NCBI GenBank assembly: GCA_017416185.1
Contig: JAFQDF010000037.1
Location: 1-64,000 of the forward strand
DNA length: 64,000 nt
Direction of reading: 5' to 3'
From: Clostridia bacterium
GTDB taxonomy: Bacteria; Bacillota; Clostridia; Oscillospirales; CAG-272
Shown: piece after piece, positions 1 through 64,000 of the stretch
How positions within the stretch are numbered: the first letter of the stretch is position 1
Layout of the letters: the number at the start of each line of letters is the position of its first letter
Notes under the pieces: model-generated
Databases searched by the model: none
The model's input: only the letters and a program-made list of their open reading frames with translations
What the model was told of the DNA's origin: nothing
Program-made: the position numbers and the translations under genes

Positions 1-588
1 GTCAGCAGCCTTGGTATAGATACCTCCGCCTACACGGCAGAAGAGCGCTACAGAGCTTGCTCCCAGAGAGAAGCCGGTCAGAAGCTGATTGACTATATCT
101 GCTTCAACGTTAGGATCGATAAGACGCATTATATATGATACGAGAGCCACACCGAAGGCACCTATGGATACAACTAAAATGCCCATTACGGCACCGCCCG
201 AAAAGGCAATTTTAAATGCAGCACCCAAACCTTTTTTTGCAGACTCAGCGGTTCTTACGTTTGATATAACTGCCGTACGCATACCCATATATCCCGCAGC
301 ACAGGAAAGAACTGCACCCAACAGGAAGGCCGCCGCAACGTCAAAGCCCAGACCCGGAGTAAAGCCGAGAATTGCAACCATAAAAACGAGAAATACTGCC
401 AATATCCTGTATTGACGGTACAGATACGCCATAGCACCGCCCTTGATATATGACGATATCTCGTTCATCCTCGGGTCCTCTATCCTGACCTTCTTTATGC
501 CCTTAACCAAAAGCATCGAAAGCACTACTCCCAAGGCACATAGGATAATTACGCTTAAATCTGCATTTAACTTCAAGAAATCAAACAT
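1..588 (-). CDS. hppA: Membrane-bound H+-translocating pyrophosphatase, N-terminal part; the gene continues past the window start
   Basis: Reverse-strand translation from ATG at 586-588, with a GGAGG RBS upstream, gives MFDFLKLNADLSVIILCALGVV...MAYLYRQYRILAVFLV...CRVGGGIYTKAAD. This is multi-TM with the GGG-IYTKAAD motif typical of V-type PPases. The plus-strand ORF 89-415 is antisense noise. Confidence 0.8.
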   Translation of the reverse strand, partial: MFDFLKLNADLSVIILCALGVVLSMLLVKGIKKVRIEDPRMNEISSYIKGGAMAYLYRQYRILAVFLVFMVAILGFTPGLGFDVAAAFLLGAVLSCAAGYMGMRTAVISNVRTAESAKKGLGAAFKIAFSGGAVMGILVVSIGAFGVALVSYIMRLIDPNVEADIVNQLLTGFSLGASSVALFCRVGGGIYTKAAD

Positions 589-610
589 AAATACCTCCGA
601 TTAGTGTCGA

Positions 611-626
611 GTGTTAATATTAACAC
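611..626. promoter_or_regulatory. Perfect 16-bp palindrome GTGTTAATATTAACAC, with a partial repeat (GTTAATATTATAAC) just downstream. It is a candidate operator in the hppA/plsY intergenic region.
   Basis: Read directly from the sequence. It lies 23 bp upstream of the hppA start codon on the minus strand. Confidence 0.35.
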
Positions 627-709
627 TTATAATGTTAATATTATAACAGAGACGATGCTGATTGTCAACATTTTATTAATAAATCAACCGGAATCTGTTA
701 GATGTTTCT

Positions 710-1345
710 TTACTCTTTAGATACATTCTTCTCGAGTCTTGCTTTTTCATCCTTATTCCATAAGAAGCTGAAGCGCGCTTCCGTACCCTTTTTGATGCGG
801 CGCAGATTTTCAATATGCTTAAATATAATAACTAAAGAAATCAACAGAAGTATGACGGTTCCTATGATATCCTTAGTCATAATTCCGTATATCACCGCGA
901 ACACAGGAGACGCGCTCATAGGCACAAAGCAGATATAATCTACTATCAGTACCATAATAAGCTCGGAGATAAGTAACACTACGAACACACGCCAATCGAA
1001 AGCAAGTACCATTCCTCCAAGGCAGGCAAGTCCCTTGCCGCCGCGGAATTTCATATAGAAGGGGAAAATATGGCCTAAAATGCAGGCAGAACCTGTAATC
1101 ACAAAGGACAGAGCAAATTCGGCAAACAGCACCGCGGTCAGTTTTATCGCCAAATATGCCTTAAAAATATCAAGCAACGCACATACGATCCCCGTTATCT
1201 TCCCGAACAGGATAAGGGCGTTTGAAGCCCCTGCATTGCCCGATCCCTTTTTCTTGATATCAACACCCTTTATCCTTCCGAGCAGATATGAAGGATTAAA
1301 ACAACCGATAAGATAACCTATAAGAGTACAGTATAAGTATTCCAT
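710..1345 (-). CDS. plsY: Glycerol-3-phosphate acyltransferase PlsY (acyl-phosphate dependent)
   Basis: 211 aa and multi-TM, with the GSGNAGASN motif matching the PlsY signature GSGN-GATN. Confidence 0.8.
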   Translation of the reverse strand: MEYLYCTLIGYLIGCFNPSYLLGRIKGVDIKKKGSGNAGASNALILFGKITGIVCALLDIFKAYLAIKLTAVLFAEFALSFVITGSACILGHIFPFYMKFRGGKGLACLGGMVLAFDWRVFVVLLISELIMVLIVDYICFVPMSASPVFAVIYGIMTKDIIGTVILLLISLVIIFKHIENLRRIKKGTEARFSFLWNKDEKARLEKNVSKE

Positions 1346-1442
1346 ATTAACACCTTCTCAAATGAATATAAATTGCCATTATATGTATATTATACCCGTA
1401 ATTATAAACTGAAAATAAACGAAACGCCGTTAACCGACAGCC

Positions 1443-1470
1443 TTGACTTTTAGAAAAGTTGTTATATAAT
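1443..1470 (+). promoter_or_regulatory. Sigma-A type promoter (TTGACT, 16-nt spacer, TATAAT) for the two-component operon
   Basis: Hexamers read from the sequence, about 50 nt upstream of the response-regulator start at 1521. Confidence 0.45.
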
Positions 1471-1520
1471 GTTTATATTGGGTTTATCTGAAAATGTCAT
1501 AATAGGTCGAGGTGATATAA

Positions 1521-2204
1521 ATGTTCCATATACTTGTAGTAGATGATGACAAGCATACCCGTATGCTGCTTCAGGCTGTACTTGAAGCGGAAAATTATAC
1601 CGTTTTTACCGCAGAAAACGGAGCGCAAGCCCTTATGATCACAGACAAGGAGCATATAGACCTTGTGGTGCTGGATATAATGATGCCCGAGATGGACGGA
1701 TATGAGTTTACCCGTACCCTCCGTGCAACTGACGACAATCTGCCTATATTGATGGTCTCGGCAAAGCAGCTGCCCGAGGATAAGAAAAAAGGTTTTCTTG
1801 TGGGTACGGACGACTATATGACCAAGCCCATAGACGAGGAAGAGATGCTATGGCGTATCAAAGCACTTTTACGCCGCGCACGTATAGCAAGCGAACAGAG
1901 GATAACGGTGGGAGATATAGTTCTTGATTATAAGTCCTTGACGGTGACTAAAGGTGATACGGTCATAGAGCTTCCTCAAAAAGAATTTTTACTGTTATAC
2001 AAATTATTATCCTATCCCGGACAGATATTCACACGTATACAGCTTATGGATGAGATATGGGGACAGGACAGCGAAACGGGCTGGGAAACGGTGACGGTAC
2101 ATATAGGCAGACTCCGTAAGAGATTTGAAAACTGGAATGAATTTGAAATTCAATCTGTAAGAGGATTAGGTTATAAGGCGGTAAAGTATGAACAAAAAGC
2201 ATAA
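1521..2204 (+). CDS. OmpR-family response regulator (receiver domain plus winged-helix DNA-binding domain)
   Basis: MFHILVVDDDKHTRMLL...DLVVLDIMMPEMDGYEF, with a C-terminal trans_reg_C-like region (RLRKRF...GLGYK). Confidence 0.9.
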   Translation: MFHILVVDDDKHTRMLLQAVLEAENYTVFTAENGAQALMITDKEHIDLVVLDIMMPEMDGYEFTRTLRATDDNLPILMVSAKQLPEDKKKGFLVGTDDYMTKPIDEEEMLWRIKALLRRARIASEQRITVGDIVLDYKSLTVTKGDTVIELPQKEFLLLYKLLSYPGQIFTRIQLMDEIWGQDSETGWETVTVHIGRLRKRFENWNEFEIQSVRGLGYKAVKYEQKA

Positions 2205-3231
2205 AGGGCGTCTGAGACTCAGCCTTTTGATATCGGTGTTTGTATTCTGCATCATAGTTGTTGCTGTGGTCGTTGCCTTTGGTTTGGTAAACCTGTTGGC
2301 TTACACCGGCATAATAATTTCTATAAATGAAGAAACAGACCCCGTTACGCTGTTTATATTTATGGGTATCGTCAGCCTGATAGTAGGTTTAGGTGCATCT
2401 CTTGCGGCAGGTAAAATTCCCATAAAACCGATGTACCGTCTGATAGATCAGATCGACAGGCTGGCATCGGGAGATTTTAAGGTCAGATTAAAGCCGAGTA
2501 ATGCCCTCAGTTCTCATCCTGCAGTGGAGAAGGCAGTGGACAGCTTTAACCGTATGGCTGAACAGCTTGAAAATACACAAATGCTGCGTCAGGATTTTAT
2601 CAACAACTTCTCCCACGAGTTCAAAACACCTATCGTTTCTATAGCAGGCTTCGCAAAGCTTTTAAAAAAGGGAAATCTGTCTGATGAACAGAAAAACGAA
2701 TATCTCGATATAATAGAAAGCGAATCGCTGAGACTTTCTGCTATGGCGACAAACGTACTCAACCTTACCAAGGTGGAAAATCAGACTATACTTACCGATA
2801 TCACCGAATATAACCTTTCCGAACAGCTGCGCAACTCTATTCTGTTGCTTGAATCAAAATGGGCTGACAGAGACATCGAATTTGATCTTGGCTTTGACGA
2901 GCATTATATAAAAGCCAACAAGGAGCTGCTAAGGGAGGTATGGATAAATCTGCTTGACAACGCCATAAAGCATACCGACGGTTATATCGCAGTAAGGGTC
3001 ACCGAAGATGATAAGCTGACTATAGAGGTGGAAAACACGGGAAGCTCTATCCCGAAGGATAAGCAAACGCGCATATTTGATAAGTTTTATCAGTCGGACG
3101 AATCCCATTCCTCCGAGGGTAACGGCATAGGCCTTGCCCTTGCAAAGCGTATAGTTGAGCTGCACAAGGGAAGCATCGGCGTTAAAAGTGAAGAAAATCG
3201 GGTTACCTTCAAAGTCAAGTTGCCGAAGTAG
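2188..3231 (+). CDS. Sensor histidine kinase (two TM helices, HAMP, HisKA, HATPase_c)
   Basis: Two N-terminal TM segments, H-box FSHEFKTPI, and a C-terminal ATPase G-box (GNGIGLALAKRIVELHKG). It overlaps the response-regulator gene by 17 nt. Confidence 0.9.
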   Translation: MNKKHKGRLRLSLLISVFVFCIIVVAVVVAFGLVNLLAYTGIIISINEETDPVTLFIFMGIVSLIVGLGASLAAGKIPIKPMYRLIDQIDRLASGDFKVRLKPSNALSSHPAVEKAVDSFNRMAEQLENTQMLRQDFINNFSHEFKTPIVSIAGFAKLLKKGNLSDEQKNEYLDIIESESLRLSAMATNVLNLTKVENQTILTDITEYNLSEQLRNSILLLESKWADRDIEFDLGFDEHYIKANKELLREVWINLLDNAIKHTDGYIAVRVTEDDKLTIEVENTGSSIPKDKQTRIFDKFYQSDESHSSEGNGIGLALAKRIVELHKGSIGVKSEENRVTFKVKLPK

Positions 3232-3284
3232 AATTTTGCAAAACAATGTCGAAAAGTTTCTTTTTAGTTTAGAATATGGGTATA

Positions 3285-3314
3285 AACTCCCTTTTACGGA
3301 AGGGAGTTTTTGTT
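3285..3314 (+). terminator. Intrinsic terminator-like hairpin (AACTCCCTT-TTACGG-AAGGGAGTT plus TTTGTT) whose 3' arm is the degV Shine-Dalgarno sequence
   Basis: 9-bp stem followed by a T-run, ending 1 nt before the degV ATG at 3315. Confidence 0.5.
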
Positions 3315-4208
3315 ATGAACAAAGTTAAGATAATCACCGATTCCTGTTCGGATCTGTCAGAAGAGCTCTTGGCAAAATATGATATCGACTATTGCCGTAT
3401 GGCTACTTTTCTTGACGGAGTTGAGTCCCCTGCTCTGTTGAGCTGGAGTCAGAATGATGCTCACGAGCTGTACGAAACTATCCGATCGGGTAAGCGGGTA
3501 ACGACCTCACAGGTTCCCACCGAGGAATTTAAAAATGTTTTTACCAAGTATCTTGATTCAGGGTATGACGTAGTATATATCGGATGCTCCTCTAAACAGT
3601 CAGGCTCTGTAAACACAGGTAATCTGATCGCACAAAAGCTTATAAAGGAATATCCCGATGCACGTATACATTGCATTGATTCCTTAAACGCATCCCTCGG
3701 TGAGGGTATGCTTGCCATAGAAGCCGCAAGGCTGGCAAAAGAAGGCTTTGATGCCGACGAAATATGCGAGCGTATCACCGCAATATGCAACAACGTCCGT
3801 CAGTACGTAACCGTACATACCCTCGATCATCTCAAAAAGGCAGGCAGGGTATCGGCATCCTCGGCTTTCTTCGGTAATCTTATGGGAGTGAAACCGATAA
3901 TCACCTCTGACAAAAACGGTGTTCAGATACCCGTAAAGAAAGTCAAGGGCAGAAAAAACTCGTTTACCGAAATTGTAAAGCTGCTCAGAGAGGTAATACG
4001 CGAGCCTGAAAAACAAACGGTATACATAGCCCACGCTGACTGTCAAAAGGAAGAGGTCGAATACCTTAAAGAGCTTATTAAAAGTGAGATAAACTGCAAA
4101 GATATATACGTGGGGATCATAGGCCCCATCATAGGTGCATCCATAGGACCTGATGCCGTCGGAATATGGGGCTACGGTGAAGAGATAGATTTTGAGGGTG
4201 AACAATGA
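3315..4208 (+). CDS. DegV family fatty-acid-binding protein (FakB-like)
   Basis: MNKVKIITDSCSDL... has a typical DegV N-terminus. The ATG at 3315 has a GGAAGGGAG RBS at 8-nt spacing. The ORF-track start at 3276 lacks an RBS and would place the hairpin inside the CDS. Confidence 0.85.
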   Translation: MNKVKIITDSCSDLSEELLAKYDIDYCRMATFLDGVESPALLSWSQNDAHELYETIRSGKRVTTSQVPTEEFKNVFTKYLDSGYDVVYIGCSSKQSGSVNTGNLIAQKLIKEYPDARIHCIDSLNASLGEGMLAIEAARLAKEGFDADEICERITAICNNVRQYVTVHTLDHLKKAGRVSASSAFFGNLMGVKPIITSDKNGVQIPVKKVKGRKNSFTEIVKLLREVIREPEKQTVYIAHADCQKEEVEYLKELIKSEINCKDIYVGIIGPIIGASIGPDAVGIWGYGEEIDFEGEQ

Positions 4209-4825
4209 TAAAGGTATTATTATATGTTTCAGCCGCTTTATGCGCGTATCTTGTGTGCGGTATAAACCCTGCTATACTGATCTCAAAAAGAGTTTATCAT
4301 ACCGATATCCGAACCCTCGGCAGCGGCAATGCGGGCTTTACTAACTTCAAGCGCAGCATCGGCGGTATCTATAGTTGGGTGGTGCTGTTGTTCGATCTTT
4401 CAAAGGCGGCAGTTATAACGGCTATATTTGCAAGGCTATTTGAAATACATATCGGCAGCTATGACCTTGGGGCAATATATACCTGCTTCTTTGCAATGCT
4501 GGGACACTGTTTTCCCTGTTGGTACCGCTTCAAAGGAGGCAAAGGCTTTTTGGTATATATATCGGTAATATGGTTCGTTGACCCGCGTGCGGGAGCCGTA
4601 GCTCTTATTATAATGCTGTTACTGCTTATAACTACCCGTTATATGTCCCTGTCAACCGTTACGGCTATGCTCTCCTGCCCTATTACTCTGGCACTTATAA
4701 ACGCCGAAGCTCGGGTCATCGTCATATGTACACTATGCTCTCTTCTTATGACTGTAAGGCATAAGGATAATTTTGTAAGACTTATCAAGGGTACGGAAAA
4801 AAAGGTATCTCTCATTGATAAATAA
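4205..4825 (+). CDS. plsY: Second PlsY-family glycerol-3-phosphate acyltransferase paralog, translationally coupled to degV
   Basis: GSGNAGFTN motif and multi-TM. Its start overlaps the degV stop (ATGA). Confidence 0.75.
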   Translation: MIKVLLYVSAALCAYLVCGINPAILISKRVYHTDIRTLGSGNAGFTNFKRSIGGIYSWVVLLFDLSKAAVITAIFARLFEIHIGSYDLGAIYTCFFAMLGHCFPCWYRFKGGKGFLVYISVIWFVDPRAGAVALIIMLLLLITTRYMSLSTVTAMLSCPITLALINAEARVIVICTLCSLLMTVRHKDNFVRLIKGTEKKVSLIDK

Positions 4826-4830
4826 CTATA

Positions 4831-4858
4831 AAAGGACTTCCTTTTTCGAAGTCCTTTT
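4831..4858. terminator. Bidirectional intrinsic terminator (AAAGGACTTC...GAAGTCCTTTTT) between plsY-2 (+) and niaR (-)
   Basis: 10-bp stem with T-runs on both sides. Confidence 0.7.
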
Positions 4859-5370
4859 TATATTTCAGGTGCTATATATCCCTTTTCGGTAAGGGCGTTT
4901 TCAATATTATCAAGCGTTTGCCTGCTGTCTGCGGAAACTGTATGGTAGTGATATCCTCCGGTTATATTCATAAGCTCGGTGGATTTTCCGCTTCGTACAC
5001 CCTCCATAAAATTCTCTATGTCTTCTCTTGAGGCAATACTCAGAGGTGCTTCTATACGCCCATATACCTTATGCCATACGTAGACGTTCTCTACCCTGCC
5101 GCCGAAGGATACGATAACGGAAAGCTCATCCTCGGTCTGCTCCTTGGTATGGCGGAGCTTAAAGGTCTTTTTAACAAGCTCACTCACAGGCAAAAGATAT
5201 CCGCTATGGGTGGATCGTATATCATACCCCTCTGCCTTGAGAGCGGAAATATCGCTGACTACGATCTGACGCGAAACACCGAATTTATCGGCTAAAGCCG
5301 TGCCGTTAACAGCAGCTTCGCTTCCTCTCAAAGTGTCGATTATCGCTTTTCTTCTCTCGTCTGCTTTCAT
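4858..5370 (-). CDS. niaR: NiaR/YrxA-like transcriptional regulator (HTH_11 plus 3H domain)
   Basis: 170 aa with an N-terminal HTH (GTALADKFGVSRQIVVSDISAL) and a C-terminal His-rich 3H-like region (GGYHYHTV). Confidence 0.65.
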   Translation of the reverse strand: MKADERRKAIIDTLRGSEAAVNGTALADKFGVSRQIVVSDISALKAEGYDIRSTHSGYLLPVSELVKKTFKLRHTKEQTEDELSVIVSFGGRVENVYVWHKVYGRIEAPLSIASREDIENFMEGVRSGKSTELMNITGGYHYHTVSADSRQTLDNIENALTEKGYIAPEI

Positions 5371-5431
5371 TTCATCACCCCTTGTAATACTTTACCATAT
5401 TACAACGATAAAGTCAAGTGAATATAGGATA

Positions 5432-5460
5432 TTGCAAAATTTTGTCATATATTGTATAAT
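5432..5460 (+). promoter_or_regulatory. Sigma-A promoter (TTGCAA, 17-nt spacer, TATAAT) upstream of the WYL gene pair
   Basis: Hexamers read from the sequence, 60 nt upstream of the start codon. Confidence 0.45.
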
Positions 5461-5519
5461 AAGTACGGTTTTTGGGACAGTTGATTTTTATAATTAAATA
5501 TAACGAAAGGAGAATGGCT

Positions 5520-6770
5520 ATGGCATACAGCGAGCTTATAAAGAATTTTGAGAATATCCGTGATTATATGCGTGAGTTTTACGTTTACGGCTTCAAGAGC
5601 AGAAACGACTATACCGAAAAGAGCTCACGCTCATACGACGATGAGCGTCGGCGTATGGAAAGCTGGCTTGGGGAGCATATGAGCTTCGTACGTACTCCCG
5701 AGGGTAAAAACGTCTTTATATCTATTGACAGCCGTGTCACGGGACACAATCCGCTCTACAAGGCACTCAAGGCTAAAAGCTTTACCGACAAGGATATCAC
5801 CCTGCATTTTATACTTTTTGACCTACTTCATTCTCCCGAGATATCTCTTTCCCTTTCAGAAATAGTTAAGAATATAGACCGCCGTCTGTCCGAATTTGAC
5901 GAGCCTATGATATTTGACGAATCCACCGTCAGAAAAAAGCTGAAGGAATATACAGAGCAAGGACTGATAGTCACAGAAAAGGACGGCAGAAAAATACTAT
6001 ACAGACGCTCCCCTTCCGTTATGCCTATGGGAATAAGCGATGCTCTGCATTTCTTTTCCGAGGCTGCTCCCGTAGGTACAGTCGGCTCATTTCTGCTCGA
6101 CAAGCAGGGAGAGCATAGGGACAATTTCGGTTTTAAGCATCATTATATCACAAGCGCCCTTGACAGTGACGTTACCGCCAAGCTCTTTATGGCAATGCAC
6201 AAAAAGGCTATCGTATCCGTCTCAAATCATTCACGGTTTGCCCCTACCCCCACGATAAAAAGAATAATTCCCCTTCGTATTTTTATGAGTGTTCAGAACG
6301 GCAGACATCATCTGCTGGCATACGAGGCGGAGTATAATTCTATCAAGGCATTCCGTATTGATTATCTGTCTGACATAAAGATAGAGGAAACTACTCCCCG
6401 CTTTGACGAGCTGAGGGCAGCACTTGATACTATACAGACAAAAATGTGGGGAGTTACGGTAAGAAAGGGACTCTCTGTAGATCAAAATACGGAAAGAGTA
6501 GAGTTTACGGTACGCGTAGAGGATGACGAGGAGCATATAATAAGAAGGCTGCTTCGTGAAAAGCGTATAGGCCGTATAGAAAGACTTGATAAAAATAACT
6601 ACCGCTTTACTGCCGATGTTTACGACATAAGCGAAATGATCCCTTGGATACGTACCTTTATCTGCCGTATAACGAGTCTTGATTTTTCAAACAAGGTCCT
6701 TGAAAAGCAATTTCGGTCAGACATAAAAGAAATGTACCGTATCTACGGTATAGAGGAGGCGGAAATATGA
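5520..6770 (+). CDS. WYL-domain protein 1 (putative wHTH, WYL and C-terminal extension domains)
   Basis: The WYL-like core HHLLAYEAEYNSIKAFRIDYLSDIKIEE, a preceding winged-helix-like segment (DESTVRKKLKEYTEQGLIVTEKDGRKILYRR), and an unknown N-terminal ~120 aa. The ATG at 5520 has an AAAGGAG RBS at 7-nt spacing; the ORF-track start at 5472 is TTG. Confidence 0.6.
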   Translation: MAYSELIKNFENIRDYMREFYVYGFKSRNDYTEKSSRSYDDERRRMESWLGEHMSFVRTPEGKNVFISIDSRVTGHNPLYKALKAKSFTDKDITLHFILFDLLHSPEISLSLSEIVKNIDRRLSEFDEPMIFDESTVRKKLKEYTEQGLIVTEKDGRKILYRRSPSVMPMGISDALHFFSEAAPVGTVGSFLLDKQGEHRDNFGFKHHYITSALDSDVTAKLFMAMHKKAIVSVSNHSRFAPTPTIKRIIPLRIFMSVQNGRHHLLAYEAEYNSIKAFRIDYLSDIKIEETTPRFDELRAALDTIQTKMWGVTVRKGLSVDQNTERVEFTVRVEDDEEHIIRRLLREKRIGRIERLDKNNYRFTADVYDISEMIPWIRTFICRITSLDFSNKVLEKQFRSDIKEMYRIYGIEEAEI

Positions 6771-7678
6771 TATTCAATGAAATATATTCTGCATACTTTA
6801 ATGCCGTAGCCGATATTTTAGCAAAACTTACCGAAGGTGATACCGAGGGCTGTGACCTGTCTGCCATAGTATCAGAACACGCCTTCGGAGAAAGCGCTCT
6901 AACCATCCTCCCCGCCCTTAAAAGCGGTAAATGGCAGTTGGTTCATCCCGATATGACCACCCATATTGCACACAGACCTTCAATGCCCCTGACCGATATA
7001 CAGAAAAGATGGCTTAAAGCCATATCCCTTGACCCGAGAATAGCTCTGTTTGATATATACTTTGAGGGCCTTGAGGACACCGAACCGCTGTTCACCGCCG
7101 AGGATTACGTAATATACGATAAATATTCGGACGGAGACCCCTTTACCGATGAAAGGTATATTTCTCATTTTCGTACTATATTGACAGCCCTGAATCAGGG
7201 ACATAATCTGAAGCTGGAAATATTAAACCGGCGTGGTGAGAGGGTCTATATAAGATGTATCCCCGAAAGGCTGGAATATTCAGAAAAGGACGATAAATTC
7301 CGTCTTGTTACAAGCGGATGCGGCTTTGTCCGTGCCGTCAACCTTGCCCGTATACAGAAATGCAAAATATATTACGGTGACGATATCATACGCTCAAAGG
7401 GGGATGAAAGAAAATGCGACACCCTGCGTCTGAAGATAACGGACGAGCGCAACACTCTTGAAAGATGCCTTATGCATTTTGCACATCTTGAAAAGAACGT
7501 TGAGAGGATAAGCGAAAAGGAGTACATACTCAATATGAGCTACGACATGGCCGATACCCCCGAGATGGTAATACGTGTGCTTTCCTTCGGCCCAACCGTT
7601 GAGGTGATATCACCCGAAAGCTTTAAGGAATTAATAAAAAATAAGTTAAAAGATCAAAAAAGATGCGGATTTTTTTAA
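6767..7678 (+). CDS. WYL-domain protein 2, translationally coupled (ATGA overlap) to WYL protein 1
   Basis: WYL-like segment ERVYIRCIPERLEYSEKDDKFRLVTSGCGFVRAVNLARIQKCKIYY. It is 303 aa with no obvious HTH. Confidence 0.55.
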   Translation: MIFNEIYSAYFNAVADILAKLTEGDTEGCDLSAIVSEHAFGESALTILPALKSGKWQLVHPDMTTHIAHRPSMPLTDIQKRWLKAISLDPRIALFDIYFEGLEDTEPLFTAEDYVIYDKYSDGDPFTDERYISHFRTILTALNQGHNLKLEILNRRGERVYIRCIPERLEYSEKDDKFRLVTSGCGFVRAVNLARIQKCKIYYGDDIIRSKGDERKCDTLRLKITDERNTLERCLMHFAHLEKNVERISEKEYILNMSYDMADTPEMVIRVLSFGPTVEVISPESFKELIKNKLKDQKRCGFF

Positions 7679-7695
7679 GTTCGCATCTTTTTTTC
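7661..7695 (+). terminator. Intrinsic terminator (AGATGCG...CGCATCT plus a T7 run) overlapping the stop codon of WYL protein 2
   Basis: 7-bp stem with a large loop containing the TAA stop, followed by TTTTTTT. Confidence 0.5.
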
Positions 7696-7787
7696 CGTGA
7701 AAAAAACGGTATAACTTAGTAAAATATACTTGCAAGCCGATAAAGTCAGGTATATGAAATTACTACGGTACATAAGGCTATGCCGAA

Positions 7788-7895
7788 ATGTATGCCGTAT
7801 GCTTGCGGCAAATTTGATTGAGTCTTGAAAACTCATAGCAAATTTTAAGGACCTTTCAGGTCCATCTATCGCAGGTTCGAATCCTGCCGTATGTT
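7788..7895 (+). ncRNA. tRNA-like element. It has a canonical T-arm (GCAGG-TTCGAAT-CCTGC), an upstream stem-loop (GGACC-TTTCA-GGTCC), an anticodon-like hairpin (TGAGT-CTTGAAA-ACTCA) and a weak 7-bp acceptor-like pairing (ATGTATG/CGTATGT). This is a non-canonical cloverleaf, possibly a Y-RNA-like or tRNA-mimic RNA, or a tRNA remnant.
   Basis: Folded by hand. The GGTTCGAATCC T-loop lies on the + strand in a 470-nt gap free of plausible CDS between the WYL genes and the SPFH/rtcB pair. There are three G-U pairs in the acceptor, no D-arm and a 13-nt insertion, so it is not a standard tRNA. Confidence 0.3.
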
Positions 7896-8149
7896 GTGAA
7901 ACATATCGCCGGTGGATTGGTATTTTGATGTCGTGCAAAAAAGCACTCTACCCTGATGCAATTACTCTGCCGAAATAAGGTTTACCTTGTCTAAGCAATA
8001 TGTAAATGGCCTTGTCCGAAAACGGATACCGTTGTTCAAATATAAAAGCCAAAATTATTTCCGTTTTTATATGCGTCTGCTTAAGTTTTTGGCCGTCATA
8101 AGCATATGAGTAATTGCAAACGTATATTAACCGTAAAGGAGTATATATA

Positions 8150-9253
8150 ATGATAAAAAAAGTGATAATTAATGAAAATCAAAGAGGGTTTCTCTTCAAG
8201 AACGGAAAATACGTAAAGATGCTTTGTCCCGGTAAGTATTATACAAACGGTACAAAGGAAATAGAAATATCAAATTTAGATATGCCCGTAGATCCTCACA
8301 GATGCTCTGTCGATACACTATTAACCGACAAAGCAGTCGCAGATTCCGTATGCTTAGTAGATGTCGGAGATGAGCAGGTTGCGCTCCATTTCGTCAACGG
8401 AAAATTCAAATCCGCACTTACTCACGGAAAGTATATGTTCTGGTCCGTACAGGATAAACACGAATATAAGATGATAGATATATCTATCACAGAAGCCGAC
8501 GAAAGCGTTCCCGAATACATTTTTTCTATGATCCCCTCAACACTCTATGTAAAAATAGAGGTAGAGGAGTATCATAAAGCATTGCTTTACTTCAATCAAA
8601 GATTTGTAAAGGTTTTAGATGCAGGTACATACTTTTACTGGAGAAATTCTGTCAAAATAAGCGTAAAACACATCGACACCAGACTTACTCAAATGGATAT
8701 TACGGGACAGGAAATACTTACGCAGGACAAAGTTTCACTTCGTATCAATATGATCTGTAACTACCGAGTAACCGATTACGTAAAAATATTTACCGAAATT
8801 GACGATTTTACCGAGCAACTGCATATAATGGCTCAGCTCGCGTTACGTGAATACGTAGGCAAGCACAAGCTGGACGATATCCTTGAAAAGAAAGACGAAA
8901 TGTCCGAATTTGTTTTTAATAAATTAAAAGCAAAGGAAAGTGAATTGTTCGTTAATATTGCAAATGCCGACGTTAAGGATATAATTCTTCCCGGCGAGAT
9001 CAGAGCGATAATGAATACTGTGCTTATCGCAGAAAAACGCGCTCAGGCAAATGTTATAACCCGCCGCGAGGAAGTAGCATCCACAAGATCCCTTTTGAAT
9101 ACGGCTAAGCTTATGGATGAAAACAGTACCTTATATAAGCTTAAAGAGCTTGAATACGTAGAACGCATCTGTGAAAACATCGGTAATATCAATCTCAACG
9201 GTAACACCGACGTACTGTCCCAGCTTACAGGTATCCTGAGAGGCGGTGCTTAA
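8150..9253 (+). CDS. SPFH/band-7 (stomatin/prohibitin/flotillin/HflKC) domain protein with a duplicated N-terminal SPFH-start motif
   Basis: Core match to SPFH: VNIANADVKDIILPGEIRAIMNTVLIAEKRAQANVITRREEVASTRSLLNTAKLMDEN. Two SPFH-start-like segments are present (VIINENQRGFLFKNGKYVKMLCPGKYY and VEEYHKALLYFNQRFVKVLDAGTYFYW). The ATG at 8150 has an AAGGAG RBS. Confidence 0.7.
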   Translation: MIKKVIINENQRGFLFKNGKYVKMLCPGKYYTNGTKEIEISNLDMPVDPHRCSVDTLLTDKAVADSVCLVDVGDEQVALHFVNGKFKSALTHGKYMFWSVQDKHEYKMIDISITEADESVPEYIFSMIPSTLYVKIEVEEYHKALLYFNQRFVKVLDAGTYFYWRNSVKISVKHIDTRLTQMDITGQEILTQDKVSLRINMICNYRVTDYVKIFTEIDDFTEQLHIMAQLALREYVGKHKLDDILEKKDEMSEFVFNKLKAKESELFVNIANADVKDIILPGEIRAIMNTVLIAEKRAQANVITRREEVASTRSLLNTAKLMDENSTLYKLKELEYVERICENIGNINLNGNTDVLSQLTGILRGGA

Positions 9254-9260
9254 CAATAAA

Positions 9261-10466
9261 ATGATAGAGATAAAAGGAAATTTTAATACCGCCCTCTGCT
9301 TTACAGACAGTGTGGAGGGCTTGGCATACGAGCAGATCAAAACGGTCTGCGATATAGAGGCGTTTGCCGATAATAAGATAAGAATAATGCCCGACGTTCA
9401 CGCAGGTGTGGGCTGTACCATAGGTACGACGATGACTCTTACCGACAAGGTAGTTCCCAATATGGTAGGCGTGGATATCGGCTGCGGTATGTATACCGTA
9501 GAGCTCGGAAAGATCGATATTGACCTTGAAGCATTTGATACCGCCGTTCATACTATTCCCTGCGGCAAGGCTGTATGGGAGGGCAGAAAGGAGCGCTTTG
9601 ACCTTGAGGAGCTGCGCTGCTTCCGTGCGCTTAAGGATTCAAAAAGACTGGAAAGAAGTATCGGAACCCTTGGAGGCGGAAACCACTTTATAGAGATAGA
9701 TAAGGACGAAGATGGCAACAAGTACCTCGTTATCCATTCCGGAAGCCGTAACCTCGGCACTCAGGTGGCGGAGTACTATCAGTCTATTGCCGTTGATCTT
9801 AATATGGGCAAGGAGGAGTACTTTGACCGCCGTGAGGAGATAATCCGCACCTACAAAGCTGAGGGCAGACGCTCTGAAATTCAGGATGTCTTGAAGGCTA
9901 TGGCAAAGGAGTGGAAGGATAAGGAGCCTACACTTCCCCGCGGACTCTGCTATCTCTACGGCAGATTTATGGAGGATTATATCCACGATATAGACATCTG
10001 TCAGCGCTTTGCTACCCGCAACCGTGAGAAGATGGCAGAGATAATTCTTGAGCTGACTGGAATAGCGGCGGCACATTCCTTCCATACGATACACAATTAT
10101 ATCGACGTTGAGGCTATGATACTCCGTAAGGGCTCTGTGTCTGCAAAGGCAGGCGAGAAGCTCCTTATCCCCATCAATATGCGTGACGGCAGCCTTATCT
10201 GTATCGGCAAGGGAAACTCTGACTGGAATTTTTCCGCACCCCACGGTGCAGGCAGACTTATGAGCCGTACCGATGCCTTTGAGAAGCTGACTATGGCAGA
10301 GTATGAGGCGCAGATGTCAGGTATCTACTCCACCTGTATCAACACCTTTACTCTTGACGAGTCACCTATGGCATACAAGTCTATGGAGCATATAGTATCC
10401 AACATCACTCCCACCGCCGATATAGTTACACATATAAAGCCTATATACAATTTCAAGGCAAATTAA
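9261..10466 (+). CDS. rtcB: RtcB-family RNA 3'-phosphate/5'-OH ligase (short ~400-aa form)
   Basis: Motifs MPDVHAGVGCTIG, GGGNHFIEI and NFSAPHGAGR (the GMP-histidine motif). An alternative GTG start at 9246 would overlap the SPFH gene by 8 nt. Confidence 0.8.
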   Translation: MIEIKGNFNTALCFTDSVEGLAYEQIKTVCDIEAFADNKIRIMPDVHAGVGCTIGTTMTLTDKVVPNMVGVDIGCGMYTVELGKIDIDLEAFDTAVHTIPCGKAVWEGRKERFDLEELRCFRALKDSKRLERSIGTLGGGNHFIEIDKDEDGNKYLVIHSGSRNLGTQVAEYYQSIAVDLNMGKEEYFDRREEIIRTYKAEGRRSEIQDVLKAMAKEWKDKEPTLPRGLCYLYGRFMEDYIHDIDICQRFATRNREKMAEIILELTGIAAAHSFHTIHNYIDVEAMILRKGSVSAKAGEKLLIPINMRDGSLICIGKGNSDWNFSAPHGAGRLMSRTDAFEKLTMAEYEAQMSGIYSTCINTFTLDESPMAYKSMEHIVSNITPTADIVTHIKPIYNFKAN

Positions 10467-10488
10467 GGGGCAAGTTGCCCCACCCATA

Positions 10489-10524
10489 CTGCGCCCATTT
10501 GTGCAGTAATACAAATCACACGCC
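10489..10524. repeat. Copy A of a ~36-bp intergenic hairpin motif (CTGCGCC-ATTTGT-GCAGTAAT-ACAAAT-CACACGCC)
   Basis: It shares the TTTG-loop(CAGT)-CAAATCACACG core with copies at 27440-27475 and 53983-54020. Confidence 0.5.
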
Positions 10525-10545
10525 ACAAGGCAATTATCTATATAT

Positions 10546-10585
10546 AAAAAGCTTCGGATCAAACCGAAGCTTCTTTTGTTTTTTT
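10546..10585 (+). terminator. Intrinsic terminator for rtcB (AAGCTTCGG...CCGAAGCTT plus CTTTTGTTTTTTT). The stem overlaps the 3' end of the convergent MATE gene.
   Basis: 9-bp stem with a long T-run. Confidence 0.7.
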
Positions 10586-11908
10586 CATTACCGTAATATA
10601 CATTATAAATCCCATTACAAGGGTCAGGGTGTCGGCTATGGGCTGGGCGCTCATAAGCCCCGTCTCGCCGCCAAAATTCTTAAGTATTATAAGTAAGGGT
10701 ATAAGCAGAACAAGCTGTCTTACCATAGAGAGCAGAAGTGACTGGAACCATCTGCCCATAGACTGGAATATTGCGCCGAAGAGGTTAGTGAAGCACATAC
10801 CCGGCACGCATAAGAACCATATACGTATAAAGTCTATTCCCTTCTCAACAGTCTGTGTCTCGGAGGTAAATATGTGAAGTATAGGCTCGGCAAATATCTC
10901 TGCCAACGCTATACAGAGTCCTGCGTAGATGGCAAGTATTATAAAGGAAAGACTGCTTACAGACTTGAATCTCTTAAGGTTTCCCGCACCGTAGCAGTAA
11001 CCTAACAGAGGCATTATACCCTGTGTGAGACCAACGGTTATCTGTATTCCCACAGAGCCTATCTTCTGTACCGTTCCCTGTGCGGCGATAGATATATCAC
11101 CGTAGGATGACATACTGTTAGTAAGAAGGATGTTGGCTACAGTACCCAGGATTATAACAGCAGCGGCGGGAATTCCTACAAGGATGACCGAGCTTGCAAT
11201 ATTCTTATCAAATCTGAATTTCAGAGGATTAAGAACTATTACGCTGTCCTTTGTTCTGAGGGCTACCGTAAGAAGATAACCGAAGGATATAAGGTTGGAT
11301 ATAAAGGTAGCTATTCCCGCGCCGCCTATTCCCATACCTAACACGGAAACGAAGAGTCCGTCAAGAACTATATTCAACACTCCGCCGAGCGCAACGCCTA
11401 TACTTGCCTGCTTGGTATTTCCTTCAGAACGGATAAGATGCGCCAGCACCATAGAGCCTACCGTGGGTATTCCGCCTATCGTAAAGGTCCAGAAAAGATA
11501 GCTTTGGGTGTGTGCAAGAGTAGACTCGGTAACTGCTCCTGCCATACGGAAAATGGGTAGGTTAAATACGTTTAATATAAGTATCAAAAGCCCCACGGCA
11601 ATAAAGGAACCGTAAAAGCCGAAGGTAGAGGCAAGACGGGCATTGTCCGGCTTCTTTTCACCCAGAGAACGGGAAATAAAGCTGTTGGCGCCGATACCGA
11701 AAAGGTTTGCCACCATAGTAAGGCACATAAATATGGGGAAGCTTACCGTCAAGGCTGCAATCTGTGAGGGATCGTTGGTATGTCCCACAAAGAAGGCATC
11801 GGCAAGGTTATATATAAGTACCACAAGCTGACTCAGAACCGTGGGTATGGCTAACTTTGCCACTGCCCTCGGTACCGTCATATTTTCAAAAACGTCTTTA
11901 TTGTTCAT
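10559..11908 (-). CDS. MATE-family efflux transporter
   Basis: 449 aa with 12 predicted TM helices and the MATE N-terminus (VPRAVAKLAIPTVLSQLVVLIYNLADAFFVGH). Confidence 0.85.
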   Translation of the reverse strand: MNNKDVFENMTVPRAVAKLAIPTVLSQLVVLIYNLADAFFVGHTNDPSQIAALTVSFPIFMCLTMVANLFGIGANSFISRSLGEKKPDNARLASTFGFYGSFIAVGLLILILNVFNLPIFRMAGAVTESTLAHTQSYLFWTFTIGGIPTVGSMVLAHLIRSEGNTKQASIGVALGGVLNIVLDGLFVSVLGMGIGGAGIATFISNLISFGYLLTVALRTKDSVIVLNPLKFRFDKNIASSVILVGIPAAAVIILGTVANILLTNSMSSYGDISIAAQGTVQKIGSVGIQITVGLTQGIMPLLGYCYGAGNLKRFKSVSSLSFIILAIYAGLCIALAEIFAEPILHIFTSETQTVEKGIDFIRIWFLCVPGMCFTNLFGAIFQSMGRWFQSLLLSMVRQLVLLIPLLIILKNFGGETGLMSAQPIADTLTLVMGFIMYITVMKKTKEASV

Positions 11909-12417
11909 CAGATCTCTTCTACTATGTCTTCTCTATCTCTGTACCGGCTGTGTCTGGGGCCTGCCTCCATATCTGCATACCCCATAGGCATAAGAGCTGT
12001 TACACGTATATTTTCGGCAAGCCCGAGGGCATCTCTTACTTCATCCGAATTAAAAACTCCTACCCAACAGGAGCCTATTCCATCCTCCCAAGCTTGTAAC
12101 ATCATATGGGTGGTAACTATAGCCGCATCCGTCTCTCCCGACTCGTAACCCGGCATACGCTTGTTCTGCCAGCTTCTCGTTTTGTCATAGCCTATAACCA
12201 TAATAACGGGAGCATCAAAGGTATAGGGAGTACATTCTTTCAGTTTTTCTCTTGTTTCCTTTGATTTTACAACGTAGATCTTCTGGGGCTGGTTGTTGCA
12301 GGCTGTGGGAGCATACATTCCCGCCTCGATTATACGCTCCAGTATATCCGCAGGGATATCTTTTTCCTTATATTTTCTGACAGAATATCTGTCCTTTGCT
12401 AATTTCATAAACGTCAT
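11908..12417 (-). CDS. Nitroreductase-family protein
   Basis: RYSVRKYKEKDIPADILERIIEAGMYAPTACNNQPQKIYVV is the typical FMN nitroreductase fold signature. Its stop overlaps the MATE start. Confidence 0.8.
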   Translation of the reverse strand: MTFMKLAKDRYSVRKYKEKDIPADILERIIEAGMYAPTACNNQPQKIYVVKSKETREKLKECTPYTFDAPVIMVIGYDKTRSWQNKRMPGYESGETDAAIVTTHMMLQAWEDGIGSCWVGVFNSDEVRDALGLAENIRVTALMPMGYADMEAGPRHSRYRDREDIVEEI

Positions 12418-12508
12418 TTTTAATCACCTCGGAGCATATTATAGCACATTCTATTGACAAAATAAAGTATATATTTTATACTATCTATGTATTTTGGAGG
12501 AAAATGTT

Positions 12509-12874
12509 ATGTTTTATGAAAATGACTTAGTTGCAAGACAGATAGAAGCATTGGTACAGATAGCCTCGAAGATCCTCTTTGGCTCAAACTGTGTAAGCTA
12601 TGAGAAAAAAGGCGACGTTACAGACGAGCTTTTTGACCATATAAACTCTCTTATAGCTGAAAGAGAATTTGGCGAGTGTGAGGATATTATATACGATAAC
12701 TTTGACCTTTCAAATGACGCATATATTGTTTTGGCTATTGACTATTATCACCGTCTCAATGCCTTTGATGACGATACTCTTGAACAGGCAGACTTTGAGC
12801 GTGACGAGGTACGTGACGGACTGATGGAATTTATGCGTAAATGCGGAATTCCGGATGATGCGATGAGTGTGTAA
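12509..12874 (+). CDS. Small acidic hypothetical protein
   Basis: ATG at 12509 with a GGAGG RBS at 8-nt spacing (the ORF-track start is TTG). No recognisable motif. Confidence 0.5.
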   Translation: MFYENDLVARQIEALVQIASKILFGSNCVSYEKKGDVTDELFDHINSLIAEREFGECEDIIYDNFDLSNDAYIVLAIDYYHRLNAFDDDTLEQADFERDEVRDGLMEFMRKCGIPDDAMSV

Positions 12875-12922
12875 AGGAGCAAGCTGCCCCACATATAATA
12901 AAAATTCCCCAACAATAAGCTT

Positions 12923-12953
12923 AAAGGAGTTGCTTCAACTAAGCAACTCCTTT
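12923..12953. terminator. Bidirectional terminator (AAAGGAGTTGCTT-CAACT-AAGCAACTCCTTT)
   Basis: 13-bp stem between convergent genes. Confidence 0.7.
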
Positions 12954-12957
12954 AATA

Positions 12958-14121
12958 TTACAGTTTCTTTTTTACGAAAATAAATGCAATAACTGCTATT
13001 GCAGCTACGCCTATTGCAATACCTACGCCGATATCTCCGGTCTGAGCTGCATTATCTCCCGTTATTCCCCCGGTAACAGCTTTCTTGGTTGTACTTGAGG
13101 TCTTTGAGGCTGTCTTTTGAGTGGTAAGCTTGCTCCCCGTTTGGGTGGTAACAGGGTGTGTCCCTGATTCTGTTTCTGTAGATTTTTCGCTCTCCTTTGT
13201 GTCGATAGTAGTATCAACAGCTCCTGTTGCTATGGTCGTCTCATCCGTTTCAACAGGTTCGGTTACTTCTCCGTTTGCACCAAAGCTGAGCGTTATACCG
13301 TATGCCTTAAGGCATACGCCTGATGACAAATATCCTTTGAGCCCGTCTGCAAGAATATATCCGCAGGTTGCAAAACGCTGGAAGGTGGCAACTTCACCTG
13401 CTTCGGGATCAATAAACCTATCCATATATATTGCCATAGCTCTGTGCTTGGCGCCGCCTGAACAAAGCTCTTCAGTAGTCACACTAATGTCACCGAAGGA
13501 CAGTTCATCTGTATCCTGACATATAAATTCCCAAGGGATAAAAGCCTCAAAGCACCATCCATCATTCGTTACCTGCCCTTTAACCTTAACGTCTGATGTA
13601 ATGTCGCCGCTTCGATTATGGGCACGGTACATACGGCAGATATTATTCTCAAATATACCTACCGAATACCAGGTATTATAATCGGTGTTTGACATATACC
13701 CCTCCTCAAGAAATCTTCCGAGGGGATCTATAACAAAGGTAAAGATATCTCCGTTATATCCGTAAACCACCTCATTTTTAATATTGAAATCGTTCTGTAC
13801 GTTGTCTATATCGTCCTCGCCGGTAGACAGCACAAAACTATTGTCAAGGATGTCAGCGGCATAGTATATACCGTCCTTATCGTATGCATAATATAGATAA
13901 AATGACTGAAGTATCTCGTTGCAGTTACCGAAGGTAGCCATAAGATCCTTGTGGGCATATACGCCTTCACTCCAACCCTCATCCGCTGCTATACTTCCAT
14001 CTATTAAAGGCGTCGACATAGGAACATCGATATTACCGACGTCTGCCTGCATGTTCGGGTTTGCATAGACTGTTGTTGAAAGACAGACAAGTAAAAGTAA
14101 TATACAAATCAATCTTCTCAT
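12958..14121 (-). CDS. Paralog A of a tandem secreted/anchored protein family, the divergent member. It has a signal peptide, an aromatic-rich beta-sandwich-like domain, a Ser/Thr-rich linker and a C-terminal TM anchor ending KKKL.
   Basis: Signal peptide MRRLICILLLLVCLSTTVYA. It shares motifs with paralogs B-D (YYAADILD, GYNGDIFTFVIDPLG, GDITSDVKVKG, GWCFEAFIPWEFI). Its start overlaps the stop of paralog B (ATGA). Confidence 0.7.
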   Translation of the reverse strand: MRRLICILLLLVCLSTTVYANPNMQADVGNIDVPMSTPLIDGSIAADEGWSEGVYAHKDLMATFGNCNEILQSFYLYYAYDKDGIYYAADILDNSFVLSTGEDDIDNVQNDFNIKNEVVYGYNGDIFTFVIDPLGRFLEEGYMSNTDYNTWYSVGIFENNICRMYRAHNRSGDITSDVKVKGQVTNDGWCFEAFIPWEFICQDTDELSFGDISVTTEELCSGGAKHRAMAIYMDRFIDPEAGEVATFQRFATCGYILADGLKGYLSSGVCLKAYGITLSFGANGEVTEPVETDETTIATGAVDTTIDTKESEKSTETESGTHPVTTQTGSKLTTQKTASKTSSTTKKAVTGGITGDNAAQTGDIGVGIAIGVAAIAVIAFIFVKKKL

Positions 14122-15356
14122 TTTCTTTTCTTTGCTCCCTTATATACGATTCCCGATACCGCAAGCGATCCTATAGCTGCAGCGATTCCTATATCAAAGG
14201 TCTGTGCCGCATTGCCACCCGCAGCGGTACCTGTAGTAGCCTTCTTGGTGGTAGCCTTAGCTGTAGCCTTACTTGTAACCTTAACTGTAACCTTCTGCGT
14301 AACCTTGTTACCGGAAGCATCAGTTACTGCATTACCCTTGTCATCGGTAACCTCAACAAAAGCTGTTTCGGTTTCCTCAGTGACAGTATCACTGCCGCTG
14401 TCAGTAGCAGGAGCATCGGTAGTAGCTGTACTATCTGATGCTGTAGTGTCTTCACCTACCTGATCCTTTGCCTCAAGATAAAGGTTAAGCCCAAGAGATT
14501 TGACGTTTGTACCTGTACCCATATGACCGGGAGTTCCGTCCGCCATAGTTGAGGGAACGGTAACAAAGCATCCCCAGGTTGCAACCTCACCTGCCTCGGG
14601 ATCGTTGAAGCGGTCGTGATACATAGCACCTGCTCTGACCAGTGATTTATCGGAAAGAAGCTCTGCTTTGTCTATGACACAGTCACCGTATGAAATATTC
14701 TCTATATCTTCAATAATCATATCCCAAGGTATACCTGCTTCAAGGCACCAGCCTGTAGCGGTCTTGTGTCCTGCCACCTTTACCTTGTCAGTAATATCGC
14801 CTGCATTTACCTTTTCGCGGTACATCCTGGCTACATCTCCTTCAAAAAGACCTACCATATACCAAGGAGAGTTATCTTCATTACCGGTAAACCCATTATT
14901 CGCCAATATTCCTGCGGGATCTATAAGCATACCGAAAACGTCGCCGTTATATCCGAACGCAGAACCGTCATCCTTTATGTCAATATCATCGGTACCTGAA
15001 GAATACACAAATTCGTTTGTACCTGCGGGAATAACCTCGCCGGTTATCTCATGTACTGACTCAAGACCGTCGGTAAGATCGGCGGCATAATAGAAATATT
15101 CGTCGTCATAAGCAAATTTAACCGTACCCTTAAACGTAAGAGGATTTACGTGCCAGAAGAAACCGAGGGTATCGTAATCCATACTTGCTGCAACAGACCA
15201 GCCTTCCGTTTCGGTTATATTGCCGTCAACGGTAGGAGAAACCTTCGGCGTATCTATGGGACCGTTCTCAATAACGCCCTCGGGCCCTGCCATAATCTGT
15301 ACCGACATAATTGATATCATCAATAATGCCAATAATACTGTAATGATCTTTTTCAT
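14118..15356 (-). CDS. Paralog B of the tandem surface-protein family
   Basis: Signal peptide MKKIITVLLALLMISIMSVQIMA, with a GGAG RBS; the ORF-track start is further upstream. The conserved domain is followed by the C-terminal tail TGTAAGGNAAQTFDIGIAAAIGSLAVSGIVYKGAKKRK. Confidence 0.75.
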   Translation of the reverse strand: MKKIITVLLALLMISIMSVQIMAGPEGVIENGPIDTPKVSPTVDGNITETEGWSVAASMDYDTLGFFWHVNPLTFKGTVKFAYDDEYFYYAADLTDGLESVHEITGEVIPAGTNEFVYSSGTDDIDIKDDGSAFGYNGDVFGMLIDPAGILANNGFTGNEDNSPWYMVGLFEGDVARMYREKVNAGDITDKVKVAGHKTATGWCLEAGIPWDMIIEDIENISYGDCVIDKAELLSDKSLVRAGAMYHDRFNDPEAGEVATWGCFVTVPSTMADGTPGHMGTGTNVKSLGLNLYLEAKDQVGEDTTASDSTATTDAPATDSGSDTVTEETETAFVEVTDDKGNAVTDASGNKVTQKVTVKVTSKATAKATTKKATTGTAAGGNAAQTFDIGIAAAIGSLAVSGIVYKGAKKRK

Positions 15357-15387
15357 AGCATTACTCCTAAAATTATTTTCTATAGAT

Positions 15388-15416
15388 ATTATAACATCTG
15401 TTCTTAAATAAATCAA
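15388..15416 (-). promoter_or_regulatory. Sigma-A promoter for paralog B (TTGATT, 17-nt spacer, TGnTATAAT extended -10)
   Basis: Read on the minus strand as TTGATTTATTTAAGAACAGATGTTATAAT. Confidence 0.5.
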
Positions 15417-15449
15417 GCCTTTCGACCACAGTCGAAAGGCTCCATTAAC

Positions 15450-15477
15450 TTTGCACTTTGCATTTTGCACTTTGCAC
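15450..15477. repeat. Short tandem repeat (TTTGCAC)n-like, TTGCACTTTGCATTTTGCACTTTGCACT, next to a palindromic hairpin at 15415-15440
   Basis: Read directly from the sequence. Confidence 0.6.
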
Positions 15478-15487
15478 TACATAAAAC

Positions 15488-15507
15488 AAAGCACTCCGAG
15501 GAGTGCT
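15488..15507 (-). terminator. Intrinsic terminator for paralog C (AAGCACTCC-GAGGAGTGCTT plus a T-run on the minus strand)
   Basis: 9-bp stem, with TTTGTTTTAT following on the minus strand. Confidence 0.7.
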
Positions 15508-15519
15508 TGTTTCATGTAA

Positions 15520-16767
15520 TTACTTTCTCTTCTTTGTAGCTACAAAGCCGATACCGGAGGTTGCAAGAGCACCGAGTGCTACTGCTATGCCAATATCAAA
15601 TGTCTGAGCAGCGTTACCGCCTGTAGTGGTACCTGTGGTAGCTTTCTTAGTAGTGGCCTTAGCTGTAGCTTTAGTTGTAGCCTTACTTGTAACCTTAACT
15701 GTAACCTTCTGGGTAACCTTGTTACCGGAAGCGTCAGTTACTACGTTACCCTTGTCATCAGTAACCTCAACAAATGCTGTCTCGGTTTCTGCAGAAGTAT
15801 TGTCATCACCACCGGGAGTTGCTGTAGTTGTATCATCAGGTGTTGCGGTGGTATCATCAGCCTCAGGACCCTTGAGAGTGTTGGAAATGTTAAGGGTAAT
15901 ACCGCAGGACTGTACAACGTCACCCTTACCCATATGACCGGCAGTACCGTCAAGCTGAGTGGTGGGAACGGTTATATAACGTCCCCAAGTAGCAACCTCG
16001 CCTGCCTCAGGATCGTCAAAACGGTCTTGATACATACCTGCACATTTGTACTGTGCACCATCAGCTATAAGCTCTTCCTTTGTAAGTACAACGTCACCGT
16101 AAGAGATATCCTCGATATCCTTGATGATTATTTCCCAAGGAATCATCGCTTCAAATTCCCAACCGTCAGAGGTCTTCTTGCCGGCTACCTTAACCTGATC
16201 AGTAATATCACCTACACTTACCTTCTGTCTGTACATCTTAGCCTGATCGCCTTCAAAAAGACCTACAAGATACCAAGGAGTATAGTCATTGTTGAAGCCG
16301 GCTGAAAGTAAACCACCCAAAGGATCAAGAAGAAGACCAAATACGTCTCCGTCATAACCGTAATGGGATGTAGGATCTGCTGAATCAACATCGATCCAGT
16401 CTTCGCCCGTAGAATAAACGAAATAGTTGGTGTCAATAACCTCTTCACCGGTGAGCTCATTTACTGCATGGAGATTCTCTTTAATCTTACCTGCAAAGTA
16501 GAAGCCTGTTTCATCTACCGCAAAAAGTATGTTTCCGTCAGAGGTAAGGGGATTCTGTTTCCAGAAATATCCACATGTCTCTGCGTTCATTAGAGCAGCA
16601 GTAGACCAACCCTCATTATTGGTAACAGATCCGTCAACAGTAGGAGTACCGGTAGGAACGGTAATGGGGGGATTTTCAACAACACCGTGGGGACCTGCTG
16701 TAACTGTCATTGCAAAACTCATTGCAAGAACAAGCACACATGCAATGATTGCACTAATTTTTCTCAT
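15520..16767 (-). CDS. Paralog C of the tandem surface-protein family
   Basis: Signal peptide MRKISAIIACVLVLAMSFAMTVTA with an AGGAGG RBS. C-terminal tail GGNAAQTFDIGIAVALGALATSGIGFVATKKRK. Confidence 0.75.
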   Translation of the reverse strand: MRKISAIIACVLVLAMSFAMTVTAGPHGVVENPPITVPTGTPTVDGSVTNNEGWSTAALMNAETCGYFWKQNPLTSDGNILFAVDETGFYFAGKIKENLHAVNELTGEEVIDTNYFVYSTGEDWIDVDSADPTSHYGYDGDVFGLLLDPLGGLLSAGFNNDYTPWYLVGLFEGDQAKMYRQKVSVGDITDQVKVAGKKTSDGWEFEAMIPWEIIIKDIEDISYGDVVLTKEELIADGAQYKCAGMYQDRFDDPEAGEVATWGRYITVPTTQLDGTAGHMGKGDVVQSCGITLNISNTLKGPEADDTTATPDDTTTATPGGDDNTSAETETAFVEVTDDKGNVVTDASGNKVTQKVTVKVTSKATTKATAKATTKKATTGTTTGGNAAQTFDIGIAVALGALATSGIGFVATKKRK

Positions 16768-16798
16768 AATATATTCCTCCTGAATTGTATATATGGTT

Positions 16799-16827
16799 AT
16801 TATAACATATGATTTTAAATTAATCAA
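16799..16827 (-). promoter_or_regulatory. Sigma-A promoter for paralog C (TTGATT, 17-nt spacer, TGnTATAAT)
   Basis: Minus strand TTGATTAATTTAAAATCATATGTTATAAT, nearly the same architecture as the paralog B promoter. Confidence 0.5.
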
Positions 16828-16917
16828 TAGTAATTTTTACATATTAGAAAAAATACTTTAAGAAAGTAGATCAATCTTTTTCTTTAATCAATAGCTTGTA
16901 TACATTTTTCGCATAAA

Positions 16918-16941
16918 AAGATGACCCTTTCGGGTCATCTT
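16918..16941 (-). terminator. Intrinsic terminator for paralog D (AAGATGACCC-TTTCGG-GTCATCTT)
   Basis: 9-bp stem, with CTTTTTATG following on the minus strand. Confidence 0.65.
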
Positions 16942-16949
16942 AATTTATA

Positions 16950-18212
16950 TTACTTTCTCTTCTTTGTAGCTACAAAGCCGATACCGGAGGTAGCAAGTGC
17001 ACCGAGTGCTATTGCAATACCAATATCAAATGTCTGAGCAGCGTTACCGCCTGTAGTGGTACCTGTAGTAGCCTTCTTGGTGGTAGCCTTAGCTGTAGCT
17101 TTACTTGTAGCCTTACTTGTAACCTTAACTGTAACCTTCTGTGTAACCTTGTTACCGGAAGCATCAGTTACTGCATTACCCTTGTCATCGGTAACCTCAA
17201 CAAATGCTGTCTCGGTTTCTGCAGAGGTGTTGTCATCACCGTCGGGAGTTGCTGTGGTTGTATCTTGGCCGCCCTCGTCACCGTTTGGAGCTGTAGTATC
17301 CTGGCCGCCCTCGGGAGCCTGGAGATAGAGGTTGATACCGCAGGAAAGAACGTTGTCACCGGAGGAACCATTACCGGACATACCAGTAGCAAGAGTGGTA
17401 GGACAGGTTACGAAACGGCCCCAAGTAGATCTCTCACCCGCCTCGGGATCGTCAAAACGGTCATGGTACATAGCGCCGAGTCTGATATACGCGTTTTCCT
17501 TAAGGAGGTCAGCCTTGTCTATAACACATTCGCCGAAAGTGATATCCTCAACGTCCTTGATGATGATATCCCACGGAATAGCTGCCTCGAAGTGCCAACC
17601 GTCTGTGGTCTTATGACCTGCAACCTTGACCTGATCGGTAATTTCGCCTTCGTTGATCTTGTTTCTGTACATCTTAGCAACGTCACCCTCAAAAAGACCT
17701 ATGAGATACCAGGGAGTGTAGTCCTGGTTACCGTTATATCCTGCGTCAAGCATTACGGACAGGGGGTCAATGATGATACCGAAAATATCACCGTCAAAAC
17801 CATAGTTATCAGCAGGATTATCAGGGTTAACGTCGATCCAGTCCTCACCCTCAGAATAAAGGAACTGGTTATAGCCTGCGGGGATAAGTTCGCCTGTGAT
17901 CTCGTGGTGTGTTTCAAGACCGTCAACGATCTTACCACAGTAGTAGAGATTGTCGTTATCCCAAGCAAATCTTACGTTACCGTCCATAGTAAGGGGATTA
18001 ACGTGCCAGTAGAAGCCGAGAGTATCATAGTTCATAAGAGCAGAAACAGACCAACCCTCGTTTTCATTGATAGTACCGTCAATGGTGGGAGACATAGCAG
18101 GTACGTTGATGGGGGGATTTTCAATAATTCCCTCAGCGCTTGCCATAACGTTTACCGCCATTGAAGACACGAGAATAAGTAATGTTGCAACGATTGCAAT
18201 GAATTTCTTCAT
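16950..18212 (-). CDS. Paralog D of the tandem surface-protein family
   Basis: Signal peptide MKKFIAIVATLLILVSSMAVNVMASA with an AGGAGG RBS. Its C-terminal tail is identical in type to paralog C. Confidence 0.75.
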   Translation of the reverse strand: MKKFIAIVATLLILVSSMAVNVMASAEGIIENPPINVPAMSPTIDGTINENEGWSVSALMNYDTLGFYWHVNPLTMDGNVRFAWDNDNLYYCGKIVDGLETHHEITGELIPAGYNQFLYSEGEDWIDVNPDNPADNYGFDGDIFGIIIDPLSVMLDAGYNGNQDYTPWYLIGLFEGDVAKMYRNKINEGEITDQVKVAGHKTTDGWHFEAAIPWDIIIKDVEDITFGECVIDKADLLKENAYIRLGAMYHDRFDDPEAGERSTWGRFVTCPTTLATGMSGNGSSGDNVLSCGINLYLQAPEGGQDTTAPNGDEGGQDTTTATPDGDDNTSAETETAFVEVTDDKGNAVTDASGNKVTQKVTVKVTSKATSKATAKATTKKATTGTTTGGNAAQTFDIGIAIALGALATSGIGFVATKKRK

Positions 18213-18245
18213 AACGAAATTCCTCCTAATAAAATAACTATCGGC

Positions 18246-18274
18246 ATTATAACATAGAATATGGCAAATTTCAA
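18246..18274 (-). promoter_or_regulatory. Sigma-A promoter for paralog D (TTGAAA, 17-nt spacer, TGnTATAAT)
   Basis: Minus strand TTGAAATTTGCCATATTCTATGTTATAAT. Confidence 0.45.
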
Positions 18275-18532
18275 GTAGAAAACTATTAAAATGACAAAAT
18301 AATTATGTACACAAAATTAATTTTTTAGTTGAATTGCCTTTCTATATATTATTACAGTTAAGAGGGATAAATTACTACAGCATAACAGTAATTTGTATTA
18401 AATTAAATATAGATATTTGTTCCGAAAAACAAATATCCCCCTTGATCTCGAATTTCGTATTGTTCAGATACAATATCAATCCTATCGAGAGTGATGAGTT
18501 TAGAGTGTAGAGTTTAGAGTTATAACTAAAAA

Positions 18533-18550
18533 TGCACCCCGTACGGGGTG
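18533..18550 (-). terminator. Intrinsic terminator after rplQ (GCACCCCG-TA-CGGGGTGC)
   Basis: 8-bp GC-rich stem with a T-run on the minus strand. Confidence 0.75.
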
Positions 18551-18563
18551 CAAATTTTAGTTA

Positions 18564-18908
18564 TTAGTCAACGAGCTTTACGATAGCCATCTCTGCAGCA
18601 TCGCCGCGACGGGGACCGAGCTTGTAGATACTGGTGTATCCACCGTTACGGTCGCTGTACTTGGGAGCGATCTGATCAAAGAGCTTCTTTACTACGTCTT
18701 TCTTTGTAATTACCGCAAGAGCAGCACGGCGGGATGCCAGTGTGTTTGTCTTGCCGAGTGTTATCATCTTTTCGGTAATGGAGCGTACTTCCTTTGCTCT
18801 GGTAAGAGTGGTCTCGATCTGACCGTTCTCAAGCAGATATGTTACCATACCGCGGAGCATAGCCTTACGGTGTGCGCTTGTTCTACCGAGTTTTCTGTTG
18901 CTAGGCAT
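18564..18908 (-). CDS. rplQ: 50S ribosomal protein L17
   Basis: [21 protein letters not shown]... is the L17 signature. Confidence 0.95.
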
Positions 18909-18958
18909 TTAAACTTACCTCCTTTAAAGATTGGGTTCGTCTATCAATGTAGTTTAGC

Positions 18959-19906
18959 TTACTCGTCCTTCTTGAGATCCAAGCCGAGCGAATGAAGCTT
19001 CTGGATTACTTCTTCGAGTGATTTCTTTCCGAGGTTTCTGACCTTAATCATATCTTCTTCAGTACGGTTAGTCAGATCCTCAACTGTGTTGATGCCTGCA
19101 CGCTTCAAGCAGTTGAAGCTACGTACAGACATGTCAAGCTCCTCAATGACCATCTCAAGAACTTTCTCTTTCTGAGTTTCAGGTCTCTCGACCATGATCT
19201 CTGCCTTCTTCGCCTCATCAGAGAGATCAACGAAGAGGTTGAGATGCTCGTTGAGTATCTTGGCACCGAGCGATACAGCTTCCTTAGCGGAAATAGTTCC
19301 GTTAGTCTCAACGTTAAGAGTGAGCTTATCAAAATCGGTAACATTGCCCACACGTGTATTTTCTACCTTATAGCTTACGTTATACACGGGGGTGTAGATC
19401 GAATCGGTATATATAACACCGATCGTTGCGGGATTGTTCTGCTTATTCTTTTCCTGAGAAACATATCCTCTACCGTGATCCAGTGTTAACTCCATATAGA
19501 AACGGGTATTCTCGCCGACAGTTGCAATAACGTGGTCGGGATTGAGAATTTCGATTTCGCCGTCTGCTTTGATGTCACCGGCAGTTGCTACTGCGGGTCC
19601 AACAACGTCAATAACGACTGTCTTCTGTCCTTCACTGAACAGCTTTGCAATGATGCCCTTTACATTGAGAACGATCTCGGTGACGTCTTCCTTTACACCG
19701 GGAATGGTGGAGATCTCATGGAGTACGCCGTCGATCTTGATAGATACAACAGCCACACCGGGAAGAGAACTCAGAAGAACACGACGGAGTGAATTACCAA
19801 GAGTGGTGCCGAAGCCTCTCTCAAGGGGCTCCACTGTAAAGGTGCCAAATCTGCCATCGTCACTTAATTCCATTGTCTCAATATTAGGCTTTTCTATTTC
19901 TATCAT
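18959..19906 (-). CDS. rpoA: DNA-directed RNA polymerase subunit alpha
   Basis: [50 protein letters not shown]. The start was moved to the ATG after the GGAGG RBS; the ORF-track ATG lies inside the RBS. Confidence 0.95.
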
Positions 19907-19976
19907 GCACTTTTCCTCCATTTACTATATTTAATTAGTTGTTTATAATAGCTATGCGCTATTACCGGAGGCATGA

Positions 19977-20603
19977 TTACTTGGAGTACAACTCCACGAT
20001 CAGCTGCTCCTCGAACGGGAATTCGATATCTTCTCTCTTAGGAAGTGCGATTACCTTAGCCTGTACGTTCTTCTTGTCAACATCAAGCCACTTGGGGAAT
20101 ATTCTTCCGTCAAGACCTTCCATAAGTCCCTTAAGCTTCTCGGATGCGCGGCTGCTTTCCTTAACAGTAATTACATCGCCAACCTTGATCTGGATAGAGG
20201 GGATGGTAACCTTCTTACCGTTAAGTGTGAAATGTCCGTGAAGTACGAGCTGACGAGCATCGGTTCTGCTCTCTGCCATACCCATTCTGTAAACTACGTT
20301 GTCAAGACGTCTCTCAAGAAGGCTGAGAAGGTTTTCACCTGTGATACCCTCCATCTTGTCTGCCTTTACGTAATAGCTCTTGAACTGCTTTTCAAGAACT
20401 CCGTAGTATCTCTTGGTCTTCTGCTTCTCACGAAGCTGCATTCCGTACTCTTCAACCTTCTTTCTTGCTGCACCGTGCTGACCGGGAGCAGTAGGTCTGC
20501 GGTCGAAGGAACATTTACCGGAAAGACATCTTTCGCCCTTGAGGAAGAGCTTTGTGCCCTCTCTGCGGCAAAGTCTGCAAGCAGGTCCTGTATATCTTGC
20601 CAT
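19977..20603 (-). CDS. rpsD: 30S ribosomal protein S4
   Basis: [26 protein letters not shown]... Confidence 0.95.
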
Positions 20604-20624
20604 ATTTCTGATCCTCCCTTTAAA

Positions 20625-21017
20625 TTAAACTCTGCGGCGCTTAGGCGGTCTGCATCCGTTATGAGGGATGGGTGTAACATCCTTGATCATTGTGATGTCA
20701 AGACCAGCAGTCTGAAGTGCGCGGATTGCGGATTCACGACCGGAACCGGGGCCCTTAACAAAAACCTCAACGGTCTTCATGCCGTGATCAACAGCTGCCT
20801 TTGCAGCAGTTTCTGCTGCCATCTGTGCAGCAAACGGAGTGGATTTTCTGGAACCCTTGAAACCGAGCTCACCGGCAGATGCCCATGATACTGCGTTTCC
20901 GGCCACATCCGTTATGGTTACGATTGTATTATTGAAAGTTGCTCTGATATGTGCAGCGCCCTTTTCAATATTCTTGCGCTCACGGCGCTTTCTGGTAACT
21001 TTCTTTACGTTAGCCAT
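20625..21017 (-). CDS. rpsK: 30S ribosomal protein S11
   Basis: ...[30 protein letters not shown]... Confidence 0.95.
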
Positions 21018-21031
21018 TAGGTTGTCACTCC

Positions 21032-21400
21032 TTACTTCTTCTTATTTGCGATTGTCTTAGCGGGACCCTTTCTGGTTCTCGCGTTAGTCTTGGTACGCTG
21101 ACCTCTTACGGGGAGGCCTTTTCTGTGACGCATACCGCGGTAGCAGTTTACCTCGATAAGTCTCTTGATGTTCATACCAACCTCACGGCGAAGGTCACCT
21201 TCTACCATGTAGTTGTTTTCGATCTCGTCACGGAGCTTAGCTACCTGATCCTCGGTAAGGTCCTTAGCACGGGTATCAGGATCGATACCTGTTGTCTCAA
21301 GGATCTTTGTAGCAGATGTTCTGCCGATACCGTATATATAGGTCAGTGCGATTTCAATACGTTTGGAATTAGGAATATCTACGCCTGCTATACGAGCCAT
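21032..21400 (-). CDS. rpsM: 30S ribosomal protein S13
   Basis: [26 protein letters not shown]... Confidence 0.95.
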
Positions 21401-21439
21401 TTGATTTTCTCCTTATTTTAGTTTGTTGCATTCGTCAAA

Positions 21440-21553
21440 TGCTGCGATTAACCCTGTCTCTGCTTATGCTTGGGGTTCTCGCATATAACCATTACGTTAC
21501 CTTTTCTCTTAATGATCTTGCACTTTTCGCAGATCTTCTTAACGGACGGTTTA
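21440..21553 (-). CDS. rpmJ: 50S ribosomal protein L36 (37 aa), missed by the ORF track
   Basis: Minus-strand translation gives [37 protein letters not shown] with a Zn-ribbon C-x2-C...C-x4-H pattern. Confidence 0.9.
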
Positions 21554-21579
21554 ACCTTCATTTTAATACCTATCCTTTC

Positions 21580-21798
21580 TTATTTGGCACGCCAGGTGAT
21601 ACGGCCCTTTGTGAGGTCATACATTGAAACCTCAACAGTAACCTTGTCTCCCGGAAGTATCCATATATAATTCATTCTCAGTTTACCTGAAATGTGTGCT
21701 GTTACAAAGTGTCCGTTGGGAAGCTGTACCTTGAAGTTTGCATTAGGCAGCGCTTCTACAACAGTTCCTTCGAACTCAATTACGTCATCCTTAGCCAC
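21580..21798 (-). CDS. infA: Translation initiation factor IF-1
   Basis: [53 protein letters not shown]. Confidence 0.95.
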
Positions 21799-21814
21799 GG
21801 ATTTTTCCTCCTAT

Positions 21815-22057
21815 TTATGATTGAGAAATATTGTTAATAAGCTCAGTGAGCTTTTTGTTGGTCTCCGGTATTTCTACAGGGTCGTTTGCAAGAAGCTTTA
21901 TATGCTTAAGCTTTTTTCTCTTCGGTTTTTCTAATCTTCTGAGCTCACCGTCACAAAGCAGTACGAAGTTTTCATTGGGTGTACCAACTATTACGAACAC
22001 CCTGCCCTCGTCTCTGCCGGCGGTACTTTGGGCAAATCTACCGATCATAGTGATCAC
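21815..22057 (-). CDS. KOW-domain RNA-binding protein (YbzG-like), lying between map and infA
   Basis: 80 aa with a GRDEGRVFVIVG KOW-like motif. Its position matches B. subtilis ybzG. Confidence 0.6.
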   Translation of the reverse strand: MITMIGRFAQSTAGRDEGRVFVIVGTPNENFVLLCDGELRRLEKPKRKKLKHIKLLANDPVEIPETNKKLTELINNISQS

Positions 22058-22806
22058 TCCACAAGTGTGAGGAGCTCGACACCGTTTTCGGTAAGAGCGA
22101 CCGTATGCTCATAGTGACAGGACAAAGATCTGTCCGCACTCAAAACCGTCCAGCCGTCACTAAGCTCAATAACATCGCTTGTTCCCATGTTTACCATAGG
22201 CTCAATCGCTATTACCATACCAACCGAAAGTCTCGGACCTCTGCCTGCTCTTCCGTAGTTTGGGACCTCGGGGGACTCGTGCAACTCATGGCCCACACCG
22301 TGTCCTACATATCGCTTAACGACGTTGTAACCGTTTGCAGTTACGTGTGACTCTATCGCGTGACCGATATCACCTATCCTGTTCCCAGCCTTAAACTGTT
22401 CAATACCGCGAAAGAAGGATTCCTTAGTAGTTTCGATCAGTTTTTTGGCTTCGGGAGTTATATTACCTACGGCGAAGGTGTTTGCACTGTCGCCGTGAAA
22501 GCCGCGGTAATAGGCGCCTACATCGATCTTTACGATATCGCCCTCTTGCAGGTAAACATTTTGAGAGGGTATACCGTGTATCACCTGCTCGTTTATGCTG
22601 ATGCATGCGCTTCCGGGGAAGCCGCCGTACCCTAAAAATGAGGGTCTTGCACCGCATTTCTCGATATGATGACGGATCAAATCATCAAGATGCTTTGTGG
22701 TTATACCTGCTCTGACCGCCTCACCGGCAAGGGCTAATGCTTCACCGGTGATACGTCCTGCTTCTTTCATAAGAGCTATCTGCTCGGAATTTTTTAACTG
22801 GATCAT
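22054..22806 (-). CDS. map: Methionine aminopeptidase type I
   Basis: 250 aa with the metal-binding residue pattern (HGIP...DIVKIDVGA...HGVGHELHE). Confidence 0.95.
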   Translation of the reverse strand: MIQLKNSEQIALMKEAGRITGEALALAGEAVRAGITTKHLDDLIRHHIEKCGARPSFLGYGGFPGSACISINEQVIHGIPSQNVYLQEGDIVKIDVGAYYRGFHGDSANTFAVGNITPEAKKLIETTKESFFRGIEQFKAGNRIGDIGHAIESHVTANGYNVVKRYVGHGVGHELHESPEVPNYGRAGRGPRLSVGMVIAIEPMVNMGTSDVIELSDGWTVLSADRSLSCHYEHTVALTENGVELLTLVE

Positions 22807-22814
22807 AAATAAAT

Positions 22815-23444
22815 TTATTTCAGTGCCTCAAGAGTCAGTGCAGTAGTATCTGCTACCTCTTCCTGACCGATGACTGTTACAAGCTTACCCGTCTTTTCAT
22901 AGTAGTCCTTTAAGGGCTCGGTAACCTTATGATAGGTTGCAAGTCTGTCAAGTACAACTTCGGGCTTATCGTCCTCTCTGATTGTAAGTGCAACTCCGCA
23001 CTTGTCACAGGTCTCACCCGTTTTTGACGGTTTATACTCTGTATGGAAGGTAGCTCCGCATGCAGGACACGCGCGTCTACCGCTCATACGTGTAACTATT
23101 TTTTCGTCGGGTACCTCAATATTTACTACCTTGTCGATAGTAACACCCATAGCGTCTAGCGCTTCTGCCTGAGGAACCGTTCTTGGGAAACCGTCAAGAA
23201 TGAAGCCGTTTGCACAGTCATCCTTTGCCAGTCTCTCTTTTATGATTCCGATTACAACCTCATCGGGAACAAGTGCACCCTTACTGGTGAATTCCTTCGC
23301 CTTAGTGCCCATATCGGTACCGACTTTGATTGCTTCACGGATTATTGCACCTGTGGATATTGCAGGAATATTAAAGGTCTCAGCGGCAATCTCAGCCTGG
23401 GTTCCCTTACCTGCACCCGGTGCTCCTAAAAAAATGATTTTCAT
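22815..23444 (-). CDS. adk: Adenylate kinase (with zinc-binding lid, CPAC...CDKC)
   Basis: MKIIFLGAPGAGKGTQAEIAA. Confidence 0.95.
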   Translation of the reverse strand: MKIIFLGAPGAGKGTQAEIAAETFNIPAISTGAIIREAIKVGTDMGTKAKEFTSKGALVPDEVVIGIIKERLAKDDCANGFILDGFPRTVPQAEALDAMGVTIDKVVNIEVPDEKIVTRMSGRRACPACGATFHTEYKPSKTGETCDKCGVALTIREDDKPEVVLDRLATYHKVTEPLKDYYEKTGKLVTVIGQEEVADTTALTLEALK

Positions 23445-23526
23445 CTGTTATTCCTCCACTCTGTATGCGGGTGGTTAGATGGCTGCCAAAGAGCCTGAGC
23501 TCTTTGGTAGCATCATTACGTTAATC

Positions 23527-24849
23527 TTACTCAAGGAATCCCTTGTAGTGACGCATTGTCATCTGTCCCTCGATCTCGCGTGCAGTCTCAAGTACAACAC
23601 CTACTACGATAAGAAGTGAGGAACCGCCGAATGCGATACCCTGAAGTACACCACCACTTACCCAGTTAGCAATCATAGGAATAATAGCTACTATGCAAAG
23701 GAAGAACGCACCGATAAGAACGATACGGTTAAGAACCTTTGTAATGTAGTCAGAGGTAGGCTTTCCGGGTCTGATACCGGGAATGAAACCACCGTTCTTC
23801 TTAAGATTGTTAGATACTTCAACCGGGTTGAAGGAGATCGAAATATAGAAGTATGCGAACGCTACGATAAGCACTGCAAAGAATAAGGGATAAAACCATT
23901 CGTTGGGGGAGAAGAAATTAACGATCTTTTCCCATATGCCACCTGCCTTAGGCGGGAACATCAGTGCGAGTGTCGAGGGCAGAGCCACGATAGAGTTCGC
24001 AAAGATGATGGGCATAACACCGGACATATTGAGCTTAATGGGAAGATGCGTGCTCTGACCACCGTACATCTTTCTTCCGACAACCTTCTTAGCATACTGT
24101 ACAGGAAGTCTTCTTTCACTTTCGGTAATGAATACAACGAATGTAATAATAGCGAGAGATGCGATAACGATCACCTCAGCAATAACTATACCCCAAGGAC
24201 CTGTGAGGATAAATGCCTTCAAGGTCTCAATGATACCCATTGTGCCTGCAAGGATGTTGGCAAAAAGGATAATGGAGATACCGTTACCGATACCGAATTC
24301 GTTGATCTGCTCAGCGAGCCACATTACAAGTGCAGTACCTGCAACATAACAACCGATGATTACGATAGCGCCAAATACGCTCTTACCTTCCTTGGTAAGA
24401 ATATCGCCACCAAGCTGTGTTACAGAGAAGTTGAAGTTGTTTTTCATAGTCATATAATAACCGAATGCGGTTATTAGACCGAGAACAACTGTAATTATAC
24501 GAGTCCACTGAGTCAGGATCTTCTTGCCTTCCTCGCCCTGTTTAGAAAGTCTCTCAAGAGCGGGAATAGCCACAGAAAGAAGCTGAATAACGATGGATGC
24601 TGTGATGTAGGGGGAGATGGAAAGTGCGAAGAGTGTTGCCTGTGAGAATGCGGAACCGGAAATTATGTCCATATACTGGAACAGAGATCCGCCCATAGAT
24701 GAACCAAACACATTACCCATTACGTTAGAGTTAATGAAAGGTACAGGAACCATCGCACCGAGACGGTACAGAATGACAATAAATATTGTCATCAGTAACT
24801 TCTTACGCAGTTCGGGAATCTTCCAGGCATTTCTAAATGTCTTAAGCAC
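23527..24849 (-). CDS. secY: Preprotein translocase subunit SecY
   Basis: 440 aa with 10 TM helices and the typical SecY N-terminus. Confidence 0.95.
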   Translation of the reverse strand: MLKTFRNAWKIPELRKKLLMTIFIVILYRLGAMVPVPFINSNVMGNVFGSSMGGSLFQYMDIISGSAFSQATLFALSISPYITASIVIQLLSVAIPALERLSKQGEEGKKILTQWTRIITVVLGLITAFGYYMTMKNNFNFSVTQLGGDILTKEGKSVFGAIVIIGCYVAGTALVMWLAEQINEFGIGNGISIILFANILAGTMGIIETLKAFILTGPWGIVIAEVIVIASLAIITFVVFITESERRLPVQYAKKVVGRKMYGGQSTHLPIKLNMSGVMPIIFANSIVALPSTLALMFPPKAGGIWEKIVNFFSPNEWFYPLFFAVLIVAFAYFYISISFNPVEVSNNLKKNGGFIPGIRPGKPTSDYITKVLNRIVLIGAFFLCIVAIIPMIANWVSGGVLQGIAFGGSSLLIVVGVVLETAREIEGQMTMRHYKGFLE

Positions 24850-24850
24850 C

Positions 24851-25291
24851 TTAGATCACCTCTGCCTTTCCTCCTGCTGCTTCAATCTTTTCCTTAGCGG
24901 ATGCGGAGAAGATTGCTGCCTTAACAGTTAAATTCTTGGTAATTTCGCCGTTACCTAATACCTTAAGACCGTCAAGTTCCTTACGGATCATACCGGACTC
25001 AAGAAGTACCGCCATATCAACAATAGCGCCGTTCTCAAACTTGTTGAGGTCCTCTACGTTGACGATAGCGTATTCCTTGGAGAAGATATTCTTAAATCCT
25101 CTCTTGGGAAGCTTTCTATAAAGCGGAAGCTGACCGCCCTCAAAACCGGGACGTACACCGCCGCCGGAACGAGCGTTTTGACCCTTATGGCCCTTGCCTG
25201 CGGTCTTGCCGTTACCCGAACCGTGGCCTCTGCCCTTACGCCATGCAGGCTTAGCAGAACCGGGAGCGGGTGAAAGTTCATGGAGCTTCAT
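24851..25291 (-). CDS. rplO: 50S ribosomal protein L15
   Basis: [38 protein letters not shown]. Confidence 0.95.
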
Positions 25292-25312
25292 TGGTTTTTC
25301 CTCCTTTTAGAA

Positions 25313-25489
25313 TTACTCGCCAACTTTAACGAGGTGAGATATTACCTTAACCTTGCCTGCGAGAACTGCGTTGTCCTCGTGCTCGATGTAATCACCGATC
25401 TTAGCAAGTCCAAGGGACTTAGCGGTAAGCTTCTGATTGGGCTTAGCGCCGATGAGGCTCTTTACAAGAGTAACTTTAACCTTAGCCAT
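25313..25489 (-). CDS. rpmD: 50S ribosomal protein L30 (58 aa), missed by the ORF track
   Basis: Minus-strand translation gives MAKVKVTLVKSLIGAKPNQKLTAKSLGLAKIGDYIEHEDNAVLAGKVKVISHLVKVGE with a GGAGGG RBS upstream. Confidence 0.9.
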   Translation of the reverse strand: MAKVKVTLVKSLIGAKPNQKLTAKSLGLAKIGDYIEHEDNAVLAGKVKVISHLVKVGE

Positions 25490-25506
25490 TCTAAAGACCC
25501 TCCTTA

Positions 25507-26004
25507 TTATAACTGATCAGCGGAAATGCCGCGCATTGCAGCAACTTCCTCTGCTGTACGAAGTGCGCGCAGACCCTCGAATGTTGCCTTAACAACGTTT
25601 GCGGGGTTGTTGGAGCGCAGACACTTTGCTCTGATGTTCTTGATACCTGCAGCCTCGAGTACCTTACGTACTACGCCGCCTGCGATGATACCGGTACCTT
25701 CTGCTGCGGGCTTGAGAAGTACTCTGCCTGCACCGTACTCACCGATGATCTCGTGGGGAATAGTTGTACCCTTGAGAGATACCTTGATCATATTCTTCTT
25801 TGCATCTTCGATTGCCTTACGGATAGCCTCGGGAACCTCGGCTGCCTTACCGGAACCGTAACCTACGTGACCGTTACCGTCACCAACGATCATGATCGCT
25901 GTAAAACGGATGATACGACCACCCTTAACGGTCTTAGATACACGCTTTATAGCAACATTGGTTTCGATAAGATCCAATGTAGCTGCATCTATTTTCTGTG
26001 CCAT
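25507..26004 (-). CDS. rpsE: 30S ribosomal protein S5
   Basis: ...[29 protein letters not shown]... Confidence 0.95.
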
Positions 26005-26023
26005 ATCTTATTACTCCTCCTAC

Positions 26024-26383
26024 TCAGAATTTCAGGCCGCCCTCGCGAGCGCCTTCAGCAAGCTCGAGTACACGTCCGTGATAGAGATAACCGCCACGGT
26101 CAAATACAACTGTGTCGATATTCTTCTCAAGTGCTCTTGCTGCGATGATCTTACCGATCTCACGAGCAGCAGTCTTGTTGCCGCCGTATTCGGTAAAGGT
26201 CTTCTCGAGTGTGGATGCGGAAACGAGAGTGTTTCCGTTAACATCGTCTATGATCTGTACAGAGATGTTAGCGTTGGAGCGATATACACAAAGACGGGGT
26301 CTCTCGGGAGTACCGGAAATCTTTGCTCTAACTCTTGCATGTCTCTTAAGACGTGCCTTGTTTGTGTCTTTTCTAGATACCAT
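26024..26383 (-). CDS. rplR: 50S ribosomal protein L18
   Basis: ...[18 protein letters not shown]... Confidence 0.95.
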
Positions 26384-26401
26384 TGCAAACCCTCTCCTTT
26401 C

Positions 26402-26941
26402 TTACTTACCGGCCTTACCAGCCTTGCGGCGGATATGCTCGTCAGCGTACTTGATACCCTTGCCGTGGTAGGGTTCAGGGGGTCTCTTCTCTCTTACGAG
26501 AGCTGCAACCTGACCAACCTTCTGCTTGTCGATACCGGATACGATAATTGTGTTAGCATCGGGTACCTCAAAGGTAACGCCGTCTGCATCTTCAAACTTA
26601 ACGTCGTGGGAATAACCGAGGTTGAGGTTGAGAACCTTACCAGCCTTAGCTGCTCTGTAACCTACGCCGTTGATTTCAAGCTTCTTGGAATAGCCCTGGC
26701 TTACACCGATAACCATATTGTTAAGAAGTGTTCTTGTAAGGCCGTGAAGAGACTTGTGTTCCTTAGACTCCGAAGGACGCTCAACAGTAACAACTGCGCC
26801 GTCTACGGTGATCTTCATTGCTGTGTTTAATGCCTGTGTAAGTGTTCCCTTAGGACCCTTTACGGTAACAAGGTTGTCAGCGCCTACTGTAACTTCAACG
26901 CCTGCGGGAACATTTATAGGCTGTCTACCAATTCTGGACAT
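26402..26941 (-). CDS. rplF: 50S ribosomal protein L6
   Basis: MSRIGRQPINVPAGVEVTV... Confidence 0.95.
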   Translation of the reverse strand: MSRIGRQPINVPAGVEVTVGADNLVTVKGPKGTLTQALNTAMKITVDGAVVTVERPSESKEHKSLHGLTRTLLNNMVIGVSQGYSKKLEINGVGYRAAKAGKVLNLNLGYSHDVKFEDADGVTFEVPDANTIIVSGIDKQKVGQVAALVREKRPPEPYHGKGIKYADEHIRRKAGKAGK

Positions 26942-26963
26942 ATTCTAAATCCTCCCTATCTTA

Positions 26964-27359
26964 TTACCATACGAAGGCGAGAACTTCGCCGCCTACGTTT
27001 TCTTTACGTGCGTTCTTGTCGGTCATAATACCCTTGGAAGTGGAGATGATCGCAATTCCAAGACCGTTCATAACCTTGGGAATATCCTCACAGTTGGAGT
27101 AAACGCGGAGACCGGGCTTGGATACACGCTTGATGCCTGTAATAGCCTTCTTCTTGTTTACATACTTGAGTGTGATTCTGATGATACCCTGCTTGCCATC
27201 CTCGACAACCTGGTATCCCTTGATGTAACCCTCGTTTGTAAGAATGTCTGCGATAGACTTCTTCATATTGGATGCGGGAACATCAACTGTTTCGTGTTTT
27301 GCGTTGCTTGCGTTTCTGATACGTGTAAGCATATCCGCAATTACGTCTGACATTTGCAT
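26964..27359 (-). CDS. rpsH: 30S ribosomal protein S8
   Basis: ...[14 protein letters not shown]... Confidence 0.95.
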
Positions 27360-27532
27360 TATTCTAATCCTCCTATTTGCAGTTGCCGGTTATCACCGGC
27401 TTGGTACCGGGGGTTAACCGGGCCCGGCCCGGAGCGAAACTGCGCACGTTTGCTCAGTGCGAACAAATCACACGGAACATCGAAGTCAGCTGCTCGACCT
27501 TTTGCCCTGTTCCTACCGATTGAGCGTGGAGA
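27360..27532 (-). promoter_or_regulatory. GC-rich, structured 173-nt intra-operon spacer between rpsZ and rpsH. It contains copy C of the ACAAATCACACG hairpin motif (27440-27475).
   Basis: This spacer is unusually long and GC-rich for an rpsZ-rpsH junction. It carries multiple inverted repeats (GCCGGTTATCACCGGC, CCGGGGGTTAACCGGGCCCGG). Confidence 0.4.
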
Positions 27533-27718
27533 TTACCACGATGCTTTACGAACTCCGGGAATTTCGCCCTTGTATGCAAGCTCTCTGAAGCAGATACGGC
27601 AGATGCCGTACTTGCGGAGATAAGCATGGGGACGACCGCAGATCTTACATCTGTTGTATTCTCTTGTAGAGAACTTCTGTGCCTTCTGCTGCTTTAATAC
27701 CATAGCCTTCTTAGCCAT
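27533..27718 (-). CDS. rpsZ: 30S ribosomal protein S14 type Z (zinc-binding, 61 aa)
   Basis: [12 protein letters not shown]...[23 protein letters not shown], with four Cys. Confidence 0.95.
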
Positions 27719-27737
27719 TGTTTCGTCCTCCTTCTAA

Positions 27738-28277
27738 TTACTTTGCAAAGGGTGCGCCCATAAGTGTGAGAAGCTCTCTTGCTTCCTCATCTGTCTGAGC
27801 GGTTGTTACGAATGCGATATCCATACCACGGATCTTGTCGACCTTCTCGTACTCGATCTCGGGGAAGATAAGCTGTTCTTTCAGACCGAGAGAGTAGTTA
27901 CCTCTGCCGTCGAAAGCATTGGGGTTGATACCCTTGAAGTCACGTACACGGGGGAGAGAGAAGTTGAAGAGTCTATCCATAAACTCGTACATTCTTTCAC
28001 CTCTGAGTGTAACCTTTACGCCGATCTTCATACCCTCACGGAGCTTGAAGTTAGCGACGGACTTCTTTGCGTAGGTAGGAACTGCCTTCTGACCTGCGAT
28101 TGCAGAAATGTCAGCGATTACAGAGTCGATTGCCTTGGAGTTATCCTTAGCATCGCCTACACCTACGTTGATAACGATCTTATCAAACTTGGGGATCTGC
28201 ATAGTGCTCTTGTAGTTGAACTTCTTCATTAAGGCGGGAGCAACTTCAGCCTTGTACATATCGTTAAGTCTTGCCAT
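27738..28277 (-). CDS. rplE: 50S ribosomal protein L5
   Basis: [22 protein letters not shown]... Confidence 0.95.
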
Positions 28278-28292
28278 TACTATACCCTCCTA

Positions 28293-28607
28293 TTAAAGTT
28301 CCTTGCCGCACTTAGCGCAGACTCTTACTTTCTTACCGTCAACTACGTTGTACTTAGCGCGAACGCCCTTGCCGCACTTGTCGCAGTAAAGTGCAACCTT
28401 ATCGGCATAGATAGCGCCCTCAACCTTCATGATGCCGCCAGCTTCACCCTGCTTACGGGGCTTGGTGTGCTTGGAAACAACGTGAACGCCGTTAACGATT
28501 ACTTTTCCCTCTTTGGGAGATACTTCGACAACCTTGCCCTTCTTGCCCTTATCGTCACCGGAAAGAACAATGACGGTGTCGTCTCTCTTAACATGAACCT
28601 TATTCAT
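28293..28607 (-). CDS. rplX: 50S ribosomal protein L24, a variant with a C-terminal CxxC-x17-CxxC zinc-ribbon-like segment
   Basis: N-terminal KOW motif (VKRDDTVIVLSGDDKGKKGKV); C-terminal CDKCGKGVRAKYNVVDGKKVRVCAKCGKEL. Confidence 0.9.
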   Translation of the reverse strand: MNKVHVKRDDTVIVLSGDDKGKKGKVVEVSPKEGKVIVNGVHVVSKHTKPRKQGEAGGIMKVEGAIYADKVALYCDKCGKGVRAKYNVVDGKKVRVCAKCGKEL

Positions 28608-28619
28608 TGTAATTCCTCC

Positions 28620-28988
28620 TTAAAGTACTTCGGGTGCAAGTGAAAGGATCTTAAGATAGTCCTTATCACGGAGCTCTCTTGCCACGGGACCGAATACACG
28701 GGTACCGCGGGGTGTCTTGTCTTCTTTTATAATGATAGCTGCATTTTCGTCGAACTTGATGTAGGAACCGTCGTTACGCTTAACACCCTTAACCGTTCTT
28801 ACCACAACAGCCTTTACAACATCACCCTTCTTAACTGTACCGTTGGGTGCTGCCTTCTTAACTGATGCAACAATAACGTCACCGATGTTAGCGTAGCGTC
28901 TGCCTGTACCGCCAAGTACGCGAATGCACAATAATTCTTTGGCGCCGGTATTATCGGCAACCTTCATACGTGATTCTTGCTGTAACAC
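28620..28988 (-). CDS. rplN: 50S ribosomal protein L14
   Basis: [27 protein letters not shown]. Confidence 0.95.
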
Positions 28989-29035
28989 TTCGTTATCCTC
29001 CTGTCAGTTACTATGATTTGGTAGCAACTTTTAGC

Positions 29036-29296
29036 TTACTTAGCTTTTTCAACGATGTTGACAAGTCTCCATCTCTTTGTCTTGGAAAGAGGTCTTGTCT
29101 CCATGATTGTAACTCTGTCACCGATGCCGCACTCGTTGTTCTCGTCATGTGCGTGAACCTTGAGTGTACGCTTCATTACCTTGCCGTACATAGGGTGCTT
29201 TACGTTGTCCTGAATAGCAACTACGATGGTCTTATCCATCTTGTCGCTTACAACCATACCTACTCTGGTCTTTCTGAGGTTACGTGTCATTTCCAT
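29036..29296 (-). CDS. rpsQ: 30S ribosomal protein S17
   Basis: ...[21 protein letters not shown]... Confidence 0.95.
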
Positions 29297-29317
29297 TATT
29301 ATTTACCTCCTCTTTCC

Positions 29318-29506
29318 TTACGCGTTCTTCTCGTTGAGAAGAGTCATTACGCGAGCGATGTCTCTCTTGACATCAGCGATCTTGTGAGGATTGTCGAGCT
29401 GGTTGATAGCATGCTGGAAACGAAGGTTAAAAAGTTCTTCCTTGAGCTCACCGAGCTTCTTCTCGAGTGCTTCTGCGCTCATTTCTCTGAGTTCATTGAT
29501 CTTCAC
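29318..29506 (-). CDS. rpmC: 50S ribosomal protein L29
   Basis: [31 protein letters not shown]. Confidence 0.95.
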
Positions 29507-29509
29507 TTT

Positions 29510-29932
29510 TTATGCCTCCTCTTCTACAGCTTTCATAACGAACTTACACTTGATGGGGAGCTTGTGCATAGCAAGACGCATAGCTTCCTTTGCTACCTCA
29601 GGTGCAACGCCGTCCATCTCAAACATTACTCTACCGGGCTTTACTACTGCTACCCAGTACTCGGGTGAACCCTTACCGGAACCCATTCGGGTCTCAGCAG
29701 GCTTCTCAGTGATAGGCTTGTCGGGGAATATCTTGATCCAAACGTTACCGCCACGGCGGATGTAACGTGTCATCGCGATACGGGCTGCCTCGATCTGGTT
29801 GCTGGTGATCCATGCGGGCTCAAGAGCAACGAGACCGTACTGACCGTAAGCAATCTCTGTGCCGCGGCTTGCCTTACCCTTAAGTCTGCCACGATGTACA
29901 CGTCTGTATTTAACTCTCTTAGGCATTAACAT
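29510..29932 (-). CDS. rplP: 50S ribosomal protein L16
   Basis: [19 protein letters not shown]. Confidence 0.95.
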
Positions 29933-30831
29933 TATTCGTTGCCTCCTTCCGCAGTTTCAGCAGCGGGTGCCTCCACGACGGGAGCTTCCTTCACGGGCTT
30001 CTTGTAACCGGGATTTCTGTTAGAGAAGTTACGAACTTCCTTCTTTTCATCGCGGTTAAAGCCTCTGCCGTTACCTCTGTTATTGTTGCGGAAATCTCTG
30101 TTTCCTCTGTCATTGTTTCTGTTATCTCTACGGTCACCGCGACGTCTGTTGTCTCTTCTGTCGCCGTTCTCAGTGCTGTTTCTTCTGGTTCTGTTAGCAG
30201 ACTCAGCAAGAACCTCGCCCTTGTAGATCCATACCTTGATACCGATCTTACCGTAGGTTGTATTTGCTTCATAGAAACCGTAGTCTATGTCAGCACGGAT
30301 GGTCTGAAGCGGAATAGTACCTTCGTGGTAGTGCTCACAACGTGCGATTTCAGCTCCTGCAAGACGTCCGGAAAGGGAGATCTTGATACCCTTTGCACCG
30401 AGACGCATAGTTCTGCCGATAGACTGCTTCATAGCACGACGGAACGCAACTCTGCGCTCAAGCTGACCTGCGATGTTCTCAGCAACGAGCTGAGCGTTGA
30501 GGTCGGGAGTCTTAACTTCTACTACGTTAACTACTACAGGCTTACCAACCTTAGCCTCAAGGGTCTCCTTGAGCTTGGTGATCTCAGAACCGCCGCGACC
30601 GATGATCATACCGGGCTTAGCGCAGTGAATGAATACTCTTACACGTTCATTGTCACGTTCGATCTCGATCTTGGGAACGCCTGCCTCTTTCAGAGAATCC
30701 TTCAGATACTTTCTGAGATTGTAGTCGGATACCAGTGTATCGCCGAACACTTCGTCCTTAGCGAACCATCTGGAATCCCAATCTTTGATTACGCCAACAC
30801 GTAAACCGTGCGGATTAACTTTCTGACCCAT
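29932..30831 (-). CDS. rpsC: 30S ribosomal protein S3 with a ~75-aa Arg/Asn/Asp-rich low-complexity C-terminal extension
   Basis: [18 protein letters not shown]... followed by [52 protein letters not shown]... It is 299 aa against a usual ~220. Confidence 0.95.
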
Positions 30832-30848
30832 TAGGTAATGCCTCCTTC

Positions 30849-31184
30849 TTACTCTTTTTCCTTGACAACTATTGTCATATGGCTGGTTCTCTTTAAGATC
30901 CTGTCACCGCGTCCCTTTGCTCTGGGCATCATACGCTTGAGTGTGGGGCCGGGGCATACGAAGCACTCAGAAACATAGAGATTCTTCGCATCCATATTGA
31001 AGTTGTGTTCGGCATTAGCTACAGCACTCTTGAGAAGCTTGATAAGATACTCAGATGCTGCCTTGGGTGTGTTCTTAAGAATTGCCATTGCTGTGTCAGT
31101 GTCTTTACCCCTGATCAGATCGAGAACGATCTGCACCTTGCGGGGAGAAATTCTGGCATATTTAAGATAAGCTCTTGCTTCCAT
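30849..31184 (-). CDS. rplV: 50S ribosomal protein L22
   Basis: [27 protein letters not shown]. Confidence 0.95.
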
Positions 31185-31204
31185 TATTATATCCTCCCTA
31201 CAAA

Positions 31205-31486
31205 TTACTTACCGTTGTTGCTGGTCTTGGAACCTGCGTGACCGCGGTATGTTCTGGTGGGTGCAAATTCACCGAGCTTGTGTCCTACCATGTCCTCTGT
31301 AACGTATACGGGAACATGCTTTCTGCCGTCATGTACGGCGATTGTGTGTCCAACGAACTCCGGGAATATGGTGGAAGCTCTGGACCATGTTTTGAGGACT
31401 TTCTTTTCGTTTGCATCATTCATTGCGCACACGCGCTCAAAAAGCTTTGCTTCGACGAAAGGTCCCTTCTTTAAGCTTCTGCTCAT
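31205..31486 (-). CDS. rpsS: 30S ribosomal protein S19
   Basis: [15 protein letters not shown]... Confidence 0.95.
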
Positions 31487-31501
31487 TACTTCGCTTCCTC
31501 C

Positions 31502-32332
31502 TTATTTACCGTTTCTGTGTTTTACGATCATCTTCTCGGTACGAGCCTTCTTGTTTCTTGTCTTGTAACCGAGAGCGGGCTTGCCCCAAGGTGTAACAGG
31601 TGCGGGTCTACCGATGGGAGACTTACCTTCACCACCACCGTGAGGGTGGTCGCAGGGGTTCATTACGGAACCGCGTACTGTGGGACGGATACCCATATGG
31701 CGCTTCTTACCTGCCTTACCGATCTTAACGGTATCATGCTCGATGTTACCGATCTGACCGATTGTTGCCTTACAGTCAAGGCGAACAAGTCTTACCTCGC
31801 CGGAGGGAAGTCTTACCTGAGCCATTCCGTTTTCCTTTGCCATCAGCTGAGCTGCAGCACCTGCACTACGTACAAGCTGACCGCCCTTACCGGGGTAAAG
31901 CTCGATGTTGTTGATAAAGGTACCGGTAGGAATGTTTGCGATAGGAAGTGTGTTACCGGGCTTGATATCGGCGTCAGCACCTGTGTAAAGGGTGTCGCCT
32001 GCAGTTACACCGTCGGGAGCAATGATGTAGCTCTTCTTACCTTCTGCATTTTCGAGAAGTGCGATGTAAGCTGTTCTGTTGGGGTCGTACTCGATACCGA
32101 TTACCTTTGCGGAACCCTCGTAGTTACGCTTGAAATCGATGATTCTGTACTTCTTCTTGTTACCGCCGCCCTGGTGACGAACGGTGATTCTGCCGTAGCT
32201 GTTACGTCCGGCATTCTTCTTTAAGATCTTTACTAAGCTCTTTTCGGGCGAGAACTTTGTTATCTCCGCAAAAGACGGTACAGACATATTTCTTCTCGCC
32301 GGAGTAGTAGGCTTATACTTCTTAGCTGCCAT
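31502..32332 (-). CDS. rplB: 50S ribosomal protein L2
   Basis: [18 protein letters not shown]... Confidence 0.95.
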
Positions 32333-32350
32333 TATTCAGTCCTCCTTTGA

Positions 32351-32644
32351 TTACATCATACCGTCGAAGAACTCGATGGTCTTGGAGTCGGGCTTAAGTG
32401 TTACTAATGCCTTCTTCCACTCTGCAGTACGACCTGCAGGACGAGCGCCGAGTCTCTTGGGCTTAGACTTACAGTTGATGGTGTTTACCTTAGCAACCTC
32501 AACCTTGAATACCTTTTCAACCGCCTCAGCGATCATGGGCTTGGTTGCGTTCTTTGCTACCTTGAAGGTGTACTTCTTGTCAGCTACCATCTCCATAGAA
32601 TGCTCTGTGATGATGGGCTTGATGATTACATCATAATTGTTCAT
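32351..32644 (-). CDS. rplW: 50S ribosomal protein L23
   Basis: MNNYDVIIKPIITEHSM. Confidence 0.95.
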   Translation of the reverse strand: MNNYDVIIKPIITEHSMEMVADKKYTFKVAKNATKPMIAEAVEKVFKVEVAKVNTINCKSKPKRLGARPAGRTAEWKKALVTLKPDSKTIEFFDGMM

Positions 32645-33264
32645 GCGTATACCTCCTCGATCTTCTCTACTGCTGCCTTAGCGCATACGAAAGAGCCTGC
32701 ATTGAGAATGTCGTATACATTAAGTGTGTTAACATATGCAACCTTAACGCCGGGAATGTTGCTGAGAGATGCAACAACCTTTTCGTCCTTCTCTGCGAGA
32801 ACAACAAGAGACTTCTTAGCAGCACCGACAGCGGTAAGCATATTTGCCATAACCTTAGTCTTGTACTCGGTTGCAGCGATGCTGTCGATTACTATCATGT
32901 TTTCTGTAGCTACCTTGTCGGAGAGAGCACTCTTCATAGCGATTCTCTTAACCTTCTTGTTCATAGAGATGCGGTAGCTTCTGGGCTTAGGACCGAGAGC
33001 CACACCACCGTGTGTCCACTGGGGTGCTCTGGTGGAACCCTGTCTTGCACGGCCTGTACCCTTCTGTCTCCAGGGCTTCTTACCGCCGCCGGAAACCTCG
33101 GTACGTGTCAGAGTAGACTGTGTACCCTGTCTCTGGTTTGCAAGATACTGCTTAACTGCGGCGTGGAGAACTGCGGTATTGACCTCCTGTGCAAATACTG
33201 CATCAGAAACTGTCATTTCGCCGACACCCTTGCCGGTCATATCAACAACCTTCAGATTTGCCAT
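32641..33264 (-). CDS. rplD: 50S ribosomal protein L4
   Basis: MANLKVVDMTGKGVGEMTV... Confidence 0.95.
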   Translation of the reverse strand: MANLKVVDMTGKGVGEMTVSDAVFAQEVNTAVLHAAVKQYLANQRQGTQSTLTRTEVSGGGKKPWRQKGTGRARQGSTRAPQWTHGGVALGPKPRSYRISMNKKVKRIAMKSALSDKVATENMIVIDSIAATEYKTKVMANMLTAVGAAKKSLVVLAEKDEKVVASLSNIPGVKVAYVNTLNVYDILNAGSFVCAKAAVEKIEEVYA

Positions 33265-33283
33265 TGTGTTTTCCTCCTTCCGC

Positions 33284-33916
33284 TTATGCCTTTACGCTGT
33301 TGCGGAGATAAACGATGCTGTTCTTAGCGCCGGGAATAGCACCCTTGATAGCGATAAGATTCTTTTCAGCATCTACGCGAACAACGTCAAGATTTAAAAC
33401 TGTAACCTTTTCGTTACCCCACTGACCAGCCATCTTCTTGTTCTTGAAGATTCTGGAGGGGCTGGAGCATGCACCCATGGAACCGGGCTGTCTGTGAACA
33501 GGACCGCCACCGTGAGTATTTCTGAGTATGTGTGCTCCCCATCTCTTAACAGCACCGCAGTAACCGTGACCCTTTGTGGTACCTGTTACGTCGATCTTTT
33601 CGCCTGCTGCGAAAGTATCTGCTGTAAGAGTGTCGCCTACGTTAAGTGCAGAGCAATCCTCGAGTCTGAACTCCTTGAGGTACTTCATACAAGCAACGTT
33701 TGCCTTCTTGAACTGGCCCTGCTGAGCCTTGTTGAGCTTCTTCTCAACTACGGTCTCGAAGCCAACCTTGATTGCTTCGTAGCCGTCATTTTCAACTGTC
33801 TTCTTCTGCACAACCACGCAAGGGCCTGCTTCAACAACAGTTACGGGAATTACGTTTCCCACTTCGTCGAAGATCTGGGTCATACCGATCTTCTTAGCAA
33901 TAATGCCTTTCTTCAT
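33284..33916 (-). CDS. rplC: 50S ribosomal protein L3
   Basis: [18 protein letters not shown]. Confidence 0.95.
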
Positions 33917-34076
33917 TTTGTTTTCCTCCTGTTTTAGGTTATTGGTTGCTCTTTTCTTCTAATGTAAGAAAGCGGAGCAACGTGACGTAAAACTTCACCT
34001 CGGTGAATAGTTAATTCAGATCCCGGCAGTGTGCGTCACTTACGCACTTACCGAGAAGCTTACCTTAATTAATAAA

Positions 34077-34388
34077 TTAAAGCTTAACTTCGATTTCAAC
34101 GCCGGCGGGAAGTTCGAGACTCATAATAGCGTCTGCTGCAGCCTTAGAGGGCTTGATCACGTCGATAAGTCTCTTGTGTGTTCTCATTTCAAACTGCTCA
34201 CGGCTGTCCTTGTACTTGTGAACTGCACGAAGGATAGTAACTATCTCCTTCTCAGTGGGAAGCGGAATGGGACCGGAAACTGCCGCACCGTTTCTCTTTG
34301 CAGTCTCAACAATCTTGGCTGCTGCCGCATCGATCAGAGTATGATCGTAGCTTCTGAGTCTGATTCTGAGCTTTTCATTAACTGCCAC
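34077..34388 (-). CDS. rpsJ: 30S ribosomal protein S10
   Basis: ...[38 protein letters not shown]... Confidence 0.95.
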
Positions 34389-34644
34389 TTGGTTTGCCTC
34401 CTAAAAAAATATTTTGGCCGGAAGGCGAGAATTGGTCTACACCCTGCCGGGTGTTTCTTGCTCCCACGAAATTAAAACGGAAATTTGCTATGCAAATTCC
34501 GACATAATCCACATCATAACAGGTGAGATCTGCTATGCAGAAGCGCCAACTCTTTGCGCCCGATTGGAGATCGGACATACTCCACGGTAATTCCCTTACT
34601 CACAGGTAAGCCACCTACCGCTTCATCGCACATCAAGCTTGACC

Positions 34645-34673
34645 ATTGTATCATACTATTTATACAATTGCAA
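34645..34673 (-). promoter_or_regulatory. Candidate sigma-A promoter of the S10 operon (TTGCAA, 17-nt spacer, TACAAT on the minus strand). It implies a ~250-nt leader upstream of rpsJ.
   Basis: Hexamers read from the reverse-complemented sequence. Confidence 0.35.
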
Positions 34674-34869
34674 TATCTCTTTTCAGAATTTACAATTTAT
34701 TAATATCAAACATCACCTTTATTAATTTATGAGCTCGAATTTCAAATATATATGTAGAGTTTTATTGAATTTTAGCAATCTTTAGCGTTTCTTAACCGCT
34801 TTTTGATTGACAGTTCTGTATAAATGTGGTAAATTGATAATAGTTTTATATCCTAAGGAGGCAAACAAA

Positions 34870-35112
34870 ATGAAATCTACCGGTGTAGTAAGAAAAGTTG
34901 ATGAATTGGGACGTATAGTTCTCCCCATTGAAATCAGAAACAATATGGATATCAAGAGTCGTGATGCGGTTGAGATATTTGTTGACGGTGACAAAATCAT
35001 ACTAAAGAAATATGAACCTGCATGTCTCTTCTGCGGTAATGCGTCTGATGTTGAGCATTTCAACGGAAAGCTTATCTGCCGTGAATGCCTTGACAAGCTC
35101 AGAAATCTGTGA
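34870..35112 (+). CDS. AbrB/MazE/SpoVT-family transcriptional regulator with a C-terminal CxxC...CxxC zinc-ribbon-like tail
   Basis: MKSTGVVRKVDELGRIVLPIEIRNNMDIKSRDAVEIF is a swapped-hairpin AbrB N-domain. It has an AAGGAGG RBS. C-terminus CLFCGN...CRECLDKL. The ORF-track start at 34807 is upstream of the RBS. Confidence 0.8.
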   Translation: MKSTGVVRKVDELGRIVLPIEIRNNMDIKSRDAVEIFVDGDKIILKKYEPACLFCGNASDVEHFNGKLICRECLDKLRNL

Positions 35113-35157
35113 CATAATGATTGCGTACTACGGTACGCAATTTTTTCTTTTGGCGGA

Positions 35158-35595
35158 ATGATTATGAATATACTGATAAGCGCATGTTTATGTGGATGTA
35201 CCTGTCGTTATGACGGTAAGAATAAAAACAGCATAGACCTGTCTAAACTCGACGGTCATAACCTTTTCCCGGTTTGTCCTGAGGTCGACGGTGGACTCAG
35301 CATTCCAAGAGCTCCTGCCGAGCGTGTCGGCCCCTATATAATAACTAATGAAGGAAACGATGTAACCGAGCAATATAAAAGAGGTGCCGAAATCGCCCTA
35401 AAAACGGCTCTTGAGAACGGTTGTACCGTTGCTATACTCAAAGCAAGAAGTCCATCCTGCGGTAAAGGTGAGATATATGACGGAAGCTTCACACATACCG
35501 TCATCGAGGGAAACGGTGTTACAACAGAGCTTCTTGAAGCTAACAGAATAAAGGTTTTTACCGAAAAAGACTTCGACACATCCAATCTATTTTGA
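35158..35595 (+). CDS. DUF523 family protein (YbbK/TudS-like, predicted Fe-S 2-thiouracil desulfidase family)
   Basis: ISACLCGCTCRYDG has the family-typical Cys cluster. 145 aa. Confidence 0.65.
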   Translation: MIMNILISACLCGCTCRYDGKNKNSIDLSKLDGHNLFPVCPEVDGGLSIPRAPAERVGPYIITNEGNDVTEQYKRGAEIALKTALENGCTVAILKARSPSCGKGEIYDGSFTHTVIEGNGVTTELLEANRIKVFTEKDFDTSNLF

Positions 35596-35736
35596 TATAT
35601 ATCATTTGAGACGGCATATGTATTACCTATAGTATGTGAATTTGATTACGATCTTAGGCAATACATATGTCGTTATTTATATTTTATAAGACAATATTCA
35701 AGCTGATATTAAAAAAGCCTTTCATAAGAAAGGCTT

Positions 35737-36519
35737 TTAATATTTTTCTATATCTACCTTGAATACATTATCTCCGACGGGCATTTCAAGGAAGGTACTT
35801 GCAGCAGCTTTAAAAGAATCTACATCATCGCTGACATAATATTCTACTCTTCCCTCTCCACCCTTTGCACCTATTTCCTTAAACAGACGTACTGCAGATT
35901 CAGCACCAGTGTTAATAAGCTCTACACCGGGAAGGACCTTTGAAATGACCGGCGCAATAATGGGATAGTGGGTACAACCGAGAATAACGGTGTCAGCACC
36001 GAATTTCTTTATGTCCGCAAGATATTTTTCTGCGGTAAGATACGCAATTTGATCATCAGGATCCGTAAATCCATTTTCCACAAGAGGAACAAATAAAGGG
36101 CAAGGTGTCGACACAGTTTTAATATCTCCACGTATACGCTTAATATGCTCCACGTATGCGTTGCTTTTTACGGTAGCGTTAGTACCAATGATACCAACCT
36201 TACCGTTACGGGTAAATTCGCAAGCCTTTTCGGCAGCTGCCTCCACCACACCGTAAATCGGCACATCAAAGGTTTGCCTTAACACCGTCAAAGCATTAGC
36301 ACTAACAGTGCCGCAAGCAATAAGGATCGCATCCACCTTTTTAGATAAGAGGAAACGGACATCCTGACAGGCATATTTAATTATAGTATCCTTTGATCTG
36401 GTGCCGTAGGGAACTCTTCCGGTATCACCAAAATATACTATATCCTCATTCGGCATCATACTGACTATCTGCTTAATGGCAGTAAGTCCGCCCATTCCGC
36501 TGTCGAATACGCCAATCAT
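35737..36519 (-). CDS. murI: Glutamate racemase
   Basis: MIGVFDSGMGGLTAIKQIVSMMPNEDIVYFGDTGRVPYG. Confidence 0.9.
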   Translation of the reverse strand: MIGVFDSGMGGLTAIKQIVSMMPNEDIVYFGDTGRVPYGTRSKDTIIKYACQDVRFLLSKKVDAILIACGTVSANALTVLRQTFDVPIYGVVEAAAEKACEFTRNGKVGIIGTNATVKSNAYVEHIKRIRGDIKTVSTPCPLFVPLVENGFTDPDDQIAYLTAEKYLADIKKFGADTVILGCTHYPIIAPVISKVLPGVELINTGAESAVRLFKEIGAKGGEGRVEYYVSDDVDSFKAAASTFLEMPVGDNVFKVDIEKY

Positions 36520-36521
36520 TA

Positions 36522-37562
36522 TTAATGTCCTTTCCTGTACGCTAACTCAACAATCTTTTCGCAAAGCTCGTTATAACCGATTCCTACAGCCGCCGCCTCC
36601 TGAGGCATAAGACTGTTGGGAGTCATACCGGGAAGCGTATTTGCCTCAAGGCAGTAAAACTCACCATCCTCGCGGTTGAGAAGAAAATCAACTCTGCTAT
36701 AATCTCCAAGTCCCAGACAGTTATGTACTTCGAGAGCAAGCCTTGAAATGCGTGCTGTTTGAATTTCACTTATTTCTGCCGGAGTCACCTCTTTGGTGGT
36801 TCCCTGATATTTATTTTTATAGTCATACCACCCATCAGTAGGAATGATCTCTATAGGAGGAAGAGCGGTGCCGTCAAGAACAGCGACAGAAAATTCTCTG
36901 CCTTCGATTTTCTTTTCTATGACTATTTTGTTTTCATATTTCTTTGCATAATCGAGCGCCTCGGTAAGCTCCGCCTCGTTATCAACTATGGAAACTCCGA
37001 CACTTGATCCACAGGCTGCGGGTTTTACCACACAAGGATACCCTATCTCCTCTCCCACACGGCTGATTTCATCTGTGTCAACATTATACAGGATCCATTC
37101 TGCGTTGGGTATTCCGGATGTTGTCATTATCTGCTTTGAGATAGCCTTATCCATAGCGAGAAGACTGCCTACATAACCGCTTCCTGTATAGCACTTGATA
37201 CCGTAATTATCAAGAGTAGCCTGAAGAGAACCGTTTTCGCCCATTGCTCCGTGGAGTGCCAGAAAAACAACGTCGGCATATGCACAAACACCAAGCACGT
37301 TTTCACCGATAAGTGCATCCCTTCCTCCGTTTTCAGCCTTTACCGCTTCAAGATCAGGCTCTGTAGATTCTATTTTATATGAGTGGTCAGACTTTGCGGT
37401 AAACAGCTTTGAGTAATCACCGTCGGACTCAACACCCTTATATACGTCACAAAGAAGAACTTTATGTCCATTCTGAACCAATGCATTTGCTATAAGACTT
37501 CCCGATACCAGAGATACGTCTCTTTCAGGACTGAGTCCTCCTGCTAAAACTACTATATTCAT
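36522..37562 (-). CDS. ddl: D-alanine--D-alanine ligase
   Basis: MNIVVLAGGLSPERDVSLVSGSLIANAL... with an ATP-grasp fold. Confidence 0.9.
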   Translation of the reverse strand: MNIVVLAGGLSPERDVSLVSGSLIANALVQNGHKVLLCDVYKGVESDGDYSKLFTAKSDHSYKIESTEPDLEAVKAENGGRDALIGENVLGVCAYADVVFLALHGAMGENGSLQATLDNYGIKCYTGSGYVGSLLAMDKAISKQIMTTSGIPNAEWILYNVDTDEISRVGEEIGYPCVVKPAACGSSVGVSIVDNEAELTEALDYAKKYENKIVIEKKIEGREFSVAVLDGTALPPIEIIPTDGWYDYKNKYQGTTKEVTPAEISEIQTARISRLALEVHNCLGLGDYSRVDFLLNREDGEFYCLEANTLPGMTPNSLMPQEAAAVGIGYNELCEKIVELAYRKGH

Positions 37563-37569
37563 ATGTAAA

Positions 37570-38250
37570 TTACCTTTCTATAATTGCAACTCTCGGATTT
37601 CCACCGTAATCGTTATAAACCTTACAGTCACACAGGTCCATAATAGCCTGTTTTTGATCATACCCTATCTCAAGTATCATAACTTCGGGATTATAATCAC
37701 GAATGAGTATTCGATAAAAATCCATTCCGTCTGCTCCGCCGTCAAGGGCAAGCTCAGGTTCATACCGTGTAACCTCAAGGGTAGGAACTACATCACTTTG
37801 TATATAGGGGGGATTAGACAGTATAACGTCAAAATCGCCAGCTACTATATCCTTTTGTATATCAATACATACAAATCTGCACCTGTCTGTCAGTCCCATA
37901 CGCCCGGCATTAACCTTTGCCATCTCAAGAGCATCCTCGGATATATCAGCAAAGGTACATACCGTATCCCTTGTATGCTTAAGCACACTTAAACCAATAC
38001 AACCGCTACCACAACAGATATCGGCAATACGATTTCCCGGTTTTACATGCTTCAGTGCGTGCTCAACAAGATGCTCCGTGTCGGGTCGCGGAATAAGACA
38101 AGCGTTGTTCAGCTTAAAGCTATCATCCCAGAAATACCATTCACCAATAACATAGGCAAGGGGCTCTCCTGAATCTACACGCAATTTTGCTTTTTCCAGC
38201 TCCTGCCCTTCAAAATGCTCTTTTAAAAAGGAAAGCTCGCGGTCAGTCAT
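37570..38250 (-). CDS. prmC: Release-factor glutamine N5-methyltransferase (HemK/PrmC family)
   Basis: NPPY motif, with GSGCIGLS in the SAM motif I position. Its start at MTDRELSF overlaps the stop of the upstream DUF1385 gene (ATGACTGA). Confidence 0.8.
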   Translation of the reverse strand: MTDRELSFLKEHFEGQELEKAKLRVDSGEPLAYVIGEWYFWDDSFKLNNACLIPRPDTEHLVEHALKHVKPGNRIADICCGSGCIGLSVLKHTRDTVCTFADISEDALEMAKVNAGRMGLTDRCRFVCIDIQKDIVAGDFDVILSNPPYIQSDVVPTLEVTRYEPELALDGGADGMDFYRILIRDYNPEVMILEIGYDQKQAIMDLCDCKVYNDYGGNPRVAIIER

Positions 38251-39265
38251 TGTTTTCTGCGGGTTCCTCTGCTGTTTCTTCTGCTTTTTTGAGATTTTCC
38301 TCGGTGGGAGGAACAAAATCGGGAAATTCCTCGGGAAGTGCGGTTTTAAGCGCTATGATAGCAACTTCGATCTGATCAAGATCGGGCTCACGGGTAGTGA
38401 TACGCTGCATCAGAAGACCGGGGGCTGAAAGCATACGTATAAACCAGTTATCGTGCTTGCCCGCAAACATTATAAACTCAAAGCCAAGACCTATGGCTAC
38501 AGGCATCAGGGGAAGCTTGATAAGCAGACGCAGCCAGATGTTATCCCAAGGAACAAAAGGCAACGAGAATATAAGCACACTGATTATAAGCATTACAAAC
38601 ATAAAGCTTGTTCCGCAACGGGGGTGATGCTTGCTGTGCTTCTTGACGTTCTCGGGGGTAAGCTCCTCTCCTGCCTCGTAGCAGAAAATGGATTTATGCT
38701 CAGCACCGTGATATTCAAAGGTGCGGCGGATGTCCTTCATAAGAGAAACAAGGGCGAGATAAGCTATAAAAATGCCTATCTTAAGAACACCCTCAATAAG
38801 ATTTTTCCAAGCGCCGAGATCTGTACCGATGAGCTTTTCTATCCCCTTGGTGATAAGACTGGGCAGGAACATAAACAAACCGAGTGCCAATGCAACACCA
38901 AGCACCGAGGCTATGACCATAACGAAATCCATAAGCGACTTGCCGAATTTCTTTTCAAGCCATTTTTCAAACTTCGTAGGCTCTTCGTCTATACCCTCAC
39001 CGTACACCTCTGCAGAAATGTTCAGAACCTTGAAGCTGAGAACGAAGGATTCTATCATTCCCACAACGCCTCGGATTATAGGCAGATTAAGGATCTTATA
39101 CTTTTTACGGACAGAGATATGCTTTTCCTTGGTAACTACAACGGTTCCGTCCTCTTTACGCACGGCAACGCCCATAGTTCCGTCCTTACCTTTCATCATA
39201 ACGCCCTCGAGTACAGCTTCTCCTCCGACGGTACCCAGACGGCAATTCATTTCTTTCTTTGACAT
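38243..39265 (-). CDS. DUF1385 (YqhQ-like) membrane-associated protein
   Basis: HGAEHKSI and HPRCGTSF motifs; multi-TM. The start at MSKKEM has an AAGAGG RBS. Confidence 0.7.
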   Translation of the reverse strand: MSKKEMNCRLGTVGGEAVLEGVMMKGKDGTMGVAVRKEDGTVVVTKEKHISVRKKYKILNLPIIRGVVGMIESFVLSFKVLNISAEVYGEGIDEEPTKFEKWLEKKFGKSLMDFVMVIASVLGVALALGLFMFLPSLITKGIEKLIGTDLGAWKNLIEGVLKIGIFIAYLALVSLMKDIRRTFEYHGAEHKSIFCYEAGEELTPENVKKHSKHHPRCGTSFMFVMLIISVLIFSLPFVPWDNIWLRLLIKLPLMPVAIGLGFEFIMFAGKHDNWFIRMLSAPGLLMQRITTREPDLDQIEVAIIALKTALPEEFPDFVPPTEENLKKAEETAEEPAENND

Positions 39266-39459
39266 TTTATTTTTCCTCTTAATATTTATTCTTCCCATCT
39301 ATATTATACAATTATAGCATATATTTTTATAAATGTATATATTTTTTGAAAATAATTATATATTTTTATTGTTAGAACTTGATTTTTACCAAATAATATA
39401 TTATTATAATAATGTTAACCAAATATCAATATGATAATGATTCTCAGGAGGATATATTT

Positions 39460-40554
39460 ATGGCAAACACAATCAAGAAGATAGGTGTTCTTACATCCGG
39501 CGGCGACGCCCCCGGTATGAGCTCTGCCGTAAGAGCCGTTGCACTTGCCGCTCTTAATCAGGGCCTCGAGGTAGTAGCTATCTACGAGGGCTACAAGGGA
39601 CTTATCTACAACAACATCAAGAGTATCTCAAACATTGATGTCCTCAATTTTGTAAACGCAGGCGGTACAACTCTCCTGTCCGACAGATGTGACGAATTCA
39701 AGACTGAGGAAGGTATGCAGAAGGCTATCGCTACTTGTAAGGAAGAAGGCATAGACGCAATCATTGCTATCGGCGGCGACGGTACCTTCAGAGGTGCAAC
39801 CGACTTAAGCCACAGAGGAATTCCTACTATCGGTATCCCTGCAACCATTGACAACGATATCACGTCCACCGACTACGCTCTCGGTTTTGACACAGCTATG
39901 AACACCAATCTTATGCTTGGTGACAGACTTCGTGACACCTGCTGGTCTCACGCAAGATGTAACGTTATCGAGATCATGGGCAGAGGCGCAGGCTATTTAG
40001 CACTTCAGTCCGGTATAGCTCTCGGTGCAACCGTGATCGCTATACCCGAGTGCGACTTTGACGAAGAAGCGGCTATGGCTAAGCTCAAGGCAGCAAGAGC
40101 GGCTGGACAGCGCAGCTTTATCATCGCAGTTGCAGAAGGCTTCCCCGAAAAGGACGGTGTTCCCTACGGTGAATATCTCACCAAGAGAATCAACACCGAG
40201 ACAAAGGCAGAGGGTGCTTGGATCGACACCAAGTTCTGCCGTCCCGCACATATGGTACGCGGCGGCGCTCCCACACTCCGTGACAGACTTATGGCTGCTC
40301 AGTTCGCAGAAAAGGCTGTTGAGCTTATTCTCGCAGGCAAGAGCGACGTTGTTGTTTGCGCAAGAGACGGTAAGATCATTGAGACAGATATATCCTATGC
40401 TCTCATCCTTGACAGAATGAACAAGGGCAAGCTTAAGGACGGAGATCTTGAAAAGTTCACACCCGAACAGGTAGAGGCTATGAAGGCTTTCTGTGCTATG
40501 CGTAAGGACGAGCTTAACAAGATGTATGCTCTCGCAGAGCTTATCTCTCACTAA
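39460..40554 (+). CDS. pfkA: ATP-dependent 6-phosphofructokinase
   Basis: IKKIGVLTSGGDAPGMSSAVRAV...IGGDGTFRGA...GIPATIDNDI...MGRGAGYLAL; it aligns along the whole of canonical PfkA. Confidence 0.9.
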   Translation: MANTIKKIGVLTSGGDAPGMSSAVRAVALAALNQGLEVVAIYEGYKGLIYNNIKSISNIDVLNFVNAGGTTLLSDRCDEFKTEEGMQKAIATCKEEGIDAIIAIGGDGTFRGATDLSHRGIPTIGIPATIDNDITSTDYALGFDTAMNTNLMLGDRLRDTCWSHARCNVIEIMGRGAGYLALQSGIALGATVIAIPECDFDEEAAMAKLKAARAAGQRSFIIAVAEGFPEKDGVPYGEYLTKRINTETKAEGAWIDTKFCRPAHMVRGGAPTLRDRLMAAQFAEKAVELILAGKSDVVVCARDGKIIETDISYALILDRMNKGKLKDGDLEKFTPEQVEAMKAFCAMRKDELNKMYALAELISH

Positions 40555-40670
40555 TTGAAATAAATATGTATAAAGAAGGGTATTTTTTGTAAATATCCTT
40601 CTTTTTTCTTGATTTTAGTTTTATAAAGTGGTATAATTATGTATTATAATATTTTATCAGGGAGTTTAAT

Positions 40671-42839
40671 ATGAAAGGTATTAAAAGAATCACAGCCATA
40701 GGATTGTGTATACTGTTCCTTATTCTGTCTATTCCGGTTATGGGTCTCGCAGGTTACAACGATCCGGATTCCGTATTCGGTAATCTGTTCAGCTTTGTAT
40801 CAACAGTTGCGGAAACAGGATATTCCGTTGACCGTGACGGAAATAACAGCTATCTGTATTTTGACGGAGAAAAGGTTACCGATATAGGTATGCACTTCGA
40901 CGGTACGGACTATTATTACGTCTTAACCGATTCCACCCTTGCCTGTGGAGAAAAAATTTATGCATACAATAACAACGGTCTGCTTGACAAGGCATACTAC
41001 TACTTTGAAGATGACTGTAAAATGAGGAAAGACGGTTGGCTTGAGCTGGACGAGGGTACTCTCCACTACGAGAACGGTATTATTTCTCAGGGTCTTACCA
41101 AGATAGACGATGATTTCTATTTCTTTGAGCTTAACCGAGGTTATCTCTTAAAGGACCGGGATATATTCGTAAATGACGACAATAAGTATAATGTAAAGCC
41201 CGGAACCTATAGCTTTGATGCACAGGGCAAAATGACAGGCGAGGCAGTAATATTACCCGACCTCGGAAAGGGCGCCACCGCTACCGGTATAGTAATGTAC
41301 AATACCTTCTCGGACGATATGATGTTCCAGAGAGATCAGAGCCTGTCGGTATGGGGACTGGCGGATGCATCAAGCGGCAAGGTCATTGTAGAGTTTGCGG
41401 GTCAGACAGCTGAGGCTACGGTCAATGCCGACCGCACATGGAAGGCGACCTTTGACAATACCTTCCCCTACAGTACCACACCAAGGGATATGACCATCCA
41501 CGGTGCGGATGCAGATGTAGTTCTGAAGGATGTGCTTATAGGTGACGTATATTACGTTATCGGTCAGTCAAATGTTTTCTACGATATGCAGGTACAGATC
41601 AACGATCTTGCTGTCAACGGCGGAAGCATGAGCTATGATTTTGACGACAGCCGTAACCTTCGTTTCTACCGTAATTCGGCTCTTTATACCGCAGGTCTTA
41701 CCGGTATTCTTGCCCAGGGTACTACCACCGAGTTCGTTGATGCTGTGGTAGATTACAACTGGATGACCCCCTCCGATGTTGAAGAAAACCTTTCAAGCTC
41801 TGCAAATCAGGATAATACCCACCGTGCTTTTTCCGCACTGGGATATCTTTTGGCATATAATCTTTCAAACAAAACGGACGTGCCCATCGGTATCATTGAG
41901 ATCGATGCAGCAGGTATGCCCCTGACCGCCTTTGCTCCCAACAGCCTTGCAGATAAATGGGGAGACGATACGATGGATCCCGCAACAGGCATCTATACCT
42001 ACAACCTCAGACAAGGTATGGCACAGCCCACAATGAAATCCAGATTTGTATACAATCAGCTTATCAATCCCTTAAAGGGCTTTTCCACTGCCGGTGTTGT
42101 ATGGTATCAGGGAGAGTCCGACCTTCTGAACCATATCGGATTATGGGGCGAGGACCACAAGACCTTTGCATACCAGTTCACCGAGCTTATGACCTATTAC
42201 CGTAACAATTTCGGTGACGGCAGCTATGATTTTCCTGTTTATATGATAGAGATCCCTGCCTGCTTCTCCAACAGCGGACAGAACGCATATCTCACAATGG
42301 GCGGTGTAAGAAGCGACCAGGGTGTGATAAGTAAGTTGCTGGATAATTTCCATCTTGTATCCTCCGCAGATTTCTTCTCAAATATAACCTGGCCAAACTC
42401 CCTGCACCCTTACATAAAGCATCTCCAGGCACAGCGCCTTGCAAATATTGTAGCCGCAGACAGATATAATGTAAGTAATATGGCGGCAGTTCAGGGTCCC
42501 TACTTCGATTCTGCTTCCTACGGAGCAAATACCGTGACGGTAAGCTTTTCAAATGTCGGAAGCGGTCTTAAGGTATACGAAAACGGCAAGCTGTACGGCT
42601 TTGAGGTATGTACAGGCAAAGATGCAAACGGCTTCCTTGTCTGGGAATATGCCGAAGGTGCTGCAGTCAGCGGTACAAATACTGTAACCGTAACTCATTC
42701 AAAGAGCTTTAACGGTGTAAGATATCACGCACAGGACGAGGCATACTATCCCGGTATTCCCGGATTTGACACATTCTGCGCAACTCTTGCAGGTGGTAAC
42801 GGCATACCCGCAACAGCATTTGTTGATATGAAGGATTAA
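40671..42839 (+). CDS. Secreted protein with N-terminal cell-wall-binding-like repeats and a sialate O-acetylesterase (SASA/DUF303, SGNH-like) domain
   Basis: Signal peptide MKGIKRITAIGLCILFLILSIPVMGLAG. Aromatic-rich repeats (YYYVLTD, YYYFEDD, FYFFELN). Esterase motifs VYYVIGQSNV and VVWYQGESD. Confidence 0.55.
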   Translation: MKGIKRITAIGLCILFLILSIPVMGLAGYNDPDSVFGNLFSFVSTVAETGYSVDRDGNNSYLYFDGEKVTDIGMHFDGTDYYYVLTDSTLACGEKIYAYNNNGLLDKAYYYFEDDCKMRKDGWLELDEGTLHYENGIISQGLTKIDDDFYFFELNRGYLLKDRDIFVNDDNKYNVKPGTYSFDAQGKMTGEAVILPDLGKGATATGIVMYNTFSDDMMFQRDQSLSVWGLADASSGKVIVEFAGQTAEATVNADRTWKATFDNTFPYSTTPRDMTIHGADADVVLKDVLIGDVYYVIGQSNVFYDMQVQINDLAVNGGSMSYDFDDSRNLRFYRNSALYTAGLTGILAQGTTTEFVDAVVDYNWMTPSDVEENLSSSANQDNTHRAFSALGYLLAYNLSNKTDVPIGIIEIDAAGMPLTAFAPNSLADKWGDDTMDPATGIYTYNLRQGMAQPTMKSRFVYNQLINPLKGFSTAGVVWYQGESDLLNHIGLWGEDHKTFAYQFTELMTYYRNNFGDGSYDFPVYMIEIPACFSNSGQNAYLTMGGVRSDQGVISKLLDNFHLVSSADFFSNITWPNSLHPYIKHLQAQRLANIVAADRYNVSNMAAVQGPYFDSASYGANTVTVSFSNVGSGLKVYENGKLYGFEVCTGKDANGFLVWEYAEGAAVSGTNTVTVTHSKSFNGVRYHAQDEAYYPGIPGFDTFCATLAGGNGIPATAFVDMKD

Positions 42840-42846
42840 CTGCAAT

Positions 42847-42877
42847 AAGAAAAAGCCCTTTGAAAGGGCTTTTTCTT
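42847..42877. terminator. Bidirectional terminator (AAGAAAAAGCCCTTT-GAAAGGGCTTTTTCTT)
   Basis: Perfect 14-bp stem between convergent genes. Confidence 0.8.
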
Positions 42878-42885
42878 ATTGCTTA

Positions 42886-44262
42886 TTATTTGTCATTTAC
42901 TATTGAGTATGCGATCTTGCATACGTCTCCGGCTCCCATTGTAAGGATCAGGTCACCTTTTTTTGCATTTGCCTTAAGATATTCGGCAATATTCTCAAAA
43001 GAGCCTAAATACAGCGCCTTATCCCCTGCCCTCTTGGCAAGCAACTCGGCGGAAACACCGAGGGTATCGGTCTCTCTTGCGGCAAAGATATCCGCAAAGA
43101 TAACCGTATCTATACTGTCAAAGGCACGGGCAAACTCGTCAAAGAGTCCTGCGGTACGGCTGTAGGTATGGGACTGGAAAACACACCATATCTTATTATA
43201 TCCGCGTTTTACCACACCTTCAAGGGTGGTCTTTATTTCACTGGGATGATGGGCGTAGTCGTCATAAACATCTATTCCGTTATACTTGCCTATATACTCA
43301 AAACGACGGTTGGCACCCTTAAAACAGGCAAGTGCGTTTGCCACAGGCTCAAAGGGCAAGCCGCATATATCCGACACAGCCACCGTTACAAGAGCATCAA
43401 GCACACTATGCTCTCCCGGAACTCCGAGAGTAACTCTGCCCAAATTCACTGCACCTTTGATAACGTCAAAGCTTCCAAATCCGTGATCGTAGCTTATATC
43501 AACGGCGTTGTATTCCGCTTCGTTACCCTTGGTGCTGACACGGATAAGCTGACCATCATAGTCCGCACAGGCCTCGACCGTATAATCATCATCGATGTTG
43601 ACGACTGCAGTCTCAGCAAGCGCAAGATAACGCCTGAAGGACTCTACGGTCTGCTCCATAGACAGAAAATAATCAACGTGGTCGCGGTCTACATTAAGCA
43701 CCACCGCAATGCTGGGAAAGAAGGAAAGGAAGGAGTCGGTATATTCACACGCCTCAAAGATGAAATGATCTTTGCCCCCAACTCGGTAGGCTCCTCCGTC
43801 AAGCATCTTAAGACGTACACCGTTAACAATGGTGGGGTCAACGCCCGCTGTCATAAAAGCTTCTGATATCATAGACGTCGTCGTACTTTTTCCGTGCATA
43901 CCCGCAACGCCTATACGGTTCTTGTACGCCTGCATTATATAGCCCAAAAATTCGGCTCTCTTGATACGGGGCAAACCCAACTCGATCGCTCTTGCCATCT
44001 CGGGATTATCGTCGTGGACGGCGGCAGTATAAACTACTGCTTCGCATCCCTCAATATTTGAAGCCTCGTGGGCATATATGACCTTTATTCCTGCCGACTC
44101 TAATTTTTCCGTAGCCTCGCTCCTTGTTCGATCGGAGCCTGTAACCTCAAATCCGCGGTCCTTCGCTATCATAGCCAAGCTGGACATACTGATGCCGCCG
44201 ATACCAATAAAATGAAGCTTTTTAACTTTCGATAACAGTTCGTTTAACTCGGTTTTATTCAT
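42886..44262 (-). CDS. murC: UDP-N-acetylmuramate--L-alanine ligase
   Basis: HFIGIGGISMSSLA...GMHGKSTTTSMI. Confidence 0.9.
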   Translation of the reverse strand: MNKTELNELLSKVKKLHFIGIGGISMSSLAMIAKDRGFEVTGSDRTRSEATEKLESAGIKVIYAHEASNIEGCEAVVYTAAVHDDNPEMARAIELGLPRIKRAEFLGYIMQAYKNRIGVAGMHGKSTTTSMISEAFMTAGVDPTIVNGVRLKMLDGGAYRVGGKDHFIFEACEYTDSFLSFFPSIAVVLNVDRDHVDYFLSMEQTVESFRRYLALAETAVVNIDDDYTVEACADYDGQLIRVSTKGNEAEYNAVDISYDHGFGSFDVIKGAVNLGRVTLGVPGEHSVLDALVTVAVSDICGLPFEPVANALACFKGANRRFEYIGKYNGIDVYDDYAHHPSEIKTTLEGVVKRGYNKIWCVFQSHTYSRTAGLFDEFARAFDSIDTVIFADIFAARETDTLGVSAELLAKRAGDKALYLGSFENIAEYLKANAKKGDLILTMGAGDVCKIAYSIVNDK

Positions 44263-44465
44263 TGGAAAGCCTTTCTGTGTTGTACAAAATTACACATTTT
44301 ATACAGTTATTTTACTTTTTTTGTATGATTTATATAAAATATTAATATATTTATAATTATGACTTATTGAATAATTCACAATTATCTTGTATAATTTTAC
44401 CATAGCAACGGACAAGCTGCTACCCGGCAACCGTAAGCGTATTTCAATAAGGAGGAAAAAAGCCC

Positions 44466-44756
44466 GTGGAAATTACTGACATCAAGATTAGAAAACTTTT
44501 CAACGAGGAAGGTCCTATGAAAGCTATCGCTTCCGTAACCTTCGACCATCAGCTTGCGGTACATGACATCAAAGTAATAAATGCACGTGAAAAGTTATTC
44601 ATCGTAATGCCCTCACGCAAGAACCCCGACGGTACATACCGCGACATAGTTCATCCCATCAACGCTGATTTCAGAGCACATTTGGAAAACGGCGTTATCG
44701 AGGCATACGAACGCGAGCTCGCTGAACAGGCAGCAAACGATTATGCTGAAGCATAA
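44466..44756 (+). CDS. spoVG: Septation protein SpoVG
   Basis: EITDIKIRKLFNEEGPMKAIASVTFDHQLAVHDIKVINAREKLFIVMPSRK. GTG start with an AAGGAGG RBS. Confidence 0.9.
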   Translation: MEITDIKIRKLFNEEGPMKAIASVTFDHQLAVHDIKVINAREKLFIVMPSRKNPDGTYRDIVHPINADFRAHLENGVIEAYERELAEQAANDYAEA

Positions 44757-44789
44757 TTAAAATGCAAAATTCAAAATGCAGAATTTAGG

Positions 44790-44813
44790 AGCTTTCCGCA
44801 TAAGCGGAAAGCT
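44790..44813. terminator. Bidirectional terminator (AGCTTTCCGC-ATAA-GCGGAAAGCT)
   Basis: 10-bp stem. Confidence 0.7.
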
Positions 44814-44822
44814 TCTTTTAAT

Positions 44823-45446
44823 TTATTCTCTTGTATCGATAAAGAATTCCTTGAAATAAGGAAGGTTCTCTATAAGATCGCACAAAACGTGCCACTCGTC
44901 AAGCTTGTGGCTCTTTCTTGCATAGTATATGTTGGCTAAGTTCTCATAATTCAGCGTACAGGTGCGCATCTGATTGTAGCTTGAGGGCAGGAACTGTATC
45001 ATATCGTACCAATATTTTTTGTCCTTATCCGCAAGATACTTCTGACGAAGCACTTCCATATATTCAACGACCTTCACAAACTCAGCCCTGCACTCCTCGG
45101 TCATATGATCACAGCTGAAATCGTCAAGGGTAAATTCTTTAGAGTGTATCTTATGCATAGTGGAGGTTGAATTGGCAACGGTACCTACCTTGTAGGTATC
45201 AAACTCCTTCCACCAATAGAGAGGAGCCGTGATATCGACGGATACGAATATCTGTCTGACAAACTTACGGTGATCCGAGCCTGCTTTGCAGAGGCGCATA
45301 CAGAGGCCGAGATCGTTTTCACCTAAAATATAATTTCCTTTTTCGTCATAAGAGGAATCCATTTTATCCCAGCTGTTCATAGGGTTACGTGCTCCTCTGA
45401 CAGCGTTTTCAAAATTCATTACACTGACCTTTTCAAGCTTTATCAT
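44823..45446 (-). CDS. Hypothetical cytoplasmic protein (207 aa), no recognisable family
   Basis: Good AAGGAG RBS. It is Cys/Trp/Tyr-rich (WWKEFDTYKVG, DDFSCDHMTEECRAEF). I could not place it. Confidence 0.5.
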   Translation of the reverse strand: MIKLEKVSVMNFENAVRGARNPMNSWDKMDSSYDEKGNYILGENDLGLCMRLCKAGSDHRKFVRQIFVSVDITAPLYWWKEFDTYKVGTVANSTSTMHKIHSKEFTLDDFSCDHMTEECRAEFVKVVEYMEVLRQKYLADKDKKYWYDMIQFLPSSYNQMRTCTLNYENLANIYYARKSHKLDEWHVLCDLIENLPYFKEFFIDTRE

Positions 45447-45574
45447 ATCTAAACTCCTTACACTTTAATTATATATATATTATCATATTTAACCAACACC
45501 TGTCAACATTTAAAAAAATATTGACAAATCACAGCCTTGATAGCATAATATATTTACGGAAAGGCGGTATAAAT

Positions 45575-46171
45575 ATGAAAATATATGATATATCACAGGA
45601 AATATTCAGCTGCGAGGTCTATCCCGGAGACCCTGCACCTAAAAAGGAGACACTGGCATCTATAAACAAAAGGGATGTCTGCAATCTTACCGCCTTTTAT
45701 ATGTGTGCCCACAACGGTACTCATATAGACGCTCCCTATCATTTTTTCGCAGACGGTAAGACCGTGGATATGCTGCCTCTTGAAAAAACTGTGGGCGAGG
45801 CTTACGTTGTCGGGCATAAGGGTGATATCGGAGCCGAGGATGCCGAAAGGATGCTGAAAAAAGCAGACGGAATAAGCCGTATACTCATTAAAGGCGACGT
45901 TACGGTAACAGCCGAAGCAGCTAAAGTCTTTGCCGAAGCGGAAATTGACCTTTTAGGCAACGAAAGTCAGACGGTAGGTCCGAAGGACGCACCTATGGAG
46001 GTTCATAAAATACTTTTGTCAAAGGATATAGTTCTCCTTGAGGGAATACGCCTCGGTGACGTTCCCGAAGGCGTATATACGCTCTGCGCCCAGCCTATTG
46101 ATCTCGGAGGCTGCGACGGTGCCCCCGTTAGAGCAATACTTATCGGAGATAAGTATTGCAGTGAAAAGTGA
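45575..46171 (+). CDS. Cyclase-family protein (kynurenine formamidase/arylformamidase-like, PF04199)
   Basis: HNGTHIDAPYH metal-binding motif. Confidence 0.7.
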   Translation: MKIYDISQEIFSCEVYPGDPAPKKETLASINKRDVCNLTAFYMCAHNGTHIDAPYHFFADGKTVDMLPLEKTVGEAYVVGHKGDIGAEDAERMLKKADGISRILIKGDVTVTAEAAKVFAEAEIDLLGNESQTVGPKDAPMEVHKILLSKDIVLLEGIRLGDVPEGVYTLCAQPIDLGGCDGAPVRAILIGDKYCSEK

Positions 46172-46193
46172 AGAGTGAAAAGTGAAGAGTGAA
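46159..46193. repeat. Short tandem repeat, GTGAAAAGTGAAGAGTGAAAAGTGAAGAGTGAAGG, at the 3' end of the cyclase gene
   Basis: Read directly; it is followed by a terminator. Confidence 0.6.
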
Positions 46194-46197
46194 GGAG

Positions 46198-46229
46198 GAT
46201 TTTTGACCGAAAGTCAAAAATCTTCTTTT
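46198..46229 (+). terminator. Intrinsic terminator (GATTTTTGAC-CGAAA-GTCAAAAATC plus TTCTTTT)
   Basis: 10-bp stem with a T-run. Confidence 0.75.
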
Positions 46230-46366
46230 ATTACACGGATAGTTCGGAAAGTGAACGATCCATTATAATTGTTTTTACATTATTAACCTATAAAACTATT
46301 GTAATATTTTTAATTTTGTGATATCATATAATAGATTATAATTTCATTAAGGTAGGTAGATATAAT

Positions 46367-47209
46367 ATGTCAAAGTGGTTATTCGTTATAATCAGCGGTA
46401 TAATTCAGGGTCTTGCAGAATTTCTGCCCATATCAAGCTCGGGACATCTTTCCCTGTTTCAGAATTTCTTTGGTATGGATGAGATCCCCATGACCTTCGA
46501 TATAATGCTTCATCTCGGAACTCTTGCCGCTGTTTTTATCGTATACCGCAAGGATATATTCCCTCTTGTACCCGCCTTCTTCTCAATGCTGGGCAAGGTA
46601 TTCAAAGGCAAGTTTAAATTAAGCGAGGCAACGGTTCACGAGCGTTTCGTGCTTATGGTGCTTATCGCTACCCTTCCCCTTATATTGATCGTTCCCTTTA
46701 CCGATTATATAGATCTTATCGGTCAGACCAGCTGGGCGATCGGATGTATACTCATCTTTAACGGAGTTATGCTGTTCGTTTCGGATAAGCTTGCCAGCGG
46801 TAAGGTGAACGGAGAAAACGTAAAGCCCCGCAACGCTCTCGTTACAGGTCTGTTCCAGATGTGTGCGACCCTCCCCGGACTTTCCCGCTCCGGCTCCACC
46901 ATCACAGGCGGTCTGACACAGGGCTTTAACCGTGAGTATGCAGTTAAGTTCTCCTTCATTATGAGTATCCCCGCCATCCTCGGTGCCGCTGTCACCGATA
47001 TCCCCGACGTTATGGAGGGTGCTATTGCAAAAGCCGATATTCTCCCCTTTATCGTAGGAACCCTCGTGGCTTTTGTCAGCGGAATCGCGGCAATGAAGCT
47101 GCTCATCTACATATCAAAAAAATCAAATTTCAGAATTTTCTCCGTATATTGCCTTATCGTAGGCGCTCTTATAATCGTCCTTGATCTCTGCAATATAACG
47201 TTTGCTTAA
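46367..47209 (+). CDS. uppP: Undecaprenyl-diphosphate phosphatase
   Basis: GLAEFLPISSSGHL ... PGLSRSGSTITGG. Confidence 0.9.
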   Translation: MSKWLFVIISGIIQGLAEFLPISSSGHLSLFQNFFGMDEIPMTFDIMLHLGTLAAVFIVYRKDIFPLVPAFFSMLGKVFKGKFKLSEATVHERFVLMVLIATLPLILIVPFTDYIDLIGQTSWAIGCILIFNGVMLFVSDKLASGKVNGENVKPRNALVTGLFQMCATLPGLSRSGSTITGGLTQGFNREYAVKFSFIMSIPAILGAAVTDIPDVMEGAIAKADILPFIVGTLVAFVSGIAAMKLLIYISKKSNFRIFSVYCLIVGALIIVLDLCNITFA

Positions 47210-47229
47210 TTCACAATAAGGAAGTAAAA

Positions 47230-49692
47230 ATGCCATCTAAAAAGAAAACGACTAAAAAAGTATACAAAAAATCGACTTCAAAAACCGCAGCAAAGAAAAG
47301 CTCTGCCAAGAAATCCGAGCTTTCCTCTCTGCATTATATAATGCCCTGGGTACTGGGACTTGCCGCGGTATTTATGGCCATCTGTCTCTATTTTACCGAG
47401 TATTCGGGATTTATAGGTAAATGGCTCCACGGTCTCTGCCTCGGTCTCTTCGGAGGTGCGGGATATATGACCCCCTTCGTGCTTGCGGTCATAGCCTTCT
47501 TCTGGAAGACAGACGCAAAGAATTATTATATCGGGAAGCGTATAGCTTTTGCCGCAACCATTACTGTATCGGTTGCCGCTTTTATCCATTCATTCAGCAA
47601 GCTGACAGCCGTATTCAATATGGTAGACCTCTGGAAAGAAGGAGTTGAGCTTCACGGCGGCGGTGCAGTAGGCGGTTTCGTCGGAAGCTGTCTTAAGGCT
47701 GCTATCGGTAAACCGGGACTTATTATACTGACTCTGCTCTTAATGATAGTTTTCACCATATTCTTCATCGGCTTTACCCCTGCTATGATAGGCTCTTATC
47801 TTTCTAACTACTTTACCGTAAAAAAGAAGAAAAAAGACGAGTTCAAAAAGGAAAGGGCAAAGGAGCTCCACACGCACAAGCCCGAGGCCTATCTTCCCGA
47901 CGAAGATGATTATGATACACCCGAGCGAGCTCTTGACGTGGACGTACCTATCGACGATACCCCCAAGGTTGACCCCGAGATATTTGAACGTATCAAGAGT
48001 GAAATAAATCAGGCAAACGAATCTCGCGAGCCTAAGTTCAAAAAGGACGAAAAGCCCTATACCGGCGAGCAGGTAAACTTAGACGAGGTATATCTTGACG
48101 AGGACGAGCAGGAGCTTATCAAGAAGGCGGCTCAATCAGCCGAATTAGAGGTAGAGAGAAAGCCTGTTGAAGAACCAAAGACGGAAGAAGAAAAGCCTGT
48201 AAAGAAGGAAAAGCCAAAGTATATCTTCCCTCCCATCTCTCTGCTCACTCAGGCACAGAAGCCTCAGAACGAGGATATCACCGAGGAGCTTCGCACCAAT
48301 GCAAACAAGCTGGTAGAGACTCTTGCAAGCTTTAAGGTGCGTACCAAAATAATTGATATTTCCAGAGGTCCCGCTATCACCAGATACGAGCTTCAGCCCG
48401 AGGAGGGTGTAAGAGTCCGTCAGATAGCCAACCTCGTTGACGATATTGCCCTTAATCTTGCCACCAGCGGTATACGTATCGAAGCACCTATACCCGGTAA
48501 AGCCGCGGTAGGTATCGAGGTTCCCAACAAGACGAGAACCGTGGTAGGACTGCGGGAACAGCTTGAAGCACCTACCTTTAAGGAAGCCAAAAGCCGTCTT
48601 ACCGCTTCGCTCGGTGTTGACGTGGCTGGTGAGCCTATATATATGGATATAGCCAAAATGCCCCACCTCCTCGTTGCAGGTGCTACGGGTCAGGGTAAAT
48701 CGGTATGTATCAATTCCATCATCGTCAGTATGCTCTACAAGGCGACCCCCGACGAGGTCAAGTTCATCCTTATAGACCCAAAGAAGGTCGAGTTCGTTCC
48801 CTACAACAGACTTCCCCACCTTCTCGTTCCCGTGGTTACCGACCCCAAGAAGGCTGCCGGCTCGCTGCAGTGGGCTGTAGGTGAAATGGAAAGACGTTAT
48901 CAGCTTATGGAAACCCTTGGAGTTCGTGACATCTATAACTTCAATATGAAGACCAAGGATGATCCCACCTACGAATATATTCCTCAGGTAGTTATCATCA
49001 TTGACGAGTTGGCTGACCTTATGATGACAGCCCCCGATCAGGTAGAGGATTCTATCTGCCGTCTTGCTCAGAAGGCAAGAGCCGCAGGTATGCACCTCAT
49101 TCTCGGTACACAGCGTCCTTCGGTTGACGTTGTAACAGGCCTTATCAAGGCTAACATTCCTTCAAGAATCTCCTGTAAGACTACAAGTCAGGTGGACAGC
49201 CGTACCATACTTGATATGGCAGGTGCAGAAAAGCTTATCGGACGCGGTGATATGCTCTATGCTCCCGTAGGTGCTCCCAAGCCTATGCGTGTACAGGGTT
49301 CCTTCGTCCACGAGGATGACGTTGCCAAGGTAACCGACTTCATCCGCTCAAAGGTAGGCGAGAGCGAATACGACGAGTCTGTTATAGAAAAAATAGAACA
49401 GGAAGCCGCGAAATGCGGAGTCAAGAAGGGCTCCTCTATGTCCGCCGGTGATATTGATGATGACGAAGACGGCGACCCTATGCTCAAACAGGCAATCGAG
49501 CTTGCCGTAACGTCCGGTAAGATATCCACCTCCCTTATCCAGCGTAAGCTCTCTCTCGGATACGGCAGAGCCGCCAAGCTTATAGATACTATGGAAAAGA
49601 TGGGTATCGTAGGCGCTCCTGAAGGAAACAAACCCAGAGAAGTTCTTATGAGCGAGGCAGAATATCACGAAATGACAATGCGTCAGGAATAA
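47230..49692 (+). CDS. ftsK: DNA translocase FtsK
   Basis: N-terminal TM helices, a long linker, Walker A (GATGQGKSVCINSII), and a C-terminal gamma wHTH domain. Confidence 0.9.
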   Translation: MPSKKKTTKKVYKKSTSKTAAKKSSAKKSELSSLHYIMPWVLGLAAVFMAICLYFTEYSGFIGKWLHGLCLGLFGGAGYMTPFVLAVIAFFWKTDAKNYYIGKRIAFAATITVSVAAFIHSFSKLTAVFNMVDLWKEGVELHGGGAVGGFVGSCLKAAIGKPGLIILTLLLMIVFTIFFIGFTPAMIGSYLSNYFTVKKKKKDEFKKERAKELHTHKPEAYLPDEDDYDTPERALDVDVPIDDTPKVDPEIFERIKSEINQANESREPKFKKDEKPYTGEQVNLDEVYLDEDEQELIKKAAQSAELEVERKPVEEPKTEEEKPVKKEKPKYIFPPISLLTQAQKPQNEDITEELRTNANKLVETLASFKVRTKIIDISRGPAITRYELQPEEGVRVRQIANLVDDIALNLATSGIRIEAPIPGKAAVGIEVPNKTRTVVGLREQLEAPTFKEAKSRLTASLGVDVAGEPIYMDIAKMPHLLVAGATGQGKSVCINSIIVSMLYKATPDEVKFILIDPKKVEFVPYNRLPHLLVPVVTDPKKAAGSLQWAVGEMERRYQLMETLGVRDIYNFNMKTKDDPTYEYIPQVVIIIDELADLMMTAPDQVEDSICRLAQKARAAGMHLILGTQRPSVDVVTGLIKANIPSRISCKTTSQVDSRTILDMAGAEKLIGRGDMLYAPVGAPKPMRVQGSFVHEDDVAKVTDFIRSKVGESEYDESVIEKIEQEAAKCGVKKGSSMSAGDIDDDEDGDPMLKQAIELAVTSGKISTSLIQRKLSLGYGRAAKLIDTMEKMGIVGAPEGNKPREVLMSEAEYHEMTMRQE

Positions 49693-49696
49693 ATAT

Positions 49697-49780
49697 ATGA
49701 ATTGACAACTGCGTTGTCATGAATTGATGCGTTGCATCATGAATTGACACACCGTGTCATTAATTGTATCCTTCGGATAC
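49697..49780 (+). repeat. Array of four ~21-bp units, each ATGAATTG followed by a different short perfect hairpin
   Basis: Hairpin units TGACAAC-TGC-GTTGTCA, TGATGC-GTT-GCATCA, TGACAC-ACC-GTGTCA and GTATCC-TTC-GGATAC, each preceded by (C)ATGAATTG or TTAATTG. Confidence 0.7.
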
Positions 49781-49837
49781 ATTAAGGAAACTTTTTGCTT
49801 ATGGCAAAAAGCAATTCCATCAATATAGAGGTTTGTT

Positions 49838-50194
49838 ATGAAGGAAAATATATTGGTAATCTTGTCGAAACAGTTTTCTGTAGACATAATAAATGTATGT
49901 TCTCATATTGATACCTTTAAAAATGGAAACTTATTGGCAAATCAGCTTCTTCGCAGCGGTACAAGCATCGGTGCTAATATTCATGAGGGAAATTATGCAC
50001 AAAGTCGAGCCGACTTCATCTCAAAGTTTCAGGTCGCACTGAAAGAATGTTATGAAACCGAGTATTGGTTAGATATATTTCATACTGCCGGAATAATAAC
50101 CGAAGATGATTACAACAAGCTGTATAATCAATGCTGTAAAATACGAAGAACTCTGGCAGCTTCCCTAAACACCGCAAAAGCCAATTCAAATTAA
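49838..50194 (+). CDS. Four-helix-bundle protein of the 23S rRNA intervening-sequence-protein family type (TIGR02436/PF05635-like)
   Basis: 118 aa, alpha-helical, with the family-typical GTSIGANIHEGN ... KFQVALKECYETEYWLDI segments. Confidence 0.6.
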   Translation: MKENILVILSKQFSVDIINVCSHIDTFKNGNLLANQLLRSGTSIGANIHEGNYAQSRADFISKFQVALKECYETEYWLDIFHTAGIITEDDYNKLYNQCCKIRRTLAASLNTAKANSN

Positions 50195-50198
50195 ATTG

Positions 50199-50307
50199 AT
50201 TTTCGCCATAGCGAAAATCCACCTTAATGTGCTTTGGCACAATTCATGACGCTTGCCGTCAATTCATGGCATAGCCAATTCATGAAAGCCAACGGCTTTC
50301 AATTCAT
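50199..50307 (+). repeat. A 9-bp-stem hairpin (GATTTTCGC-CATA-GCGAAAATC), then an array of four hairpin units each followed by CAATTCATG. This is the inverted counterpart of the upstream array.
   Basis: Units GTGC-TTTG-GCAC, GACG-CTTGC-CGTC, GGC-ATA-GCC and AAAGCC-AAC-GGCTTT, each followed by (C)AATTCAT(G). Confidence 0.7.
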
Positions 50308-50335
50308 CATTTTCTACGAAGGAGAAAATATAGTT

Positions 50336-50872
50336 ATGTTTTACATCTTTCTTGCTGACGGATTTGAAGAGATAGAGGCTCTTTGTCCTTATGATCTTAT
50401 TCTCCGTGCAGGTATCCCCGTAAAAACAGTATCAATAAATGAAACTACTCTTGTAACCGGTACACACGGTATAAAGATGCACGCCGATATCACTCTTGCT
50501 GAAATGGAAGAGGATTTTGACGGTATTATGCTTCCCGGGGGTCTTCCGGGTGCCGATAACCTTAACGCCTGTGAAAAGGTTCAGGCTTGTTTGAAAAAAG
50601 CAAGCTCTGAGGGAAAGCTTATTTCTGCTATCTGTGCTGCCCCCTACGTCCTCGGACAGGCAGGACTTTTAGAAGGCAAAAAAGCCACTTGTTTCCCCGG
50701 CTTTGAGGACAGAATGACAGGTGCTGTTCATTGTACCGACAAGGTAGTAACGGATGCAAACATCATTACCGCCAAGGGTATGGGCGCGGCCTTTGAATTT
50801 GGTATAGAGATCATAAAATACTATAAAGGACAAGCTTTTGCCGAGGAGATCGCGGCAAAGACACAAAACTGA
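50336..50872 (+). CDS. DJ-1/PfpI/ThiJ family protein
   Basis: AICAAPYVLGQAGLL holds the nucleophile-elbow Cys. The start at MFYIFLADG has a GAAGGAG RBS; the ORF-track start reads through the repeat array. Confidence 0.8.
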   Translation: MFYIFLADGFEEIEALCPYDLILRAGIPVKTVSINETTLVTGTHGIKMHADITLAEMEEDFDGIMLPGGLPGADNLNACEKVQACLKKASSEGKLISAICAAPYVLGQAGLLEGKKATCFPGFEDRMTGAVHCTDKVVTDANIITAKGMGAAFEFGIEIIKYYKGQAFAEEIAAKTQN

Positions 50873-50874
50873 CT

Positions 50875-51468
50875 ATGAATCTGCTGCGTGAGCAAAAAAA
50901 CAGAATACGAGAAGAGTTCAAGGCTCTGCGCAGAGAGATGGACCCTAAGCTTAAGGAGCTCTGCGACCGCAAGATATGTCAACGGTTTATGTCTCTTGCA
51001 TCCTACCGATTTGCGGACACACTGCTCCTGTATGCCCCTTTGAAATACGAAATAGATATAATGCCCATAGCCGATGATGCCATCAAACGCGGAAAGACTG
51101 TCGCGTTCCCTCTCTGTGATCCTGTAAATCACACTATGGTTTATCATATCATAAGCGATCTTTCAGATTTGAAGGAAGGCAGTTACGGCATCAGGGAGCC
51201 CGACAGCTCCAAGCCCGTATATGACCCGAAGTCGCACAAAAATGGTAATTCGGTATGCTTCGTTCCCGGTTTGGTTTTTGACCGCAACGGCTACCGTATC
51301 GGCTACGGTAAGGGCTTCTACGACAGGTATCTTTCCTTATTCAGCGGTTCTAAGATGGGGGTCGAATACAGCTCTTGTGTTGTAGATACCCTTCCAAGAG
51401 GCAGATTTGATACCGCTGTTGACTTTTTAGTGACCGAAAAAGGAGTTATCACCATAAATGCGAATTAA
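50875..51468 (+). CDS. 5-formyltetrahydrofolate cyclo-ligase family protein
   Basis: ...FVPGLVFDRNGYRIGYGKGFYDRYL is the family signature. Confidence 0.8.
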   Translation: MNLLREQKNRIREEFKALRREMDPKLKELCDRKICQRFMSLASYRFADTLLLYAPLKYEIDIMPIADDAIKRGKTVAFPLCDPVNHTMVYHIISDLSDLKEGSYGIREPDSSKPVYDPKSHKNGNSVCFVPGLVFDRNGYRIGYGKGFYDRYLSLFSGSKMGVEYSSCVVDTLPRGRFDTAVDFLVTEKGVITINAN

Positions 51469-52393
51469 ACTGAAACCTTCAATCACCGCACCGTTGCTTG
51501 TCTTCGTGATGTACCTGCTTATGGCAGCCTCTACCCTGGCAGACGTTGAACGGTTGGGACGACGGGAAAACGTTTTTTTGGCAGTAATTATACTGCAAAT
51601 CATCCTGTTCATTATCCCGGGTATAATATATTGCAGATTCAAGGGAAACGGATTTATTTCCAAGGTTCGTTTTAACAGATTTTCCCCTGATAAGATCTGG
51701 CTGTCCGTATGCTCTTTCTTTGTACTTGCATCAGGTTCGGCACTTGTCAAGCTTGGGCTTTATGCAATAGGATACTACAGTCAGCAGTATACCTTATATG
51801 AAAATTATCTTCCGAATGATGCATCATCTGTGGCCAATCTGGTATATATTCTTATAGCAATTGCCATAATCCCGGCTATAACTGAGGAATTTATATTCAG
51901 AGGGATCATTCTCGGAGAGTACACAGAAATGGGAACAAAGCCTAAAACCGCAGTTATACTGTCATCGGTGATGTTTGCTATGCTTCATTTCAACCTGTAT
52001 CAGTTCCCTGTTTATTTCTTCGGGGGAATAGTTCTGGGCTATGTAGCATTCATTTCCGACTCTGTTTTCTGTGCTATGATAGTTCATCTTCTGAATAATA
52101 TATTCAGTCTGCTGTTTGAACCGCAGCTTTTGAGACTTATCTCTCAGACAGACAGCCCTGTATTTGTACTGTTTATTCTGGTAATAATATTCTTTATCTT
52201 CCTCATTCTGTTTCTACAATGTGTAGAAAACATTTATTATACTAAGGGAATCAGAGGTGAACACTCTGCCCCCCAAAAAAGAAAAAAACGCAAAAAAGCA
52301 AATCGATTCACACCGGATACAGAAGCTCTTCTCTCACCTGTATTATTGATGTGTATCATCACTTACATAATAATAACCTTAACCCTTAAATAA
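51458..52393 (+). CDS. CPBP-family intramembrane metalloprotease (CAAX protease/Abi domain)
   Basis: EEFIFRG ... FAMLHF motifs; multi-TM. Confidence 0.75.
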   Translation: MRIKLKPSITAPLLVFVMYLLMAASTLADVERLGRRENVFLAVIILQIILFIIPGIIYCRFKGNGFISKVRFNRFSPDKIWLSVCSFFVLASGSALVKLGLYAIGYYSQQYTLYENYLPNDASSVANLVYILIAIAIIPAITEEFIFRGIILGEYTEMGTKPKTAVILSSVMFAMLHFNLYQFPVYFFGGIVLGYVAFISDSVFCAMIVHLLNNIFSLLFEPQLLRLISQTDSPVFVLFILVIIFFIFLILFLQCVENIYYTKGIRGEHSAPQKRKKRKKANRFTPDTEALLSPVLLMCIITYIIITLTLK

Positions 52394-52403
52394 GGAGAAA
52401 AAT

Positions 52404-53963
52404 ATGGACAACAATAACAACAAGCGCTCTCCCCTGGATGAAATCAAACGTATAACTCAGGAAGCATCCGGTGATAAGCCGTCACAAAGAACCTTCCCGC
52501 ACACAAGCGAACAACAGGCCAAGGCAACCCAACAGCCCGTACACACGGCAAAATCCTCAGAAAATGATTTTGATTTTGACATTCCGGGCTTTAAACGTAA
52601 TAATCCTAACGATGGACTATCGCGTGCTGATAAGGTACGTATAGCAAGACAGAGCGCTATGCGCACAAGAGAAGAAAATCAGCCTACAAAGGTGATCGAC
52701 GTATCGGAAATGACACCCGAGCAGCGTTCAGAGCTGGATAGACAAAAAGAAGAAGCTCACCGTCTTGTGCAGGAGAATGCTAAAAAGAACAAGCACAGAT
52801 ATGCAACAAGAGAAACGAAGATAGTCTCTCCTCAGCCCGAGCCTAAAAAGAATAAAAAGATGTCTACTGAATCCGAACGTGGCAGAAAATTCGAGGAAGC
52901 CGTAGGTAGAGGAGTTCTCTCAAATACGGTTAAGGCTGTTATATATATCGTATCAGTACTCGTAGTATCAGGCTGTATTGCTCTGTTCGCCATACTTGTC
53001 GGAAATGACTGTTTTGCATTTGTCAAGAGTGAAACAGAGGTTACTATTACGATACAGGACGGAGCTACCCTTTCTGATATCGCAAAAGAGCTTAAGAAGA
53101 ATGACATCATTAAATTCCCAAATATGTTCAAACTCTATATAACCCTGCGCAACAAGGACAGTAACAACTATGTTGCGGGTAAGCACACCGTAAACGGAAC
53201 AATGGGATATGACACTCTTATTGCTCAATTTAAGCCCACCCTCGGACGTGAGGAAATAACCATAACCATCGTAGAGGGTTCAACAACACAGGAGATCATT
53301 GACCTCTTTGTTGCCAATGGAATAGGTACTCAGGAGGGATTTGAGGAAACCATAAAGAATTACGAATTTGATTTCTGGTTTCTTGATGAGCTTGACAGTA
53401 TAGATACGTCAAACCGTATCTACCGCCTGGACGGTTATCTTTTCCCTGATACCTATAATTTCTTCACAAATGCCACAGAGGCAGACGCTCTATATAAATT
53501 GCTTGCAAATTTTGAAGCAAAGTTTGATACAGAAAACAAAGAAAGAATAAAAGAGCTTGGCATGACTGTAGATGATATAGTCATTATGGCATCCATTATT
53601 CAGAAGGAAGCGATGTACGTGTCCGACTACCCCCTTGTATCCTCTGTATTCCATAACCGAATAGAAAAGGGTATGAAGCTGGAAAGCAACGCTACCGTTC
53701 AGTACACAATGCCCCGTGAAGAGGTCGAGCTTAAACTGACCTACGAGCAGATCAACACCTATAACAACGCCTACAACACTTATCTCTACGAAGGACTTCC
53801 TACAGGTCCTATCTGTAACGCTTCTCTGAATGCTATCAACTGGGCAATGTTTCCCAATGATACAGATTATATGTACTTCGTTTCCGATTCTGAAGGATAC
53901 AACCATTATGCCGTTACCTTTGCAGAGCATGATAAGAACGTAAAGACATACCAGGGTGAATAG
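52404..53963 (+). CDS. mltG: Endolytic murein transglycosylase MltG (YceG-like), with a ~150-aa disordered N-terminal region and a TM anchor
   Basis: YceG-like C-terminus (SVFHNRIEKGMKLESNATVQYTM ... LPTGPICNASL). Confidence 0.75.
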   Translation: MDNNNNKRSPLDEIKRITQEASGDKPSQRTFPHTSEQQAKATQQPVHTAKSSENDFDFDIPGFKRNNPNDGLSRADKVRIARQSAMRTREENQPTKVIDVSEMTPEQRSELDRQKEEAHRLVQENAKKNKHRYATRETKIVSPQPEPKKNKKMSTESERGRKFEEAVGRGVLSNTVKAVIYIVSVLVVSGCIALFAILVGNDCFAFVKSETEVTITIQDGATLSDIAKELKKNDIIKFPNMFKLYITLRNKDSNNYVAGKHTVNGTMGYDTLIAQFKPTLGREEITITIVEGSTTQEIIDLFVANGIGTQEGFEETIKNYEFDFWFLDELDSIDTSNRIYRLDGYLFPDTYNFFTNATEADALYKLLANFEAKFDTENKERIKELGMTVDDIVIMASIIQKEAMYVSDYPLVSSVFHNRIEKGMKLESNATVQYTMPREEVELKLTYEQINTYNNAYNTYLYEGLPTGPICNASLNAINWAMFPNDTDYMYFVSDSEGYNHYAVTFAEHDKNVKTYQGE

Positions 53964-53982
53964 GCAGAGAGTCCGCACCAAA

Positions 53983-54020
53983 ATTGTGATCGTTTGTACA
54001 GTCATACAAATCACACGCCC
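53983..54020. repeat. Copy B of the ACAAATCACACG hairpin motif (GTGATCG-TTTGTA-CAGTCA-TACAAA-TCACACGCCC)
   Basis: Shared core with 10489-10524 and 27440-27475. Confidence 0.5.
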
Positions 54021-54040
54021 GACGCAGTCTCCTATACAAT

Positions 54041-54069
54041 AAAAAAGCACTCGTTACGAGTGCTTTTTT
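54041..54069. terminator. Bidirectional terminator (AAAAAAGCACTCG-TTA-CGAGTGCTTTTTT)
   Basis: 10-bp stem with flanking A- and T-runs. Confidence 0.8.
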
Positions 54070-54658
54070 ATTTTCTGTATTCTGCTTTTACCTCTTCTAT
54101 CCATGCCCCTTCTTCATTATAGTATAAGGTAATATACTGCGTACGGCTCATATCTGAGCCTATATCACGGCGAAAGCTGCCGTCGTTTTTCATAATATTA
54201 TAATCGACTGAATATGTAATAGAGAAGGTATCGTCATCAATGCGCTCATCATATAGATAAACGACTTCCTTCTGATAAACACGCTGCGGTGTAAAGGACA
54301 CATAATTTCCCAGCTCTTTCTTATACATATCGTTCAAGGTTGCAGCATCCCCCTGCTCTATTGCAAGAAAATAAAGCCGAAAGAATATAGCCCCTATTTC
54401 CGTACAGCTTGTATCCTGATCTATATACCATTGCTGACCTGTGCTATCCGTATAATGTAAGGTTCTATCCTTAGAAAGATACTTCGGATCATTTAAATAA
54501 TCTTCTTCCTCCGTCGGAACATAAAATTCGTAATCAAGCTTGATTTCATTATTGCTTTTTATTATTCGTGCAAGAACAAAATATGTTATAAGCAAAAGCG
54601 CCAAAGCCATTGCTATTATAACAAAGAGTTTAATAATTTTTCTTTTTTTGGCAGACAT
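54068..54658 (-). CDS. Hypothetical membrane-anchored protein
   Basis: The start at MSAKKRK has an AAAGGA RBS; the ORF-track start is TTG. N-terminal TM helix. No motif recognised. Confidence 0.5.
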   Translation of the reverse strand: MSAKKRKIIKLFVIIAMALALLLITYFVLARIIKSNNEIKLDYEFYVPTEEEDYLNDPKYLSKDRTLHYTDSTGQQWYIDQDTSCTEIGAIFFRLYFLAIEQGDAATLNDMYKKELGNYVSFTPQRVYQKEVVYLYDERIDDDTFSITYSVDYNIMKNDGSFRRDIGSDMSRTQYITLYYNEEGAWIEEVKAEYRK

Positions 54659-54795
54659 TACAAATAATCCTTTCAAGGTTTTGATATATTATATCATACA
54701 AACAGTATTTTGTAAACTCAACATTAAACTATTGACAAGATACGGATATTTAATTATAATTATTCTGTAGATATTACAGATAAGGAGGCAAATAC

Positions 54796-56502
54796 ATGCC
54801 TAAGCCAATAAAGCGCATTGTAGACCCAAAGATAATAACAGACCTTCGTGACCTTGTTATAAGCAATGCCGAAAAATTTGGAGACACACCTCTCTATCAC
54901 TATAAAGAGAATAAGGAAGTCAAGACCTTTTCTCATAAGGATCAGTTAGAGCAGATGAATGCCCTGGGTACTGCCTTTGCAAAAATGGGTCTTATGGGCA
55001 AGCACATTGCCGTCATCGGTGAAACCCACCCTAACTATATGACCACCTACTTCGCTACAGTTAACGGCGGAGGTGTTATCGTTCCTCTCGACCGCGAGCT
55101 TGAGCTTGAGCAGATCGCCAATTTCTGTAACGTTGCAAACGTTGAGGCGATCGTTTATACAAAGGGAATGAACGGAAAGCTTATTCCTCTGGCTGAAAAG
55201 ATGCCCGGAGTAAAGTATTTTATTCCTATTCACGGTGAGCTCGAAACAGCCGAAAGCGAAAAACTCATAAAATTCAGTGAAGTGTTAAAGATAGGTAACG
55301 AAGAGTTGGCAGCAGGAAACAGAGCCTTTCTTGATCACGAAATAGATATGGATAAGATGTGTGCAATCATTTTCACCTCCGGCACTACCGGCACCAGTAA
55401 AGGTGTAATGCTCACACAAAAGAACCTAACCACAGCAACTAATTCTGCCTGCCAGACAATGCAGGTCGACCACCGTAACACTATGGTTTCTGTTCTCCCC
55501 ATCCATCACACCTACGAATGCACTTGCGAGCATTTAGCTTTGCCCAACTGCGGCTCACAGATGTTTATAAACGACGGACTGAAAAACACAATGAAGTCTA
55601 TCAGCTATTTCAAGCCTAACACTTTGGTACTGGTCCCTCTCTACGTTGAAACTATGTACAAGAGACTTTGGGCAGAGATAGAAAAGAAGGGTATGACCAA
55701 GAAAGTAAAGCTTGCAATGAAGCTGGCAAACACAATGCTCAAGGTTGGTATTGATCTTCGCGACAAGCTCTTTGCACAAATTAGAGCAGGATTTGGCGGA
55801 AATCTTCGTTCCATCATTTGTGGCGGTGCTCCTCTGGCCCCCAAGCTTGTTCAGGATTTTGAGACCTTTGGTATCACCATCATTGAGGGTTACGGTATAA
55901 CCGAGTGTTCTCCTCTTGTTGCGGTAAATGACCCTAATAATGTTGTTCTCCACTCTGTCGGCTTCCCTGTTTTTGGTTGTGAGGTCAAGATAGATAAGGA
56001 AAGACCCGAGGATGAAACAGGTGAGATCCTTGCCCGCGGCGACAATGTAATGCTTGGTTATTACAACAACCCAGAAGCTACCGCTGAAGTATTCACTGAA
56101 GACGGTTTCTTCCGTACGGGTGATATCGGCTTTATCGATGAAAAGGGTGCCGTACACATAACAGGAAGAAAGAAAAACGTTATTATTCTTTCTAACGGTA
56201 AGAATGTATTTCCTGAAGAGGTCGAAGAGCATATGGCAGACTGTGACACCATTTCAGAAATCGTTGTTATAGGCCGTGAAAATGCAAACAAGGAGATAGT
56301 TGTCACCGCTATCGTATACCCCAATTATGACGTTGTGGGTGAAAATACACCCGAGGATAAGATTCTTGAAGCAGTCAAGGCTCAAATCTTTGAGGTTAAC
56401 CGTAAGCTCCCCTCCTTCAAGCAGATAAGAGAGGTAGAACTCAGAGCTACTGAGTTTGAGAAAAACACATCTAAAAAAATCAAAAGATTTTTAATCAAAT
56501 AA
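54796..56502 (+). CDS. AMP-dependent synthetase/ligase (long-chain fatty acid--CoA or acyl-ACP ligase)
   Basis: IFTSGTTGTSKGVMLTQKNL (AMP-binding motif I), a TGD motif, and a C-terminal K. Confidence 0.8.
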   Translation: MPKPIKRIVDPKIITDLRDLVISNAEKFGDTPLYHYKENKEVKTFSHKDQLEQMNALGTAFAKMGLMGKHIAVIGETHPNYMTTYFATVNGGGVIVPLDRELELEQIANFCNVANVEAIVYTKGMNGKLIPLAEKMPGVKYFIPIHGELETAESEKLIKFSEVLKIGNEELAAGNRAFLDHEIDMDKMCAIIFTSGTTGTSKGVMLTQKNLTTATNSACQTMQVDHRNTMVSVLPIHHTYECTCEHLALPNCGSQMFINDGLKNTMKSISYFKPNTLVLVPLYVETMYKRLWAEIEKKGMTKKVKLAMKLANTMLKVGIDLRDKLFAQIRAGFGGNLRSIICGGAPLAPKLVQDFETFGITIIEGYGITECSPLVAVNDPNNVVLHSVGFPVFGCEVKIDKERPEDETGEILARGDNVMLGYYNNPEATAEVFTEDGFFRTGDIGFIDEKGAVHITGRKKNVIILSNGKNVFPEEVEEHMADCDTISEIVVIGRENANKEIVVTAIVYPNYDVVGENTPEDKILEAVKAQIFEVNRKLPSFKQIREVELRATEFEKNTSKKIKRFLIK

Positions 56503-56527
56503 GACATTTACAAAGGAGTAATTTATT

Positions 56528-56755
56528 ATGTTTGAGAAAATCAAAGAAATTCTTGTTGAAGAGATGCAGGTTGACCCTGAAAACGTTACTATGGAGGCTG
56601 AACTTGTAAACGATCTGGGCGTAAACTCCCTTGAGCTGGCTGACCTTATTCTTCTCTGCGAAGAGAAATTTGATATTGAAATCAATGACGAAGATATCCA
56701 CAAGTTCATCACTGTAGCTGATGTTGTGGTATACCTTGAGAACCTTAGCAAGTAA
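56528..56755 (+). CDS. acpP: Acyl carrier protein
   Basis: 75 aa, with DLGVNSLELADL at the phosphopantetheine-serine position. Confidence 0.8.
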   Translation: MFEKIKEILVEEMQVDPENVTMEAELVNDLGVNSLELADLILLCEEKFDIEINDEDIHKFITVADVVVYLENLSK

Positions 56756-56809
56756 AAATTATTATATTATAGCAGGTCAAGAGACCTGCTATAATATTAA
56801 GGAGCAGAA

Positions 56810-57478
56810 ATGGGACAAGCAATAGGTCTGATACTATTAATACTCGGCATTGTAGCCCTGACCTTCGTTATCATATACAGCCTTATGCAGATAATGGGCA
56901 AATCAAATGCCGCAAAGATCCTGCAATACGGCAGGGATAGAGAGTATTTTATATACGAAATGCTTACCAATGCCTTTAATAAAGACACCGTTCTTCATAA
57001 CCTATACTTTCCTGTTGTAACAAAGGAAGGAACTTTTGACACCGAAGTTGATATCGTATGTGTTACACGGGGTGGTATTGCCGTAATCGAGGTAAAGGGA
57101 AACAAGGGTATGATACACTGTCCACCCTCTGATACCTGGCGCCAACGTTACGGTAAAAAGGTTCTGCAGTTTAAAAATCCCTATATACAAAATGAAGGTC
57201 ATATCAAAGCTATAAGAAAAGCACTTGAGAAAAAAGGATTAAGCAACGTTCCTATAAAAAATTACGTTGTATTCACAGATATTCATACCCAGTTCAGTCA
57301 TCGTTATCCCTGGCTTATACGCTCTGATAATATCGTGGAAACCCTTGAAAGACTGGATGATAAGCTTATTCTTACCCGTAGGGATCAACGCATTATCGCA
57401 CAGATAATGCGAAATCACAAGCGAAGAAAACATATGACGTTCAAACAAAAAGATAAAAACAGAAGGACAAAAATATGA
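56810..57478 (+). CDS. NERD (nuclease-related domain) protein with an N-terminal TM helix
   Basis: FDTEVDIVCVTRGGIAVIEVKGNKG is the NERD core. It overlaps the dut start (ATGA). Confidence 0.65.
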   Translation: MGQAIGLILLILGIVALTFVIIYSLMQIMGKSNAAKILQYGRDREYFIYEMLTNAFNKDTVLHNLYFPVVTKEGTFDTEVDIVCVTRGGIAVIEVKGNKGMIHCPPSDTWRQRYGKKVLQFKNPYIQNEGHIKAIRKALEKKGLSNVPIKNYVVFTDIHTQFSHRYPWLIRSDNIVETLERLDDKLILTRRDQRIIAQIMRNHKRRKHMTFKQKDKNRRTKI

Positions 57479-57909
57479 AAATACTATTTAAAAAGTTACA
57501 GGAGAAGGCTCACACGCCTACATACGGGTCTCCTTTTTCGGCAGGAGCAGACCTGTATTCGGCAGACGAAACCGTTACTATTGCCCCGGGAGAAAGCAGA
57601 CTTATGCACACGGGTATTGCGGTTGAGATCCCCGTTGGATATGTAGGACTGGTATACGCAAGAAGCGGTCTTGCCTGTAAGCGTGGACTTGCTCCCGCAA
57701 ACAAGGTTGGTGTTATTGATGCCGACTACCGCGGTGAGATAATGGTATGCCTGCATAATCATTCTGACAAAGAACAAACGGTAGAGGCAGGAGAAAGGAT
57801 CGCACAGATGGTCGTTGCTCCCTTCCTCACCTGCGAGTATGAAGAAACCGACGAGCTTTCCGAAACGGTACGCGGCGAAGGCGGGTTTGGTTCTACAGGA
57901 ACAAAATAA
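57475..57909 (+). CDS. dut: dUTP diphosphatase
   Basis: GSPFSAGADLYS ... ARSGLA ... GVIDADYRGEI are the dUTPase motifs. Confidence 0.9.
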   Translation: MKILFKKLQEKAHTPTYGSPFSAGADLYSADETVTIAPGESRLMHTGIAVEIPVGYVGLVYARSGLACKRGLAPANKVGVIDADYRGEIMVCLHNHSDKEQTVEAGERIAQMVVAPFLTCEYEETDELSETVRGEGGFGSTGTK

Positions 57910-60464
57910 TGCAGGATAAAAGATATGATTTGACCTTAGGAGACTGGGGTCCCTATAACAAGCAATATTACGGTGCCTGTAATATAATAGATAAAAAAAA
58001 AGGCTCAACCTTCAACGTTGAGCTTTTTCCCGGTTTTTTCAGAAGAAGTGTCCTTGCGGGCAACTCCAAGAGTGACACAGGTGTTAAGCTCTGGGGCGCA
58101 AATGCGGCTCTCACGAGATTTATATACCGCTACGAGCTTGAATGGAAGGACAGAATATACTGTGATGTAGATTATAACATCACAGAGGATAAGCAGGTGG
58201 ATATTACCTGTACCTTTGTCAACAACACCGAACTTAACCAGTCCCTTGATATCACCTTGGCAGCTTCACTTCAACTTCCCTTAAATATGCCCGGAAGCGA
58301 ATTTGAAGGCTATTATACCTTCTATAAACCCGTATTGCCTGAGGATACTGTTTGTATCGATGCAACAGAGTATACCGACATAAAATGCGGTACAGATATC
58401 GCCCCTGACGGAAAATATCTTGGCGAAGAGGAGCATAACGGTGCTTCGGGCTTAGGTACAGCCATTGACGGATATCACTTCTGCCGTGAAGGACATTTTC
58501 TTAAATATACCGTAGATAAGAGTGCTTCTAAGATAGGCATAAGATATTTCTGTGACACGGACAGCTCTTTAAGAGTGGCTGTAAACGGCAAGGAATACAC
58601 CTTTCCCTGTCCTACAGTAGAAAAGTACACATATTCCGTAACAGATATCGAAGCCGATGATATAAAGGAGCTTATTCTCTACGCCACAGGCGGGGGTGTT
58701 TCGATAGACAGTATATGCATAGGTGATTCGGCAGATAAGGTCGTTTTTGAGGCCGTTCCTCACAACCTCACCCCGGAAAAGGTAATGGGTGAGGATACTA
58801 TGACCCTTAAATACACCGATTTTCCCGACAGATATACCGTAAAGTGGTTTGAGGGTGTACGCCATCAAAGACAGTGTCGCTGTGCCGATATCGGAAAGAT
58901 GCTCCAGCTTACCGTAAACGACCATATTTCCCGTACTGTGCGGGGTCTTGGTGAGGGTATATACGAGGTCGTGCAATCTACTCCCGTATATCTTGCACCA
59001 AACTCCACCGAGGTAAGACACTTCAGAATCTTTAAAGACGAGGAGATAGAACCTGTATACCGTGACGTTGAACACGTAAGCTGTAACAGCGACGGTGAGG
59101 AATACTCTTTCTCGCAGGATATGATGCGTTATAACACGCTTCTCAACGTAGTGTTCCCTATCTATACCCGCCGTCAGTATATAAAACATAACGCTCCCGG
59201 ACGCTTCTGGAATTCTCTTTATTCCTGGGATTCGGGATTTATAGGTATGGGACTTGCCTGCTCTGATTTTCAGAGAGGATATGACTGTCTCAACACTTAT
59301 CTGACACCTGTGGGCGACAGACACTCACCTTATATTTTCCACGGAAGCGTTGTTCCCACACAGGTATTCCTGTACAAGCATCTGGTGGATTCATTCCCCG
59401 AAAAACGTAAGGAACTAAAAGTGCTCTATCCTATGATGAAGCAATACTTTGACTTCTATGCTAACTTAGACAAGGGCAAAGAACAGATGAAGTCGGGTCT
59501 TACCAAGACCTGGCACCTGTCCTACAACTCGGGGGGATGGGATGATTATCCTCCTCAGCATCATTTAAGAGACGCAGGAGATCGCGGAGAAAAGTTTACC
59601 CATACCAATACTACCCCTGTTATAACAACGGCTAATACCGTGCTTATTTCAAAGATAATGAAGCAGATAGCCTCTATAATGGACTTTACAGGGGACATTG
59701 AGTATTATGACAGCGTAGCAGAGCGCTTTGCCGAGGCTATACCACAGACCTGGGATGAGGAGACAGGTTACTTCTCATACATGACACATAACGAAAATGG
59801 TCAGGCGGAGGCTATATTCCGCTACGAGGACGGAACAAACTTCAATATGGGTATGGACGGTGTTACACCCTATATCGCGGATATCTGTACCGAAGAGCAG
59901 GAAAAGGTTATCCTTGATAACATCAAAAACGGTCTTATGACTGATATCGGTGTAGGTGTGGTAGACAAGCGCGCTCCCTATTATTCACCCTACGGGTACT
60001 GGAACGGCTCTGTATGGATGCCCCACCAATGGATACTGTGGAAGGCTCTTATCGACCGAGGCGAAACCGACCTTGCTTTTGAAATAGCGCAAAAAGCCCT
60101 CACGGTTTGGGCTAAAGAGGTGGATGCCTCCTACAACTGCTATGAGAACTTTATGTGCCATAACGGCAGAGGCAGCGGATATCACCATTTCTCGGGACTT
60201 TCCTGTCCTATTTCTCTGTTCTTTGAGACTTATTATACGCCAAATACGGTAACCACAGGATGGTCGTCAACAATAGATGATATCCGATATCATAACGGTA
60301 ATATAACAGAAGTTGATGTTACCGCCTTAAAGGATGATACCCATATTCTTATATGCCTTGATGACAAAAAGGAACACAGCTTCTCTCATAAGGCTGTAAA
60401 GATAACCGATGGTACATATTCGATAACCTTAAGCAAAGGGAATAATATAATAAAGATAAATTAA
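57909..60464 (+). CDS. Cytoplasmic glycoside hydrolase with N-terminal beta-domains and a C-terminal (alpha/alpha)6-barrel. It is GH63/GH78/glycogen-debranching-like; the family is not resolved.
   Basis: No signal peptide. The C-terminal region is aromatic-rich and helical, with acidic catalytic-like motifs (YSWDSGFIGMG, GYWNGSVWMPHQW). It is translationally coupled to dut (TAATG). Confidence 0.4.
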   Translation: MQDKRYDLTLGDWGPYNKQYYGACNIIDKKKGSTFNVELFPGFFRRSVLAGNSKSDTGVKLWGANAALTRFIYRYELEWKDRIYCDVDYNITEDKQVDITCTFVNNTELNQSLDITLAASLQLPLNMPGSEFEGYYTFYKPVLPEDTVCIDATEYTDIKCGTDIAPDGKYLGEEEHNGASGLGTAIDGYHFCREGHFLKYTVDKSASKIGIRYFCDTDSSLRVAVNGKEYTFPCPTVEKYTYSVTDIEADDIKELILYATGGGVSIDSICIGDSADKVVFEAVPHNLTPEKVMGEDTMTLKYTDFPDRYTVKWFEGVRHQRQCRCADIGKMLQLTVNDHISRTVRGLGEGIYEVVQSTPVYLAPNSTEVRHFRIFKDEEIEPVYRDVEHVSCNSDGEEYSFSQDMMRYNTLLNVVFPIYTRRQYIKHNAPGRFWNSLYSWDSGFIGMGLACSDFQRGYDCLNTYLTPVGDRHSPYIFHGSVVPTQVFLYKHLVDSFPEKRKELKVLYPMMKQYFDFYANLDKGKEQMKSGLTKTWHLSYNSGGWDDYPPQHHLRDAGDRGEKFTHTNTTPVITTANTVLISKIMKQIASIMDFTGDIEYYDSVAERFAEAIPQTWDEETGYFSYMTHNENGQAEAIFRYEDGTNFNMGMDGVTPYIADICTEEQEKVILDNIKNGLMTDIGVGVVDKRAPYYSPYGYWNGSVWMPHQWILWKALIDRGETDLAFEIAQKALTVWAKEVDASYNCYENFMCHNGRGSGYHHFSGLSCPISLFFETYYTPNTVTTGWSSTIDDIRYHNGNITEVDVTALKDDTHILICLDDKKEHSFSHKAVKITDGTYSITLSKGNNIIKIN

Positions 60465-60492
60465 AAGAAGGCTTCGATTGAAGCCTTCTTTT
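60465..60492. terminator. Bidirectional terminator (AAAGAAGGCTTC-GATT-GAAGCCTTCTTT)
   Basis: 12-bp stem. Confidence 0.8.
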
Positions 60493-60497
60493 ATTGC

Positions 60498-63400
60498 TTA
60501 TTTGTTTAAATACTGATCGAACATCATCATCATCTGTGCGACCTGTGCTCTCGTTGCGTTACCTCTGGGCTGGAATTCATTGTTACCCATACCGGACACG
60601 ACACCGATAGCCTTGATCGCGTATACCGCATCATATGCCCAGGAGCCTATCTTTGCATCATCTGCAAAGAGGGTATTTTCTGACTCTGCTATTTCAATGC
60701 CCTTATACTTAAGGTAGTTTGTAAGCATCAGACACAGATCCTGACGGGTTATGGTCTTGGTGGGTGCAAAGGTATCGGGAGTCATACCGTTGACTATACC
60801 TCTGTTTGCCGCCCAAGCCATTGCACGGTAGTACCAAGCGGAGGATTTAACGTCTGTGAACTTATCACATTCCTCAGCGGAATAATCCTCACCTGAGTAA
60901 TTTGCAAGAACCATAACGAATTCAGCTCTGGTTATTGCCTTGTTGGGAGCAAAGCTGCCGTCGGGGTTACCCTTGAAGATTCCGCGCTCTGCGGCGTACA
61001 TAACCGCATTGTAGAACCAATGGCTTTCCTTGACGTCGGTGAAGCTGATAGCAAGCTTGAGTCCTGCAAGTGCATCCTCGATAGCCTTTGCCATAGCATC
61101 GACCTCTGCCTGGTGAGTAATGTCAAGGTCGTATACAACTGCTTCAACAGCTGCTGTAAGAGCCGCTATACTGTCCCCAGTATATACCGTTGTGTCAGAA
61201 GGAACCTTTGAGAGTGCTTCGGTTACTGCACTGTAGTCAGCCATTCTCAGGGTCAGACCCTCTGCAGCATTGTTAATGTTAGTTATAGCCTCTCTTATAA
61301 GGTCAGCGCTCTCGGCAGTTTCAAGTAAATTCTCTGCCGCAAGCTTTGCGGATATGAACGTACTCCAGCTGTCCTCGGTATAGTTGCCCTCTTCAAATGC
61401 GGGAAGTGCTTCAAGGATAGCCTTAAGCTCTGCCTTTGCAGCTTCAAGCTCGTAGTCAACTCTGTCTATCTCGGTAAAGAGATATACGGGAGTAACTGTT
61501 ACGTTGCCGCTGCTGTCGGTAAGAGTTGCATAGTAGAGATATTCAACGCCTGCTTCAAGCCCTATAGGAGTAACCTTAAGTGATTCACCCTCGGTTACCG
61601 TAACGGTCTGTGTAAATGCCGTATTGCCGTTTGACAGAGTAAGAGTGCTTGTAGTGAAGCTTCTCGTCTTGTCGCCGTTAAGCGGAATATTGAGGGCATA
61701 CTCGTCACCGTTCTTCTGGTAGAGACCCTCCGTCTCTGCTTCCAATGAGCTTCCTATAGGAGAAAGTGTCTCACCGGTAAGAGGTGAATAGGTGTTGAAG
61801 TAGATAAGATCGTTTTCTACGTCAAACTGTATCATCTTCAAGAACTCGTTACCGCCGTGCTTGACCTTGCCGCTCTCGCCCTGATAGTCCTGAAGGAGAA
61901 CAAAGCTGCCGTTAGGATCCTTATGTACTGCTGTACCGTCAAGGTGTCCGCAGAGTACCATCTTGACGTTGGGATAAACGTCTGTAAGGCGTGTACGGAT
62001 GTTGGTATCGAGTATCTTAGAGTTAGATGCGTAGTTGTGGGTAATTATCATTACCGTATAATCGGGATGAGCCGCTAAGATCTGCTCTGCCCAGGTAAGA
62101 TCAGACTCGGTAAGTCTGTGATTGTATGCAAGGGAGAGGATCATTATCTTTGCGCCGTCTATAGTCTGCTTATACGCCATAGCACGGGTCGTAGTTCCGT
62201 CTGCGGGATCGGGAGCGTAAGCTACCTCCCAGCTACCCTTGTTTTCATCCATACGGGAGGTGGGGAAATAGCTTCTGTAATATCTTGTTTCGTTGGGCTG
62301 ACCGTCATAGGATATATCGTGGTTGCCCCAACAGAAGGTATAGGGTATTCCAGCCTCTTCGAAGATATTGTAGCTTTCGTCAACTACCTTCCAGTTGTAC
62401 TCGTAATTGAGGTTGGTACGGTTGGATACATCCCCTGTGTTGAAGGTGATAACACCCTTCTTTTCAGCAAAGGCATCAGCTATCCACTCGTACTGATGAT
62501 ATACCATATTATCTGCAAACTGAGACAGATACTGAGTATCCGAGTTCCAGAACATAGTGAAATCATACTGATCCTCTGTAGGTATAAAGGAGGTCATATC
62601 AGCAAATTCCTGACCAAGACCGCGGAATATCATAAGGTAAAGTGTGTTGTCTGCTACGTACTGAGCTCCGTTTATCTCGATATTCATTGCAATATCGCCC
62701 GTACCGTCGGAGGAAGTTATCTTAGTCCACTCGCCAAGAGCTGCATCATAAGCATATGCGTGAAGCTCTCTGTCGCTTGTTCCCTGCCAAGCAAATCGCC
62801 AAGCACCGTAGCTTGCCTCCTCGTCGGTAAGAGTAACCTTGAATATCTGGTAGGGGTTTGTTCCGTCCTCTACGGTAGTTGTGAGGTTATCGGTAAATTC
62901 ACTGTAGCTTGCCGCTGTGGGGTCAACGCCTGCAGGAGTCTTGCCCTCTGTACTGCCGACAGCAATGCTTGCGTTGTCAGAGGTAAGAGGAATATACTCG
63001 TTTACATTAACGGTTACGTCGATAAGATCATTCTTGTCGGGTACTGTTTCGACGTAGAGATCATCCTCGTCATCCATACCTATCTCGGGCTGTGCGGGAG
63101 CTTCTTCGTCAAGTGCGGGGATAACAACCGTATCACTTAACGTGTTGCCGTTATTTTCTGCGGTGACGGTGATCTCAAATTCACCTGTGCCGGGGTGAGG
63201 TACTGTGACGTCAAATCTGCCTGCCTTAACGTTGCCAAGCTCAACGTATACGCCGTTGATCTCGGTAGAAAGAAGCGAGTCTTGACTTACTATACCCACT
63301 GCTCTGCCGTCCACGGAAGCAACGGTAAAGCTGAAGCTGTCCTTGTATTCGGGTTCGCCGACTGTAACAGCATCACCGAAATAGTTATCGTATCTGAAGG

Positions 63401-64000
63401 CTTCCCACTGGTTTGTCAGACGGGCGCCGTTTATCTGTACGTCGTAGATGTTACCTGTAAAGGGACGCTCAAGATCCGAATATGCTCCGATAGTGGTCAG
63501 TATATCCGGAGCAAGGAAGGTCGCGTTCTCTATAAGTACGGTCTCCCAGGCAACGCACTTACCGTCAAGGAAGGTCTCGATGGTAAAGCCGTCATAGGAT
63601 ACCGTAATAAGGTGAGGCTGACCGTCTGCGATAAACTCGGTGGTATCGTACCTTTCGGTTACTACCTCGTTTGTACGCCACCATGTTGCACCGTAAAAGC
63701 TGCGGAGCATACCGTCTGTATCAATACCGAGCAGATAAGATCCCATACCGCTGGGATTGCTCCTTTCATACTTGGAAACTATACCCGATCTGTGAGGATC
63801 AGTTCCTGCCTCCATCTGTACAACGGCAGATACCGACAGGTGGTTAAAGTCATCACCGATGCTGCCGTAGGTAAGGGCAGATGCACCGTCGAATATACCT
63901 ACTGCATCACCGTCAGTTACGTCGGTCTTTACATTTCCGTGCATTACTGCATCGGAAATATCTTCAAAATGCTCAACAAGAGCGTAGCTGTCGCCCCATA
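60498..64000 (-). CDS. Large S-layer-anchored protein with LamG/concanavalin-like, calcineurin-like metallophosphoesterase and three C-terminal SLH domains. It is partial; the N-terminus lies beyond the window end.
   Basis: The reading frame stays open upstream of the ORF-track Met to the window edge. GNHD metallophosphatase motif (FCWGNHDISYDG). Three SLH repeats (FTDVKESHWFYNAVMYAAERGIFKG..., FTDVKSSAWYYRAMAWAANRGIVNG..., FADDAKIGSWAYDAVYAIKAIGVVSG...). Confidence 0.7.
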   Translation of the reverse strand, partial: WGDSYALVEHFEDISDAVMHGNVKTDVTDGDAVGIFDGASALTYGSIGDDFNHLSVSAVVQMEAGTDPHRSGIVSKYERSNPSGMGSYLLGIDTDGMLRSFYGATWWRTNEVVTERYDTTEFIADGQPHLITVSYDGFTIETFLDGKCVAWETVLIENATFLAPDILTTIGAYSDLERPFTGNIYDVQINGARLTNQWEAFRYDNYFGDAVTVGEPEYKDSFSFTVASVDGRAVGIVSQDSLLSTEINGVYVELGNVKAGRFDVTVPHPGTGEFEITVTAENNGNTLSDTVVIPALDEEAPAQPEIGMDDEDDLYVETVPDKNDLIDVTVNVNEYIPLTSDNASIAVGSTEGKTPAGVDPTAASYSEFTDNLTTTVEDGTNPYQIFKVTLTDEEASYGAWRFAWQGTSDRELHAYAYDAALGEWTKITSSDGTGDIAMNIEINGAQYVADNTLYLMIFRGLGQEFADMTSFIPTEDQYDFTMFWNSDTQYLSQFADNMVYHQYEWIADAFAEKKGVITFNTGDVSNRTNLNYEYNWKVVDESYNIFEEAGIPYTFCWGNHDISYDGQPNETRYYRSYFPTSRMDENKGSWEVAYAPDPADGTTTRAMAYKQTIDGAKIMILSLAYNHRLTESDLTWAEQILAAHPDYTVMIITHNYASNSKILDTNIRTRLTDVYPNVKMVLCGHLDGTAVHKDPNGSFVLLQDYQGESGKVKHGGNEFLKMIQFDVENDLIYFNTYSPLTGETLSPIGSSLEAETEGLYQKNGDEYALNIPLNGDKTRSFTTSTLTLSNGNTAFTQTVTVTEGESLKVTPIGLEAGVEYLYYATLTDSSGNVTVTPVYLFTEIDRVDYELEAAKAELKAILEALPAFEEGNYTEDSWSTFISAKLAAENLLETAESADLIREAITNINNAAEGLTLRMADYSAVTEALSKVPSDTTVYTGDSIAALTAAVEAVVYDLDITHQAEVDAMAKAIEDALAGLKLAISFTDVKESHWFYNAVMYAAERGIFKGNPDGSFAPNKAITRAEFVMVLANYSGEDYSAEECDKFTDVKSSAWYYRAMAWAANRGIVNGMTPDTFAPTKTITRQDLCLMLTNYLKYKGIEIAESENTLFADDAKIGSWAYDAVYAIKAIGVVSGMGNNEFQPRGNATRAQVAQMMMMFDQYLNK

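Follow-up and report, generated by a model that had tools for sequence, protein, structure and literature searches.

The systems closest to the locus analysed here belong to bacterial RNA repair. In the survey of Burroughs & Aravind (2016, NAR 44:8525), which is summarised in PMC6514570, an RNA-repair system consisting of a Band-7/SPFH protein, a "band-7-associated tRNA" and the RNA ligase RtcB was predicted in silico, as quoted by Wang et al. (bioRxiv 10.1101/312249). In Pseudomonas aeruginosa, an SPFH gene is embedded in an RtcR-controlled rtc locus, and its deletion (ΔpaFlo8) did not cause a phenotype in general assays (PMC13086221). According to an earlier note on the present DNA, no described Rtc system accounts for the SPFH partner or the RNA; in light of the P. 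aeruginosa locus and of the 2016 prediction in its quoted form, this view cannot be maintained. As the SPFH-containing locus of P. aeruginosa has RtcR as regulator, the pair of WYL proteins encoded in the clostridial cassette appears to occupy the regulator slot, and we think it likely that this cassette belongs to the RNA-repair class quoted from 2016, with the WYL pair in place of RtcR.

The cassette was found in a window of 64,000 nucleotides from a Clostridia bacterium, which is the whole stretch of DNA that was analysed, and it is organised in two predicted transcription units on the plus strand. All four of its genes are located where the earlier note had placed them, and so are the tRNA-like element, the ATGA overlap and the terminator. 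On one flank lies a divergent NiaR-like gene (3H and HTH_11 domains) and on the other a convergent MatE gene; like a DegV-like and a PlsY-like open reading frame in the flanks, these are housekeeping genes. The first unit comprises the genes of WYL-A and WYL-B. It starts with a promoter-like site (TTGCAA-17-TATAAT, 5432-5460), predicted by a consensus scan with 10/12 matches, and ends with an intrinsic terminator read from the sequence (7662-7695), in which the hairpin GATGCG...CGCATC (7662-7687) is followed by seven T, and which is kept in co-oriented loci. In the second unit, a conserved predicted promoter (GTGAAA-17-TAAAAT, 7697-7725; in relatives with an extended -10, TGGTAAAAT) is followed by a structured RNA of approximately 350 nt, the SPFH gene and rtcB. 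No predicted terminator was found between the RNA, SPFH and rtcB, and the unit is closed by a terminator-like hairpin with T-run (10549-10582), which the convergent MATE gene overlaps with its 3' end. The usual partners of RtcB, namely RtcA, RtcR, Rsr, PrfH and archease, are indeed missing among the six genes examined.

That the first two proteins contain WYL and WCX domains, as the earlier note had proposed, was confirmed by profile and structure comparisons. WYL-A (416 aa, 5520-6770) starts at ATG 5520, which is preceded by GGAG 8 nt upstream and agrees with an exact database match of 416 aa (P0241, "WYL domain-containing transcriptional regulator"). It consists of an N-terminal region of unknown fold, a winged helix-turn-helix (HTH) at about residues 90-165, a WYL barrel at about 230-291 and a WCX domain at about 325-408. 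It matches the PADLOC WYL profile at 4e-11, whereas the Pfam WYL, PaaX and WCX profiles each score slightly under their cut-offs, and its AF2 model (pLDDT 58) matches DriD, BrxR, PafBC and CapW at about 1e-8 in Foldseek. WYL-B (303 aa, 6767-7678; exact match P0121, "WYL domain-containing protein"), whose ATG overlaps the TGA stop of WYL-A, consists of a WYL barrel and a WCX domain. It matches the PADLOC profile at 2e-9, and its AF2 model (pLDDT 70.5) matches PafBC at 3e-8 as well as DriD, CapW, BrxR and WYL1. Both are thus genuine WYL/WCX proteins with the DriD/PafBC/BrxR fold. Within the pair only WYL-A has a recognisable HTH; none was found with confidence in residues 1-125 of WYL-B, which distinguishes this protein from PafB and PafC.

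The SPFH/Band-7 protein (367 aa, 8150-9253; Pfam Band_7 1.8e-29) is stomatin-like, and its family profile matches stomatin at 6e-28 over residues 138-342. It carries an N-terminal extension of 135 aa where a membrane anchor would be, and no transmembrane segment was detected, the highest Kyte-Doolittle hydropathy over 19 residues being 1.08, so that a soluble protein is predicted. More than 7,900 homologues, named "slipin family protein", are available. An alternative start at TTG 8114 was ruled out, as the homologues have 366-367 aa. The ligase RtcB (401 aa, 9261-10466; Pfam RtcB 2.6e-55) begins with an ATG 7 nt past the SPFH TAA (9251-9253), and an in-frame GTG at 9246, which would give 406 aa, overlaps the SPFH end, just as the earlier note had described this junction. 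Its designation as a short RtcB is justified only in comparison with the archaeal and human proteins (481-507 aa), since E. coli RtcB, with 408 aa, has practically the same size. The protein belongs to a divergent clade, with top NCBIfam scores far under the cut-offs, but its metal- and GMP-binding motifs (MPDvHaG, DIgCG, GNHF, HsGSR and HGAGR) align with those of P. horikoshii RtcB. It thus retains the catalytic motifs of a working ligase.

Nearly all of the 470-nt "gap" between WYL-B and SPFH is taken up by the structured RNA, which is far larger than a tRNA mimic and consists of three parts with covariation support, a 5' hairpin (P1), a circularly permuted tRNA-like core and a 3' domain of 160 nt. 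P1 (7766-7797) has a 2-nt bulge and the signature GGUGC...GUAUGCC, in the window with GGUAC instead of GGUGC. In the RNAalifold consensus of 46 loci from several phyla, its pair 6-39 is GC in 34 and AU in 11 loci, and pair 11-32 is AU in 19, CG in 13, GC in 8 and UA in 3. The variable middle region (7810-7863), which was derived from the MFE fold and alignments and is the least certain part of the RNA, has a stem (7810-7816/7839-7845) around an anticodon-like arm (7819-7835) with the 7-nt loop CUUGAAA, and then a hairpin (7849-7863). In three loci (L001, L003 and L031) a second T-arm is found in this region, and only in L031 does ARAGORN call a tRNA across it. The core (7871-7920) contains in this order a T-arm (7871-7887), a closed acceptor-like hairpin (7889-7906) and a D-like hairpin (7909-7920). 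The tRNA-like element of the earlier note proved to be real but degenerate: its T-arm GCAGG-UUCGAAU-CCUGC is perfect, the score of 18.5 bits that the Rfam tRNA model gives to 7808-7895 is under the gathering score of 29, and ARAGORN calls no tRNA in the window. Stronger matches occur at the corresponding upstream position in relatives, with four loci exceeding the Rfam gathering score and two additional ones having an ARAGORN tRNA (six in total), and the T-loop motif is present 250-450 nt 5' of SPFH in most loci. The T-stem covaries in 76 loci, and model R1 has one match in the window (7869-7924, 70 bits); 96.9% of cells are paired versus 75.5% in shuffles, with covariation scores of 0.375 versus 0.129.

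The 3' domain (7958-8117) is closed by a helix of GCAAUUACUC (7958-7967) with GAGUAAUUGC (8108-8117) and contains the invariant GGAUACCG, which is identical in a related 3' domain of Paenibacillus; no corresponding family was found in Rfam 15. RNAalifold predicted 43 pairs from 13 sequences, 32 of them compensatory, and the covariation is strong, 45/47 pairs changing on both sides. Of the cells, 89.9% are paired versus 59.7% in shuffles, and the covariation score of 0.756 compares with 0.217 in shuffles and with no more than 0.136 after sliding. Model R2 reaches 137 bits at this domain and matches 43 loci, in every case on the plus strand directly 5' of SPFH.

This constant position on the strand of the SPFH gene raises the question of whether the RNA is a trans-acting partner of SPFH at all. 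It could act purely in cis, as a riboswitch- or T-box-like sensor or as a nuclease "bait", its tRNA-like core binding a ligand or being cut by an anticodon nuclease and thereby setting the translation or stability of the SPFH-rtcB message. The uninterrupted path from the RNA into SPFH would suit such a leader, as would the end of the 3' domain 18 nt short of the ribosome-binding site, and in the single locus devoid of SPFH the 3' domain is missing too. However, the 3' domain has an outer helix that closes on itself, and the consensus structure sequesters neither a ribosome-binding site nor a terminator; size and multi-domain build fit stable ribonucleoprotein RNAs such as Y RNA/YrlA better, and where RtcB lies upstream in the divergent arrangement, the RNA sits inside an RtcB-RNA-SPFH operon. 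We regard a leader role as a possibility of rather low probability, which moreover is compatible with the main explanation.

The comparison of gene neighbourhoods showed the order WYL-WYL-SPFH-RtcB again in every locus examined, each time between different flanking genes, and the cassette is a real, conserved functional module that is widespread in gut Clostridia. Among 80 loci, 59 had enough flanking sequence; RtcB is found within 7 kb in 36/59 and not within this distance in 23/59, the WYL pair in 29/59, and both together in 21/59. The invariant core is the RNA followed by SPFH on a single strand, a linkage that outlasts rearrangement and flank changes across phyla, and the WYL pair adjoins it in three arrangements: co-oriented, divergent with RtcB 5' of the RNA, and divergent without RtcB. 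Given those 23 loci without RtcB, and eight WYL-pair loci in which unrelated genes follow downstream, RtcB is not strictly the centre of the system. In a single locus (L086), the WYL pair and RtcB are present, but neither SPFH nor the 3' RNA domain is. At least three RtcB clades are paired with the SPFH-RNA unit (E-values to the RtcB of the window of about 1e-200, 1e-35 and 1e-22), which is a ligase displacement within one system.

A promoter-proximal element, TTCGCANCTTTTTT, follows the RNA-SPFH unit alongside the WYL pair across all three arrangements. With at most one mismatch allowed, 26 of 35 loci with the WYL pair have it 5' of the RNA-SPFH unit, and five further loci (four with the WYL pair, and L044) have it 5' of RtcB. 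Where the pair is missing, it occurs in 3 of 34 loci, and it was found in none of the Paenibacillus or Bacteroidota loci. In the window it reads TTCGCATCTTTTTT (7680-7693), lies just 5' of the -35-like hexamer and is also the 3' half of the WYL-B terminator; it is retained in divergent arrangements, in which a terminator would serve no gene. This correlation makes it a candidate operator or activator site for the WYL pair.

From these observations we infer the following course of events. WYL-A and WYL-B would form a PafBC-like hetero-oligomer that binds a nucleic-acid ligand through its WYL domains; RNA fragments produced by ribotoxins or stress nucleases are the most plausible candidates, in parallel to the sensing of tRNA fragments by RtcR and of ssDNA by DriD and PafBC. 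Bound to the element beside the -35, this complex would turn the second unit on. The RNA, either released from the 5' leader or working inside it, may join an oligomeric SPFH ring or cage to give a cytoplasmic ribonucleoprotein, in which the core could offer a tRNA-shaped surface to which broken tRNAs or tRNA-handling factors are drawn, or could serve as decoy for anticodon nucleases. RtcB, whose translation would be coupled to that of SPFH, would then reseal ends with a 3'-phosphate (or 2',3'-cyclic phosphate) and a 5'-OH.

The same components might instead serve anti-phage defence or abortive infection, with the WYL pair silencing a toxic SPFH-RNA-RtcB effector, in the manner of BrxR in BREX and CapW in CBASS, that might, for instance, sequester tRNAs or ligate RNA aberrantly. 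WYL regulators of the same fold, as recognised by Foldseek and the PADLOC WYL profile, control BREX, CBASS and CRISPR loci, and the genomic context, which differs per genome, suggests lateral mobility; a serine recombinase is present in one neighbourhood. Nevertheless, we consider such a function improbable, as SPFH and RtcB have no relevant PADLOC match (RtcB only weakly matches a reverse-transcriptase model), the flanks in the window are housekeeping genes, RtcB keeps its ligase motifs, the cassette is devoid of a nuclease, protease, pore or NADase effector, and IMG/VR viral contigs are essentially free of the module. That the genes are neighbours without common function, with SPFH as an ordinary membrane-microdomain scaffold, RtcB as a housekeeping ligase and WYL proteins that regulate something else, would fit the many loci without RtcB or the WYL pair and the inconspicuous P. 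aeruginosa deletion, but it is hardly credible given the persistent linkage, the absence of a membrane segment in SPFH, the RNA and the WYL-pair-specific promoter element that move together with the genes, the distinct RtcB clades recruited to the SPFH-RNA unit and synteny statistics that argue strongly against it.

The explanation as a whole, a repair system of the Band-7/SPFH, tRNA-like RNA and RtcB class under control of a WYL pair, is in our view probably correct. To the core of 2016, as it is quoted, the cassette adds the WYL pair together with the promoter element that tracks it, an extended RNA and an SPFH protein that is predicted to be soluble.

We think that the cassette is likely a damage-induced RNA-repair module. 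It consists of four co-oriented open reading frames on the + strand and is flanked by a divergent gene with 3H and HTH_11 domains (NiaR-like) and by a convergent MatE gene. The first gene, WYL-A, starts at the ATG at 5520, with a GGAG 8 nt upstream, and an identical 416-aa protein is on record; the ATG at 5514 was ruled out by homologue lengths and by the spacing to the ribosome-binding site, and 5472 is likewise not the start. WYL-B (6767-7678) begins inside the stop codon of WYL-A (ATGA), has a GGAGG upstream, and is followed by a terminator formed by the hairpin GATGCG...CGCATC (7662-7687) and seven T. The SPFH gene starts at the ATG at 8150, its homologues being 366-367 aa long, and a TTG at 8114 was dismissed as start on the same two grounds as the ATG at 5514. 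RtcB starts at the ATG at 9261, 7 nt past the TAA of the SPFH gene, with an in-frame GTG at 9246, and a second terminator with a T-run is found at 10549-10582. Promoter-like hexamers are predicted before WYL-A (5432-5460) and before the gap region that separates WYL-B from the SPFH gene (7697-7725), and they give both promoters a σ70-type look. From the positions of the reading frames, starts, terminators and promoter-like hexamers it follows that the earlier note had read this anatomy correctly, including the ATGA overlap. The 11-mer CGATAAAGTCA (core CGATAAA) is present in both promoter regions (5406-5416 and 7741-7751) and once inverted at about 5283-5292, inside the niaR-like gene. It was considered as an operator common to both promoters and was not retained, as no equivalent shared word is found in other loci, and its occurrence may be due to chance.

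The gap between WYL-B and the SPFH gene had been read as containing a tRNA-like RNA, and what stands of this is a conserved element with a covarying T-stem, whereas the copy in the window fails the thresholds for tRNA genes. Neither ARAGORN nor Rfam at gathering score finds a tRNA gene in the window, which rules out a canonical tRNA or tmRNA; at a relaxed threshold the tRNA model RF00005 reaches 18.5 bits at 7808-7895 against a gathering score of 29, and membership in the YrlA family was rejected with 14.6 bits against a gathering score of 69. The architecture also departs from that of a canonical tRNA, with a loop-capped acceptor-like stem and the arms in the order T, acceptor, D. Most related loci carry the T-loop motif GGUUCGAWUCC on the + strand, often twice, at a distance of 250-450 nt ahead of the SPFH gene, and the T-stem covaries strongly over 76 loci, one of its pairs being CG in 34, GC in 17, UA in 10 and AU in 6. 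At the matching upstream position, the Rfam gathering score for tRNA is passed in four loci (L035, L065, L071, L053) and ARAGORN reports a tRNA in two (L009, L031). Across the loci compared side by side the arm order is constant: the T-arm is directly followed by a closed hairpin, which varies in sequence by locus and is stable in 59 of 76, and then by the D-arm, which reads AGCUCAGUGGUAGAGC in distant loci and CCGGUGGAUUGG in the window. The D-arm of the distant loci is followed by an arm of 5 bp whose 7-nt loop is anticodon-like. Judged from these alignments, the putative tRNA-like fold is circularly permuted, with a capped acceptor stem and a break at the would-be variable-loop position.

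A model spanning the T-arm, the acceptor-like hairpin and the D-like hairpin (R1) has a single match in the 64-kb window (7869-7924, 70 bits) and 62 matches across the loci. Its alignment, which is fitted to the model and thereby favours structure somewhat, has 96.9% paired cells compared with 75.5% in shuffles, and a covariation of 0.375, where shuffles give 0.129 and slid versions at most 0.065. Upstream of this core, a 5' hairpin termed P1 (7766-7797, + strand) with the signature GGUGC...GUAUGCC (GGUAC in the window) is common to several phyla and shows compensatory changes, with a pair at the base of the hairpin that is GC in 34 and AU in 11 cases and four pair types at two inner pairs. 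Canonical tRNA genes, in arrays of 2-12, were observed in Bacteroidota loci (Chitinophagaceae, Sphingobacteriales, Flavobacterium) on the same strand as the SPFH gene and about 1.5-3.5 kb upstream of it, besides the tRNA-like RNA directly upstream (L043:3695-4798, L064:3544-4774, L065:301-1404, L066:3836-4629, L073:4059-4599, L078:5050-5463 and L083:4679-5446); these arrays might be part of the system, for example as spare tRNAs.

The stretch from the tRNA-like core to the ribosome-binding site of the SPFH gene is no mere spacer, and its structure was missed by the earlier note. A 10-bp helix, in which GCAAUUACUC (7958-7967) pairs with GAGUAAUUGC (8108-8117), closes a domain of 160 nt that carries the invariant motifs GGAUACCG, CCAAAAG/UUUCCG and GGCCG. 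RNAalifold predicts 43 pairs for this domain from 13 loci, 32 of them with compensatory changes. The corresponding model R2 (173 positions, 47 pairs) matches 43 loci, always on the + strand and directly upstream of the SPFH gene, and has one match in the window (7957-8119, 137 bits). Its alignment contains 89.9% paired cells (59.7% in shuffles), the covariation amounts to 0.756 (0.217 in shuffles, at most 0.136 when slid), and 45 of the 47 pairs change on both sides. An R2 search of the Paenibacillus and Bacteroidota loci did not detect the domain; direct alignment of the Paenibacillus loci reveals a related domain with GGAUACCG that R2 misses (54 pairs, 28 compensatory). No family of Rfam 15 matches the domain. 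Insertions occur in it at fixed points in two loci, of about 100 nt (L008:6694-6968) and about 45 nt (L012:981-1198), a behaviour typical for the peripheral helices of large structured RNAs. Terminator prediction gives none between the RNA and the SPFH gene, and the RNA is probably co-transcribed with SPFH and rtcB, either as a long structured leader or as the precursor of a stable RNA. The first of these forms, if taken as a purely cis-acting leader, is a serious explanation of the RNA that could hold together with a repair function of the cassette, and we consider it possible but rather unlikely.

The two proteins encoded upstream of the RNA had been taken for WYL proteins, and they could be verified as such by the PADLOC WYL profile (4e-11 for WYL-A, 2e-9 for WYL-B) and by fold comparison. 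The AF2 models (pLDDT 58.4 for WYL-A, 70.5 for WYL-B) find PafBC, DriD, BrxR, CapW and the Cas13-associated WYL1 as top PDB matches in Foldseek (1e-8 to 3e-8), and both proteins thus possess a WYL and a WCX domain. With the Pfam WYL and WCX models the proteins of the window score just under the gathering cut-offs; among their homologues, PF13280 (WYL) is precomputed on most of WYL-A and PF25583 (WCX) on a minority of WYL-B, and NCBI names both "WYL domain-containing". An HMM comparison with solved structures in the PDB gave zero matches for WYL-B and only weak SmtB-like HTH matches for WYL-A, and the WYL identity was recovered only through the fold comparison and the PADLOC profile. PafBC and DriD are WYL-domain transcription activators that are switched on by ssDNA. 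The modelled WYL and WCX folds of the cassette pair resemble theirs, and the two adjacent, translationally coupled genes recall pafB-pafC, while the sequence relation is too weak for HMM detection against the PDB. A further difference concerns the N-termini: PafBC-type proteins carry a winged HTH in both subunits, whereas here it is found in WYL-A (ArsR/PaaX-like), which has an additional N-terminal region of about 90 aa, and residues 1-125 of WYL-B are modelled as low-confidence helices with no HTH match.

As to the regulation by this pair, the pattern (A/G)AGTTCGCA(G/A)CTTTTTTTCCGTGA-N~20-TGGTAAAAT lies ahead of the RNA in loci of the co-oriented type. The same AGTTCGCA/CTTTTTTTCCGTGA/TGGTAAAAT pattern also lies ahead of the RNA in divergent loci, in which a terminator for an upstream gene is not needed. 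When counted with at most one mismatch, the core TTCGCANCTTTTTT precedes the RNA-SPFH unit in 26 of 35 loci with a WYL pair and RtcB in five further loci (four with a WYL pair, plus L044), compared with three of 34 loci without the pair; the Paenibacillus and Bacteroidota loci all lack it. Within the window, the element (7680-7693) abuts the -35-like hexamer and at the same time forms the 3' half of the WYL-B terminator. That the WYL pair may control the RNA-SPFH-RtcB unit is best supported by this co-occurrence of pair and promoter element, which remains a correlation. The element and the ATGA coupling of the two genes are also what bears on a putative WYL-A/WYL-B heterodimer with ligand-dependent promoter binding. 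The position of the candidate binding site beside the -35 suggests activation, as in PafBC and DriD, with repression as the alternative. Some promoter regions show additional features. In L009, the regions upstream of WYL-A (about 4000-4130) and downstream of WYL-B (about 6360-6450) share exact words of 19, 13, 10 and 10 nt, as if a promoter segment had undergone duplication. In the interval that separates the divergent WYL-A gene from the RNA promoter, L021 contains inverted arrays of short repeats (GTGGTCA-type heptamers, about 6265-6300 and 6395-6430) around an AT-rich segment of about 100 nt, and L022 contains inverted arrays of the GTTAGC type in the equivalent region; the repeat-flanked segment could be a small mobile or invertible element.

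The protein encoded directly downstream of the RNA matches Pfam Band_7 (1.8e-29), and its family profile aligns to stomatin over residues 138-342, which comprise the SPFH domain and the helical region after it (6e-28); the matched PDB stomatin entries hold 16-chain assemblies. No hydrophobic or transmembrane segment was found in it (maximal 19-residue Kyte-Doolittle value 1.08), and the N-terminal membrane anchor of membrane stomatins and slipins is absent. The stomatin alignment and the absence of a hydrophobic segment therefore argue for a cytoplasmic stomatin-like protein. With the cage-forming members of the family (stomatin, PH1511, QmcA, HflK/C, flotillin) it shares the SPFH domain and the helical region; unlike these, it has neither a hydrophobic hairpin nor a transmembrane helix and instead a soluble N-terminal extension of 135 aa, which contains a weak repeat of the first SPFH strand, and the gene is paired with an RNA in place of the NfeD partner. 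Some relatives of the protein (P0002, P0003, P0361, P0364-P0368) reach 490-790 aa and are matched in two to five stretches, which suggests tandem-duplicated SPFH units in one polypeptide.

The last protein of the cassette matches Pfam RtcB (2.6e-55, 188.8 bits), and in alignment to the Pyrococcus horikoshii enzyme it keeps the motifs with the metal-binding Asp/Cys/His and the GMP-accepting His. It scores far below the NCBIfam equivalog cut-offs (134 bits for a cut-off of 407 and 103 bits for one of 272), which places it by sequence in a divergent clade, and RtcB proteins of at least three clades are combined with the same SPFH-RNA unit. With 401-406 aa it is short, as had been stated, relative to archaeal and human RtcB and not relative to that of E. 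coli, which has 408 aa. In one close relative (L003:9362-10120), a nucleotidyltransferase of the RlaP family (PF10127; "RNA ligase-associated Polβ") is encoded directly after RtcB; it is absent from the window.

A defence or abortive-infection role of the cassette is another reading, which we consider quite improbable. The sole PADLOC 2.0 matches of the cassette are generic CRISPR-associated WYL profiles, without a catalogued effector; the SPFH protein has no match, and RtcB has only a weak one to an unrelated reverse-transcriptase model. A toxic effector domain is missing from the cassette, the flanking genes are housekeeping genes, and viral contigs are almost devoid of the module. In IMG/VR, neither the SPFH protein nor the diverse SPFH profile has a match, a motif of the 3' RNA domain has two chance matches without an R2 match and without SPFH, and a search with WYL-B yields a single locus, L086; a phage origin of the cassette was rejected on these grounds. 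L086 (4751-8563 of IMGVR_UViG_3300045988_016381, a predicted viral or prophage contig) contains WYL-A, WYL-B, a 434-nt gap and RtcB, and its gap holds only a degenerate T-arm (R1 21 bits); both the SPFH gene and the 3' RNA domain are missing.

Close homologues of the SPFH protein number more than 7,900 (named "slipin family protein"; from Oscillospiraceae and Acutalibacteraceae); at 50% identity and E<1e-30 the protein has 495 clusters, and a scan of species-representative genomes with the diverse profile gave at least 597 loci. From these, 80 were kept, from Clostridia, Erysipelotrichaceae, Paenibacillus, Bacteroidota, Treponemataceae and one gammaproteobacterium. The earlier note had asked whether the gene order recurs elsewhere, and it does: three long contigs carry a WYL protein of 400-452 aa, a 303-aa protein, a gap of about 500 nt, Band_7 and RtcB between entirely different flanks, with an RlaP nucleotidyltransferase added in one of them. 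Such synteny contradicts a chance neighbourhood of the cassette genes, which is excluded. In a census of the 59 loci with enough flank, in which features were searched within 7 kb with HMMs built from our own alignments, 29 contain the WYL pair, 36 RtcB, 21 both, and eight the pair without RtcB. The WYL pair occurs in three arrangements, namely co-oriented as in the window, divergent with RtcB ahead of the RNA-SPFH unit, or divergent with no RtcB nearby. In three of the eight loci with the pair and without RtcB, the downstream genes were checked and proved either unrelated or without a Pfam match. For the position downstream of SPFH in loci without RtcB, an alternative ligase or an RlaP was considered; a PPIase, MsrA, a sortase and an AraC-type regulator were found there instead. 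From the census, the arrangements, L086 and the multiple RtcB clades we therefore conclude that the RNA and SPFH are the stable core, and that RtcB and the WYL pair are frequent, exchangeable partners.

An RNA-repair system composed of a Band-7 protein, a tRNA-like ncRNA and RtcB was predicted in silico by Burroughs and Aravind in 2016 (NAR 44:8525), as cited by Wang et al., who note that the RNA had not been experimentally validated (bioRxiv 10.1101/312249). The cassette resembles this system in that the SPFH gene adjoins RtcB at a distance of 7 nt (RtcB lies within 7 kb in 36 of 59 loci), that a tRNA-like RNA, attested by the T-arm covariation of 76 loci and by the four Rfam and two ARAGORN loci, occupies the adjoining intergenic region, and that the distribution across phyla is sporadic. 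The SPFH/Band-7 and Rot/TROVE modules are said to have been proposed in the 2016 work as scaffolding cofactors with cognate non-coding RNAs. Compared with the b7a-tRNA as it appears in the citing paper, the RNA here scores under every tRNA threshold, its tRNA-like portion shows a circular permutation and a closed acceptor stem, it is embedded in an RNA of about 350 nt with a 5' hairpin and the 160-nt 3' domain, and the WYL pair with its promoter element accompanies the unit; some of these differences may already be contained in the original. Rfam contains no family for this RNA. As far as the citing paper allows a comparison, the WYL pair and promoter element in the regulator slot, the permuted tRNA-mimic topology and the large 3' domain may be new. 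Moreover, P. aeruginosa PA14 carries the SPFH gene paFlo8 inside its RtcR-controlled rtc locus, and deletion of paFlo8 had no phenotype in general assays (PMC13086221). The 2016 prediction, as relayed by the citing paper, and paFlo8 therefore contradict the claim of the earlier note that no described Rtc system explains the SPFH partner or the RNA; while its observation is confirmed, its interpretation is only partly supported. The literature searched contains no link of WYL proteins to RtcB or Band-7.

As in the Pseudomonas locus, an SPFH gene and RtcB share one locus, and as in rtcBA-RtcR, RtcB would stand under a dedicated sensor-regulator with a ligand-binding domain, which is there RtcR, a CARF-σ54 activator sensing tRNA fragments (PMC7790460). 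Unlike there, the putative regulator here is an HTH-WYL-WCX protein with a WYL-WCX partner at a predicted σ70-type promoter, and a domain search of the six genes from 4858 to 11908 found neither RtcR nor another σ54 enhancer-binding protein, nor RtcA. The rsr-yrlBA-rtcBA operon of Salmonella, whose regulator is RtcR, likewise combines an RNA ligase with a structured RNA; the tRNA-like module of this RNA imitates the T- and D-arms and has an acceptor-like stem that is closed. Beside it, a ring- or cage-forming RNA-binding scaffold is encoded, a role that the SPFH protein would fill here by analogy. That scaffold is Ro, whereas it is SPFH in the cassette, and the same six genes contain no TROVE/Ro domain. 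The likeness in topology to YrlA is limited to the closed acceptor stem adjoining the T-arm, as the break falls within the variable-loop region here and the anticodon-like arm is still intact in distant relatives.

For the damage-induced repair module that we favour, it can be envisaged that the WYL pair senses a nucleic-acid ligand and switches on the RNA-SPFH-RtcB unit, that the RNA and an oligomeric, soluble SPFH protein would assemble into an RNP, and that RtcB would reseal broken RNA, with the steps after transcription modelled on Ro/YrlA and the stomatin cages. In a more specific and tentative version, to which we attach a rather low probability, the RNA of about 350 nt (P1, permuted tRNA mimic and 3' domain) and the membrane-less SPFH would form a cytoplasmic vault- or Ro-like RNP cage that captures broken tRNAs for RtcB or decoys anticodon nucleases, and that is switched on independently of RtcR by a WYL hetero-pair sensing RNA fragments. 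If true, this would be a second, RtcR-independent solution to damage-sensing RNA repair, to which the 3' domain and the control by WYL proteins would add new components beyond the 2016 prediction as far as it is known from the citing paper.

To our knowledge, bacterial RtcB is widespread and its substrates and cofactors are still largely unknown. The Band-7 branch of RNA repair with its tRNA-like RNA has, according to the citing paper, stood as an in silico prediction since 2016, and the SPFH family is abundant in gut Clostridia, as the more than 7,900 homologues and at least 597 loci in species-representative genomes show. Testable parts are now defined, namely an RNA of about 350 nt whose helices are supported by covariation, the soluble stomatin-like protein that would be its partner, a candidate operator and a putative sensor made up of two WYL proteins. 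Should SPFH and the RNA indeed form an RNP, it would be the first SPFH assembly in bacteria that is bound to RNA and free of membrane, and WYL domains would gain an RNA-damage-sensing role in parallel to that of CARF in RtcR.

Follow-up and report, generated by a model that had tools for sequence, protein, structure and literature searches.

A predicted two-subunit WYL-domain regulator adjoining a tRNA-like RNA/Band-7/RtcB repair operon in Clostridia

The WYL domains of PafBC and DriD sense ssDNA, and both factors occupy DNA at the −35 position with a constant spacing to the −10 (PMC11804915, PMC13004042); the DriD site overlaps the −35 position (PMC13004042). An HTH is present at the N terminus of both PafB and PafC, and two arginines are needed for ligand binding in PafBC, one of them being PafC R201 (PMC11804915). 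In RNA repair, tRNA halves ending in a cyclic phosphate are sensed by the regulator RtcR (PMC7790460). WYL factors regulating RNA-repair pathways were noted computationally in 2016, according to later papers of the same group (PMC9503650). In the literature searched, with the 2016 survey of Burroughs and Aravind outside its reach, we found no report of the paired WYL architecture, the gene fusions or the promoter box described below and no experimental work on the Band-7/tRNA-like RNA/RtcB system.

The genes P1 and P2 lie in a 64-kb stretch of Clostridia DNA (the whole stretch analyzed is called the window) next to genes for a Band-7 protein and the RNA ligase RtcB (Table 1). Judged from comparative evidence, the two products probably form a heterodimeric WYL transcription factor controlling the adjacent tRNA-like RNA/Band-7/RtcB operon. 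A two-part RNA-repair switch appears most likely because two diverged WYL sisters adjoin both the repair operon and a near-invariant box.

Table 1. Features of the P1–P2 locus and the adjacent repair operon (positions are those of the window)
Feature	Nucleotides	Strand	Residues	Remarks
Candidate sigma-70-type promoter of the P1–P2 operon	5432..5460	+		TTGCAA, 17 nt, TATAAT; consensus scan 10/12
P1 (ORF1)	5520..6770	+	416 aa	start ATG 5520, stop TGA 6768-6770
P1 N-terminal extension	5520-5786	+	1-89
P1 wHTH	5787-6017	+	about 90-166	AF2 model, weak HMM matches
P1 linker		+	167-216	possibly like DriD three-helix bundle
P1 WYL	6168-6395	+	217-292
P1 WCX	6489-6767	+	324-416
P2 (ORF2)	6767..7678	+	303 aa	start ATG 6767, stop TAA 7676-7678
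P2 conserved N-terminal domain	6767-7144	+	1-126	without family assignment
P2 divergent WYL	7145-7375	+	127-203
P2 WCX	7412-7675	+	216-303
Terminator-like hairpin	7662..7694	+		GATGCGGA, loop, TTCGCATC, then T7; 5′ arm within last P2 codons
Near-invariant box, candidate P1–P2 binding site	7678..7700	+		AGTTCGCATCTTTTTTTCCGTGA; about −54 to −32, overlaps −35
Repair-operon promoter	7697..7725	+		−35-like GTGAAA 7697-7702, 17 nt, −10 TAAAAT 7720-7725
Structured leader or non-coding RNA with tRNA-like arm	7732..8140	+		~400 nt
SPFH/Band-7 protein	8150..9253	+	367 aa	PF01145, E 1.8e-29
RtcB RNA ligase	9246..10466	+		PF01139, E 2.6e-55; ORF start GTG 9246, likely start ATG 9261

The original prediction described two adjoining, translationally coupled WYL genes. 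The P1 stop and the P2 start do overlap in ATGA (6767–6770), and the overlap is kept, in some form, at 44 of 47 related loci (4 nt long in 28 of them); the two genes adjoin at every related locus whose contig continues. GGAG precedes P1 at 5509–5512, and a separate GGAGG lies 7 nt ahead of the P2 start codon.

For P1, an extra N-terminal region and a wHTH ahead of the WYL domain had been proposed; the analysis supported this architecture in the 416-aa product. The PADLOC ‘WYL’ model matched aa 211–405 (E 4e-11), the Pfam WYL match (aa 219–287, E 6e-4) was just under the curated cutoff, and Pfam WYL was found in 25 of 29 diverse P1 orthologs (best E 2e-9). Pfam WCX matched weakly at aa 325–380 and was found in six of the 29 orthologs; Foldseek structural alignments back the P1 WCX domain. 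Weak matches to wHTH families (PaaX, Penicillinase_R, ArsR) fall at aa 124–165, the wHTH lies within the regions that Foldseek aligned with full-length DriD and PafB, and its recognition helix S135–Y144 is nearly invariant across orthologs. Invariant R279 aligns with PafC R201, while the position of the second PafB/PafC ligand arginine is occupied by tyrosine. The best-conserved segment of P1 is the N-terminal extension (mean identity 77%, conservation reaching 95% or more in 38 of 89 columns). This extension was seen only at N termini of P1-family proteins, had no family match in Pfam, NCBIfam or PADLOC and was modeled by AF2 with low confidence.

P2 had been described as a WYL-like protein of 303 aa without an HTH, which agrees with our results. 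The PADLOC WYL model matched aa 125–295 (E 2e-9) and Pfam WCX matched aa 257–295 (23.8 bits, cutoff 23.9). WCX was detected in 27 of 29 P2 orthologs (best E 5e-9) and Pfam WYL in five; judged from these profile searches, P2 has a strongly diverged WYL domain. None of the 29 orthologs matched any HTH family at E ≤ 0.01. No family match to P2 aa 1–126 was found in Pfam, NCBIfam or PADLOC, and AF2 confidence was low over most of aa 1–75. In profile comparisons the N-terminal domains of P1 and P2 matched neither each other nor the P1 wHTH (E about 0.017–0.3). Because AF2 confidence is low there, roles given to these two domains are guesses. As for other sensor modules, neither CARF nor AAA+ was found in P1 or P2 with Pfam and NCBIfam; PADLOC CARF/Csa3 models matched only weakly, on the HTH segment.

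At E ≤ 2.7e-4 Foldseek returned 32 PDB matches per AF2 model, all of them DriD, PafBC, CapW, BrxR or Cas13d-associated WYL1 chains; the sole other match below 1e-3 was one unrelated chain, matched by P2 (5.3e-4). Together with the domain matches, this means that the WYL similarity of P1 and P2 is not due to chance, the outcome against which a profile-profile comparison with PafB, PafC, DriD, BrxR and CapW had been proposed. Searches against PDB sequences with single sequences and narrow profiles gave nothing significant; diverse profiles gave only marginal matches to PafC, PafB and BrxR.

The two proteins are remote, diverged paralogs. With diverse profiles hhalign aligned P2 aa 97–197 with P1 aa 167–281 (E 1.1e-4), and another diverse-profile comparison gave E 1e-3; significance was reached only with such profiles (close-relative profiles gave a non-significant E 0.15). 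The families are large, with about 6900 sequence clusters for P1 and 6400 for P2. Four unrelated database proteins (P0298, P0335, P0364 and P0369) are natural fusions of the form P1-linker-P2. In P0298, aa 1–425 correspond to P1 (43% identity, E 1e-108) and aa 449–760 to P2 (34%, E 9e-53); in P0369, aa 457–784 correspond to P2 (36%, E 1e-57). Paralogy, the stop/start overlap and the natural fusions argue for a heterodimer in the style of PafBC.

The lack of a detectable DNA-binding domain in P2 could be read differently: P1 might be an ordinary homodimeric WYL factor and P2 not a regulator subunit but an RNA-binding accessory of the RtcB/Band-7/tRNA-like RNA particle, comparable with WYL1–Cas13d. 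WYL domains adopt an Sm-like fold, and ssRNA is bound by WYL1, whose structure (6oaw) is also among the matches of P2. We judge this arrangement improbable, as P2 always accompanies P1 and not RtcB, is coupled to P1, stays in the P1 operon at divergent loci and has a terminator and a promoter between it and the repair genes. The four fusions to P1 are independent, and the asymmetric box described below fits one HTH better than two.

A search for palindromic operators upstream of P1, suggested with the original prediction, gave a single result, TTGTAATA-N8-TATTACAA (5382–5405). As an operator of the pair this palindrome was rejected: among the closest relatives it goes with the divergent NiaR-like gene, and other pairs lack it. 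The P1 upstream regions were not conserved among related loci. Thus, no palindromic operator upstream of P1 is conserved with the pair; the cis-element that is conserved is asymmetric and lies 3′ of P2.

This element, the box AGTTCGCAnCTTTTTTTCCGTGA (22 bases, almost invariant), has no dyad symmetry and is located at the promoter of the repair operon. In the box-anchored ungapped alignment the −10 holds its column; therefore, the spacing between box and −10 is fixed. The box logo, also ungapped, was built from 41 distinct sequences. The box core is exact at 38 of 56 genome loci, and the window contains a single copy at up to three mismatches (zero expected). We also picked 120 metagenome contigs by the box alone. 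Among the 104 with enough upstream DNA, P1–P2 was beside the box in 98 (82 in tandem and 16 in divergent arrangement), and in a 99th contig, L077, the pair is divergent and lies about 2.1 kb from the box. Downstream of the box, RtcB, DUF2828 or Band-7 was present in all but four contigs of adequate length.

In tandem loci the T7 tract of the box doubles as the tail of the terminator-like hairpin, so part of the box conservation may have this other cause; the box sequence is still invariant in the 16 divergent contigs, which have no hairpin. The inverted repeat at the P2 stop codon was considered as a dimer operator and rejected. Since its arms are 4 to 17 nt apart, depending on the locus, and divergent arrangements lack the left one, the repeat behaves as an RNA hairpin and not as a dimer-binding palindrome.

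At the repair promoter, the −35-like GTGAAA is fair (4/6), the −10 is good and an extended TG is present in many orthologs. In the mechanism that we propose, the WCX domains would pair P1 with P2, and the single P1 wHTH, possibly together with the conserved N-terminal extension, would read the asymmetric box. The WYL domains might bind a nucleic acid produced by RNA damage (ssRNA, tRNA halves or 2′,3′-cyclic-phosphate ends), and ligand binding would toggle transcription of the repair operon. As to the sign of regulation, we lean to activation on the precedent of PafBC and DriD, whose sites likewise lie at the −35 position with constant spacing to the −10.

The same heterodimer and box could instead serve repression in the manner of BrxR and CapW, the −35 being masked until ligand frees it and the operon being switched on by de-repression. 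The box does overlap the −35-like hexamer of a seemingly self-sufficient promoter (GTGAAA, 17 nt, TAAAAT), and repression gains favor because a promoter of this quality might fire without an activator. BrxR and CapW are among the structural matches of both P1 and P2, and WYL transcription factors of conflict systems have been described as negative regulators (PMC9503650). Still, two activators, DriD and PafBC, give the top structural matches. The box reaches ∼20 bp further upstream than the −35 and always leaves the −10 and the start site free, and the known WYL repressors are homodimers on palindromes or pseudopalindromes, while the box has no dyad symmetry. We therefore regard repression as rather unlikely.

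With activation as the favored sign, the target would be the operon that starts behind the box. Its first element would be the predicted structured RNA of ∼400 nt, a leader or non-coding RNA with a T-arm (GCAGGTTCGAATCCTGC, 7871–7887) and an anticodon-like arm (7815–7833). The T-arm is conserved, with compensatory changes in the stem; RNAalifold predicted 50 pairs, 39 of them with compensatory changes, and the folding z-score was −4.0. The Rfam tRNA model (18.5 bits, threshold 29) and the YrlA model (14.6 bits) both matched below threshold; ARAGORN, and Rfam at gathering thresholds, detected no RNA gene between P2 and Band-7.

The genomic context was surveyed at 56 genome loci spanning 42–92% P1 identity. 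The original prediction took an RNA-ligase neighbor to be an unusual placement for such a pair; this has to be reversed, as 32 of the 39 informative loci have a same-strand RtcB gene downstream, which is the defining conserved context of the family. At related loci RtcB sits behind either a Band-7 gene, which is kept downstream of P1–P2 at many loci, or a DUF2828 gene with tRNA-like RNA genes; informative loci without downstream RtcB mostly have Band-7 or DUF2828 instead. The DUF2828+DUF7788 protein of sister loci showed no link to Ro60/TROVE by sequence, and we presume that it is possibly Ro-like. The relatives come from Clostridia MAGs, except for L031, assigned to a Sodaliphilus bin, and L049, assigned to a Flexilinea bin; pair, RNA-repair operon and box are common to many gut and rumen Clostridia.

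In the window the neighbors of the pair are a NiaR-like regulator, PlsY, Band-7, RtcB and a MATE transporter; proteasome and DNA-repair genes are absent from its surroundings. It is conceivable that the pair controls a different target, for instance a defence island or DNA repair, so that adjacency to RtcB has no regulatory meaning and the box is a terminator plus a housekeeping promoter. The PADLOC matches are indeed to CRISPR-associated WYL models, and four pairs (L027, L030, L040 and L049) have no repair gene nearby. We find this very improbable, since the linkage persists over the whole range of P1 identity and in two gene orders, the box stays invariant even without the hairpin and has no further copy in the window, and PADLOC recognized no defence genes among the neighbors.

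To our knowledge, the mechanism of RNA-damage sensing in bacteria is known for one regulator only, RtcR of Proteobacteria. The P1–P2 pair would offer a second, unrelated sensor, very common in gut and rumen Clostridia, along with a precise DNA target (the 22-bp box) and a defined output operon. If the heterodimer is real, PafBC is no longer the sole heterodimeric WYL regulator. The pair would also be a natural test of asymmetry (one HTH, two different WYL domains) in ligand-gated transcription, and an inducible operon switch would be a practical entry to studying the 400-nt tRNA-like RNA and the Band-7 protein.

A broader reading, offered tentatively as possible, is that of a second, Clostridia-wide class of heterodimeric WYL regulators, the first tied to RNA damage. 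Here P2 would have had its HTH swapped for a family-specific domain and P1 would have gained its conserved N-terminal domain; the pair would read the asymmetric −35 box, sense broken RNA via WYL and switch on the RtcB repair particle. The signal might come from tRNA halves or cyclic-phosphate ends, or from the condition of the tRNA-like RNA that the operon itself encodes. Such a class would parallel PafBC-type activation for RNA damage and solve, with neither sigma-54 nor CARF, the problem that RtcR solves.

Among described systems, the operon itself is closest to the Band-7/b7a-tRNA/RtcB system of Burroughs and Aravind (2016), which likewise combines RtcB with Band-7 and has a tRNA-like non-coding RNA, the candidate counterpart here being the ∼400-nt RNA (summary in bioRxiv 10.1101/312249). 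BrxR and CapW have the HTH-WYL-WCX fold and adjoin the system that they control; they are single-gene homodimeric repressors with palindromic operators and serve BREX/CBASS defence, not RNA repair. Over wHTH, linker, WYL and WCX, the structure that P1 matches best is DriD (8tp8, E 2.5e-8, ∼366 aligned columns). This Caulobacter activator binds a pseudopalindrome as a homodimer with ssDNA as ligand, whereas the box has no dyad and the partner P2 has no HTH.

With PafBC, to which the original prediction likened the pair, P1 and P2 share two adjoining paralogous WYL-WCX genes with natural fused forms in both, a common predicted fold (Foldseek E 2e-8 to 1e-6), an asymmetric cis-element that occupies the −35 position with constant spacing to the −10 and, in P1, one conserved ligand arginine. 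In contrast to PafB and PafC, both with an HTH, P2 has none; P1 has an 89-aa extra N-terminal domain, and sequence similarity is marginal (profile search, PafC E 0.17, PafB E 1). PafBC belongs to Actinobacteria, with Pup-proteasome and DNA-repair genes, while the pair belongs to Clostridia, with RtcB, Band-7 and the candidate tRNA-like RNA. On sequence grounds, P1 and P2 are not PafBC orthologs; what stands of the likeness is a plausible two-subunit arrangement, backed by paralogy, adjacency and the fusions.

In function the likely analogue is RtcR, since it adjoins an RtcB operon, one that also encodes tRNA-like or Y RNAs, and senses damaged tRNA (PMC7790460). RtcR combines CARF, AAA+ and HTH domains and is a sigma-54 activator of rtcBA and rsr-yrlBA-rtcBA, unrelated to the pair in protein family and promoter type. 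Functionally, P1–P2 would be the Firmicute counterpart of this CARF/sigma-54 activator.

P1 and P2, the two overlapping genes of the WYL family, are indeed two ORFs on the (+) strand, coupled as described in the original prediction, with the ATGA at 6767-6770 common to the P1 stop and the P2 start; coordinates of the locus are collected in the table.

Features of the P1-P2 locus in the window, domain layout of both proteins and tRNA-like gene regions in related loci with a DUF2828 gene
Feature	Coordinates	Strand	Remarks
Promoter ahead of P1	5432-5460		good sigma-70 type; TTGCAA, 17 nt, TATAAT
P1	ATG 5520 to TGA 6770	+	416 aa; GGAG 7 nt before start
P2	ATG 6767 to TAA 7678	+	303 aa; GGAGG 7 nt before start
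Hairpin, then T7	7662-7694		3' of P2
Promoter box	7678-7700		-10 at 7720-7725
Non-coding region			450 nt; between P2 and Band-7 gene
Structured RNA	7732-8140	+	~400 nt; between box promoter and Band-7 ribosome-binding site
SPFH/Band-7 gene	8150-9253	+	PF01145, E 2e-29
RtcB	9246-10466	+	PF01139, E 3e-55
P1 domains (aa)	1-89; 90-166; 167-216; 217-292; 324-416		N-terminal extension; wHTH; linker; WYL; WCX
P2 domains (aa)	1-126; 127-203; 216-303		N-terminal domain; WYL; WCX
tRNA-like gene regions	L008 8636-8798; L011 9439-9511; L045 8756-8825; L046 5099-5171; L047 2960-3131; L050 8323-8393		DUF2828-type loci

In the window proteins the Pfam matches are borderline: P1 has WYL (E 6e-4), WCX (E 8e-3) and, weakly, wHTH models (aa 124-165), and P2 has WCX at 23.8 bits versus a cutoff of 23.9. 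The PADLOC 'WYL' model, which covers WYL and WCX together, matched P1 at aa 211-405 (E 4e-11) and P2 at aa 125-295 (E 2e-9). Among 29 diverse orthologs of P1, 25 had the Pfam WYL domain (best E 2e-9); for P2, WCX was found in 27 of 29 orthologs (best E 5e-9), WYL in five and an HTH family match in none. The AF2 models had a pLDDT of 64 (P1) and 69.5 (P2); the confident parts are the P1 wHTH plus, in each protein, WYL and WCX, with low confidence for both N-terminal domains. In Foldseek searches against PDB the best 32 matches per model (E <= 2.7e-4) were all chains of DriD, PafBC, CapW, BrxR or the Cas13d-associated WYL1, with E-values from 2e-8 to about 3e-4 over both models; the sole other match below 1e-3 was one unrelated chain for P2 (5.3e-4). 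The structural alignment of P1 with DriD extends over ~366 columns, from wHTH through WCX. The outcome that would have counted against the original prediction, P1 and P2 falling into unrelated families, did not occur. The pair belongs to the HTH-WYL-WCX superfamily, and the predicted inequality of architecture holds: P1 has all three features plus an extra N-terminal region, and P2 has no detectable HTH. Since profiles from diverse alignments match over linker and WYL (P1 aa 167-281 with P2 aa 97-197, E 1.1e-4; E 1e-3 in a second comparison), P1 and P2 are old paralogs.

The best-conserved part of either protein is the N-terminal extension of P1 (77% mean identity to the window sequence). Within it, 38 of 89 columns show conservation of 95% or more, and many of these hold Arg, Lys, Tyr or Phe. 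When 1.8 billion representative proteins were scanned, the extension turned up in 677 clusters, only at the N-terminus of the P1 family. The N-terminal domains of P1 and P2 matched no library model, and there was no match between the two or with the P1 wHTH. The P1 recognition helix, S135-Y144, is nearly invariant.

Conservation of the pair was assessed in 56 related loci; the species-representative genomes that supplied them are Clostridia MAGs in nearly all cases, and P1 identity is 42-92%. P2 comes next after P1 wherever the contig continues, and 44 of 47 loci retain an overlap of stop and start (of the 4-nt type in 28). Fusions of the form P1-linker-P2 occur as four database proteins (756-855 aa) that are distant from one another. 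In one of them, P0298, similarity to P1 covers aa 1-425 (43% identity, E 1e-108) and similarity to P2 covers aa 449-760 (34%, E 9e-53); in another, P0369, aa 457-784 are similar to P2 (36%, E 1e-57). Because long low-complexity linkers are present, the fusions cannot be explained simply as frameshift artefacts at the 4-nt overlap. Judged from the sequences, a putative physical P1-P2 heterodimer is strongly suggested.

The family is very common and widespread, with ~6,900 clusters of P1 and ~6,400 of P2 at 90% identity. An RNA ligase as neighbour, thought unusual in the original prediction, proved to be the rule: RtcB lies downstream on the same strand in 32 of the 39 loci with at least 3 kb of downstream sequence, either directly next, after Band-7, or after the ~500-aa DUF2828 + DUF7788 protein that replaces Band-7 in sister loci. 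Three of the loci without RtcB still have Band-7 or DUF2828. Likeness of the DUF2828 protein to Ro/TROVE was not demonstrable by sequence. In one locus (L021, 9881-10756) a HIRAN-domain protein (PF08797, E 3e-9) follows Band-7 at the usual place of RtcB.

The RNA preceding Band-7 in the window is far larger than a tRNA; it holds a tRNA-like T-arm (7871-7887) and an anticodon-like arm. The T-arm, GGTTCGAnTCC, recurs in Band-7-type loci, with compensatory changes in its stem. RNAalifold predicted 50 pairs, 39 of which show compensatory changes; the pairs include a long-range helix between about 7957-7967 and about 8108-8118. Folding gave a z-score of -4.0. In Rfam nothing reached threshold (tRNA 18.5 bits, YrlA 14.6 bits). 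The window arrangement of RNA, Band-7 and RtcB matches the 'Band-7 / b7a-tRNA / RtcB' system, a prediction made in 2016 by Burroughs and Aravind and summarised in bioRxiv 10.1101/312249, and the ~400-nt RNA is probably the predicted b7a-tRNA. DUF2828-type loci carry, between P2 and the first gene and under the same promoter box, one or two tRNA-like genes each, for which the Rfam tRNA model gives 48-63 bits and which ARAGORN calls as well (anticodons Phe, Met, Ser, Leu).

The near-invariant box itself, AGTTCGCAnCTTTTTTTCCgTGA, is common to 41 distinct related sequences directly 3' of the P2 stop; aligned without gaps, these have a TAnAAT -10 hexamer 19-20 nt past the box, at a fixed distance. 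It covers about -54 to -32, taking in a -35-like GTGAAA. The 64-kb window has one occurrence with up to 3 mismatches allowed (0 expected). In tandem loci GTTCGCAnC pairs with a hairpin 5' half located in the last P2 codons; in the window the 5' arm of the terminator hairpin is made up of codons 296-303, among them the one for invariant Cys300, and the 3' arm is the invariant box, so the C-terminal residues of P2 may be constrained more at the nucleic-acid than at the protein level. The hairpin was rejected as a palindromic operator; its arm spacing is 4-17 nt and the left arm is sometimes absent.

As an independent test, metagenome contigs were scanned for the box alone, yielding 120 contigs. 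P2 stands in tandem directly upstream in 79 and farther upstream in three; in 16 the P1-P2 pair is divergent, with the box in the common intergenic region and no hairpin. Upstream DNA was too short to judge in another 16. Six contigs with at least 1.5 kb upstream have no adjacent pair; among them L077 has a divergent pair ~2.1 kb off, and in L071 the DUF2828 gene has P1 on its downstream side. RtcB, DUF2828 or Band-7 was found within 4.5 kb downstream in all long-enough contigs except four. Thus the box is part of the repair-operon promoter and acts at the level of DNA; it accompanies the regulator pair irrespective of gene order and downstream cargo. Its lack of dyad symmetry fits a regulator with a single HTH.

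Five contigs (L059, L067, L103, L122, L123) have the exact 22-nt box and no recognisable P1-P2 or repair gene in the fetched DNA, and in L067 a -10 at the normal distance is missing too; they could represent additional members of the regulon, other gene orders or chance hits. Locus L032 carries the box a second time, in slightly degenerate form and followed by a -10 (GTTTGCAGTCTTTTTTCCGTGA ... TATAAT), ~100-140 nt before the P1 start (about 5860-5905), which hints at autoregulation or a second regulated transcript in some species. In the window, a NiaR-like regulator (4858-5370, -; HTH_11 E 6e-13, 3H E 1e-34) is divergent to P1; the perfect inverted repeat TTGTAATA-N8-TATTACAA just upstream of it (5382-5405), kept in the closest relatives only (L001, L002, L017), is probably its operator, with no relation to the WYL pair. 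Farther off, paralogous ORFs at 710-1345 (-) and 4205-4825 (+), with 30% identity over 198 aa, look by their sequence like PlsY acyltransferases; the translated ORFs between them resemble a response regulator with a histidine kinase and a DegV-like protein.

We consider it fairly likely that P1-P2 controls the RNA-repair operon. The WCX domains are predicted to dimerise P1 with P2, the P1 wHTH, perhaps with the N-terminal extension, would bind the asymmetric box, and the WYL domains would bind an RNA-damage signal; ligand binding would switch the operon for the tRNA-like RNA, Band-7 and RtcB. Among known WYL regulators, BrxR and CapW are homodimeric repressors; in PafBC the HTH of PafB reads the promoter motif and that of PafC touches sigma. 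The WYL domains of PafBC and DriD bind ssDNA, whereupon transcription is activated, and both regulators bind at the -35 place, a fixed distance from -10 (PMC11804915, PMC13004042). Activation by P1-P2 is favoured by analogy with DriD and PafBC, whose geometry is similar and which also rank first among the structural matches; de-repression of the operon is a serious alternative, since the repair promoter has a usable -35-like hexamer. As for the ligand, invariant R279 of P1 aligns with R201 of PafC, one of two Arg required for ligand binding; the second position is Tyr in P1. RtcR turns on rtcBA upon binding 5' tRNA halves with 2',3'-cyclic phosphate ends (PMC7790460).

What matters here is a conserved module of regulator, box and RNA repair, not an odd placement of genes; P1-P2 is widespread and the theme is partly anticipated. 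That WYL transcription factors have a general connection with RNA repair had been noted computationally: PMC9503650, citing the 2016 paper of Burroughs and Aravind, gives the Aravind group's proposal that WYL and CARF transcription factors sense cyclic-end RNAs and regulate RNA-repair pathways. In the full-text literature, the 2016 paper's own content excepted, we found neither the pair, the fusions and the box nor experiments on the system. The likeness to PafBC originally proposed stands in part. The evidence from adjacency, coupling and fusion is of the same kind as for PafBC, naturally fused in Arthrobacter (PDB 6sj9), and P1-P2 would work like PafBC; however, P2 has no HTH, and the two systems are not orthologous and differ in taxon and in the genes they regulate.

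Follow-up and report, generated by a model that had tools for sequence, protein, structure and literature searches.

Comparative sequence analysis indicates that the tRNA-like T-arm GCAGG-TTCGAAT-CCTGC (7871–7887, + strand) is part of a widely conserved, structured, tRNA-mimicking RNA located just upstream of an SPFH (Band-7) gene in the window, i.e., the entire 64,000-nt stretch of Clostridia bacterium DNA that was analyzed. [quoted passage not shown] The association of the family with these genes was already predicted in 2016, before this analysis: as cited in a paragraph of a later preprint (bioRxiv 10.1101/312249), Burroughs and Aravind predicted a b7a-tRNA next to Band-7 and RtcB genes. 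The same paragraph describes it as unvalidated by experiment as of 2018 and as said to "strongly resemble an authentic tRNA". Our identification of the window RNA with the b7a-tRNA is based on this one-paragraph citation and on the matching gene context. The b7a-tRNA has no Rfam entry, and in the literature searched a single paper mentions it.

Sequence reading confirmed that the T-arm, which the first-pass annotation had described as perfect and on the coding strand of the cassette, lies on the same strand as the SPFH and RtcB genes. The 17-nt sequence has a single occurrence in the window, even with two mismatches allowed, with 0.02 expected from shuffles. The stomatin-like SPFH/Band-7 gene (367 aa; 8150–9253, + strand; Pfam Band_7 1.8e-29) and the RtcB gene (406 aa; 9246–10466, + strand; Pfam RtcB 2.6e-55) overlap by 8 nt, RtcB overlapping the SPFH stop codon. 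The closest solved structures to the SPFH protein are stomatin 16-mer assemblies; within its N-terminal 135 aa, Band_7 matched faintly and an RNA-binding domain was not found. Upstream of the RNA, two tandem genes (432 and 303 aa; 5472–7678, + strand) encode putative WYL/WCX-domain regulators, with borderline Pfam scores that all fall under the gathering cut-offs (WYL 20.1 bits against 21.8; WCX 16.9 and 23.8 bits against 23.9). According to tblastn, both genes also precede the RNA in most of the Clostridia-type metagenome loci with enough upstream DNA. Other neighbors of the cassette include DegV, PlsY, a 3H-HTH regulator, MatE and a nitroreductase, with no integrase or mobile-element genes flanking it. 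A TROVE domain was found in none of ten window ORFs of 420–851 aa; four of six other window ORFs of at least 380 aa were scanned with Pfam. In agreement with the earlier remark that no Ro gene accompanies RtcB, none was found among the window ORFs scanned.

Hairpins of the tRNA-like module

The conserved extent of the tRNA-like part is about 7765–7946. The limits proposed earlier, 7788–7895, had to be abandoned because they start inside one conserved hairpin (7765–7798) and end inside another (7888–7908), both of which are better supported. The same applies to the G-U-rich 7-bp acceptor-like pairing (7788–7794/7889–7895) that was thought to close the domain. Across 22 relatives 94.8% of its cells pair, with the terminal pair broken in four sequences; however, two competing local hairpins, pairing 7788–7791 with 7770–7773 and 7888–7895 with 7900–7908, show better covariation. 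That the element cannot fold into a standard cloverleaf holds true: ARAGORN called neither a tRNA nor a tmRNA in the window, nor at the element in 26 related loci, and the Rfam tRNA model (RF00005), in an alignment that lacks the D-arm and inserts 31 nt, reached 18.5 bits where its gathering score is 29.

At its 5′ end the module begins with a family-specific hairpin (7765–7798, + strand), defined by RNAalifold and pair counts and composed of the pairings 7765–7769/7794–7798, 7770–7773/7788–7791 and GGC (7776–7778) with GCC (7782–7784). Counted over 87 distinct copies, taken from both low- and high-GC lineages, one of its pairs is GC in 53, AT in 31, GT in 2 and AC in 1, while another is CG in 68, AT in 16, TG in 2 and AG in 1. 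It is followed by a variable arm (7810–7845, + strand; MFE fold), in which an outer stem (AAATTTG/CAAATTT, 7810–7816/7839–7845) encloses an inner hairpin, GAGT-CTTGAAA-ACTC, formed by 7820–7823/7831–7834. The outer stem changes in relatives from ATCTG/CAGAT to ATTTG/CAAAT. The inner hairpin (7820–7834) therefore exists as described in the first-pass annotation, but its comparison to an anticodon arm did not hold: neither the sequence nor the length of the loop is kept among relatives, and since CTTGAAA is not conserved we regard the structure as a variable arm rather than an anticodon loop. Between this arm and the T-arm, sequence reading located the previously noted stem-loop GGACC-TTTCA-GGTCC (7849–7863, + strand), also part of the variable region. 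Its pairs form in 88% of cells in alignment A1; the variable arms do not stay in register in the MAFFT alignment, which makes their pair counts there unreliable. Both structures, 7810–7845 and 7849–7863, are missing from minimal copies such as L032, L036, L085 and L137.

The T-arm (7871–7887, + strand), consisting of the stem GCAGG/CCTGC and the loop TTCGAAT, has a covarying stem in which GC is replaced by AU in five sequences and CG by UA in two. Among genome loci that were found via the protein, 22 of 26 carry GGTTCGAATCC or a close variant 243–320 nt upstream of SPFH. Directly abutting the T-arm is an acceptor-like hairpin (AS; 7888–7908, + strand), GTATGTT-GTGA-AACATAT with C-G and G-C closing pairs, which is closed by a loop and was recognized by covariation: all of its cells (100%) are paired in A1, with double changes at three pairs, and the 44 distinct Clostridia-type copies contain 28 distinct AS stem sequences, every one of them paired. 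The next structure, a D-like hairpin with GG in the loop (CCGG-TGGA-TTGG; 7909–7920, + strand), was present in 44 of 44 distinct copies with 13 distinct stems, e.g., CCAG/TTGG, TTTG/TAAA, ATTT/AAAT and GTTT/GAAC, and both loop guanines are invariant in alignments A1 and A2. The previous statement that a D-arm is absent is thus true within 7788–7895, whereas this small D-like hairpin lies just outside, 230 nt ahead of the SPFH start on the same strand. A pairing of TTTGG in the D-like hairpin with CCAAA further downstream, in domain II of the leader, was also considered and showed no covariation on inspection. The module ends with a capped hairpin, GTGC-AAAAAA-GCAC (7933–7946, + strand), the counterpart of a hairpin with a tetraloop that relatives have after the D-like hairpin. 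A capped hairpin of 4–8 bp is located 0–7 nt after the D-like hairpin in 44 of 46 Clostridia-type copies, with 21 distinct stems and often with a GNRA or UUCG cap; in the clade of the window copy it is 12 nt downstream. We propose that it is an analogue of the anticodon arm that lacks an anticodon. Compensatory changes, which had been suggested as a check of the element, are abundant in related genomes.

All 44 distinct Clostridia-type copies can be parsed in the order T-arm, AS, GG-loop D-like hairpin. As judged from sequence, this order is that of a circularly permuted cloverleaf as in YrlA, for which the Rfam consensus and the crystal-structure paper give TSL-AS-DSL-AC, with two D-loop guanines docking on the T-loop. 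We propose a similar elbow contact, as in tRNA, between the GG loop of the D-like hairpin and the T-loop. The suggestion that the element is Y-RNA-like was right for the architecture, but membership in the YrlA family is not supported. It is very unlikely that the window encodes a true YrlA-type Y RNA with its partner Ro60 (Rsr) located elsewhere in the genome. Such a reading would account for the shared order of the T, AS and D stem-loops and for a weak full-length alignment to Rfam YrlA (RF02553) at 7835–7942, and the preprint text cited above mentions YrlA occasionally adjoining Band-7 genes (bioRxiv 10.1101/312249). However, the alignment reached 14.6 bits (E = 1.7), short of the 69 bits set as the gathering score, and the Rsr-binding 5′ motif GNCGAAN0-1G is not conserved, the nearest sequences being GCCGAAAT here, GCCGACGT/GCCAAAGT in relatives and GCCGTGGC in high-GC copies. 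The 5′/3′ closing stem is also unsupported: a candidate stem P1 (7762–7768/7909–7917) has no double compensatory change, contains a mismatch in L019 and is missing in the L047 group, and was rejected because the local GG-loop hairpin covaries instead. In addition, TROVE was not found in the ten large window ORFs mentioned above, and the RNA tracks SPFH, as described in the next section.

Relatives and linkage to SPFH and RtcB

To retrieve the family, we used a pattern of the 31-nt 5′ hairpin motif with 15 fixed and 8 two-fold positions. A metagenome scan with this pattern alone returned at least 120 loci, at least 104 of which have a T-loop downstream. Among the matches listed, 68 independent loci extend at least 900 nt downstream, and 65 of them have SPFH there, on the same strand; in one further locus (the 66th), SPFH is cut by the contig end. 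RtcB is the usual next gene after SPFH downstream of the tRNA-like RNA, being found, among the matches listed, in 31 of the 40 loci whose downstream DNA spans 3 kb or more. Because nine of these 40 loci lack RtcB after SPFH by tblastn, the RNA is tied to SPFH more than to RtcB; the candidates for the genes that follow SPFH in these nine loci are unreliable, owing to spurious ORFs in high-GC DNA. Together with covariation, this synteny in relatives bears out the idea of a conserved tRNA mimic linked to SPFH-rtcB.

The low- and high-GC forms share the 5′ hairpin motif, a T-arm 60–200 nt downstream of it and synteny with SPFH, and this comparison identifies the window copy as a homolog of cloverleaf-type copies. 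In high-GC relatives, ARAGORN calls two abutting, tandem tRNA-like genes with variable "anticodons", and both units pass the Rfam tRNA model with 40–64 bits. The same arrangement was found in Burkholderia stagnalis. Searching plasmids with blastn yielded mostly ordinary tRNAs and one real homolog, on a Burkholderia replicon whose record has no RNA annotation. In phage collections, blastn found nothing and the pattern search a single chance-like match.

These relatives also bear on the proposal that the element is a decayed tRNA gene or fragment without function at an old integration site, to which we assign a negligible probability. A perfect T-arm without a cloverleaf could be what a tRNA remnant looks like, and decay of the T-arm is seen in L015 and L023, relatives that have lost it while keeping the 5′ hairpin and domain II, which means that the tRNA-like module is not indispensable everywhere. 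However, a remnant marking an integration site is contradicted by the position of the RNA upstream of SPFH, kept from Clostridia to Burkholderia together with its strand and flanking modules across lineages in which the SPFH proteins have only about 25–35% identity. Furthermore, five or more helices are maintained by compensatory changes, neither flanking integrase or mobile-element genes nor phage matches were found, and the alignments span too wide a range of GC content and protein divergence to be explained by very recent common ancestry.

Predicted promoter, domain II and translation signals of the leader

The upstream WYL/WCX regulator gene ends in an intrinsic terminator (7662–7694, + strand), read from the sequence as GATGCGGA...TTCGCATC followed by a T-run. 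This terminator marks the 5′ limit of the unit, and an unrelated Rfam leader model aligned to it through its own terminator portion. Downstream of it, a consensus scan predicted a sigma-70 promoter (7697–7725, + strand) with the −35 element GTGAAA (7697–7702), a 17-nt spacer and the −10 element TAAAAT (7720–7725), which places the predicted transcription start near 7732. In relatives, an extended −10, "TTGGTAAAAT", is conserved and lies equally far from the 5′ hairpin. Backed by this conservation, the GTGAAA/TAAAAT pair replaced another candidate, with TTGCAA at 7730 as the −35 element. At the predicted start lies a palindrome, CTTGCAAG (7729–7736, no strand assigned), kept as GCTTGCAAGG in most Clostridia-type loci; we infer that it is a candidate operator for the two upstream WYL-domain regulators.

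Between the tRNA-like module and the SPFH gene, covariation and RNAalifold revealed a second structured region of ~160 nt, domain II (7958–8117, + strand). A long-range helix formed by GCAATTACTC (7958–7967) and GAGTAATTGC (8108–8117) encloses a rod-like structured domain, the conserved core of which contains GCCTTGYCCGAAAACGGATACCG, GCCAAAAG, CTTTCCGC and CGGCCGC. The arms covary extensively in 40 distinct copies, e.g., CGTTATCATTC/GAATGATAGCG and GCGATTGTCCC/GGGCAATCGC, and the RNAalifold structure has 3–6 standard pair types at nearly every pair. No Rfam family matches domain II. The domain ends ~20 nt before the ribosome-binding site of SPFH, AAGGAG (8136–8141), which was read from the sequence together with the ATG at 8150 (8136–8152, + strand). 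A scan for terminators between the RNA and SPFH found none that was convincing, its two weak matches both being within RNA hairpins. Leaders are 340–490 nt long in Clostridia-type loci and about 510–900 nt in high-GC loci, where the helix that GGAAACGCCCC/GGGGCGTTTCC form over a long range resembles an attenuator, together with the T-run after it.

It is possible, though on balance doubtful, that the RNA is a purely cis-acting leader, i.e., a structured 5′ UTR of ~390 nt, tRNA-like module included, that controls transcription elongation, translation or stability of SPFH-rtcB without releasing a free small RNA. RtcB, SPFH or a tRNA-binding factor could autoregulate the operon by mimicry, as ThrRS does on its own mRNA, or the leader could sense a ligand or RNA damage. 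The location of the RNA on the operon strand without a convincing terminator ahead of SPFH, the extension of conservation and covariation through domain II to ~20 nt before the RBS, the constrained leader length and the attenuator-like helix and T-run of high-GC leaders all agree with such a role, which is fitted equally well by an RNA that runs on into the mRNA and is structured as far as the RBS. On the other hand, no known riboswitch, T-box or leader family matches, the closing helix of domain II does not overlap the RBS, and a pair of complete tRNA-like units whose anticodon loops vary freely is hard to explain by regulation in cis. The RNAs of the analogous rsr-yrlBA-rtcBA operon, as summarized in the relevant passage of the preprint (bioRxiv 10.1101/312249), act in trans as Y RNAs. 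Roles in cis and in trans are compatible, given that excision from the leader could free the RNA.

Proposed role and comparison with known RNAs

Bacterial RtcB repair operons are widespread, and their substrates and cofactors are poorly understood. In the mechanism that we favor, the RNA would be transcribed together with SPFH and rtcB from the predicted promoter near 7697–7725, under the control of the two WYL regulators encoded upstream of it. An elbow like that of tRNA would arise from the conserved T-loop and GG loop and stack on an acceptor/T minihelix, and in that case only the "top half" of a tRNA would be mimicked. Such a mimic may serve as the RNA partner of a repair module by docking on the stomatin-like SPFH oligomer and/or RtcB, as a Y RNA does on Ro60. 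It might either hold RtcB as a scaffold near damaged tRNAs or act as bait that reports tRNA-directed attack through cleavage and re-ligation. The scaffold or cofactor version is the single most likely mechanism, to which we give a chance of roughly a third, and the assignment to the family is much more secure than any mechanism.

A broader, more speculative reading, which we hold rather unlikely, is that the whole ~390-nt leader constitutes one large uncatalogued RNA, either a subunit of a cytoplasmic SPFH-cage/RtcB repair particle or a toxin bait that switches the operon via the WYL regulators. The particle may be likened to a bacterial counterpart of the Ro-Y RNA or vault RNPs, while the bait would be cleaved by tRNA-targeting toxins and re-ligated by RtcB. 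If either version is true, domain II and the permuted Clostridial architecture would represent new RNA biology beyond the prediction of 2016.

The 31-nt signature hairpin retrieves the family across phyla. Its minimal conserved core consists of the 5′ hairpin, the T-arm, the closed acceptor hairpin, the GG hairpin and the capped hairpin, which indicates selection on the tRNA elbow and minihelix but not on the anticodon. Domain II is a second strongly covarying domain of the leader that is described by no database. If the RNA is the partner of a soluble stomatin-like oligomer, SPFH proteins would have an RNA-linked role, and the Ro-Y RNA/vault logic of a scaffold protein with a tRNA-like RNA would be extended to a new protein family. 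Even if it is merely a leader, it would still be an unusual tRNA-mimicking regulatory RNA.

Comparison with cataloged RNAs placed the element outside known families. Nothing in the window or in the Clostridia-type loci reached an Rfam gathering score, a relaxed Rfam search returned only the sub-threshold tRNA and YrlA matches, and the tmRNA and T-box models had no match in 7640–8160 at E up to 10. The window RNA shares with canonical tRNA (RF00005) the consensus GGTTCGAATCC T-loop region, a helix abutting it in the acceptor position and a GG loop in the role of the D-loop. It differs in having permuted modules and an acceptor that is a closed hairpin instead of a 5′/3′ pairing, and in lacking an anticodon loop, CCA and discriminator context.

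YrlA (RF02553; Chen et al. 2014, PMC4201824; Wang et al. 2018) is similar in its permuted T stem-loop, loop-closed acceptor stem and D stem-loop, in the two guanines available for a TTCGAAT-type T-loop, in having no CCA end and in sharing an operon with RtcB. In contrast, the window copy has no Ro60 gene, conserved Ro-binding motif or long 5′/3′ stem, its partner is SPFH and not Ro, and its D stem-loop is much smaller (3–5 bp with a 3–7-nt loop), without the YrlA D sequence GCUCA...GGUAGAGC.

Vault RNPs contain vault RNAs, the major vault protein, whose shoulder domain is SPFH-like, and TEP1, which carries a TROVE domain. The window locus resembles them by analogy only, in that a small structured non-coding RNA accompanies an oligomeric protein of the SPFH type, here a putative cage or scaffold; the two have no sequence relation.

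With regard to the b7a-tRNA as outlined in the cited paragraph, the resemblance to an authentic tRNA applies to the high-GC homologs (two units, 40–64 bits) and not to the window copy, in which a single permuted tRNA-like module, negative with tRNA finders, takes the place of two tandem cloverleaf units. The features in common are those of the prediction as it is quoted there: a tRNA-like non-coding RNA next to Band-7/SPFH and RtcB, proposed to play the role that a Y RNA plays for Ro.

A conserved tRNA-like RNA upstream of SPFH and RtcB

The genes and the RNA element of the window lie on the forward strand. The 470-nt intergenic gap at 7679–8149 comes after two regulator genes arranged in tandem (5472–6770 and 6767–7678), whose WYL/WCX matches are borderline, and is followed by an SPFH/Band-7 gene (8150–9253) and an RtcB gene (9246–10466). 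The sequence elements named in the first-pass annotation were recovered: the T-arm GCAGG-TTCGAAT-CCTGC at 7871–7887, found once in the window even when two mismatches are tolerated (0.02 expected), and the hairpins GGACC-TTTCA-GGTCC (7849–7863) and GAGT-CTTGAAA-ACTC (7820–7834). The family parse added an acceptor-like hairpin (7888–7908), a D-like hairpin with the loop TGGA (7909–7920) and a hairpin GTGC-A6-GCAC (7933–7946). For the window, ARAGORN identified neither a tRNA nor a tmRNA, and an Rfam search returned nothing at gathering score. In a relaxed search the element scored 18.5 bits with the Rfam tRNA model (threshold 29), lacking a D-arm and carrying a 31-nt insertion, in agreement with the earlier view that it forms no standard cloverleaf. 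The region 7760–7960 folds better than its shuffles (z = -2.7).

With the SPFH protein as query, a protein-guided search retrieved 26 Oscillospirales/Eubacteriales loci (59–96% identity). In 22 of these the T-loop motif lies 243–320 nt 5' of the start of SPFH, and at that position ARAGORN called a tRNA in none of the 26. Alignment revealed a conserved block larger than the 7788–7895 initially proposed, consisting of a 5' hairpin, variable arms, the T-arm, a hairpin directly 3' of it and a GTGGNTTGG stretch; the CTTGAAA loop is not conserved. The compensatory base changes that the first-pass annotation had suggested looking for were found by RNAalifold and explicit pair counts, and are two-sided in three helices: the 5' hairpin, the T-arm (GC to AU in 5 sequences, CG to UA in 2) and the post-T hairpin (100% paired, with double changes at three pairs). 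The G-U-rich acceptor pairing thought to close the domain is possible in 94.8% of cells, but its terminal pair is broken in four sequences and it is excluded by two better-supported hairpins, so that the proposed element both starts and ends inside conserved hairpins. What the first-pass annotation observed was largely correct. Its idea of a tRNA/Y-RNA-like mimic attached to SPFH-rtcB was right in substance, but the detailed fold was wrong.

In two relatives the T-arm is deleted (L015:3580–3760) or decayed (L023:2610–2800), while the 5' hairpin, leader and SPFH gene are kept. Since loci L023 and L014 share a MAG, this genome appears to carry two cassette copies, one of them degenerating.

Cloverleaf and permuted forms of the family

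When metagenome contigs were scanned with the 5' hairpin motif only (YGGTRCRYNNGGNNNTKCCNNNRYGTATGYC), at least 120 loci were obtained, from gut, soil, rhizosphere, marine and wastewater samples among those listed. A T-loop follows 60–200 nt 3' of the hairpin in 104 of the 120 matches listed. Among listed loci with at least 900 nt of downstream DNA, 65 of 68 have a same-strand SPFH homologue downstream, with protein identity as low as about 25–35%, and in a 66th the homologue is cut by the contig end; RtcB comes next in 31 of the 40 listed loci that offer 3 kb or more of downstream sequence. Across the 87 distinct copies among the matches listed, the 5' hairpin covaries strongly, with one pair being GC 53, AT 31, GT 2 and AC 1, and another, whose positions were free or nearly free in the search pattern, CG 68, AT 16, TG 2 and AG 1. 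In nine loci with the RNA and SPFH (L036, L043, L085, L087, L088, L094, L107, L129 and L137), a tblastn search of 3 kb or more on the 3' side detected no RtcB. ORF calling in these high-GC contigs was noisy, and the RNA–SPFH pair may work alone or with another ligase.

The arrangement typical of the family is also found in a Burkholderia stagnalis replicon (L147; NZ_CP156686.1, about 2224300–2224700), in a stretch unannotated in its PLSDB record. Its 5' hairpin is expanded, and the upstream sequence TGGCAC-N5-TCGCT resembles a sigma-54 promoter, which suggests that control is of the RtcR type in Proteobacteria and by the WYL pair in Clostridia. In one further locus, L101 (oriented about 1309–1495), the copy is cut short directly 3' of the T-arm by unrelated sequence, in which lies a strong hairpin resembling a terminator (AAAAGAGACGTGCA...TGCACGTCTCTTTT); SPFH does not follow, and the locus looks rearranged or interrupted by an insertion.

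Two architectures were observed. High-GC loci carry the 5' hairpin and then two abutting, near-canonical cloverleaf units, both called by ARAGORN with odd or variable 'anticodons' and both above the Rfam tRNA threshold (40–64 bits). These anticodons read Ile, Tyr, Asn, Cys, Lys, Met or Gln, or sit in malformed 6-nt loops, and the two genes overlap by 1–2 nt at their junction in L044, L056 (136–348), L106, L124, L130, L138 and about 40 other high-GC loci. Annotation pipelines could take such units for ordinary tRNA genes. The low-GC Clostridia-type loci, including the window, have no cloverleaf. All 44 distinct copies of this type parse alike: T-arm, 0–3 nt, a closed hairpin (5–9 bp, 28 different stem sequences), 0–3 nt and a GG-loop hairpin (3–5 bp, 13 different stems). 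A further hairpin of 4–8 bp, often with a GNRA or UUCG tetraloop as its cap, is present in 44 of 46 Clostridia-type copies (21 different stems), and the arms 5' of the T-arm are variable, being missing from the minimal copies L032, L036, L085 and L137. Most Oscillospirales relatives have a second T-arm-like hairpin (GGGG-TTCAACT-CCCC) 5' of the main one, e.g., L006:1056–1070 (GGGGTTCAACTCCCC), which is missing from the window, L001, L002 and L025 and may be all that is left of the two-unit form's first unit.

The conserved part is the 'top half' of a tRNA together with a family-specific 5' hairpin. In the cloverleaf form the anticodon loops are freely variable, in the reduced form a tetraloop takes their place, and the T-loop and GG loop are invariant, which suggests selection on a mimic of the tRNA elbow and acceptor/T minihelix and not on decoding. 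The proposal of a decayed tRNA marking an old integration site is contradicted by synteny and compensatory changes across lineages of very different GC content, and no mobile genes flank the element.

The full leader and its genetic partner SPFH

A sigma-70-type promoter was predicted by consensus scan at 7697–7725. Relatives share an extended -10 'TTGGTAAAAT' at the same distance (TAGTAAAAT in the window), followed at the implied transcription start by the palindrome CTTGCAAG (7729–7736, and equivalent positions in relatives L004–L026), a candidate operator for the two upstream WYL-domain regulators. A second structured domain, domain II (7958–8117), separates the tRNA-like module from the start of SPFH and is closed by GCAATTACTC (7958–7967) and GAGTAATTGC (8108–8117). 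Among 40 distinct copies its closing arms covary extensively. Its 150-nt interior is nested and rod-like, and three to six standard pair types occur at almost every pair across these copies; internal-loop sequences are conserved, with a core including GCCTTGYCCGAAAACGGATACCG, GCCAAAAG, CTTTCCGC and CGGCCGC. No Rfam match to domain II was found. The RNA that is conserved and structured is therefore the entire leader of about 390 nt, of which the T-arm is only one part.

The scan revealed no convincing terminator between the RNA and SPFH in the window. In high-GC leaders the long-range helix is a different one, GGAAACGCCCC/GGGGCGTTTCC, which spans roughly 230–290 nt and is followed by a T-run (e.g., 3' of the second unit in L044, L056, L124 and L130). 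This terminator-like feature, whose stem closes a whole domain, may be an attenuator 5' of SPFH. Together with the contiguity of RNA and mRNA it speaks for a purely cis-regulatory leader, a reading we consider possible but less likely than not. The invariant genetic partner of the RNA is the stomatin-like SPFH protein, with RtcB as the usual third member, and by analogy with Ro–Y RNA the likeliest of its possible roles would be that of a cofactor or scaffold of an SPFH–RtcB repair particle, which fits the 2016 proposal as cited in a later preprint. The RNA might instead act as a bait or sensor.

The closest solved relatives of the SPFH protein are 16-mer assemblies. Its N-terminal region of about 130 aa (residues 1–135; 8150–8554) stands where a membrane hairpin would be, and no membrane anchor is evident by eye. 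A weak second match to the beginning of the Band_7 profile at residues 6–34 (E = 0.089) could reflect an SPFH segment that was duplicated and has degenerated. Two homologues, P0002 and P0003 (57–58% identity), have 637–638 aa instead of the usual 366 aa with Band_7 as the sole domain on record, and may represent duplication or fusion.

Relationship to b7a-tRNA and YrlA

A 2018 preprint from the Wolin laboratory (bioRxiv 10.1101/312249) describes a tRNA associated with Band-7, named b7a-tRNA, at that time without experimental validation, and states that b7a-tRNA occasionally adjoins Rsr and YrlA occasionally adjoins Band-7. The high-GC copies fit this description, and the window copy belongs with them because the 5' hairpin and synteny are common to both. 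Based on sequence comparison, and on the 2016 prediction as this preprint describes it, we conclude that the element is a Clostridial, reduced and permuted form of the b7a-tRNA family. A full-text search for 'b7a-tRNA' returned no other paper in the literature collection covered, and a 2026 paper that notes an SPFH gene within the Pseudomonas aeruginosa rtc locus does not mention an RNA. As far as the preprint describes the family, the tRNA-mimic idea is not new as a class, and in structure our copy is a variant of a predicted RNA family that is apparently unstudied; the 5' hairpin common to both forms, the core with its permuted order and no anticodon, and domain II add concrete points that can be tested.

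As the first-pass annotation had stated, Ro appears absent, with no TROVE protein among the ten window ORFs of 420–851 aa scanned. Membership in the YrlA family, which had also been considered, was rejected: the relaxed Rfam score is 14.6 bits against a threshold of 69, the Rsr-linked motif GNCGAAN0-1G is not conserved in the element, and its 5'/3' closing stem is without support. The YrlA crystal structure has a tRNA L-shape with two D-loop guanines docked on the T-loop, and its authors described most YrlA RNAs as tRNAs that are circularly permuted and whose acceptor stems are closed by a loop. The order in YrlA, i.e., T, closed acceptor stem and D, is the same as in the Clostridia-type copies.
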